DNA from: Craspedostauros australis
Lineage: Eukaryota
Length of the DNA: 44,669 nt
Assembly (NCBI GenBank): GCA_030167865.1
Contig: JALAGF010005860.1
Location: 1 to 44,669 of the forward strand
Direction: 5' to 3'
In this document: positions 1 to 44,669 of the stretch, in pieces
How positions within the stretch are numbered: position 1 is the first letter of the stretch
How the letters are laid out: each line of letters starts with the position of its first letter
Notes under the pieces: model-generated
Told to the model about the DNA's origin: nothing
Seen by the model: the letters and a program-made list of their open reading frames with translations, nothing else
Databases searched by the model: none
Translations under genes and position numbers: made by a program

Positions 1-2
1 AT

Positions 3-2129
3 GAAGAAGAAAAGAACGAGGGAACGGAAGCGAAGGAGGACGAAGGGAAGGAAGGAGAAGAGCCGGGACAGATGGTGGTGGTCATCAACACGGAGGAAGC
101 AATAGGCCAACGAAACCGAAAGAGAGCAGACGTGAGCCCAACGCAAGGAAGCAACAACGAACAGCCAAGCAAGAGGCTGAATGCGGATGAATCGACGGAA
201 GAAAGCAACGAAGCCGCAATGGACAACGACATGGCAAGCACAGACGAGGCAGGCAATGAAACGCAGGTGGAGAACGAGGATACTCAAGACACAATGTCAG
301 TGGGCAATGACGAGGAGACACAAGTGGGCAACAATTCCAATGCCGGGGAACCATGGACAGAAATTGTCCATCCGGTGGTCAATGTGGTAACAAGGAAGCA
401 GGACATAAAGTACTGCGACCTGCAGATCATGGTGAACGGAGGAGCGGGGTCAAGAGATGTCAAGGTGGCAATGGAAGCAGTCATAGGTTCGTGCAAGGAT
501 TTCTTGCGAACCATCCAGCAGGTCAACACAACAGCAAGACTCCTGCCTTGGGACACAAAGGAAGACTACATCCGAATCCATGCTCTGGACGATTTTCCAA
601 AGGACATGACGACTTTGAAGAAATTCTTCAAGGGAGCGAAAGCCCTGTACGGAGCGACAAGAGCCAAGGCGTACTACAAAGTCAGAATCGAATGCGAGGG
701 CAAAGTGAGTGAGATTGCCGAAGAACTCAACGACTTCTTCGCGGTGGAGCAAGGAAGGTTCAGCGTAGCCAAAATCCAGGCACCATCGACGACAACCATC
801 GGATGGCTGCTCTATTCTACCAGACAGGTGGGAGTGGAAGAGCTGGAGGAAGAGCTGACAAAGCGCACGAAGCGACCGGTTGCTACAAACTGGAAAAGGA
901 TCTCTGACGGCACCAAGTTTGATCCAGACCGCAACACGGAGAACGATGCAAGAGCGCTGCATGTGGAGACGGCAACAGAAGACAAAGATGTGGTCACAGA
1001 AACATTGATGCACTACTACGGCACCGAGTCAAGGAAGTTTCCGTTGGGCATCAGAATGCGAATGGTGACACCGCTAGCAGGAATCGTGAACACAGACGTG
1101 AGAAGTGGATGGTTCGCCCTGAGAGAGAGACAAGCAGGGTGGTGCAAAGAAGCACAGGCAGTCACATCTTACGACCTCATCAACGAGACATTGGAGGCAA
1201 TACCAGTGGGGTACAACAAGACCCTACGATCCATGATCATGCAAATTAAGGCGACAACTGGGAATACAAACACGCCATTATTCACTTCAGTGAACAAGAA
1301 GTGGAGAGGGGCCGGGTATGTATTCCAATTCCATCCAGCCAAAGAGATGGAGGCCAAGATGATGATCAAAGGGTTGCTGGTAAGGTTGGTGGCAGAATAC
1401 GGAGTGGGCATGGAGATGTATTTTACATCCCTGGCACGAACGGAAGCCAAAACCATGAAGTGGGATGCGGAGGCAAAGAGAGTGATCTCGGAGAAGGACA
1501 AAGCAGTCGAGGCAGCCTTAGCAGGAGACGACGACATGCATTTCACACAACCAGTGGAAAGTGAAGATGAGAAACCACTAGCGACACGGGAGTGCGATGC
1601 CAGACCAGAGAAAGACTACGGCGACAGTGACACAATCCCTTCACTGCGCAATGCATCCGAATGGAGAAAGATCTCCGAAAGACAAGAAGCCAGGAAGGCG
1701 GCAGCAAGGGAGGCAGAGGAGGACGCGAGCACCATAGCATCAAGGTCGACCTGCAAGACATCAAGGACAGCAGGAACGAGCAAGAGGTTGGTGTCCATTG
1801 AAGCCAAGCTAGCAGAAATGCTGGAGACCCGAACCCAGCGGTCAGCCCTGTCGACATTGTCCGGGAGTACACGGAGGTCCAAAGAAACGGTGAAGAAAGA
1901 GATGAAAGAATTGCGAGAACAGATGGCACAAATGCAAGCGATGATGGCAGCAGCAATGGAGGAAAACAAGGAGCTCAAGGCAAGAGCGAAGGAAGCTCAG
2001 CCGGAGCAGGAAGTAAGGCCACCAGAGGCCCAGCGTGACATAACGGGAAACCCAACGGCCGACAACCCGCGGGACCCGCGCGAAATTGAGGAAGCAGGTG
2101 CTGTGCAAACGGCGCCTGCGAATGGTTGA
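3..2129 (+). CDS. LINE ORF1 protein (5'-partial), acidic N-terminus and C-terminal coiled coil
   Basis: The frame is open from position 3 through the ATG at 72 to TGA 2127-2129. It lies directly upstream of the RT ORF, and the segment KKEMKELREQMAQMQAMMAAAMEENKELK looks like a coiled coil. Confidence 0.82.
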   Translation, partial: EEEKNEGTEAKEDEGKEGEEPGQMVVVINTEEAIGQRNRKRADVSPTQGSNNEQPSKRLNADESTEESNEAAMDNDMASTDEAGNETQVENEDTQDTMSVGNDEETQVGNNSNAGEPWTEIVHPVVNVVTRKQDIKYCDLQIMVNGGAGSRDVKVAMEAVIGSCKDFLRTIQQVNTTARLLPWDTKEDYIRIHALDDFPKDMTTLKKFFKGAKALYGATRAKAYYKVRIECEGKVSEIAEELNDFFAVEQGRFSVAKIQAPSTTTIGWLLYSTRQVGVEELEEELTKRTKRPVATNWKRISDGTKFDPDRNTENDARALHVETATEDKDVVTETLMHYYGTESRKFPLGIRMRMVTPLAGIVNTDVRSGWFALRERQAGWCKEAQAVTSYDLINETLEAIPVGYNKTLRSMIMQIKATTGNTNTPLFTSVNKKWRGAGYVFQFHPAKEMEAKMMIKGLLVRLVAEYGVGMEMYFTSLARTEAKTMKWDAEAKRVISEKDKAVEAALAGDDDMHFTQPVESEDEKPLATRECDARPEKDYGDSDTIPSLRNASEWRKISERQEARKAAAREAEEDASTIASRSTCKTSRTAGTSKRLVSIEAKLAEMLETRTQRSALSTLSGSTRRSKETVKKEMKELREQMAQMQAMMAAAMEENKELKARAKEAQPEQEVRPPEAQRDITGNPTADNPRDPREIEEAGAVQTAPANG

Positions 2130-5100
2130 GCAGAGAGGGCAGGGTCGACCGCTGGTGGAGGCACAGCAGAATGACCTGAGCCCAAATGCTCCTGCGGACG
2201 CATACGATATACCGCATCGCAGCGGCTGCAGCAATGAGGGAAGTAAGGAGGAAGGGTGCGAAGATAGATTGGGGGATATGATGATGAGGAAGAGGCAAGG
2301 AAGGCTGAGGATTGGCATGCAGAACTTCGGAGGGTTCCGTAGGGTGCCAAGCAACGTGGATGAAGGATTAAAGCAATGGATGAACGAAGGCGAGTTTGAT
2401 GTGTTTGGGATAACTGAGGTGAACGTCGATTGGCGAGGAGTACAGGAAGAGGCGCGACTGAAACATCGAATAAGAGAGTGGTGGCCAACGGGGACCACAC
2501 AAGCAACAACAGCGAACAACACCAACGACGAAGTGATGAGAAGCAAACAATGGGGAGGAACTGCAATTGTTAGCCGATACCAAGCGGCTATAAGGATGGC
2601 CAAGGCTGGGTGGGACGATGCGAATTTAGGGCGATGGGTGTGGCAGCTGTACCGAGGAGCAAAGAAGCAACGACTACGCGTGGTGGTGGCATACAGACCT
2701 TGTCGGCCACGAACAAAAGGAGTCTTGAACACGTATGCACAGCAGCGAAAATATTACAACGAAAAAGGCAAAGACGTGGAACCAAGAAATCGCATGCTGG
2801 AGGACCTGGAAAAGCAGGTCAAGGAATGGAGCGCTCTCGGCGACCACATCGTGGTGATGATGGACTGCAACGAAGACACCCGGTCGAAAAGGATCATGGA
2901 ATTCCTGCAGAACACGGATATGGTTAACGCGATGGACGCAAACGAAAATGAAGCCGGTGCTACAGCAACACATCGGCTTGGGAAAAAGCCCATAGACGGG
3001 ATATTCGTGACGCGGTCCATCAAAGTGGAGAGAGCCGGGTTGACCAGGTGGGATGAAGGGATTCAGGAAAGATGCGCAGACCACCGGTGCCTGTGGCTGG
3101 AAGTAAGCATGGCAGGAGTACTGGGGCAAGAAATGCCACCGTTACGAAGGGCAGTAGCGCGAAGAGTGAAGACAGAGGACCCGAGGATCGTCGAAAAATT
3201 TAATGACGAATATGAGAGACATCTGAGCCAGCACAATGCGAGGGAGAGAGCAATCACACTAGAGCGACGAACGAAGGAAGGATGGGACGAGCAGATGGAG
3301 AAAGAGGCAGAAGCGCTGGATGACATACGAGTATCGGGGATTTGGAAAGCTGACAGAAGGTGCAGGAAGCTTCGAATGGGAGGCATTCCATACTCTAGAG
3401 AGTACAAGCAGATTGAGGCGAGGATCGGGCTATGGAATAACATTAGCAGGAAGCAGGCAGGCAGGAAGGTGTCAACATCCCTGTTGCAGAGACAAGCCAA
3501 ACGAGCTAAGGAGGACCGAAGGATAGCAGAGATGGTGAGAATGGAAGCGAAAGACGTGCGACAAGAACAGACAAAGGCATACGACGCGCTCAAAATATTC
3601 CGAAAAAGAGCAACAGAGTCGCGAAGCGAGTGGCTGGAGAGGATAGCAACCGCGAGGGCGAAAAAGGAGGAGAGTGCGCAAGGTAGACCAAAGAAAATGA
3701 AGAAAAACAGAGGGCAACGGACAGCATCACAGCTGCAGCAACTGCGAAGGAAAGAAGCAGTGCGAGCGATGTACCGACGAATCAGGCAAGCATCCGGCGG
3801 CGATGGAGCTGGGGGAATATCAATGGTTATTGCACCCAACGCTCACGGAGTATGGGAAGAGCGAACAGAGCAAGGAGGAATTGAAAGAGGTTGCATGGAA
3901 GAGAACCAGCGCAGGTTCCGGCAAACGGAGAATACACCCTTTATGTACGGAGAACTGGCACGGGACTTCGGATTCCTCGGCACGTCGGACGCAGCACAAG
4001 CTACATTACGAGGACAGTACAGTGTGTCGAAATGGGTGGATGTAGGAGCGCGGAAGCTCATCGAAGGACTACAGACGGTGGCGACCAACGACATACCGGC
4101 AGGGATGACAACGGATGAGTTCCAAGCCGGATGGGACAAGTGCAAAGAAGACACATCGGCAGGACCGTCAGGGCTGCATTTTGGGCACTTCAAGGCCATA
4201 GCGAAGCGTCGGAGCAATTCAGAATTCGAAGCAAGTATGTCGTCGATTGCAATGAAGTCGGGGTATTCGTACAAGAGATGGAAACAAGGGGTGGACGTGG
4301 AACTCATGAAGAAAGCCAATAGCTACCGAGTGGACAAGCTACGGACAATTGTGCTCTTCGAAGCAGACTTCAACTTCTGCAACAAAGCGATCGGCAGGAA
4401 GGCTGCGGTGCAAGCCGAAAAACAGCACGGTTTCGCAGAGGAACAATACGGGAGTCGAAAGGGACACAAGGCAGTCGAGCACGCCCTCAACAAGCAGTTG
4501 ACGCTTGACTGGTTGCGACAAACCAGGACGCCGGGGCTGCTGTGCTCGAACGACTTAAAGAGCTGTTACGATAGGATTGTACACTCGATCGCATCCATGG
4601 GATTGCAACGACAAGGAGTGGCCCAAACGGAAGTGCGAAGCATGTTCACGACACTGCAGCAGCTGGAACATTACATCAGAACTGTGTATGGCGATTCCAC
4701 CGCGGCATACAGCGGGCGACATAACCGGGTGCCTATGCAAGGAATCTACCAAGGCAACGGGGCCGGACCAGTGATATGGGCTGTCATATCATCCCCGATG
4801 CTCGACATCATGAGAAAAGAAGGTCATATGGCGCACTTCGAAACAGCAACGAGCAACCAGACGGTCGGGATTGTCGGATACGCGTTCGTTGACGATACGG
4901 ATTTGGTGGTAAATGCAAGAAACGGCGAAAGGATAGAGGATGCCGTGGAAAGGATGCAGAATAGCGTGGACGAATGGGAGCGATTGGTGCGGGCGACAGG
5001 TGGGGCGCTGGTGGTTGAAAAAAGCATGTGGTGGGCAATCGACTTCGCGTGGCAGCAGAACGGAGAATGGAGGTATGCCACAAATGCCGAAGTGCCGGCG

Positions 5101-7914
5101 ACGATATCCATGCGAGGCAACAGCGACAGCAGACAGAATATGCCGCGAAGCGAGGCACATGAGGCTTTCGAGACCCTCGGGGTGCGGCTGGCCCCAGACG
5201 GCAACGGCAGGGCGATACATGAGGCGATGGCATCAAAAGCGAGAGGGTGGGCGGAGAAGGTCCGTACCAAACGCATACGCAAACAGGATGCGACAGCGGC
5301 GATGAGCACGGTTCTGCTAAAAAAGCTGGAGTACGTTCTACCAGTAGCACAACTCTCAGAGCAGGAATGCAGAGCGGTGATGCAGCCGGTATGGAAAGTG
5401 ATGATGTCCAAAATGGGTTACAATCGTGGTTTCCCGAGGGCAATGATCAACGCTGCGGCAGGTCAGTTAGGGGCTGACATACACGAGCTCCATACAACCC
5501 AAGTAATGGAGCACATTACAATGGTGATGGAGCATGGCGAGCGCGATACCATGACAGGGCGGCTGTTAAGAGGGTCGATGGAGGCGATGAAAGTCGAGAT
5601 AGGAACGGGCAAGCCGCTCTTCGAGATGGATGTCCGAAAGTGGGGGTTCCTGGCTACAGAATGTTGGATCAAGACAGTGTGGCAGGAAGCTCAAGAATAC
5701 GGGATTAGCATCTGCGAAAAGACCGAAGGGGCAAGGAAGGTACGACGGAATGACAGGTGGCTGATGGAGGAGCTAGACAGGCTGGGGTACACCAAAGATC
5801 AGTTGAGGCGAATCAACCGGTGCAGGATATTGATGAAAGTCATGACTGTGGATGATGTTCGCGGCGGCGAGGAAGTATTGCGATGGCACACAGAACGAGG
5901 ACGGTGGAGCGGGCGGCGACACATTCGATGGCCGAGGCAAGGTGCAGTACCGGATGCCGACTGGTCTCTGTGGCGACGAGCGGTAGCAATGGCACGCGGC
6001 AGCAGCACGGATCAAGGAGATGCAGAAGCACGCAGGTGGTACGCAGTGTGGAATTCGTCGAAACAGAAAGTTTGGACGTTGGCAGCGGAACACGAGTGGG
6101 AGGAATGGGAAGCGAGCGAAGGAGACGTCGCAGGGATGCAGGGGTTCCGACGAGCTCGCGAAACGGTGTCATCAGAGGAGGTCCACGGGAGAGAGGTGAA
6201 ATTGCGAGAGGCGAACGGCAAAGTGTACGTGGTCGAAGTAGGACGAAGGGCGCATGTGCAGACGAAAGAGAGAGCAGGACGAGATCCTGGAAATGATTTA
6301 GGGGAATGGATCCATGCCGTACAGCAAGGACGGGCGGTGATAAGCACAGATGGGTCATTCAAGGATGGAAGGAGCACAGCGGCGTTCTCGCTCAATGTTA
6401 GAGGACGACGCGAAGGCTACCTTCGGATGGCAGGCGACGTGTTGGGGCGACCAGAGGTGCAGAGCGCCTATCGGGCAGAGCTAGGGGGCATTTATTACGC
6501 CCTGAAGACTGCACGGGAGGTGGTAAGCCGGCAGAAGCGAGGGTGGTCAGAGCAAGCGGCAATCGTGGTCGCATGCGACAACCGAATGGCAGGGATCCAT
6601 GCCATTGAGTACGATAGGGACGTACCAGTGAAGGCCCAGCATTTTGACCTGCTGCGGGCGATCCGCCGAGAGCAACGAATGATGCCGGTGAAGCTGGTGT
6701 ATCGACATGTGTATGGGCATCAGCTGGAGAGGGCCAGAGGAGTCAAGATTGATGAGTTCTCGTACTGGAACGATGATGTGGACAGGATGGCAGGGGAAGA
6801 GCAAGGCAGAGGGCAGCCGGCAAAGGATGCAGAGTTGCACGACAGCGAATGGTCTGTGTGGATTGGCCATGACAAGATATGTGTGAACGCCAAGGATACT
6901 GTTCGCGAGCATGTGCAACGGCAGAAGACGGAGAGGTGGCAGCAGCGCGCTGGCAAGATGGATCGGGAAGGCATGAGTGACGTCGACGGCCAGTCTATAC
7001 GGGCGGCGTTGAAAGGGCTGGGCGGCAACCGGAGACGCTGGGTGGTAAAGCATGCCGCGCACTTCGGGCCAGTTGGACGGAATATGCGGAAGTGGAAGTT
7101 CTGGGGTGATGGTTTGTGCCCAGTGTGCAAGGCGGAGGAGGAAGACACTGCTCATGTGATGAGGTGTCAGCACCCGGCTGCAGTACAGGTACGAAACACG
7201 GCCCTCGCGAAGTGGGAGGACTCTATGCGAACGCAAGGAGGGGACCCGCGCATGGTGCGAGAGATTGTCCGGCAGGTTCGTATGTGGTCGGACGGCACAG
7301 AATCGGAGCCGCAAGGGTGGTCCGACGTGCACCGGGCAGCAGTGGCACAAGGCAAGATCGGGTGGGACAAGATGGTGCTAGGTAGGTGGTCGAGGCAGTG
7401 GCGGCAGGTCCAGGCTGAAACGATGCGCAGCATGGGGGCACGAGGTACGGCCACGAACTGGATCGGGAGAGCGATCGCAGGGTTGTGGGAAGTGCGGTGG
7501 GCTGCCTGGCAAGCGCGTAATATGGCGCTGCACGACGATGAGGCCTGGAAGAAGCAAACCATGAGAGAGAGGCAAGCACAGGTCGAGGTTACTGCCACTT
7601 GGAATCAAGGCAGCGACGGCCTACAACAGAGGGACGTCGGTCTGATGAAGAACACCAGCGAGGAGCAAATCCGGAGAATGCCGGTGGATGAGCAACTAGC
7701 ATGGGTGCGGCACGTGGCGGCGGCTCGGATAGGATCGGCGGCCGCAAGAGTGCGACGGGCACAGGCAAGGGAGGAGGCGACGATCGAATGCGATGATGGT
7801 CGGCAAGGCAACGGGCGAGTGGGGGAGGATAACGGCAGAAGGAGGAGGCAGACGAGGAAGCGCGCCAGCAGTCTCCAGTTAGGGAGAGCAAGGTGTAAGC
7901 AAGCGAGGAGGTGA
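2122..7914 (+). CDS. LINE ORF2 polyprotein: APE endonuclease, reverse transcriptase, RNase H, CCHC-type Zn finger
   Basis: APE motifs IGMQNFGG, GITEVN, VMMDCNED, IDGIF, ADHRCL; RT motifs SNDLKSCYDRI, GIYQGNGAGP, YAFVDDTDL; RNase H motifs ISTDGSFK, YRAELGG, VACDN, HVYGHQ, WNDDVD; Zn finger CPVC..EDTAHVMRC. First ATG at 2122; the frame is open from 2044. Confidence 0.95.
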   Translation: MVEQRGQGRPLVEAQQNDLSPNAPADAYDIPHRSGCSNEGSKEEGCEDRLGDMMMRKRQGRLRIGMQNFGGFRRVPSNVDEGLKQWMNEGEFDVFGITEVNVDWRGVQEEARLKHRIREWWPTGTTQATTANNTNDEVMRSKQWGGTAIVSRYQAAIRMAKAGWDDANLGRWVWQLYRGAKKQRLRVVVAYRPCRPRTKGVLNTYAQQRKYYNEKGKDVEPRNRMLEDLEKQVKEWSALGDHIVVMMDCNEDTRSKRIMEFLQNTDMVNAMDANENEAGATATHRLGKKPIDGIFVTRSIKVERAGLTRWDEGIQERCADHRCLWLEVSMAGVLGQEMPPLRRAVARRVKTEDPRIVEKFNDEYERHLSQHNARERAITLERRTKEGWDEQMEKEAEALDDIRVSGIWKADRRCRKLRMGGIPYSREYKQIEARIGLWNNISRKQAGRKVSTSLLQRQAKRAKEDRRIAEMVRMEAKDVRQEQTKAYDALKIFRKRATESRSEWLERIATARAKKEESAQGRPKKMKKNRGQRTASQLQQLRRKEAVRAMYRRIRQASGGDGAGGISMVIAPNAHGVWEERTEQGGIERGCMEENQRRFRQTENTPFMYGELARDFGFLGTSDAAQATLRGQYSVSKWVDVGARKLIEGLQTVATNDIPAGMTTDEFQAGWDKCKEDTSAGPSGLHFGHFKAIAKRRSNSEFEASMSSIAMKSGYSYKRWKQGVDVELMKKANSYRVDKLRTIVLFEADFNFCNKAIGRKAAVQAEKQHGFAEEQYGSRKGHKAVEHALNKQLTLDWLRQTRTPGLLCSNDLKSCYDRIVHSIASMGLQRQGVAQTEVRSMFTTLQQLEHYIRTVYGDSTAAYSGRHNRVPMQGIYQGNGAGPVIWAVISSPMLDIMRKEGHMAHFETATSNQTVGIVGYAFVDDTDLVVNARNGERIEDAVERMQNSVDEWERLVRATGGALVVEKSMWWAIDFAWQQNGEWRYATNAEVPATISMRGNSDSRQNMPRSEAHEAFETLGVRLAPDGNGRAIHEAMASKARGWAEKVRTKRIRKQDATAAMSTVLLKKLEYVLPVAQLSEQECRAVMQPVWKVMMSKMGYNRGFPRAMINAAAGQLGADIHELHTTQVMEHITMVMEHGERDTMTGRLLRGSMEAMKVEIGTGKPLFEMDVRKWGFLATECWIKTVWQEAQEYGISICEKTEGARKVRRNDRWLMEELDRLGYTKDQLRRINRCRILMKVMTVDDVRGGEEVLRWHTERGRWSGRRHIRWPRQGAVPDADWSLWRRAVAMARGSSTDQGDAEARRWYAVWNSSKQKVWTLAAEHEWEEWEASEGDVAGMQGFRRARETVSSEEVHGREVKLREANGKVYVVEVGRRAHVQTKERAGRDPGNDLGEWIHAVQQGRAVISTDGSFKDGRSTAAFSLNVRGRREGYLRMAGDVLGRPEVQSAYRAELGGIYYALKTAREVVSRQKRGWSEQAAIVVACDNRMAGIHAIEYDRDVPVKAQHFDLLRAIRREQRMMPVKLVYRHVYGHQLERARGVKIDEFSYWNDDVDRMAGEEQGRGQPAKDAELHDSEWSVWIGHDKICVNAKDTVREHVQRQKTERWQQRAGKMDREGMSDVDGQSIRAALKGLGGNRRRWVVKHAAHFGPVGRNMRKWKFWGDGLCPVCKAEEEDTAHVMRCQHPAAVQVRNTALAKWEDSMRTQGGDPRMVREIVRQVRMWSDGTESEPQGWSDVHRAAVAQGKIGWDKMVLGRWSRQWRQVQAETMRSMGARGTATNWIGRAIAGLWEVRWAAWQARNMALHDDEAWKKQTMRERQAQVEVTATWNQGSDGLQQRDVGLMKNTSEEQIRRMPVDEQLAWVRHVAAARIGSAAARVRRAQAREEATIECDDGRQGNGRVGEDNGRRRRQTRKRASSLQLGRARCKQARR

Positions 7915-8132
7915 CGCGGGAATACATGCAAGAGTGAAGTGCACGGCGGATATGATATCGGGTGCCCAGTGCGGTACGTTTTATGTGACCCACGGTGATG
8001 GCAAGCTGTGGAAGGCAAGGATGTGAGATACTTGCAGCAGTCGTTCTAGCACGATCGGCCGTTAGGGCTCGTCGGACGCAGGCGACTTTAAAGCCTTCGA
8101 GGCAACCTTGTGCGCAAGGGATAGTCAGTGAG

Positions 8133-8150
8133 TTATTATTATTATTATTA
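8133..8150 (+). repeat. (TTA)6 3' tail of the LINE
   Basis: ttattattattattatta at the end of the element; short-repeat tails are typical of LINE 3' ends. Confidence 0.85.
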
Positions 8151-9469
8151 GAGTAGAGTACCGCAAACACATTCCGCCACAATTCTACTCCATGTCTCTG
8201 TATTTATACTTGTCCTCGTGTGTCGGAAAGTGTGGATCTTGGACGAGAGAGATCGGAACAAAAGAGAATGTCATCAGAAAGGCAAAGGAAAGAACATGGT
8301 GGAGTAGTCTTGCTCTGCGCACAAGCATGTACATACGCTACGATCTACTACTGCTCCTGTTAGCGGAGAACAGTCGATGCAAGAACAGAGGCAGCTGCAC
8401 TGAGAGGCGGATAAATGAAGGCGCCGTGATACCCAATCCCCCGCGAACAATGTGGAACTCTTTCACCATGGGCTGCTGCTGCACATCACATGTCATGATT
8501 GGCCCCAGCAAGAGCTGTGCACGGTACATGCGCGTACAATGCAGGCTCCCATAAGAACTGATGCATCGGCGGCTCGTATGAAGGCCTCGGCTGGGGGCGC
8601 CTTGATCGGTAGCACCGTTGGTGGATTAACGAGCCCCATGATCTCTCGCCACAGCTTTGGAGCCGGGCGGAGCAATGAATCCATCCATCCATCCCAGTCA
8701 TCCATCCATTCGTCTAGCTCGTACCAATTTCATGAACAAACCACGGCCATCAACCGCTATCACTTGCTATGCAGCTACCTCTCCCCATTCGGATCAGCGA
8801 TTGTCATGGGAAGGTGTGCATGGTGCACAAGGAAGGTACCACGGTGTCGGCATGCACGTATTCGTACGTACATTACTATGCTGTTGGACAGTTTGGCGCA
8901 ACTTGGTGCGATTCTGCTGAAATTCTCTCTAGAGCATAGTCTACAATGGATTTGACTCATTTTATCTCTTTCAGTCGAATGACTCGATAACCGCTAGCCG
9001 ACAATGCCAGCATGATATATATCCTTCATGCCTTGATATATTTGAATGAATTTAGGGTTCGCAGGACAGGACGGAGCGCTCGTCGCAACTGACCGCAACA
9101 ACGAGAGCAACGGGCTCCAGAGAAAACAACATGACCATGGCCAGCGCAAGAAACGAAACGGGAGGAAACAAGAACGGCAACAACAACAGAGAGAGAAACT
9201 GCTCCAAGTTCCACCACCAGCAAAGACCAAGACAAAGGCAAAGACGAGGCATTAAGCAGAAGGACGACCCAGAACAGCATTGAACTGATTGCAGGAGTCG
9301 CATCAGCTGAAACAGAAGCAACAGAAGTAACAACACCAACAGAAGCAGCAAAGAAGAAGGACAGGACTCAAACTCTCGTTTCCACCCCCACCCCCACACC
9401 TACGACAAGACCAAGAACCAAGAAGCAACCAAGAAACAAAAAACAAGAATCAACCAAGAAACAGACAAG

Positions 9470-10040
9470 ATGAATATCCGCCAGCGAATCCAAGTACTCC
9501 TCATCATCGTCCTGATCTTCCTGGCCTTCGCCTCGCATCATCAGGAGAGCGGCAGCGTGGCCTACCTGCAGTGGTTGACCGTCCTCGCCATCGTCGTCTT
9601 CGGCCTCATCTTCGATCTGTCGTTCACGGACGATTCGCAGTTCATCTTCGATCCAGATGCTGACAACTGGAGACGCAAGGTGGTACGTTTCCATTCCGAT
9701 CGGCAGTCCTCTGCAATGGCGAAATGCAGTGTCGTACAGCGCAATCAACTGACCCATATATACATATATATATGTCTGTGCGCGTGTGTGTGTGTGGGAC
9801 GTGGCGTTGGACCAGACGCCGTGCAAGATGAGAGGAGAGGACTCGTCTGCTGATTTGCATGCAGCTATTCATTTACCAACTCACTCACTCACTTGCTCAC
9901 CTGGCTTCTTCGTTTCTCTCATTCTATCCACTATTCTATTACGTGTATCATTCATTCCATGACACTGCAACATCATCCGTGTAACTGAAACCGCCGCCGT
10001 TGCTATGTGTTCGTCTTTGCAGGAGGCTGCCTCGCGATAA
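9470..10040 (+). CDS. Small two-TM membrane protein of unknown function (about 76 aa, 2 exons)
   Basis: Exon 1 9470-9682 (MNIRQRIQVLLIIVLIFLAF...FDPDADNWRRKV) has strong C/G-ending codon bias; donor GTACGT at 9683; acceptor tttgcag at 10022; exon 2 10023-10040 encodes EAASR*. Preceded by an A/C-rich leader. Exon 2 is less certain. Confidence 0.72.
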
Positions 10041-10907
10041 ACACCTGCGGACGCCAACAATGAAACGAGCAAGTAAGCGAGGGATGTCCTGGCAATTTGT
10101 ACAGTAAACAATAACAACACCATCAACGCAACACACACAAACAGAACAGAACGATTGCAGAAGGTGCAATGGAAAGGAAAGGAATGGCAACGTCATGCGC
10201 CGAGTTGGCTGCACGAGGAGCACCATTTGAAAAAGAAAACACAGCAATACGAAAATTTGAAAAAAGGAGCAGGAAGAGAATGGCAACATCTCATGAGGCT
10301 GCGGGATGGACGAGACATCAGCGTTTGGGGTGATATGAACAGCACACCAAAGCCGTATTGCCGCAGGAATGGACCAGGATATCAAGCACCCTGGCCATGC
10401 GTTGTTGCGTCCTCCGTCACACCGATATTACAATCTGAATATTAGTGCGCACTCTACTCTACTCTCTCCACCAATACCGATACTTCAAGCATTCCATACT
10501 CGTAGTGAGACCGTGCATGGCACCGAAAGATCCGAACACAGCTACAACGAGAACCAACAATTCTTTCCCTTGCCAGTTGCGTGTGGTTAGAGATGCTGAG
10601 CACGCTGTTCTGCGTTGCAAGCGCACATTGCGGGTTGCTGAAACAGCAGATGCGTAGCAACACTTGACCAGTCTGACATGAAGATGAGGCGAGACGAGAC
10701 ATGCACTTCATTGACAGCACTTCTGGAGACAGCGAAGCAGAGAAGAATACAGCATAGTATTATTGGAACGTTGCGCTACATCCTTTCATCTATTCGATAT
10801 TATCATGTACTTCGCTACTATGCTTGGGCCGACCGCGCTTGCTCCTGCCCACAAGTGAGCACCAGTAACAGGAACAGTACCTATCTGCACCTACATGCTG
10901 TTTGGCT

Positions 10908-13900
10908 TTACAAGTCTTCGTCGATGTCAGCTGGTTTCACCATGCCGGGCACAGCCTGTCGTTGCGCCAGCATTTGCTGCCGATGTTGCTGTCGTTCCCG
11001 TTCCTTCTCCTCCGTGTACAGCGCGGAGTTATCCTCGCTGGAGAATTCCTTCAGCTCGATCAAAAAGTCCCGAAGATGAGTCTTGAAGGTTGGCAGGTCC
11101 ATCTGCAAGTTCAGCATGCCCTCGATGAACTTCGTTACTTGGGTCTTCGTCAGGTTGGGGAAGCTCGATAGTAGGAGGGTCGACACGTGCGCCCGCAGGA
11201 AGGCCGGGTTGGTCTGACCGGCTGGTTGCGACGCCGGATCGAACAGCGGGACGGTCACCTGGTTCATCTGCACCAGATGGAACATCTGCCGCAGCAACGT
11301 GGCATGCATCTTGAACCCGGACTTGTGCAAACGATCTGTCATCACAGCGAACACGTCCTGGATCAGGGACAGGAGGTACTGCTGGTAGAAGCCCTGCGCC
11401 ACGTTCGGCGTCTGTCCCACATTTTGCAGCAGCTCATTCAGGATCTCCAAACCTGTGTCGGAGATGTTACGTTCCGTGTGCTTCATGGCCCACACGACGG
11501 AATGCACCACGAGTTTCTGGTGCTCAGGCGGTATGTTGAACAGCGCCGGGAAGCAGTGTCGGTTGATCGCCTGTTTGTTTGGTTGTGTGACGCGACACAG
11601 GTTTGTCATGTTGATTTGTTGTCGCACACCGTACGTAGTGCATGGGACGTATGTGTATATGTGTATGTGGTACGTGCGGATGTGAGGATATAAGCAGCAG
11701 AGCATGTGAGACCGATGTTGCGATTGCGTTGTATCATATCGTATGGAGATGCAATGTGTGCACGTTCGTGGAGCAAAGATTGATGCACTCTCTATCGGTA
11801 CTCGTAGAGAGCATCCATCCATGTCCCACAGCACAATCTTGTCATCACCAAGCCAAGCTATCACAATCCAACACAAAATAGCACTTACCTTCAAGAATTC
11901 AAAGAATCGAATGCGATGCTCGGGGAAGTCCTCGAAGTTCTTGGTGATCATGTCCAAGGTGCATTCGAAGACGGCCTCCATGATGCGTGGGACTTCCGCC
12001 ACCACGTTGGTTTTCAGCTTCCCGACCACCGTTGAGAACAGCGACAGCACCTCAGGATCACGAGCGCCGGCGATGTTGCGTTTGTAGTCGCCGAGAATGG
12101 GGTCGAGCACCGGCGGGATGAAACCTTTGGCCACGGCCATGGGCTCGGCTTCAGGTGGGCCGCTCCTGTCGATGAAGACGATGAGTAGTCGAAGCACCTC
12201 CTTCTTGGCAGAGCGCATGGTTCGGACCAGCGACATTTGCGTCGCGATGGCACCCTGCTGTGCCACGGCCGCCGATATCCTTTCGGAGTAGACGCGGTAC
12301 ACATTGAGCATGTCGAGGAAGAATGTCTGCAGCTGATGCGTGAAGAGACTGCCAACCGACCGACACACGCGGTTGTTCGTTTTGAGGATCTTGACGATCT
12401 CCTTGATGGTGGGCGGCGCGACCAGCGACTCCACGTTCGTCTTGGCCTGATCCATGATGGTTCGCCAGGACTGGTTGGGCAGCTCCATCAGCTTCGCCAG
12501 CAATCCCTGCCTGTCGAGGTTGAGCGTTGGGCCACGGTCATTGAGCATGCACCCAACGGCCTCGTAGAATGCCTGCACCTGATGCGGCTCTAGATCCGAT
12601 ATGATGCTTGGCAGACCGTCCACGAGTTCGCAAATGAATGGCATGGCCTCCTCAGATTGGAGAGTGACGAATTTGCGCTTGCATTTGGTCGAGATTTTGA
12701 GGAAGGTGTCGCATGCCATGTCCTGCACGCCAGGGTGCACCTCGTGCATGAATTCAAACAGCTTGTTCACCACGGTCTTCAGGAACTTCCAGTGCGCCTT
12801 GAGGAATCGCGGATACTGCCCGACCACGTACATGATGTTGGATGCCACGACGGCCTTGTTGTCCTTGCCGCGCTTCTGTTCGCACAGTCCGAGGAGATCC
12901 TTGATGACCGTCACGAGGAAGCGCTTTTCTTCGTCTTCCGACATGGCTCCGCTGATACTGCCGATGGCCCAGCACAAGGTGTTGAGATTGTTCCAGCTCC
13001 ATCCCGACCCGTCGACCTGCTCCGTGAGCTTCGCCAGCATGATGGACTCCGTGTCTTCGCAGTTGAGATGGGTGAGGTATACGAGCGTGTCTCGCATGGT
13101 CTTGTATTGTGCGATGACGTCGGTGTCCTTGGTCGTTTCGCGGACGATGTCTCCGTTCTCATCCTCCACAATCAAGACCTCTTCTGGCTTGGCCATGCTG
13201 GAAATCATGACCTGCCTGACTCCGCTGAGGACCGGTGCGTAGAGGAACTTTCTTGATGATGCCGTCGTGGTGTTTCCATTGAGGTTGAGGACGCTGCCGC
13301 CGTTGGCAGTGCCCGTGGCACCGCGGTCGCCAAAGATCTGGTAGTGCTCCGTCTTGTACAGATCCTCCGCCAGCATGTGCCACGCCTCGAGGCAGATTCG
13401 GAAGATCTCAGTCTCCTTGACTTCGCTGACGCGGACGAGGTAGAACATGCCGGTGATGAGGCTGGGGTGCGATTCTGGCGCCTCGAGCACCTTGAGATGT
13501 GCCTTGACGAATCCCGAGAGGAAGAGGGCGAGCTTTTGGATGAACAACCGATCGTCCTCCGACCCCTGATCGAAGGCCTGTTGCAGCGGAGCCTCCGGCG
13601 TGAAGATCTTGGCGAGCTCCTCTAGGAATTTGGTGAAGAGCTGACGGAAGAGCGGGTCGTACTGCGGTTCCAGGTCCTGCAGGGTGCCGATCTCCGTGAG
13701 ACAGTCGAGCGCTTCGTTGCGGAACACCGGCTCCGAGAAGAATTTGAGAAGGATGTTGATGAGTTCCGTTTGGAAGATGAAGCCGAGCGGGATCCAGGTG
13801 AGGAATCTTTGGAGGGTTTGCAGGGTGACTCGGAGCAGACTGGGCGTTTTGGAATGTTCGAAGACGAAGAGGCAGAGCTGGAAGATGAGCTGGAACTGGC

Positions 13901-15088
13901 TGTTGAGTGATTCCTTGAGCCTCTTGACCTTCTCTGTGACCATCTGGTCCCTGGAGAAGTCGAATACCTCCTCGGAAAGGAGCTTGAGGATTTGCATGTT
14001 GTTTTCGCAGAGGACCTCCGAACCGCGGGATGAGCCGACGAGATCCCCGATGAAGCTTTCCCAGTTGTGCGGCCATTCGTGCTTGAGGATCTCGATGAGG
14101 GTGAGATTGAGCTTCCCGATGAACACCTTCTCCGCCTTCATGGTCGACTCCTCCTGCGACATTTTGATGATCTTCCCCACGACGTAAGATTTGATGCCCT
14201 CTCGTTGTTCCTTCGGAAGGATCTTCCATCTGTGCAATTGTCACATGCGGTGTTAAATACGGTGAGTGTCGGCGGCAGTGTTTGGTAACAGCAGCGGTAT
14301 TGATCGTTGGTGAATAGCAATGCAGAGCAACGGAAGCGCGCATTCGAGAGTGTGTTGGTATTGGCGTTGTGTTTATGGTTGCATGAGAATGTGCCGAAGA
14401 AGGAGATGCATTTGTGTGCGTGTGCGTGTGTGTGTGTGTGATTGTGGTTGGATGAAGTTGCGGAAGGGAATGGATAAATGAATGCGCGCATTGATGCATG
14501 AAGGAAGGCGATGGAGTGGAAGGCATGCATTGATGTATCGATGTATCGATGATTGAATTTAATGAACCGTCCGGTCGATGAGTTGGGTGAGGGATGTGTA
14601 ACAAAACGGAACGAATGGATGAGGCTAAGCGAACGATGACATGATGTGACCTCGGAGCCCAAGAGTCCCGCTGCACACGTTTGCACAGCATCCGAGTGGG
14701 GCGGAGCTGATTCTGGCTTGATTCGAGCCGAGACGAAAGAATGGAGAGCAAAGCGAGAGAGCAAACAAAGCAAAAGGATTGCATTCATGCAATCGCACAG
14801 GCACACGCCAAATGATCGCGCTTACCTCGTTTTGATCGCATCGTCGAGGACCTGCAAACCGAAGAATCTGGAGTTTGGATTGCTGGACTTTTCAATGATG
14901 CCGTCCGCCTTCTGCCAGAGGTTGGGCGACTCCTGCAGCTGCATGAGGGCCTTGTTGGCAGCCGCTCGATGTGGACTGACTGGATCGTAAGCGGCGCCGA
15001 CCACCTGATCGAGCAACGTGATATCAAATTCCCCACTGCCGTTGCAGGCCGACAGCAGTTGCTGCGCGATTTGTTCGAGCGACGCCAT
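10908..15088 (-). CDS. XPO1: Exportin-1 (CRM1), 3 exons, about 1088 aa
   Basis: Exons 15088-14826, 14229-11889 and 11570-10908 with GTAAG donors and CAG acceptors join in frame. Hallmark motifs: [65 protein letters not shown] (includes the leptomycin-B-reactive Cys), [15 protein letters not shown]. Confidence 0.97.
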
Positions 15089-16822
15089 CTTTCGGATGTT
15101 GTTGTTGTTGATGTGCGTATTTGGCGAGGCCGATGTAGAGTTGATGGCCGATTTTCGGTGAATTTGAATGAGGAAAACCAAACACCTTCACAGAGAGAGA
15201 ATGAGAGACGGAGAGGAGTGGACGTTGTTATGGGTGGCTCGGTCTCCGCTCGGTACGGTTGTCTGTCCAAATGAGTGGATGGATGGACAGATAGATCGAT
15301 GTATCGATGGCAACGGCAAGATTCTTCACTGGGACTTTGCCGGTTTGCCCTGCGTCAACGATGGTGGTGGTTATTTGGGGCAGCCGTCCTAATATATATA
15401 TGTGTGTGCGTGTGTGTGTCTGTGAGAGGATAGAGCGCTCCACTCCTGTATGGCTCTCCCGTTGTTTCTTGGTCTGCTTCCTTCCCCTGTTGGATCGGTG
15501 TCTTGGCAACCGTCTGCGCTTTCTGAGAGTGCTTGGGATTGTGCCGGTGCTCTTAGTGTGACTGTATTGCGGCTGTATTGTCCACGTGTCCAAAGGGTGC
15601 TGTGGATACTGCAGACACCAACGCAGTGATGATGCTGATGATGATGCTGCTGATGATGATGGTGGCGAGACTTTCAATGATTCCCACAACAGCCTTCACT
15701 TGCTATTGCTCAGATGCTGCCAAAGAGTACTCTGCTCTCTACTCTGAGTGTGATTGCCAGGTCTCGCGATTATATGACAGGAGCGGGACTACGTCGCAGA
15801 TGCATGTGATGGCAGAGCCGAGCAGCGGATTGCAGAGTGTGGTGGTTGGTGTACCTGCACTAATGTAATGTGGCTTGCCTCCTCTCTTGTGTTCCTTCGA
15901 CCTCCTCGTGCGGGAGTTCCTTTTGGGGATTTGGTCTGATCCAAGGGAGAGGTTGCGCGCGTGCGGTTTTGCTGTGTGCGTGTTTTGCTGCTCGTATCGT
16001 GTCGTCTCGTATCGTGTCGTATCATGTCGAGCAGCGCCCGACTTCCTCTCCCATCTTCCACCACCTTCCTCCTCTTGTGCCTTGGACCGCTGTGACGTGA
16101 CGAAATGCTTGTGGAGCACTGTGACACTTTTTCAAACAGCGTGTTTACTGTTATCGAGGCCAAAAAGAAGACTACCAAAGTACCTACCATTGCTCCAGCA
16201 CCACCAATCGCCGAAACCTTCCCTCCGATCAATTTCCTCTTGTGTGTTGTGCGACACGAAACAGCCACTGTGGAGAGATAGTCGTGGGGAAGCAACCAAG
16301 AACAGAATACTCTCCTCTGCTCTGCTCTACTCTGCTCTACATACTCCACCCTAGTTAAAGCATTCAACATACCACGACCATGAGTTCTGATCTTGCTCGC
16401 CGGTCACATTACGATATCAGTACCAGTATACTATACCTAGCAGAAACATCCGCCTCCTCATCTCTCTTCCCTACCGAGACAGCAATATCGGCAATCCAAG
16501 ATGGCAGCGCACGCCGAGAAACGGTAACGCATCATCGTCAATCCAGGCTGTTCTCCACGGGTACGAGCGGCAAGAAAGAGGGAGGAAGGGAGGGAGAGTA
16601 GCTACACCTGTGGACCTCACCGAGAGAGACGGTTGATGAGATTGGAACTATACACTGGCATCCACAAATTCATTGGTCTCGATGCAACAACCTGAAACAA
16701 CAACACAACAACAACACAGAAATCAGAAAGCGCGAAGACGCAACCACATGCGCAAAAACTCCAACCAGCGACAGGCACAAAACCTTACACGGAGGTGCAC
16801 ACGACCAGAACACGATTGCTTG

Positions 16823-16943
16823 GACCTCGTCGGAGCGCGCACAGACCTCTCCAGACCTCGTTCGGGACTACCCAGACCTCTTCAATACCTCGTTGGGGAC
16901 TACACAAACCTCTCAACAAACCTCGTGATTCAATGGACCTCTC
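16823..16943. repeat. Degenerate tandem repeat, about 31-33 nt unit, 3-4 copies
   Basis: gacctcgtcggagcgcgcacagacctctcca / gacctcgttcgggactacccagacctcttcaa / tacctcgttggggactacacaaacctctcaaca / aacctcgtgattcaatggacctctc. Confidence 0.75.
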
Positions 16944-17826
16944 TTGCAGTTTTTCAAATAGCTCGTAAGGTGTCATTCAAAAACAGTTCGCGCCAAAATC
17001 AGTCGTGTAATCACAAGACTCGAAACATCAAAATTGCAATCATTGAAACGTGTTTGACACACGAACAGATGCGAAGGAAGGACGCAGGAGTGTCAACAAA
17101 ATATGTCATTCGTCAGAATTAAAAAGACAGTCAAAATAGAAAGACAGACAGTACGAAACGAAAACAAACAGACAGTCAAGCTTGTCAGACGCTGATGAAG
17201 TACCGTAGCTATCCTTGTGTAGAAGCAGAACTAGAGGCTACATAACATTGTCTAAACCATGAAAGTATGTATGGTACTCTGTGGACTCCGTGCATCCATA
17301 GAGTACAAGTATGGTACCTGCACCAATGATGGCCAACATGATCGACGTGGAGGAAACGTGATGCTGCGGCAATGGCTGAATGCGCTCGACTCTCCTCTAT
17401 CTACTATACGATTGCGTGTTTAATATCGACATATGCGAGCAGTCGTACTTGTGGTTCGCACGAAACGAGGATGCGAAGATTGATCACGTTCCTGCCGTCT
17501 GCGAAGTAGCAACGCTGATTGAATGCTCCTGGCAGTAAGATGGTGTAGCACGCTCTAAGTTATTGGTCGATGAATTCCGGTGCGATGCTTGGAGAGTCAC
17601 GGGAGAGAACCTGCTCACCATACTCGTAGCTGGTTGATGATGTCTCGGTCGGCTGAGGGTACTGGGATGAAGAGCAAGGCGTGGGAGCAAGCAGCATGAG
17701 CGTGGCATCTTTCTTCAGGAAGGCCCTTGTCACATAATGCAGTTGTCATCGAATTGGTGTACTCGTCTCAAGTACTTGGGACGAGTAATAGTACCGGAGT
17801 GCATATGACACAGCAATAGAGTGCAA

Positions 17827-17895
17827 CAGGAATCTGTCCGTCATTCAAGCTGAACGCACATCGGCTTGGATGCTCGCTTCTTCATTCCATTCCCT
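17827..17895 (-). promoter_or_regulatory. Candidate SECIS element in the 3' UTR of the DsbA-fold gene
   Basis: Minus strand reads AGGGAAU-GGA-AUGAA-GAAGCGAGCAUC-CAAGCC-GAUGUGCGUUCAGCU-UGAA-UGACGGACAG-AUUCCUG: AUGA...GA core, upper stem, AA in the apical loop and a lower helix GGGAAU/AUUCCU. Pairing next to the core is imperfect; folded by eye only. Confidence 0.4.
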
Positions 17896-17945
17896 CATCC
17901 TTTTTCGCTCTCTCAAGAGATCTCTCGCTGTCGGCCGCTCATTTC

Positions 17946-19758
17946 CTACCGCGAATGGCTGCCGCGTTCCAGGATCTCTTCGGAAACTCCGAGGATGTTG
18001 CCAAAGATGGCACCGTTGCGCAGACTCCCCCTCGACTCGATCTCCCGAAAGATCTTCACGAAGAAATCAGAATGGGCAGCGCCATCCACGAGGGTGTGTC
18101 CCTCGATGATGAACTTGGGGATGCCATGAACGCCCAGTTCCCGCAGCATGCTCAGCGCGCCTTCGATCTCCTCTCGCCCTTCGTTACCGTTCAGGAACTC
18201 CAACAGTTGCTCGGGTGTCATCGGTTCGTCAGAATCATTGTTGCTGGACTCTGCATTCTCCTGTTTCGCCGCCAGCGTCTTCTCAAGTTCATCGGCAACA
18301 GCCTGCGCCAACAGCGGTCTGTCATTGAGTGCATGCCCATCAACAAAGTAATACCTGCGGGGCCGTTTGAATGGCATGGAGCGAAGCGCAGGCAATGCAC
18401 AATCACGCGACCGTGGTTGAAAAGTGAGACGATCTCGTATTCGGCAATTGTGTTTGGTGTTTGGACGTGCGCTGTGCAGAATCACGGCTTTGCAATAGGA
18501 ACATGGAGCGCAACAGCTCGACATGGAAGATGACTCAACAATGCAGCAATACAGAAACACCAACGAAAAATACGCAGCCGTCAAGACAAGGATGCAGGCT
18601 GTGTATTCTGACAGCCAGACGCAGACACCGTTGCAGTCGTAGTCCCACTCACACGTTGAGCCGATCGTAAATGGCTTCGCTGACGTCCAGTCCGTATCGT
18701 TTGCCGATCATCTGGATGAGGCGGTGCGATGCCATGGTGTTGGAGGCAAGGCGATCCAGATTGAAGTGCGGGATCCCTGCCTCCTCGCCACGGCCCTTGA
18801 GATCGTGACGTTGTTTCTGCGCTTCCCAACCTGCCTTGCCACCCCACTTCTGGACGAGCCGATCACGGTTGGATTCGATGAAGGGTTTGGACTCATCGTA
18901 TTGCGGTTCGAGAAAGAACGGCACCCGGAGCACCGAGAACGATATTGGTCGCGGGGCATCGGGATTTGGCTTGGAAAGAATGTGCTCGATCGCTCGATTG
19001 AGATGCTTCTTTCCAATGTACCCGTCTGTGCGGATTGGATAGGAGTGGAGTGTGCGTATAACATGTATTGCATGATATAAAATAATATCATATATGTGCG
19101 GAGAATGCGAAGCATAATGATCGTGGAGGAGGATTGGGCAGAGAGGAGTTGAGCGAATTTGGTGGAGCTGGTTCTGCTTGGCTTGGATTGAATTGAAGCA
19201 CGGTGGGTAGGCCCAAGGCATTTGAACGAGAGGTCACTGCGGCTGCTTGAATGTCGGTAGAGCATGGCATTGGCACCTCTCCAGAGTCCTTGTCTACGAG
19301 TGGAGCACCATACTCGTACATAGAGTACTTGCGATCAATCCTCCCTTCCTCTCGCAACGAAGGCGATGCATGACCCATAGGGCTGCAATCACTGCAGCAT
19401 GAACCCAAACGACAAACTCGAGAGAGAACTCGAGAGAGTACTCGCAGAAGACCATCCCATCGAAGCAACCCAACCCAACAGATAGAGCCGCACGAGGTAA
19501 ACGTTCCCAGAAGCAAAGGCGTGCGCAGCCATATCAGCCTCATCAACCTCGCCAACTTCATCAACCCCATCGACAGCAAGCACAGTGATGAAGCCACGAG
19601 TTTGCATGCATCAGCTGGAAGGACGTACTTGGTCACAGGGTGTCGCTCACGAGCTCGACCGGGACCACGAGAGGCGATGCCGACGACATGAGCCTCATCG
19701 CATGCGGTCTGGCAGATGCTGCCGCACGTCGTTGAAATGAAAGCAAGGCCGATCTCAT
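17946..19758 (-). CDS. DsbA/FrnE-like thioredoxin-fold selenoprotein (Sec42), predicted mitochondrial, 3 exons, 303 aa
   Basis: Exon 1 19758-19629 reads MRSALLSFQRRAAASARPHAMRLMSSASPLVVPVELVSDTL-TGA-P; donor GTACGT at 19628; acceptor CAG at 19026; exon 2 19025-18653 (NGYIGKKHL...PFFLEP...SNTMASHRLI); donor GTGAGT; exon 3 18354-17946 (YYFVDG...GVHGIPKFII). The total of 912 nt is in frame. TGA 19635-19633 aligns with the first Cys of the FrnE motif SDxxCPWCYIGK. Confidence 0.88.
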
Positions 19759-20849
19759 CGCAGCGAAGTATCGTTGTCGTTTCTTCTGCCTCTGTTTGCT
19801 CTCCTTGTTCGAAGAGAATTGCCACGATTGCTCTTATCTCTGAATCCACGTCGCGAGGGTCCGGATGCACGATCGGTATTTGTTTGCCGGCTGCAGTCGT
19901 ACTGGTGCGATACGATACGAGCTATTCGTGCAATTCGTGATCGTGGGTTGGAGTAGTGGTGGAGATGTCCACGATGCTGACGATGAGGGACGAGCCGCTC
20001 TTGTCTCCGCAGATCCCGGATCCAAACAGGTGGCGCCAAAGTAACCAGGCATGTCTGTCCATGTTGCGGCAGAGAAAGTCAACCGCCATCGTCGCCCTCT
20101 GACAGCGGTATCACCAAGTTGTCGGCGGCGCTCTTTGTTCTTTGTTGCCGCTTTCGTGACTGGCTGGATGTCGTATTCATAGTACTAACGTAGTGACTTG
20201 CTACCTCACACGACTCGTCGCAAAATTCTTGGCTTCGACACAGACATGCTTTGAATTTGTGTTCCTCGACATTTTTTCGCACACAGGGCAATGACACGTG
20301 GCCGGAGAAACCTATGACCCACACACGCTACTACTTTACATAGCCAATCGCAGTAGAACAGTACCAGATTCTACGCACACTGCCGCTATGACTGGAGCGA
20401 AACGCGCGAGGTTCTCATCAGTCAGCCGACTGTGCCGAATTTGGCACGAGTCCACAACACACAACAGCAAGATCATCTGTTCAAGTCGTAAGCGGTGCCA
20501 AAAAGGCCCAAGGCTGTTGTGTAAATCGACGCCAGTCAATCTGCACGTGTTCCCATGAAAATTTTAACCCTGCCGGCACGCGCGACATTCGACAAAGCAC
20601 GAAGGAACTCGGCAGAGTAGGTTCGCATTTGCCGCACAGCCGGGTGCGACGCGCTGGACAGTCTTCATCAGTCCGCTTGTGTTGTGTGGTTCTTCGTGCT
20701 GCTGGTCGAGAAGTGGTGATTGGTGTTGGTCCGGTGACCGCGGATGTTCGCTCTTGTCTCACAAAACGAACGATTCCATATTCTTCATCGGCTCCACCTC
20801 ACAAATCACAAATCACAAAACCCAACCAAACACCAACACCAACACCAAC

Positions 20850-21125
20850 ATGAAGTTCACTCTCTTCCTCATCGTCTTCTTCGCGGTCATCGCCGCCGTT
20901 ATGAGTACGACCGCCGATGCACCAGAAGGCCGCATCCTCAAGACCAAGGCACCAAAGGAATCCAAGGCGCCAAAGGAGAGTAAGGCACCAGAAGGCCGCC
21001 TCCTCAAGACCAAGGCACCAAAGGAATCCAAAGCGCCAAAGGAGAGTAAGGCGCCAGAAGGCCGCCTCCTCAAGACTGGCGCACCAAAGGAATCCAAGGC
21101 GCCCAAGGAGACTAAGGCACCATAA
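20850..21125 (+). CDS. Secreted Lys-rich repeat peptide precursor, silaffin-like (91 aa)
   Basis: Signal peptide MKFTLFLIVFFAVIAAVMS, then three 20-aa repeats R(I/L)L-KTKAPKESKAPKESKAPEG with KxxK motifs; CA-rich leader directly before the ATG. Confidence 0.8.
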   Translation: MKFTLFLIVFFAVIAAVMSTTADAPEGRILKTKAPKESKAPKESKAPEGRLLKTKAPKESKAPKESKAPEGRLLKTGAPKESKAPKETKAP

Positions 21126-21172
21126 GGCCGCCTCCTCAAGACCAAGGCACCAAAGAGAACCAAGACGCCATA
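20919..21172 (+). repeat. 60-nt tandem repeat, about 4 copies, with 18-nt sub-repeats
   Basis: Unit gcaccagaaggccgc(a/c)tcctcaagaccaaggcaccaaaggaatccaaggcgccaaaggagagtaag; the fourth copy starts gcaccaTAAggccgc and is truncated. Confidence 0.92.
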
Positions 21173-22383
21173 GGCAGTCTGGGCTCCGCTTCGGCTCTAC
21201 TTCGTGAAGAGACATTGGTTCGTCTCACCGCGCTCGTGGCGACGAGACGGATCAAACACGCCTTGGATGGGCCCGCGGAAGAATGCTCCTCTTTGGTTGC
21301 ATCATCGTAGCAGCAGCAACAGCAGCAGCAGCGCTCAGAATGCAACCGACCTCCTTGTACCAGCATGTACTGGTACCAACCAACCAATTCAATCAATGTC
21401 ATATATAATAATTGGGATCATGAGCATCGCTTCTCATGGCCCGATCAAGTCTGCAGCTTCGTGTGTTTAAGCACTGCCTCGCGACGATCCATAAAGAATG
21501 GGCCCGTATCAGCGCGGATGAAATAACTGCGGCGCATCGCGTCTCGCCGGGCCAAAGCACAGTCTTGCGAGGCGACGCAGGACGCGGTGCTTGCCCATGT
21601 CGCATAACAGCCATCATCCTTGTCATAACATACAGCCTACACAATACGAGTAAGCCCAAACGCTATAGAGAAAGCAGAAGTTTGCGTGCTTATCTGTACC
21701 GAACATTGTTAGGTATGCTGCTGCTGTCATCATCATTCCACCCATTTCACATCGGCCGATGGCGGCCCTCGTCTCCACGCTTCGGCGGGATCCTCTTCTT
21801 GCTCGCACCGGAATGCCGCACTTGCGCCGAACCAGAGGCTGTTATCGGGCGGACCAAGTGAAAATGATGTCTGTTGGTGGCAGCTCTCCCAACGAGTTAT
21901 GCATGCCTTCATCTCGGTCTGCCTTCGAGCACGTGCCGCCTTTGTTGCGCGAGTAGTCGTAATCGTGGACGATTAAGTGAAGTCCCAAGCTTTCCTCGCA
22001 GCACGCACCCTTGGGGCATGCTGAGCCGAGCTGAGGCGGCAAGCTGCAAGGCAATCATGTCGCCCCATGGGTTGGTTCCGCAGGAACGGTATCCCATGTC
22101 GGTGATGTGAGTGGTAGTGGCAGTGGTAGTGGACAGCATCATCGTCACTTGAGCAACAGGACAGCATTGACACCTGGTCCCATTGTCGGTATCACTATCT
22201 GTTGGTGAGCATTTGCCGTTGTGTTCATCTGTTCGCCAACGTAATGACACTTCTCCCCCCACACGTGCACAAACTGCTCTACTCCGACGAGGACCCTGGA
22301 CTGGGAATGACTGATGAGAACGACCGATGTGGTCAATGCCACCAATTCTTCCGAACAGCGGATGGTGGGGATCGTCTGCCGAC

Positions 22384-22407
22384 TTCTCTCTCTCTCTCTC
22401 TCTCTCT
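22384..22407. repeat. (CT)n microsatellite
   Basis: About 11 consecutive CT/TC units. Confidence 0.85.
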
Positions 22408-23623
22408 TGTGGAGGGCATCATCAGCTTTCCATGCCCAAGAGCTTGGCATCTGTGGCTCGTAAGCACAATGTTCCTGCTGCCATTACGAGTAGCTCGTAG
22501 CGATGGCAAATGGGGCTCAACGATGTTCTAGTGGATGATGCCAGTTGCAACGACAGTCACTTGCCCGGTACGAGGATGTCCCAATAGCCATTTTACCCAA
22601 GGGTATCCAGCCAACATCTATGGCACCGGACCTTGCCCATGTTCGCATTTGGCCACGCAAACAGCCTTGGGTCATCATACCATGCTGCTTCGGAGTGCGT
22701 AGTCGTGTGAGAGCGTCGCAAAGTAGAGTTTTAACTTGTTATCCAAATGGTCAGGACTTTCGTGGGCAATGATGCGCATGCGAGAACAATCGCGCAGGTT
22801 GGGACGTCTCCGCGTGCACGAATCGAGATGATGGCGGCGCCAGCCCAGCGGCTCATCTCGGAGCGCTTCCTCGTGCAAGGTGTTGGCGGTGCCGCTGCCA
22901 TTCCAAAAATGTTCTAGATGATCTCTATTTCGCCTCGCGAGAACAGCACCCTCCGATAGAAGCACCCCAACCCCTGTGGCGGCACGTGCCACGACTTTTC
23001 TGGAGAGATCTCTCCCCTCACGGCGATATAGCCGTGGGCGAAGGAACCAAATGCTGGCCCTTCTCTGGATTGATGCGCACTCAGCACCCGCTCTATGGTG
23101 TCCCTGTCCAGAGAGCCAGCCATCGGTGCCGAGTATTCATATCGCGCTGCCTTGGATGTGTTATCATCGTCAGCTAATGTCATTTTTATTTGCAGTTGTG
23201 GACGACATCATCACCGATTGCAATGCTTCTGGCGGATTGCATAGAACGGGCTGCTTCTCACGAGAAACATCAGTATGCACATGCTCCCGCATGGATGCTC
23301 GTACTCTGTGAAGATCGAAGTGTGCGTGTGTGCATCTGACGTGATCTCCTCGTGTCGCTTAGGCACATTTCGCCGCGTCGCGCCACACCAGCAACGCATC
23401 ACGAATTGATCATTTCGTCCAGAGACCGTCTCGGCGAAAAGCTGGCGAGGGCAGAGCATGCCACACCTTCATTGCGCTGTATTGCATAATATAATGCCCA
23501 CCATGCCTGCCGCACTTTGCTTGGTGACACCGTTGGTGAGACAAATACACCCAGCGCATCCACCGAACGCCGAAGAGCGGGATAACGGCGGCGGCGCCAA
23601 TGGCGGCGAAGGTGGTGAAATGG

Positions 23624-24658
23624 TCACCGACGCCGACAAGGCAACCGCCGGATCATTTCCTCGACTATCTCTGCCTGATTGTCGTCGTCCGCGAGATGCA
23701 GCTGTATCTGTTCATCAACACGAAAGGCATGGAAATCAATCTTCTGCGAATTCAGCAACAGTTTGACGACATTCCAACGCTTGTTGTCGTACGCAGCTCG
23801 CAACGGCGTCTCTCCCAGCAGGTTCTTTCGGTTGACATCGATCGTGTCGCACGCCAGAAGGCAGTCCACAATCTCATACTTCCCGCCTCGGCACAGGCCT
23901 ATCAGCGGCGTGTCACCGGCATACGGACACTGGCAGTTGACGTCGACATCGTCTCTTGATACGAGGTACCGTATGACCGGCAGACGCTGCATGCGGCAGG
24001 CCTCATCGAACGGCGTGCAACCGTCCTCGTCACGTGCGTTGATGTCCACGCAGTGATGCTGGAGGATGTATTTGAGGATGTCCAGATGCCCAAACAGGCA
24101 GGCCGTGTGCAACGGGCTCAGCCGCCCAGGACGAAATACGCTTTCTGTATCCACCAATCCGGTTTGCAGCAGATACGTGACGGCCCCCCAATGTCCCAAG
24201 TCGCTCGCGTTATCCAACGGCATGGCGCCATTCTCGTCGGGGATATTGACTTGCAAATCGCTGTTCGCGACGAACATCTTCACCATCTCAATGTGATTGT
24301 TCAGGCAGGCCCAGTGCAACGGCGTCGTCCCATCATCGGCCTGAGCGTTGAGGTCGGCATCGCAGGACGTGATGAGGTATGCGGCCACATCCAGCGTCCC
24401 GACTTGGCATGCTCGATGCAGCAGACTCAGGCCGCTGCCATCTCGAACATCGGTGCAGCGCTGCGTCTTGCGTGTCGCAGCGAGCGCCTCCTTTGGGGTC
24501 GATGAGTGTTGCTGTCGATCTGGTTGTTCATCCTGTTGTTCATCTTGCTGTTGCTGCTGTTGCTGCTGCTGCTGCTCCACCCATTGCCTGATGATCGGTA
24601 TGCATCCATCGACAACCGCCGCGAAGACTTCCTTCTGAGATATGCGATGCAAGGACAT
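23624..24658 (-). CDS. Ankyrin-repeat protein with N-terminal polyQ (344 aa)
   Basis: About 6 ankyrin motifs (GLSLLHRAC, GTTPLHWAC, GAMPLDNAS, LSPLHTAC, GCTPFDEAC, GDTPLIGLC, GETPLRAA); CAG/CAA polyQ tract near 24545-24577. Confidence 0.92.
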   Translation of the reverse strand: MSLHRISQKEVFAAVVDGCIPIIRQWVEQQQQQQQQQQDEQQDEQPDRQQHSSTPKEALAATRKTQRCTDVRDGSGLSLLHRACQVGTLDVAAYLITSCDADLNAQADDGTTPLHWACLNNHIEMVKMFVANSDLQVNIPDENGAMPLDNASDLGHWGAVTYLLQTGLVDTESVFRPGRLSPLHTACLFGHLDILKYILQHHCVDINARDEDGCTPFDEACRMQRLPVIRYLVSRDDVDVNCQCPYAGDTPLIGLCRGGKYEIVDCLLACDTIDVNRKNLLGETPLRAAYDNKRWNVVKLLLNSQKIDFHAFRVDEQIQLHLADDDNQAEIVEEMIRRLPCRRR

Positions 24659-25655
24659 GCGCGCATGTGATGTGGATCCTCGGTCAGGAAAGGAAAGGAA
24701 TGGTAGGAATGGAGAGAGGGAAAGGAGGAAGATGGAGACGACGGAGGTATAATACGTATGTATGGTATAGAGTATACAGGTAAACGAATGGGAGATGGTG
24801 GCAGGGCCAATGGAAGGCGGAGCAGGTATGGTATCTTCGCCCCGGTTGCCCCTCTTGTGTGTTGTGTCGTTCCGGGTACGATTCGTGCGATCCTTGTCAT
24901 CGCGAACACATGACTGACTGCCGTGTTGTGTGTCGAGAGGGGCGTCAGAAGTCTACGCTATTATAGATAGATGTAGACATGAATACCACTCAAATTCTGC
25001 ACGCGCCATGCCGTACCAATTTGTCGCAGCGTTGTGCTCCAGCTAACCGTAATTGTGATGATGGTGCCACAACTGGAACTGAACCAGCAACGACGATGGC
25101 AACGATGCCCCAATACTCTCCAAGCTGTTGTTGCACACAGTCATGCACACATGCATGTCGGCACGCAAGCAAACTGCACCAACGACAACTTCATCCATTC
25201 CTTCGTCTTGTAGTCGTGCCAACGCGAGTGAGAGGTGGATGGAAACGATGGCCTTCTGGTTGCGTCGCGCAAGCACAAGCTGTTTCAGGCTCGACCACAG
25301 CAACACCTCTCGACTTTGCGCGGTGATACCGGGTCAGCACGAGTAGGTCGTATGTGGGCATGCCAGCACACAACCCTGTCTATTGGTATGTGTCGCAAGT
25401 GTTGGTGCAATGTGTAGAGAACTCGTGCAATAGGAAGCAATCTCGACGGAATAGTGTACTGGGGTACGAGCAGAGTACGTCCCTTACATAGTATTCTATT
25501 ATACAAAATAATACTATCTTCAACTCAAAATTTAACATCCTACTCGCATATGTACCATACACAACACCAATGTGCTGCTATGTCATGACTTCGCTGGAAC
25601 GAATACTCTTGTTGTCGTAGTGTACAGGACTTTCCGTCACGTATCTGCACCGCGG

Positions 25656-26864
25656 TTATGCTGCAGGCGCGAGAGATGGCAACAAGTCGCTTGCGGTCGT
25701 CAATTCGATGCTTCCGTCGGTATCGGTGGTGGGGCGGATACCGATACATTCCAAGATGGCAGAGGCGCTGCCGTGGAAGAAATCGGATTGCATCAGCTGG
25801 CTATTGCTGCGCACGGTGCCTGTACCGGTGCGGTGATGAATGCCACCATCGTCTTCGTCTGTGGGATCATCAATGGTGTGGATCATTTCGCTTCCGGTTT
25901 GGGTAGCAGCTGATGCTGCTGACTGCGGCGACCGTGACGATGAAGCGCTGGTTGCATCGCTTGAACCGAAGCTGTCGGCGGTCTCAGTGGTGGCGTCGGC
26001 AGCTGCCGTCCATGATGACAGCAGGAAGTAGACGCGATGGCAGCAAAGGTAGGCGTCGCGAATGTCATCCAAGCAGAACGAAACATGCGCCAGATTATTC
26101 CAGATCCCGAGCATGCGGGCTGGGTCGGATTGCCATTCTTTGCTACCGGATGCAGCAAAGAGCTGCTGCGAGCGCTTGTACAGGGTCTTGGCACGCTGCA
26201 GCAAGGGGGTGCGCTGATCCCTGGGGCATTGGCTGCACATGGCACGGTCATGGAACATGAGCCCGATGTTGTAGACCAGGATGCTGGAAAGGGAGTGCAA
26301 GTTGGTCTGCATCTGCTTGCAGATGAGCTCCTGGTTGCAGGAAGAATCATCGTGGCTGATGGACGCAAAGGGTGTCGTGAGAACGACCCTGCGTGCTTGG
26401 CGGTAGGAAAAGATGGAGGCCGGTGCGATGGCGTCGTCGAGAGTGATGAGCGGAGTCTCGATGCCGAAGACCTCGACGTCCACCGGCTGATCAGCATCGT
26501 TGGGAGAGCTCGATCTGCGAATGAGCTTGCGGAGGGTCTGGAGGATGGTGGAGAAGATCTCGTTGGCCGCGGAGTACTCGCCTTGCAGCATTACATCGAC
26601 GCCCTGGTTGATGCTCTCGGTGATGAAGATGAGTTGCCTCTGGTAGACCCTGATGCGTATCTGCGTCTGGTTGGTTTGCGGCCGACAGGTCGTGGATGCG
26701 GTTGGGTAGGGTGCCGAGCGGAATCCCTGAGATGGCGACGGCGTTTCCGATGAAACACGGTCGTAATCGCAATCGCAATCGCAGTCCATCACGGGTGACT
26801 TTTGATCGGGTACCTCCGTTGAGGTTTGATGATGCATTGGGGTTGTTTCTGTGATGTAGACCAT
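25656..26864 (-). CDS. Helical/TPR-like protein of a diatom-type family ending in APAA (402 aa)
   Basis: Long single-exon ORF with coding-like codon use; TPR-like helices (INQGVDVMLQGEYSAANEIF, ILVYNIGLMFH, RAKTLYKRS, IWNNLAHVSFCL); C-terminus LAPAA*. The family assignment is from recall. Confidence 0.75.
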   Translation of the reverse strand: MVYITETTPMHHQTSTEVPDQKSPVMDCDCDCDYDRVSSETPSPSQGFRSAPYPTASTTCRPQTNQTQIRIRVYQRQLIFITESINQGVDVMLQGEYSAANEIFSTILQTLRKLIRRSSSPNDADQPVDVEVFGIETPLITLDDAIAPASIFSYRQARRVVLTTPFASISHDDSSCNQELICKQMQTNLHSLSSILVYNIGLMFHDRAMCSQCPRDQRTPLLQRAKTLYKRSQQLFAASGSKEWQSDPARMLGIWNNLAHVSFCLDDIRDAYLCCHRVYFLLSSWTAAADATTETADSFGSSDATSASSSRSPQSAASAATQTGSEMIHTIDDPTDEDDGGIHHRTGTGTVRSNSQLMQSDFFHGSASAILECIGIRPTTDTDGSIELTTASDLLPSLAPAA

Positions 26865-28747
26865 GGTTGTTGATTGTCTGGAAAGATGAATCGACGGAGA
26901 GTGATAGAGTGTTGACGGTTAGCTTTTTGTGTGTTGTCGTTTTATGGTGATTTGGTTTTATGAGGATGAAAGAAGACAGGATCATCTGCGAAACATGACA
27001 TGCAGCACACGACAATCAAGCACGTCATTGGGATCACGGAACTTGTACACAAGAACAGCGCACTCGTCCTCGTGTACACTCTGCACAAACAAGTGCGGAC
27101 CAGGGTACACGCATCATCCACATCTTCGGGTACAAGGACAAGAAGCAAAGAGGAGAACAGCCAGAACTGCGATGGCCAGGTTGGGTAAATAGTGACGATG
27201 TGTGGGTACCGGTTCTGGGCACGATTACGTAGTCGTAGCACGCATGGGCGCGAGTTGCTCCACCGGCACTCTCCTCTCCTCCGCTTCACACCTCATCTTG
27301 TTCCGATCGAATCAATTACGTATGGCATGGTACACTTTCTGCATTGTGCGGTGTCCTTTCCGCGTTGTGGAATCGGCAGAACTTCGGGCAGGTGGAGAAT
27401 TACGCATGTGATCATCCAAGTTGGATGCTCTCCGCTTGAGCGCAAAGGTACGAGCACCAAGAGGGCAGGTTTTGGGAGATGAAGCGTTGCGCTTGGTGCC
27501 GCCCCTCGTGGAGCAAACGACAACAGTCCCTACCGTGGTTGGGCAAAGCGAATCAACCGCCACGCTTTGTTCGGAACGTTTGCGCTTGTGATCTTACGGG
27601 CGTCGCGAAACGCGACTGTTTATGACCCTGTTCCGCATTGGGAATTCCGTGATCGTAACTTCCCTTGATAGCGTGTACCAGACCAACGCGATAGCCGCAA
27701 TGTGCAAACACCACTCATCTGTTCCGATGCGACACCTTCGACGATTAAATTTTGGCTTCACCACTGACCGTCATCGTCTCGTGGAAGTACGCGTGTGTCA
27801 CTTGTGGCCATTTTGGCTCGCAGACAGAGAAATTGTGAGAGTTGGGCTTTGCTTTTCAGGATTACGTCCGGTTCGCCAAATCTTGAATTAGTCGGATAGC
27901 ACGAAGCATCGCCAACGAAGGCATAATCTGTGAACGCGGGATGAGGTTGCGCTAAGTGTCCTCTGACATTCTGTGCCGAATGCCAAAGGGCGCAATAGGC
28001 TCGCGAGAACGCGAGTAAGACCAGCCTGGGCAACAATGATGCAAGTTTGTCAGTATTTGGTAAAAAAACAAAAAGCGGATACCAGCGCGAAAAGTACGGA
28101 TTGATTTGCCTTGTTTACGTGTTTGAATTGCGGAGAGCTAATGATTCATGCGATGCGTCCAAGACTGTCGCAACGACATGTAGTTTGTCCAATCAGAAGT
28201 GAGGACTATTGCATCGCGGAATTGTGTCCGAGTGGTCGGTTTGGCACGAAGACAAATGCCCCGAAGTTCGCGCACCAGCGTGTTTCTGTTGGCTTCAAAG
28301 GAACAGCACGCCAAAGTCACAATGGCCGCAATGGGCGCGATGGCGCAAAGCGTGAAGGGCTGGATCTGAAAAAGAGAGGAAGGCCACGGACATCGCGAAG
28401 TCACCAAGAAAGAGAGCAATGCAGCGCAACTGAGGACTGTTCCTCGCGCGCACAGTGGAGGCAAAAACAAGTTCTCTTCCGCCCTCCATCCATCCATCCA
28501 TCATCACCATCATCGGACTTTGTCAACTCATCTCTGTGGATTGCGACCGCACTTGTGTTGATCACCATCCATCCATCCGTTCATCAGTCAATCGATCGAT
28601 CAATCGATCAAGTTGAATGCCTGTTGGCCCTTGCGAGTGAAGCCGCCATTTGCCGCCGACACCACCACCACCACCACCAACAACAACAACCGACCAAGAA
28701 GAACAACAACCGACCAAGAAGAACCTGCCACCACCACGTAACTGACC

Positions 28748-30164
28748 ATGCTGCCGCTCGACTTGGATGTGTGCCAGAAGGCAAGCCGGTACGCCACGCG
28801 CGTGTGCCAGGAGATGACGAAGCGCTCGTCGCTGATCAAGGACCTGCGCGATGACTGCATACCGTACTTCGAACGCGAGGAGATCATGCCGTACCTGGGC
28901 GACCGGCTGGGCAAGGGCGGCTTCAACTCCGTCTACGAGCTGGACAAGATCGAGCTGGACTCCAGCGCGGTGGCCAACAACCCAAACAACCCAAACACCA
29001 GCCCGGAGCAGGAGGAGATGAGGCAGCAGGTGGCCAGCCGCACCATGAGCTCGTCCTACGCCGTCAAGTTCCTCAACGAGACCGCCATGGGCAACGCCAA
29101 CGAGTTCTGCAACGGCGCCGCCGATCTCCTCCTCGAGGCCAAGTACCTCAGCGCCTTGGCCAGCCATCCGCATGCCTCCATCATCACGCTGCACGGCGTC
29201 GCTGCTGCGGGGGCCGCCGGCTTCGCCACGGGCCAGATGGGAGGCTACTTCCTCGTCATCGACCGCCTCTACGACACCCTCGACAAGCGCATCGATGTCT
29301 GGAAGGAGCTCAAGCGACGCAAGCTCCGCAATGCCGGGTCGGGCCACAACATCAAGCTCCTGCAGGCGCTCTTCCTGCAGAGAGTGCAGGTCGCCATGGA
29401 CATCGCCTCTGCCATCCGCCACCTGCATCGATTGCAGATCGTCTTTCGAGATTTGAAGCCTGACAATGGTGAGTATATCATACATGTACACCATACATGT
29501 ACGAGTATGCCCCGATCGACGTCCGCTTGTGTCAATACTTCATCCGACCATCTGCCAAGTCCATCCTGCAGTACTCCTCACACATTTGTTCGCACTTGGG
29601 CTCACCAATCCCATTCATACTCTACATATAACACCCCTCGCGCCTCATCTCCCATTATCAATCCAATGTTGCGCACTGCATTGCGCAGTCGGTTTCGACT
29701 TCGATGGACAAGTCAAGCTGTTCGATTTCGGTCTGGCCAAGGAACTCGACCCTCTGCAGCGCACATCGGACGGCATGTACGAAATGTCCGGCGGAACGGG
29801 ATCGCGTCGTTTCATGGCGCCCGAAGTCGCGCTCGGTGAGCCCTACAACCTCAGCGCGGACATCTACTCCTTCGCCATCCTCCTATGGGAGCTCGTCGCG
29901 CTCGAGAAGGCATTCGGCAAGCTGTCGCAGGAGGAGCACAAGCACCGCGTCATCCAGAACAACGACCGCCCGCCGCTCAAGAAGGAATGGACCAAGGAGA
30001 TCTGCAACCTCCTGCAGCTCTGCTGGCATCGTGACCCCACCGCCCGCGTCAGCGCCAAGGACCTCTACAAGAACCTCAAGGACCAGGTCAACGAGTACTA
30101 CGAGAAGGGATTCTACGCGTCCGCCACCGTCGATGATCTCACCGAGAAGCGATTGTGCATCTAA
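28748..30164 (+). CDS. Protein kinase (TKL-like, diatom-type), 2 exons, about 398 aa
   Basis: Exons 28748-29468 and 29689-30164 (GTGAGT...CAG intron); motifs LGKGGFNSV, YAVKFL, FRDLKPDNVGF, KLFDFGLAKE, GSRRFMAPE, ADIYSFAILLWE. Confidence 0.93.
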
Positions 30165-31409
30165 TGCGGATGTCACTATTGGCGTGATGCAGCTGGAGTC
30201 CACTGTGTCTCAACCGAGTGTCTCCATCTGCGATGTTGTCATGACTACACCTGAATGCGCAACGTGATGGGTAGGCAAGGCGATGAGGTTGTGAATGTCA
30301 ATTTGAATGTCAGCTTATTCCCGTCTTCGATGCGTTGCCATCAGTGGTCTCGATTCAAGTGCGCATCGGAGGCATACAGATACATTCGGTCACTCTGCGC
30401 GTGAGCAGTCACACCATGCAGTCACAATGAAGAAAGATAATGGAAAATATGTGGAAGGACAGTCGCTGCCGGCATGATCGCAGAGATCATCGGAATGTGT
30501 GATGCGAGTTCTGCACGGGTGGAGCATGCTATTTGGAGAGTTGTACCGATGTGCCATGCTCCGAAAAGCCTGGACAGTGTTGATGGTAATGATAGCAAGG
30601 ACAGATCTGGTCATTGGATCATTGGATCATGCCGCCCCACTCACCCGAGAGATTCATGAATGACACGAACAACGGAAAGTGCGATCGGAGGGAAAGTGGA
30701 ATGACAAGCGCAAGTGGCACGCCTCGTTCCATACTGACTACTCGTACCCCACACATCTTGTTGCGAGTTCGTTGTCGCACAAGGATGGCACTGCTGGTGG
30801 ACAAAGCACACGCTGCGGATGGATACAGCCGGCGCTGCAAGAGCAGCCGTGATTGCAGAATTCGAGCAGTCTAATCAATGTCTACAACTACTAACATCAT
30901 TTGTACAATAACTATAATACCATACTATTACTCTAATTGAGAAGATGAATCCATCGAATGCCGCTTCACGCTGTTTCTTATTGTGTGCTTATTCAGTCTT
31001 GGTATGCATGTCCAAGAATGCCAAACCAACAGCAGTTGTGAACAGTCGCCCTCGTGGATGCAAGTACATGCATGCCCTCGAACCTCTTCGGAACACTCTA
31101 CCAGACAAGAAGAGAAAGGAGAAGATTCGGCGCCACGTTTCGAATCTGAGGAGCTGACGTTTCGCCACATTTATCCGAGAACACGAAGCAACGCACGAGG
31201 GCGCGTCACTGCCAAAAAATGATTCCACCCACGCACTCATCTTTTGCGACAGCCGATGTTGTTTGATGGTGTGTTTGACGGTGTTCCATCCACAACCAAC
31301 GCACCAACGACATTGGCACTCTCACTCTCACTCTCACAACCGCAATCACTCGACTGCCCACAATCCAATTCCATTCGATTCCATTCAATTGAATAGTGCA
31401 AGGTGAACG

Positions 31410-32543
31410 ATGTATTCCTACGGTGTAAGTTCCATGTTCAGAGGCTCAATGAACAGATCACGGCAGTACCCAGCGGTCGCTGCCTTCCTCTTTTCCATCA
31501 TGAATCTTCATCCTTCCACAACTGTTGCTTTCTCAGCCACCACAAACGCCAATCTCAATGCTAATGCAAACGCCAACGTCAATTCCGCATCGCAGCAAGG
31601 TGCCCAATGGTCCAAGGCGGACGTGCTTCACGCGGAAGAAGTCTACCGCAAGGAGAAGATCCGCCTTCTCGAGGAGATCGAGGAGGCTGGCGGACAGAAG
31701 GAGCGCGCCGTCCACATCCATGCCGAGTTCCTGGACCCCAGCGATCCATCCAACGAGGCCTGGTTGATTGCTGATGATGGCGATGCCACCGACAGCGACA
31801 CCACCACGGTCACCAAGATCGTCCACTTCCAGCGCCACGGACAGGGCTACCACAACCTCCTCGGAGAGCTCATGAAGGACCTCGGCATCAAGCCGCAGAT
31901 CGCCAGCAACGATCCCACCGAGAATCCGTGGATCCGTCCGGAGATCGTGGATTCGCCATTGACCGCCTTGGGCGTGGAGCAATGCTCCCAGCAACGCGCG
32001 CTTGGATCCAAACTCAACCCGCAGCTCGTCGTCGTCTCGCCCATGCTGCGTGCCATCCAAACGGCCAAGCTCAGCTTTGCCGATCACTGGACGTTCGATG
32101 CCGGCACCGACGAAAAGAAATCCGATCCCATCCCGTGGATCGCCCACGAAGGCTGCCGCGAGGAGCTGGGACATCTCGTGTGCAATCGCAGGCGCGTGCG
32201 CAGCGAGATCGCAAAGGATGATCCCGAGATCGATCTCAGCCTGCTGACCACGGAGGAGGACGAGGTGTGGATGGCACCCGGCAACCGCCGTGAAGGCAGC
32301 CTCTCCATGGTGGACCGCGCGTACGACTTCCTGGCCGAATTCCTCGTCCAGCGTCCTGAGCGCGAGATCGCCGTCGTGGGACATTCCGCGTGGTTGTTCC
32401 ACATGTGCAACGGCGTCGTGGATTGCAGGAAACGCAATGCGGACGGCACCATCGGGGAGGAGGAAGATGGCGAGCTCGCCAAGTGGTTCCTCACATCCGA
32501 GATCCGATCCATGAAGATGACCTTCACTCTTCCAAAGAATTGA
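31410..32543 (+). CDS. Histidine phosphatase / phosphoglycerate mutase-like protein, possibly plastid-targeted
   Basis: RHG motif (HFQRHGQGYHN), DSPLTALG, VVSPMLRAIQTA, IAVVGHS; N-terminal hydrophobic stretch followed by TVAF. The start codon is uncertain. Confidence 0.88.
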   Translation: MYSYGVSSMFRGSMNRSRQYPAVAAFLFSIMNLHPSTTVAFSATTNANLNANANANVNSASQQGAQWSKADVLHAEEVYRKEKIRLLEEIEEAGGQKERAVHIHAEFLDPSDPSNEAWLIADDGDATDSDTTTVTKIVHFQRHGQGYHNLLGELMKDLGIKPQIASNDPTENPWIRPEIVDSPLTALGVEQCSQQRALGSKLNPQLVVVSPMLRAIQTAKLSFADHWTFDAGTDEKKSDPIPWIAHEGCREELGHLVCNRRRVRSEIAKDDPEIDLSLLTTEEDEVWMAPGNRREGSLSMVDRAYDFLAEFLVQRPEREIAVVGHSAWLFHMCNGVVDCRKRNADGTIGEEEDGELAKWFLTSEIRSMKMTFTLPKN

Positions 32544-32897
32544 TCAACTCTACGTACCATAGTAGAAAACATTTGATGGGTTTATGTGTTGGCATCGTTT
32601 GGATAGAGACCCCTGCATGTTCTGAGAGGATGCGCTTGATTTATCGGAGTACGAGCAGTGTGCTGTCGTATGCACAAGTACAAGCACGAGGCGTTCCAAC
32701 GATAGGAAAGATACCATTTCTCCCGGACGTTCTCGAATGTTCGCGAACTGCCAAACGGATCCTGCGATGACCGAATACGAACACCACCAGCAGCGCAACA
32801 ACAACAAAGATGCATCGAAGATGATGGATGTCCTGCTCGCGAATTGACACAAACGAAGATGCATGAAAGGCAGTTGACAGCGCAACCATCACCATCG

Positions 32898-33527
32898 ATG
32901 GCCACTTCTGCTCTATTGATCTTGCTGCTGCAACTCGTCGCATCCGTCCCCAGCTCTGCAGCATTTCACATCGCAAAGCACAGGCAAGACCACGCAGAAC
33001 CGCATCTGGATCTTCCTCAGCGTCACATCGGCATCCAACGACGCCAACCGAACTTGTCCATCAGAATGGCATCAACACAGTCGGGGGCAGACGACGAAAG
33101 CACGATGCTGTCGCCCGTCGGCCAGATGTATGGCGGCCTGATCTTCCTCAAGACCCGAGATCGTCCCAGACTCGTCGACTTTTACACTGGCACGTTGCGA
33201 TGCAAGGTATGGCTTGAGCAGCCCAACATCACCATTGTGTCGCACGGGAATCTGCTGCTAAGATTGCACCACCAGCCATCGGCCGATCCAGATCTGCATG
33301 GCATGTTCACCTTCGTCTACCCGTCAGAGCACATGGTGGATGAGATCTACGAACAGCTGAAGGAGCTGGCGGATGACGCACCGCGGATCAATGAGACGTA
33401 CCGAATATATCAGTTCTTCGCAACCGATCCGGATGGACGCAAGCTGGAGTTCCAGGCATTCTTGCATCCGCTCAGCGTAGTGTCGTCGGATCCCAATCAT
33501 CCAGCAAACAGCTGTGACAAGGAATGA
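32898..33527 (+). CDS. VOC / glyoxalase-bleomycin-resistance fold protein with a bipartite targeting sequence
   Basis: Signal peptide MATSALLILLLQLVASVPSSA followed by AF, a transit-like linker, then a VOC domain: GLIFLKTRD...VDFYTGTL...VDEIYEQL...YRIYQFFATDPDGRKLEFQ. Confidence 0.85.
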   Translation: MATSALLILLLQLVASVPSSAAFHIAKHRQDHAEPHLDLPQRHIGIQRRQPNLSIRMASTQSGADDESTMLSPVGQMYGGLIFLKTRDRPRLVDFYTGTLRCKVWLEQPNITIVSHGNLLLRLHHQPSADPDLHGMFTFVYPSEHMVDEIYEQLKELADDAPRINETYRIYQFFATDPDGRKLEFQAFLHPLSVVSSDPNHPANSCDKE

Positions 33528-35492
33528 GAAATGATTGGATTTGTGATGGATCAAACGCTCACATGAATGGAGAGAATGCGCTGGGTTTCAACCCACACAG
33601 GTGATCATGGTCACTTCGCCATACGCATACTATTATTCTGTATCTCCGTCTACTCAAGGCAAAGTGTATGTTCTTGCAAATACAACTGCTCCCTCTCTCT
33701 CTCTAGCAAGGTCAGGCCGTAGCGTGTTTTCTTCTGTCGAAAATGATCAGATTTTCGGCCGAAAACGATTGCTTCCCTTTTTTCTCTTTTCGTGGTACCA
33801 AGCCAATGATCTGAGTGTTTCGGACTGTTCGTAGTATCAAGGAACTGCTCTGCCCGATCGTGTCCTACATCGACATGTCCGATTGTTTCGGACAAGAACA
33901 TTTTGTTCGTTTCCCAAATTCGCCGATCTCCAATCGTGTGCGAGTCTCAGCGTCAATCGTGTGTGAAATGTGACAAAGAGAACCATGAATTGCGGGAGAT
34001 GAAAAAGAAGAAGAACATCGAACGTGAAGCAGCGTTTGCATCCAGTGCTGTGCCATGAGAACACCTCTGTGTGGAGGCAGAAGTGAAGACAACGAAGTTC
34101 TCAGTACCGGAAGGTTGCCGTCGTCCGTGGTTGTCGTTTGGGATCGCGTCGTGCTCGTATGGGTTCTTGTATCTTGTGTCAAGAGGGGCGCGGAAGGCAT
34201 TGGCACGATGACGGATTCTGATTCCAATCTTGCGATGTCGATGGCTGCATAGGCGAGATCCGCGCTCAGCGAACGAACGCCATTGCCGCAAGGTCTGCTA
34301 CTCCACACGTTTGTGCACGACAGCGAGCTTTGCGCCTTCTTTGTGCATCCTCCCCAATACTCGCACACGCGTCCTCAAAGGTTGAGTGATCCCAGGACCA
34401 ATTCGGTTGGGCGGGCGGGTCGTTTGGAGGTTTATCGTTCCTCACACATTGTGGCGATGGCGATGGCGATGGACACGACTTCTCTCTGTTTGCCGAGTGC
34501 TTGATGAGTCCGTGCAACCGTGCTCCATCAGCTTGTTTTCTGAGAGTGGCACACTTTGGACTACCTTCGTATGGACTGAAATTGATCCATGTACGGCGCC
34601 CTCGCAGAGGATTACAGAGCAGTCCATTGTGCCATCATGATCTTCACATCATGGCAACGCCTCAAACAGCGTGCATGGCAGACCAGTGGCTGCACAGTAT
34701 TTGGGCACCCTGCCACGTTTTGGGACGAAGAGCAACCCTTCCGATGTCATGGACGGGCGGCTCTACAAGCGGAACGCTTCTGTCGCATTGATAGTTTGGG
34801 GATGAGAACAATGCTCCCAACACCATCTCCAGAGTGCATGGGAAGAACGCAGATTGACTGTCGTTGAGCTTCGCATTCATGCATTCTCTGTCGTTCCTGT
34901 CCCAGCAACGTGCGACGACGAACACGCGCCTCCAGTTTTCGCCCCCTTCGAGAAAGCCCAGCGTGACGTGATGCTCATGTTGATGTTCGTGATCTTGCAT
35001 TGTTGTGTTGGTGTTACTGTTTCAGGGGTGGAGCAAACACGAACAAGACCGAACACAAACGATTGGAACATCGACATCACCATGGAGGGGATGAGGGGAG
35101 GAAGTGCCGCCAAAGCGTCACCCATGCGAGCAAAAGGGGAACGCCAACATCATCAGCCCACCGACATCTCCGCTTCGGTCCGAATACTCTTCCCTGCGTT
35201 CTTGCCTGTGCTGTGTAAAGGGTCTTGTTTCCGCCTGCATCATCGTTCTCGCCTCCACCCAGACGAGCATGTATCCGCAACAGGGTCTCAGCCCGCTGGG
35301 CATCGATGTTGCACTTGAGTACAAACACGAACATCTTCTCTCACCATTCTGCTCACAATTCACAACTCGCAAGTTGCAACTCGAAGAAGCACCACACACT
35401 CTCATAGACACAAGCTCCCACACAGCACCGACAGAGAGCAACCAATAGAAACAACAACAACCAGGACAGCCACAACAACAACCACAGCAACC

Positions 35493-37040
35493 ATGACGAC
35501 TGTTGACGCAATGGATACCGTCCAACGGATCCTCCAAAACAGCGAAGATTCAACATCAACGGACGTAGACACGTCCGACACCTTCCTTTTCGGCCTGCTC
35601 GGTTTCGTCTTGTTCTTCGTGTGCATGATCACCCTGGTAGCCTTTGGCACCCACCGAAGATCTTCCGAGACCCGGGCGTCCCCCAACGGCCGCAATGTCC
35701 GCAGTAGAACCAGCATGCGGGCTGCCGAAGCCAGATCAGGCACCATCGCCCAGGAGCGCAGAGACTACTTCTTGGCTCACTTCGCCCAGCACAACATGGA
35801 TGTGGTACGTCGTCTTCGAGCATGCACCTTCTGCGTGTGTGCGCGTGCAACAAGTGTCGGTGTATTCGAATTCTTGGGGCAGCTTTCTGGATGCTTTGAT
35901 GCATGTGCTGATGCTCTCCACGCTCCATTCTACCTGCACTGGTGGAGTTTCGTTTTGCTTCGTTTTGCACCAACTCATTCTGACCATGATTGCTCTGCTT
36001 TTCTTTCTCTTTCTTCCTGCCATGCTCTGCTCCCGCGCGACTACCATTTCTAAACGCCGGATCGTATCCACTTCCTCCAATGCTCCACCCTCCAGCCTGT
36101 GACTCCTGCTCACTTTAACACGAAGGAAGGCCAGAATGTTTCAAGTGCGCACATGAAGGCGCCGCCATCGTCGTCGTTCCTGCAGCCTGCCACCATGTGT
36201 TCGGTAGAAATCACAGGTGAGATGCCAACGCAGAGCACGGATGGTCATGACTCGGAAGACGAGGAGATCGCTATGCCTGCCCCGGCAACAACGACAGAAG
36301 AGCACGACGATACGCAAGAGGGACTTGATCACGTCGGTATCACGCAGTCAACTCATCACACCACCAGCGCAGAGATGAAAGCCGCGGCAGGTGATGTTGA
36401 AGAGGGCGGGATCATTCAGCTGTCAGAAAGCCAACTGGATGCTGACGATGATGCTGACGCTGTTGACGAAGCCTGCATCGATGATGCCCTGAACGCTGCC
36501 ACCGCCCGCGTGCCAAGCAACCGCGTCTCGTTCAACGTCTCCGCTCATTCCAAGCCCGCGCAACAGCAGCAGTCGAGTCGCTTCGGCTTCTTGAAGGTGG
36601 ATCCCGGCAGCCTGAGAAGCTTCATCAGCTTGGGCACAACGAAGAGCCAAGGCCCCGCCCTGCAGATCAGGCACCCCATCAAGCCGGAAAAGAAGCTGAC
36701 CCTCAGCGACGGAAGCTGTCCGATCTGCTTCGACGCGTACGAGGTCGGCGACGATCTGGTGGCATCCGCAAGCCCGAATTTCTGCAGTCACGCATTCCAT
36801 CGAGATTGCATGATCGAGTACCTCCTCCAGCTGTCGTACAGGCAGGATGTCGCCGACGAGAGAAAACCACCCGGCAAGTACGTGCGCAATCTGGGTGCCC
36901 CCGTCCGCAAGGCCCCGTGCCCATGCTGCCGCCAAGACTTCATGTACAACCGCAACAACGTCAAATGGACGCCCAAGAAGGCACCGCGGCCATCGTCGGT
37001 GGCGGAGACTGTAGATAGCCAGGTTGCCGAGCCCGTATGA
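35493..37040 (+). CDS. Transmembrane RING-H2 (ATL-like) E3 ubiquitin ligase, 2 exons, about 418 aa
   Basis: Exon 1 35493-35804 has a TM helix (FLFGLLGFVLFFVCMITLVAF); donor GTACGT at 35805; acceptor ctccag at 36095; exon 2 36096-37040 contains CPIC...CSHAFHRDC...CPCC. Confidence 0.85.
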
Positions 37041-38536
37041 ACGGGAGCGTGAGCATGGGGCTCCTCTTACTCGTACCGAAGGTGAAGTGCGATGAAGCGA
37101 AAGATGGGTTCATTCCTCTCTTCCAGCAATCCACATCCACCCCTCTTGCCATCTGAACTTCGTCATTGTGCACTATGCCATTGATGGCATCTGCAATGCA
37201 ATCTACCCTCACCAATTTTCCACACGGCCCGCCGGTGACTCATACTCTACTAGCGTACACCCCATCAAGGAAGGACGAATTTACAATTGATCCACGAGCC
37301 CAGCGAGGCAATGGCACCACTCGATTACATATTCCATGACATACATATTCTATAATACATGCATAATCATACTTGTAAACATACACTCTCTAGAGGATAA
37401 TGATTCCCAATCAACGTTCTCAATCAATGTTCGCCTTGATGGAGTGTCGTAGTCGAAGTCCCAAAAGTGTTGCTATGGTGGTGGTGGTGATGATGGTTGG
37501 ATGCCCTTTCTCGTTGGACGCAGAGTGTGACGGAGCAATCGAGAATGGGAAAGATCAACGGCTGTGCTCGGAAGTGCCGCAGAGTAGGGTGCGAGCGTTG
37601 CGGTGGTGCGTTCGCGAGATGGATTCCACGTTTCATCGGCGCTAAATCAAGCAATCGTGTGCATTCCTGCGATGTTGGTCTGGATCACACGTGCGCCGTT
37701 CTGGATAATGACGACGACTTCGTTCGGTGCCATCAACAGCATTGGAATCAGCCATGGACACACGAGCATCATCCGAGTACTCTGCTCCATCCACCACAAG
37801 CACTCTGTTGCCGCAATGGCAAATATAGTTCTCTATTCGTAATGTGTGTTCCGCGCCGCGTATTGTGCGCCAAAAGGACAACGCGGAGAAGCACAAAACG
37901 AAGGCGATGAAACGAAGTTGGAGTGATGGCGAGCGTGCCGACCGGCGCGCGCGGTCCATTCACGTGCAATCGTGTGACATGAGCGAAGGATCCCGCCACG
38001 ATTGAATGTCGGGACAGACACGGAACAGACACCAAAAAAGGCAGCAGCATGAAAGCGTCGGTGGGAACGGAGGCAGACAGAAAACGCATTGCAGGCAGCG
38101 GCAAAAGCGCGGCAACAGTTCCTCCAAACGCAACCACCACCAAGAAACGGAGCAGAAGCCAAAGTCGAGGCCAAACGAGAGGTCGCAGAGATCACTTTTG
38201 CGGAAGATCGGGAGACAAGGAACAGAGATCAGGTGGGTATCATCAGTCAGGAGCAACGGCATCAACACCAACGGCGTCAGTTGCAGCAACACGCTTCATA
38301 CTTCATCCTTCATCCTTCCTGCAGACCCATTACTCGTGCAAGTACGTGCAAGTATAACACGATAGCAGAGCTGATCAGACAGCAGCATTGACAACAGAGT
38401 TGCTGCCTCCGTCGCTGTTCTTGCCAGGCCCCCACTCACAGCAAGAGACCAAACAGCGGTATCTCCCAACCAGGGAAAGGGCGGGAAAAGAAGCAAGAAG
38501 AACAGCCTGTTACTCTAGAGAGAGGACAGCACTCCG

Positions 38537-38600
38537 TACCATTCGCCATCTACCATTGATCATCTACCATTGATCATCCAACATTGATCATTGATCATCC
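38537..38600 (+). repeat. 14-nt tandem repeat with TGATCA palindromes just upstream of the CK1 start
   Basis: taccattcgccatc / taccattgatcatc / taccattgatcatc / caacattgatcattgatcatcc. Confidence 0.75.
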
Positions 38601-38634
38601 ACCAGCAAGAAAGAAGACAAAGAAGGCAGGCAAG

Positions 38635-40433
38635 ATGGAGCTGCGGGTCGGCAAGAAGTACCGTCTCGGACGGAAGATCGGTTCGGGATCCTTCGGAGAT
38701 ATCTATCTTGGAACCAACATGACCACCGGAGAGGAGGTGGCCATCAAGCTCGAGAGCGTCAAGACGAAGCACCCCCAGCTGCTTTACGAGAGCAAGATCT
38801 ACCGCATCCTGCATGGAGGACGTAAGTGGATGCGCTTCCGGGTGTCATTGCGAGTACTGCCGCGGTTGTGGCTGCGATTGTGGCTGTAGCTGCGGTTGGG
38901 GCTGAGTGAGGAGGAATCCGTGGCCATGCCTGATGCTTGCTTCCTCCCAATACTCCTCTTGTGTCGCTATTCCATCGCAGGAGGGAATCCTGCTGTCCAT
39001 GAGCATTCTTCGTCTCACATTATCCTTCTCTATCTCTCTCTCTCTCGCTTCTTGTTGCTTTCTTCCTGATCAATCATGTTCGGCGCCAACGCATTGCTTG
39101 TGGCGTTCTTCGTTGTCTCCTCATGGATGATGAACGATGAACAATGAATGACGCTCAAAATGTCATACTCTCCGCAACCATGCTATCATCAAATGGCTGG
39201 CTCTCCTGGGGATGCTTGGACTACATTCAATGCGACGCAATGAAATGCAACGCAATACCAACGCATCCAACCACAAAATGAACACATCTGGCATGCTCAT
39301 GGACACGCAATCACATTCCTGTCCATGTTCATGCGCATGTTGACACGCACGCACCAATTCGCGCAGTCGGTATCCCAAATGTGAGATGGTACGGAATCGA
39401 AGGAGACTACAACGTCATGGTGCTCGACTTGCTCGGTCCATCCCTTGAGGACTTGTTCAATTACTGCGGCCGGCGGTTCCAGCTCAAGACGGTGCTCATG
39501 CTGGCTGATCAGCTGCTCAGCAGGTTGGAGTACGTGCACACCAAATCCTTCATCCATCGCGACGTCAAGCCGGACAACTTCTTGATTGGCCTCGGAAAGC
39601 GACAGTCCGTCATCCACATCATCGATTTTGGTCTGGCCAAGAAGTACCGCGACCCGCGCTCTCACCAGCACATCCCCTACCGTGAGAACAAGAACCTCAC
39701 CGGAACGGCACGTTACGCTTCCATCAACACGCACATCGGCATCGAGCAATCGAGGCGTGATGACCTGGAGTCGCTCGGGTACGTCCTCATGTACTTCATC
39801 CGCGGCTCCTTGCCATGGCAGGGGCTCAAGGCGAACACCAAGAAGCAGAAATACGAGCGCATCATGGACCGGAAGATGTCCACCTCCACGGAGCAGCTCT
39901 GCAAGGGATACGCCACAGAATTCAGGTCCTACTTCGAGTACTGCCGCTCCCTGCGCTTCGAGGACAGGCCGGACTATGCCTACCTCAAGCGCCTCTTCAA
40001 GGAGCTCTTTTACCGCAAGGGATTCCAGTACGACAACATGTTCGACTGGACCGTGCTCAACCTGCAGCAGGAGCGCTCCAGAGCACCGCCGGAACGCCCG
40101 CTCACAAGCCCCGACACCAGCAACAACGTCGTCGCCGCCGCTGCTGCTGCCGCAAGCACCCCGCAATTGGCCAATGATGAGGCCGCAGCGGCTGCACCGG
40201 CGGTCGCCGAAGACAGAGAACGAGTTCGATCCGGCGGCAACGAATACGCACAGCAAGAGCAATCGCACCAATCGGGAAGTCGGTACGGTGGAGGAACGCC
40301 CGTCGCTGGACGCACCAACGCCGCCAATCCACAGCTCTCGCACCACACCGGCAGCCAGCAGAACCCGTCCGTGCAGGGATCGCAGCCAGACAAGGCCGGT
40401 GCTGCCTACAGAACCCGCTCATCCGTCCCATAA
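38635..40433 (+). CDS. CK1: Casein kinase 1 (delta/epsilon-like), 2 exons, about 417 aa
   Basis: Exon 1 38635-38821 starts [32 protein letters not shown]...CAG intron; exon 2 39367-40433 has [56 protein letters not shown]. Confidence 0.97.
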
Positions 40434-41540
40434 GTACTGCACGGCCAGCTTGCAACAAGCGCCAGCCACGATGGTGCGCGTAAGCGTATCACACTGGCAT
40501 GCATGTTCGTGGTGGCGATGCAGGTGGTGGAAGTCACGATGTCCCGCCATTGAGCAGGAAGACGAGGGTGCAGAAAGCAGATGGCATCGTCCCACAATGC
40601 CAACTGAGGAAGGACGAAGCAACATGAAGAGGAAGAGGCGGAGGAGGAGGAGGAAGCCACAACAAAACTCACAGCGCGATACAGCACAGAACAGCACAAG
40701 GATGCACGATGTAACAATGCATAGAGTATGACAAGAACACACGAAAGCGGACCGCATAATACAACTATTGTAGAGATGATGCATGGACTCGATGGAGTAT
40801 GGTATCAGCCTACTCGTAGTGCGACACACACACACTCTCTGGAGACGGCCCTGAAACATGGGGGATCTTGGCTGGAGGGTATGGCGCAAGCAAGTGGCAA
40901 CATGTGCCTGTGATGGTTGCATTCGTGTTGGTGGTTCGTCTGTCTGCTGTTGGGCATGAGATGCACAAGGTCTTTGGTGGGGGGATCTCTTTTGTCTTCT
41001 ATCTCTGTGTCTTGGTTCCTGTGCGTGCCACACATTTCAGACATGCGAAAACGACGGAACCATCAACACAAAAAGCCATCAACTGAAAGGACAAACATCA
41101 CAAAACGTGGACTCTCTCGCAACAAGAACGGTGGCAGACTGACATCGAGGTTATTTGACGCAGCGACGCTCCTCTGTCCGCTCTTCCCACGCTGCTTCAA
41201 CACTTCCGCAAGTCCTTCCACTTTCTTCAAGTTGGGAATGCCACTCCGAAGGGTCTCCCCCTTGAGACATGAGGGTGTCACATCTCGAGGGTGGATGCAG
41301 ACGATGCTGGTGTCCTGACAACATGACGACGCGGTGAACGCAAAAGCATGTGTCCAAGGCAGACATGGAAGACATGGAGGACATGGAAGTGAAGGACCCA
41401 GCCACAACAGCACAATACCGACAGCTCAGCTTCTGCCACAATCCAGGCACCGCAGACGACAATCCAAACACTGGAAACAACCCCACTTGAGGCAACGTCA
41501 CTGAGCAGAGGTGTTTACCAAACGCATCGTGGAACAAATC

Positions 41541-42362
41541 ATGCCATCTTCAGCTGTTGAAACTGTTGCCATCACCGGCATCGTCGCGACGACGAAATCG
41601 TCGAGGCTGACGGCGGCCAACATCAGCACCATCAAGGCACGCACCTCATCATCAACTTTGACTGCCAGGTCAACGTCCACACCGACGTCAACGAAACGCA
41701 GGAAATCGCACCGGCAGAACGTGCTGGTGCTCGGAGCGAGGGGTCGCACGGCCGTGGAGATCGTTCGGCAGCTATCCGAACATCCATCGAAGCCATCCAT
41801 CCACACAGTCTGCCAGAACACATCGAAGCTGGCAGATGATCCCACGGTCTCGCGTCTCTGCACGAGCATCATGCAAGGCAACGCGCGCAGCCCGAAGGAC
41901 ATGGAGCAAGCGATCCGGCGATCGCAGGCAACCACCATCGTCATCGCCTTCCGTGACATCCACAGCGTGGGACGCACGAATTTGCGACACACCAATGCGA
42001 ACGTCCTCGTCGACCTCCTGCAACGGCCTGAGCATCAGCACATCCAGGTCATCATCGTGTCCACCATCGGCGCCGGACCCACCACTGTCTACGGCGGCGG
42101 CTTCGGCAGGACGATATGGAAGCAGCACCGCATGCGCTTCGTCATGGTCGATCACACACTGCAGGAACGAGCCTTCCTGCGCACCTTGAGAGATCGCATC
42201 GTCATCGTCCGACCCACGGAACTGACGGACGGCAAGGCCAAGGGCAAGATCCAGGTGTTCGGTGACTATGACCGGACGCCCAGCAGCAAGACGGATCGGC
42301 AGGATTTGGCGCATTGGATCGTCAACCAGATCTGCGGAGAGGTGAAGCATGAAGGTAAGTGA
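41541..42362 (+). CDS. NAD(P)H-binding Rossmann-fold protein (atypical SDR / flavin reductase-like)
   Basis: VLVLGARGRTA dinucleotide-binding motif, IIVSTIGAG, DHTLQE, IVIVRPTELTDG, TDRQDLAHWIV. The 3' end is uncertain because the stop overlaps a GTAAGT donor-like site. Confidence 0.82.
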   Translation: MPSSAVETVAITGIVATTKSSRLTAANISTIKARTSSSTLTARSTSTPTSTKRRKSHRQNVLVLGARGRTAVEIVRQLSEHPSKPSIHTVCQNTSKLADDPTVSRLCTSIMQGNARSPKDMEQAIRRSQATTIVIAFRDIHSVGRTNLRHTNANVLVDLLQRPEHQHIQVIIVSTIGAGPTTVYGGGFGRTIWKQHRMRFVMVDHTLQERAFLRTLRDRIVIVRPTELTDGKAKGKIQVFGDYDRTPSSKTDRQDLAHWIVNQICGEVKHEGK

Positions 42363-42572
42363 CAGCTTTCACTGTACTTCTTACCTCTTTACTAATCGTA
42401 TTAATCAAATACTGGTCGGAGATTGTCCTCGGACAACTCACAATAAAACAACAAGAGCTCCGACCAGGGCACGCAACAACGGGCCAATCAGTCTCAGTAG
42501 TTACTTGCACGTTTGACAGATTAAGAGTCGTGATATCACCAACAAGCTTATCACTATAACACCACTTCCACC

Positions 42573-43949
42573 ATGACGAGAACGATCAACAACAAGGCAG
42601 TAGCAGGATACATCAAGGAGCTTGTCGGGCTGAACGAGCAGCAGATGTCCTTCATCACGAGCACTCTTGGACGCATCGACAATGCCATCCGCCTCACCGA
42701 CCAAGAAATCGTGGACTCTTTGGTTCACTCCCCATCTCTCAACCCCGTCAACATCGGTAACGTCATGCGCATCTTTGAATACGCACGTCACAACGCCGTC
42801 GACGACACAACGAACTGGGAAGCCATCCATGACTTCAACGAAGGTCGCAACTACAAGCTGCCAACCATCGACTCGTCCGTGGCGATCTCGACGACCAAAC
42901 TTCGACTCGAGATGGACATGAAGACAGCGGCCGCAGCTGTGCAAACCAACGAGATGGTTGTACGCTCGCCGCAACGCGGAGGCGCAAGCATGCGCTCTCC
43001 ATCAACACCTACCAACTGGCGCTATGACAAGGTCTCCATCCCCGACCCTCTCCCTTTCTCCGGTCTGAATGAAGACTGGCGCGATTGGAAGATATCGTTC
43101 GAGCGGTCCATGGTGACCACTCGATTCTCCAAGTACATGGACCCGGAACGTCCAGCTGGATACGAACAGCATGTCGACCGGCAGTTCCATTCGGTCATCA
43201 ACGCATTGACCTATCAGGGAGACGCCGATTTCCTTGTCTCAGCCAACCGCAACAGTGGACACGATGCCTGGCAGGCATTGATCCAGCTCTACGAATCCGA
43301 GGAGAACAAGGCGCAAACAGTCGCCGAACAAGAAGTCTACCTCACCCAGCTCTCCTTCGACGGATCCGAGCCATTCACCAAGTACGTCAACGCGTTCTCC
43401 AAGTCCATTCAAGTCATGAAGGACAACGGCAAGGACATGACGGAAGAGCACGTCATTGCGCAATTCTTCCGCAACATCCGCGATGAACGATACATGAGCG
43501 AGGTGTCGCATCTCCGAAAGCAGAAGCTCACCTTCGCAGAGATCCGCAAGGAACTCATGGAGCATGATCGTGTGCTGACTAACATCGAAGCACACCAATC
43601 TCCTCGGCGAAACCGCCGACTCCAGACCAAGCCGGGCGGACGCAACGACCGCAAGCGACCACACGATGGTCAATCCGGCGACCGCAAGTCCGCGCCCGCA
43701 TTTCGGCTGTCGGACAGCGTATTCAGACGCCTCCCAGCCTGCCAACAGGCACTCCTTGTGGAGGCCACGCGGCACTACCGCAAGAACGGGAAGAACATCG
43801 ACGATGAGACCCTCAAGAAACTCAAGCCAGCGGAATTCGCACAGAATCTCCAGCTGCCGCTCACACGCAGAGCAGCCAAGCGCGACCAACCCCACGGGAC
43901 CCCGACTCGCGACGGCAAGAAGCGCGGATCATACGGCGACAGCTCTTGA
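42573..43949 (+). CDS. Copia-type Gag (458 aa)
   Basis: FSGLNEDWRDWKISFE, SGHDAWQALIQLYE, LSFDGSEPFTKYVNAF, QFFRNIRDERY resemble copia capsid motifs; basic C-terminal region; ends TGA CAA CCA. Confidence 0.85.
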   Translation: MTRTINNKAVAGYIKELVGLNEQQMSFITSTLGRIDNAIRLTDQEIVDSLVHSPSLNPVNIGNVMRIFEYARHNAVDDTTNWEAIHDFNEGRNYKLPTIDSSVAISTTKLRLEMDMKTAAAAVQTNEMVVRSPQRGGASMRSPSTPTNWRYDKVSIPDPLPFSGLNEDWRDWKISFERSMVTTRFSKYMDPERPAGYEQHVDRQFHSVINALTYQGDADFLVSANRNSGHDAWQALIQLYESEENKAQTVAEQEVYLTQLSFDGSEPFTKYVNAFSKSIQVMKDNGKDMTEEHVIAQFFRNIRDERYMSEVSHLRKQKLTFAEIRKELMEHDRVLTNIEAHQSPRRNRRLQTKPGGRNDRKRPHDGQSGDRKSAPAFRLSDSVFRRLPACQQALLVEATRHYRKNGKNIDDETLKKLKPAEFAQNLQLPLTRRAAKRDQPHGTPTRDGKKRGSYGDSS

Positions 43950-44006
43950 CAACCAACGGCGGGCACACTTCGCCGTCAGTCTGAGGTTGCCATCCGTATC
44001 AAGCCC

Positions 44007-44102
44007 NNNNNNNNNNNNNNNNNNNNNNNNNNNNNNNNNNNNNNNNNNNNNNNNNNNNNNNNNNNNNNNNNNNNNNNNNNNNNNNNNNNNNNNNNNNNNN
44101 NN
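44007..44102. other. Assembly gap (96 N)
   Basis: Run of N characters. Confidence 1.
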
Positions 44103-44669
44103 CGCAGGGCAAGAGTGATGGACGGTAGCCAGGGCTACATCATATTGGACTCAGGGGCGGACGGCGACATCGTGCATGCATCCGGATGGGTGGTGACCCG
44201 AAAACACAAGCAGACTTTCCAAGCCCGCGGGGCGACGATGGAATCGCAAATCGAGACTTTCCAGATGGTCGACGCGGTGGCAGCATATGAATCACCCACA
44301 GGGGATGTGGTTCTGATCAAGGCAAACTACGTGGCGCTCGACGAGCACCCAAGGCAGACAGAATCGTTGATGAATACTCATCATATGCGCGCGTCCGGAC
44401 TGAACGTCTACAATCGCCTACTTCAACACCAAGGGCAGCAGCGCATCGCGTCAGGGGGGATCAGTATACCACTGGCCAATCATGACGGCAACACTCTGCG
44501 CATACCCATACGAAAACCGACGGCTCACGAGCTCGATAACACTACTAAGCATATCACGATATGCGACAGACACCAACGACTTCGGCGTAACAACCAACGG
44601 GTTGACTTCGGCGAAGTGTTCAAGCATCTCCCACAGCAGGTGGTTGAGAAGACCATGGCGGCATCAACC
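44103..44669 (+). CDS. Copia Pol N-terminus (aspartic protease), partial
   Basis: Not in the ORF track. The frame is open from the end of the gap to the window end: RRARVMDGSQGYIILDSGADGDIV...TESLMNTHHMRASG...IPIRKPTAHEL, with protease motif LDSGA. Confidence 0.85.

Follow-up and report, generated by a model that had tools for sequence, protein, structure and literature searches.

Architecture of the element

The distal part of the window, that is, the whole stretch of 44,669 nucleotides (44.7 kb) analyzed here, carries a retrotransposon, the genes of which are encoded on the plus strand. The ORF listing and its translation identify an ATG-initiated open reading frame of 458 codons plus a stop (42573..43946), and the match of the 458-aa product to the Pfam family PF14223 (Retrotran_gag_2; E 6.1e-07, 29.5 bits, just above the curated cut-off of 27) marks it as a gag gene of the copia type. 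This frame ends in a TGA codon (43947..43949), which, according to the ORF listing and translation, is the sole stop among the 666 visible codons of the element and, as stated in the original prediction, is directly followed by CAACCA (43950..43955), a hexanucleotide that on sequence reading fits the CARYYA leaky-stop context and also yields the UGA-C configuration. The same prediction held that the gag frame continues after the stop, and it is indeed open for 19 codons (QPTAGTLRRQSEVAIRIKP; 43950..44006), which, by their translation, probably belong to the gag-protease linker with its junction motif. Inside this linker, an assembly gap of 96 N (44007..44102) is apparent from the sequence. Past the gap, the nominal same frame reads RRARVMDGSQGYIILDSGADGD and is open for 189 codons, from 44103 to 44669; translation and homology point to the start of pol in this segment, namely an RRAR motif followed by an aspartic protease with LDSGAD at 44145-44162 (D-S-G at 44148-44156). 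The predicted identity of the post-stop frame with that of the LDSGA protease is accordingly borne out as a nominal one, with the gap taken as 96 nt.

The protease piece does not match any Pfam family. Its best relative, the representative P0002, is a 1322-aa polyprotein that contains an RVT_2 domain (residues 828-1030) located after the protease, and the piece encoded in the window aligns with the start of this polyprotein at 42% identity over 178 aa. The end of the window (44669) falls inside the protease, so that the element is cut off at this point. Judging by these homologies, the element is a Ty1/copia-type LTR retrotransposon, with its 5' part inside the window and the rest beyond the window end. 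Within the window, there is no repeat of the region upstream of the element and no recognizable LTR pair; the 3' end of the element lies outside the window. The tRNA scan detected no tRNA gene, and no clear primer binding site was seen. An ORF of the host encoding an NAD(P)H-binding protein ends ~210 nt upstream of the gag ATG. The window does not contain a second copy of the element: an ORF at 13408-14784 on the minus strand, which also consists of 458 codons, was rejected as a candidate because it overlaps an exportin-1 gene and shows no similarity. The CpG observed/expected ratios are 1.18 and 1.08 in the element, compared to 0.98 in the rest of the window. Given the single interruption in 458+19+189 codons and the lack of CpG depletion, the element is not a decayed copy.

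[quoted passage not shown]

The motif TGACARYYA is not generally enriched in the window, where it occurs twice on the two strands combined, compared to 3.47 occurrences expected from shuffled sequences. Within the element, CARYYA is present at 7 of the 1991 positions when all frames are considered and in a single one of the 665 in-frame hexamers, namely, the one that follows the sole stop. Furthermore, the visible ORFs contain 40 codons that are one step away from TGA, and none of these is followed by CARYYA. These frequencies imply that any given random stop in the element would carry CARYYA ~0.15-0.35% of the time, and no other single argument in favor of a functional site is as strong as the fit observed after the sole stop. 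In tobacco mosaic virus, CAR-YYA located 3' of the stop is reported to be sufficient for readthrough (PMC2194720). The codon 5' of the stop is UCU and is not A-rich. According to a study of fission yeast retrotransposons, UGA-C is permissive for readthrough in several eukaryotes, and an A-rich 5' context favors readthrough in yeast (bioRxiv 10.1101/2022.12.06.519325).

Folding predicts an 8-bp hairpin that starts 6 nt 3' of the stop (43956..43976) and is not significant: the 72-nt fold has a free energy of -23.7 kcal/mol and a z of -1.70, and 11 of the 200 shuffled sequences are at least as stable. Between the stop and the gap, 57 nt are visible. Readthrough of the type found in murine leukemia virus (MuLV) and Tca2 involves a stable 3' structure, a pseudoknot, ~8 nt after the stop. 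A search of Rfam with the region 42300-44669 gave no match at E up to 1.

Reading frame after the stop and across the gap

Judged by the codon usage of the element, frame 0 of the 57 post-stop nucleotides is ahead of the next frame by 1.79 nats; a leave-out control on equally sized segments recovered the true frame in 27 of 33 cases, and a margin of 1.79 nats lies at the low end of this control. When scored against a profile of the junction motif derived from 11 relatives, frame 0 ranks 152 of 2003 with respect to composition-matched shuffles (~0.08), and the other two frames rank 1231 and 1857. By eye, the sequence EVAIRIKP encoded in the window resembles VVVRIKD of P0012, as well as TVAIAMKD and RIAISMKD of the metagenomic loci L004 and L002, respectively, and RRAR after the gap aligns with RRGR that precedes the protease in the relatives (RRGR...IDPG). 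The -1 frame contains a stop before the gap, and a -1 frameshift into pol was rejected on this ground; the +1 frame contains no stop between 43666 and the gap, the gag end included. After the TGA, frame 0 is the reading to be preferred, with weak to modest coding support. Two further candidates were discarded, namely an intron that would excise the stop, because reading of the sequence reveals no GT dinucleotide within ~90 nt upstream, and an alignment of the stop with a conserved arginine of the relatives (CGA changed to TGA), because this alignment hinges on a gap of a single residue where the sequence is of low complexity.

The gap comprises exactly 96 N, and the window contains no other run of N. 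Both edges of the gap sit on codon boundaries of the gag frame, so that any gap length divisible by three preserves the frame, and the nominal 32 codons are close to the 36 residues that separate the junction motif from RRGR in P0124. The length of 96 N may be just an estimate, and the in-frame join is to be read as nominal. The distance from the TGA to the gap, and hence to the contig end, is 58 nt; base calls tend to be poorer near contig ends.

Organization of gag and pol in related elements

When the read-through construct was used as the query of a full HMMER search against 1.84 billion representatives, 119 matches were obtained at E <= 0.001, including 18 at E <= 1e-10, and all 119 are distant, with 20-41% identity. 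In the protein word-index search, no relative of gag was detected at near length among 3115 candidates, and none of the post-stop segment joined to the protease among 219 candidates, also at near length; with the read-through construct at longer lengths, only P0002 was retrieved. The pattern searches used the closer alignment sets A2 and A4, sets A1 and A3 being too diverse. The first scan of metagenome contigs for DNA of the relatives matched 25 stretches, none of which was confirmed, and the second matched 126 stretches, from which 4 loci belonging to a distant clade were confirmed. No DNA of a relative was found in the viral contigs scanned with A4, P0002 and A5, or in the prokaryote genome contigs that were scanned. 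The relatives originate from marine-type metagenomes or transcriptomes, one of them being an MMETSP transcript.

The best relative of the window gag is P0006, the gag of which is colinear with it (window residues 14-408 aligned with residues 11-398, E 1e-28). The gag ORF of P0006 encodes 436 aa, compared to 458 in the window, and the tail after the last aligned position consists of 38 residues in P0006 versus 50 in the window gag. For P0006 and P0002 alike, the longest contig listed measures 5877 nt, and its source is the same, which suggests that the two probably represent one element, on one contig, with separate gag and pol ORFs. The MMETSP transcript encodes a P0006-like 436-aa gag that differs at 6 of the 436 residues; the same 436-aa end despite the six substitutions indicates that two diverged sequences have retained the P0006 stop. 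In addition, 12 gag-only representatives terminate, without exception, within a few residues of the motif K-K-x-I-x-F-x-L that precedes their end, which, as far as can be judged from the aligned proteins, is a conserved ORF end of this clade.

Continuous gag-protease ORFs are present in at least 9 of the 119 representatives (P0003, P0004, P0007, P0012, P0024, P0028, P0035, P0056 and P0102), and also in P0124 and in the metagenome locus L002. Where the split between gag and pol in a relative can be resolved, it is caused by indels relative to fused kin (3 of 3 cases). A single DNA sequence read in two frames, with pol at -1, can account for both the P0108 end and the P0029 start (13 of 13 steps, whereas the best of 300 shuffles reached 7 steps). 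The 30-residue tail of the gag-only P0123 corresponds to the fused P0124 in another frame (30 of 30 steps), and the cluster of 12 members to which these two belong includes four gag-only, two pol-only and two fused sequences. The third case is that of the loci L003 and L004, which contain a 1-nt indel and, in the same linker, a TGA where L002 has CGA. In the sequences compared, fused ORFs are common in the background of this family, and mutation has demonstrably split them in many instances. In the window element, the junction motif V-x-I-x-I-K follows the TGA, whereas in P0006 and the 12 gag-only representatives it precedes the stop, which implies that no relative seen shares the position of the window stop.

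Stop codon readthrough and alternative explanations

We tentatively propose that this copia-type retrotransposon of a marine protist produces Gag-Pol via UGA readthrough in a canonical CAR-YYA context of the tobamovirus type. Under this model, most of the ribosomes would stop at the UGA in the pre-protease linker and release Gag, whereas a small fraction would decode the UGA with a near-cognate tRNA, aided by C-AA-CCA on the 3' side, which combines UGA-C with a signal of the CAR-YYA type. The ribosomes that read through would stay in frame across the linker into the protease and the rest of Pol, and the rarity of this event would set a high Gag to Gag-Pol ratio. As part of this model, we infer that the gap is frame-preserving and stop-free, that the stop is the normal state of the family, and that its context is leaky in the host. 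Programmed UGA readthrough appears to be the best single model for the locus, immediately followed by a nonsense mutation or base-call error, and the original interpretation, namely programmed readthrough into pol, is partly supported.

The second explanation, which we consider a serious possibility that ranks below readthrough, is that the TGA arose by nonsense mutation or reflects an erroneous base call close to the contig end, so that CARYYA is coincidental and the copy is dead or non-autonomous; in the family, the linker would then normally be continuous, or the natural gag stop would lie further on, inside the gap. Much of the evidence bears on readthrough and mutation in opposite directions. 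The stop is the sole defect in the 666 codons of an otherwise intact copy that is not CpG-depleted; it lies in the linker, where P0006, the closest relative, which itself probably has separate gag and pol, also ends its gag at a similar length; and the improbable fit to CARYYA, accompanied by UGA-C, would be expected after a random stop only in the small fraction of cases given above. All these observations favor readthrough and count against mutation. Conversely, continuous gag-protease ORFs are common in the relatives (at least nine representatives, P0124 and L002), and all resolved splits result from indels, each split relative being mutated compared to its fused kin, including L003/L004 with TGA against CGA in L002. 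Moreover, the stop is not homologous in position to the gag ends of the relatives, given that the junction motif is 3' of the stop in the window but inside gag in P0006 and the 12 gag-only representatives, and it is located just 58 nt from the gap and the contig end. These features weaken the readthrough model and fit a mutation, which is also compatible with the 40 visible codons that are one step from TGA.

Some further observations concern the readthrough model alone. It gains from the weak coding support for frame 0 in both codon usage and the junction profile, from the closed -1 frame, and from the gap edges on codon boundaries together with a gap size close to the spacing in P0124. It is weakened by the location of the join inside the 96-N gap, where stops or a frame change could hide, and by the UCU codon 5' of the stop, the non-significant hairpin and the value of ~0.08 for frame 0 in the profile comparison. 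On the present data, a readthrough site and a single inactivating change cannot be told apart.

It is unlikely that gag normally terminates at the TGA and that Pol is expressed by another route, such as a shift to +1 at UCU-UGA-C, initiation at the ATG at 44118-44120 (either internal or after termination), an internal promoter like that of Tca2, or splicing. The junction of Tca2 alone is reported to give no readthrough and to hold a minor promoter (PMC2194720), which adds to the case for such a route, as do the +1 frame that is open over the gag end, the prospect that a gap of a different true length could place the protease in this frame, and the ATG located 9 codons upstream of LDSGAD. However, both codon usage and the junction profile prefer frame 0 over +1, the stretch of ~90 nt upstream of the stop lacks a GT that could start a stop-removing intron, and the CARYYA fit would again have to be a coincidence. 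Furthermore, LTR elements are not known to package Pol normally in the absence of Gag, which also counts against a separate route. Finally, it is highly improbable that the two sides of the gap come from different copies or from a collapsed repeat joined by scaffolding, such that the gag end and the protease start would not be parts of one molecule: repeats are a usual cause of assembly gaps, and the sole gap in the window lies within a repeat-type element, but the best relatives of the two sides, P0006 and P0002, appear to be one element, the order, orientation and spacing match those in the relatives, and the window is free of a second copy.

Comparison with known systems and implications

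An in-frame stop codon between gag and pol is found in murine leukemia virus. Among the Ty1/copia elements, this arrangement is described for Tca2 (pCal) of Candida albicans, in which gag, the UGA and pol are in frame and Pol is produced from the gag-pol RNA with a required bypass of the stop (PMC2194720), and for VdLTRE5 of Verticillium dahliae, in which a UGA is located between gag and pol in an organization that the authors call very rare (PMC3441728). Both reports agree with the claim of the original prediction that readthrough is uncommon in copia elements (PMC3441728, PMC2194720). The window element resembles Tca2 in being copia-type with a nominally in-frame UGA between gag and pol. However, Tca2 combines a purine-rich spacer with a putative pseudoknot and lacks CAR-YYA, and its junction alone was not read through when assayed in yeast (PMC2194720), whereas the window element has the CAACCA context and no significant structure, and its in-frame join is hidden by the gap. 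VdLTRE5 likewise differs from the window element in that it lacks CARYYA, according to its authors (PMC3441728). In the literature that we found on CARYYA in connection with retrotransposons, the motif is reported as absent, namely from Tca2 and VdLTRE5 (PMC2194720, PMC3441728).

Outside the copia elements, the six post-stop bases in the window match exactly the CAR-YYA consensus of the tobamovirus-type (type I) leaky stop. The classic tobamovirus case is a UAG in a plant RNA virus, whereas the window element is a retrotransposon with a UGA and a different 5' codon and is known from sequence alone. In the Ty3/gypsy elements Tj1, Tcry1 and Tosmo1-3 of fission yeasts, an 8-bp context, GAA-TGA-CT, is reported to be conserved in five elements, and the transposition of Tj1 requires the stop (bioRxiv 10.1101/2022.12.06.519325). 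As in this group, the window element has a nominally in-frame TGA that separates Gag from Pol and precedes a C, but it differs in superfamily and in the 3' motif; the context in the Tj1 group is, moreover, conserved across elements. Among diatoms, the Ty1/copia elements known as CoDi are described as having the PR-IN-RT order, many of them without CCHC in gag (Maumus et al. 2009, PMC2806351). Like the window element, CoDi are copia elements, and they come from marine stramenopile algae; the window lacks the RT stretch that is used for the CoDi1-7 grouping. Thus, a gag-UGA-pol organization in copia elements is already known but rare, and the window element, if the site is real, differs from the described cases by its canonical hexanucleotide.

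If the stop is a mere mutation, the locus would illustrate that recoding cannot be called on the strength of a 1-in-400 motif match beside a gap in the assembly. The control of the Gag to Pol ratio is at the core of retroelement biology, and copia elements rarely use an in-frame stop for this purpose, in a manner that is poorly understood, with the mechanism in Tca2 still unexplained; a copia element with the textbook six-base leaky-stop signal would present a simple, testable case. If the readthrough model is correct, this would be, as far as the literature that we found goes, the first retrotransposon shown to use the canonical CAR-YYA hexanucleotide. It would also provide evidence that the CAR-YYA signal works on the ribosomes of the host algal lineage, for which it could yield a small portable readthrough cassette.

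Neighborhood of the copia element and other features of the window

Upstream of the copia element lies an NAD(P)H-binding ORF (41511-42362, + strand; NAD_binding_10). Its end, where a GTAAGT-like site falls at about 42346, is separated from the gag ATG by only about 210 nt. The element may lie inside an intron of the NAD(P)H-binding gene or directly downstream of it. No LTR could be delimited for the element.

A second retroelement-like unit occupies positions 3-7914 (+) and comprises two overlapping ORFs, the first of 685-708 codons (3/72-2129) and the second of 1942 codons (2086-7914), in the +1 frame with a 44-nt overlap. The second ORF contains an RVT_1 match (E 7.5e-08), and the region shows strong skew (G > C and A > T). 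The overlap between the two ORFs may represent a further recoding site.

The window also encodes exportin-1/CRM1 on the minus strand (10908-14237), with matches to CRM1_C (E 1.2e-116), Xpo1 and CRM1 repeats; the long ORF contains an apparent unspliced insert around residues 790-880 that is probably an intron. A 458-codon ORF (13408-14784, -) considered as a second gag was rejected as an overlapping-frame artefact on the strand of this gene. Finally, a 124-nt unit is present at 20919-21174 in three copies that overlap one another, spaced 66 nt apart and 88-100% identical, and these make up a short tandem array.

Fused, split and gag-only relatives

Within a single 90% cluster of related proteins, we compared P0123, P0128, P0130 and P0131 with P0124 and P0129 and with P0010 and P0133. 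These represent a single element family with two forms, a fused gag-pol of 1731 aa and a split form of 434 + 1297 aa. The last 30 residues of the 434-aa gag correspond to the fused-form sequence in another reading frame, and its stop overlaps the ATG of pol. Because the four gag-only members of this cluster are each located on a separate contig, the sequences suggest that the gag-only form is a common variant rather than a one-off error.

Among the metagenome loci of a distant related clade, L003 (about 488-560) and L004 (about 4990-5010) carry linker changes relative to the fused L002. The two loci share an identical 1-nt indel in the acidic linker and the same TGA in place of the CGA of L002, directly before the RRGR motif that itself lies upstream of the protease. 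L003 and L004 are degenerate copies of one family.

Twelve gag-only proteins drawn from different 50% clusters (P0015, P0018, P0020, P0021, P0030, P0031, P0044, P0047, P0048, P0061, P0077 and P0112) form a clade with ORFs of about 355-390 aa, every one of which stops 6-12 residues past a K-K-x-I-x-F-x-L motif. Their C-terminal end is a conserved gag terminus, and this clade may offer the better ground for a recoding search in the superfamily.
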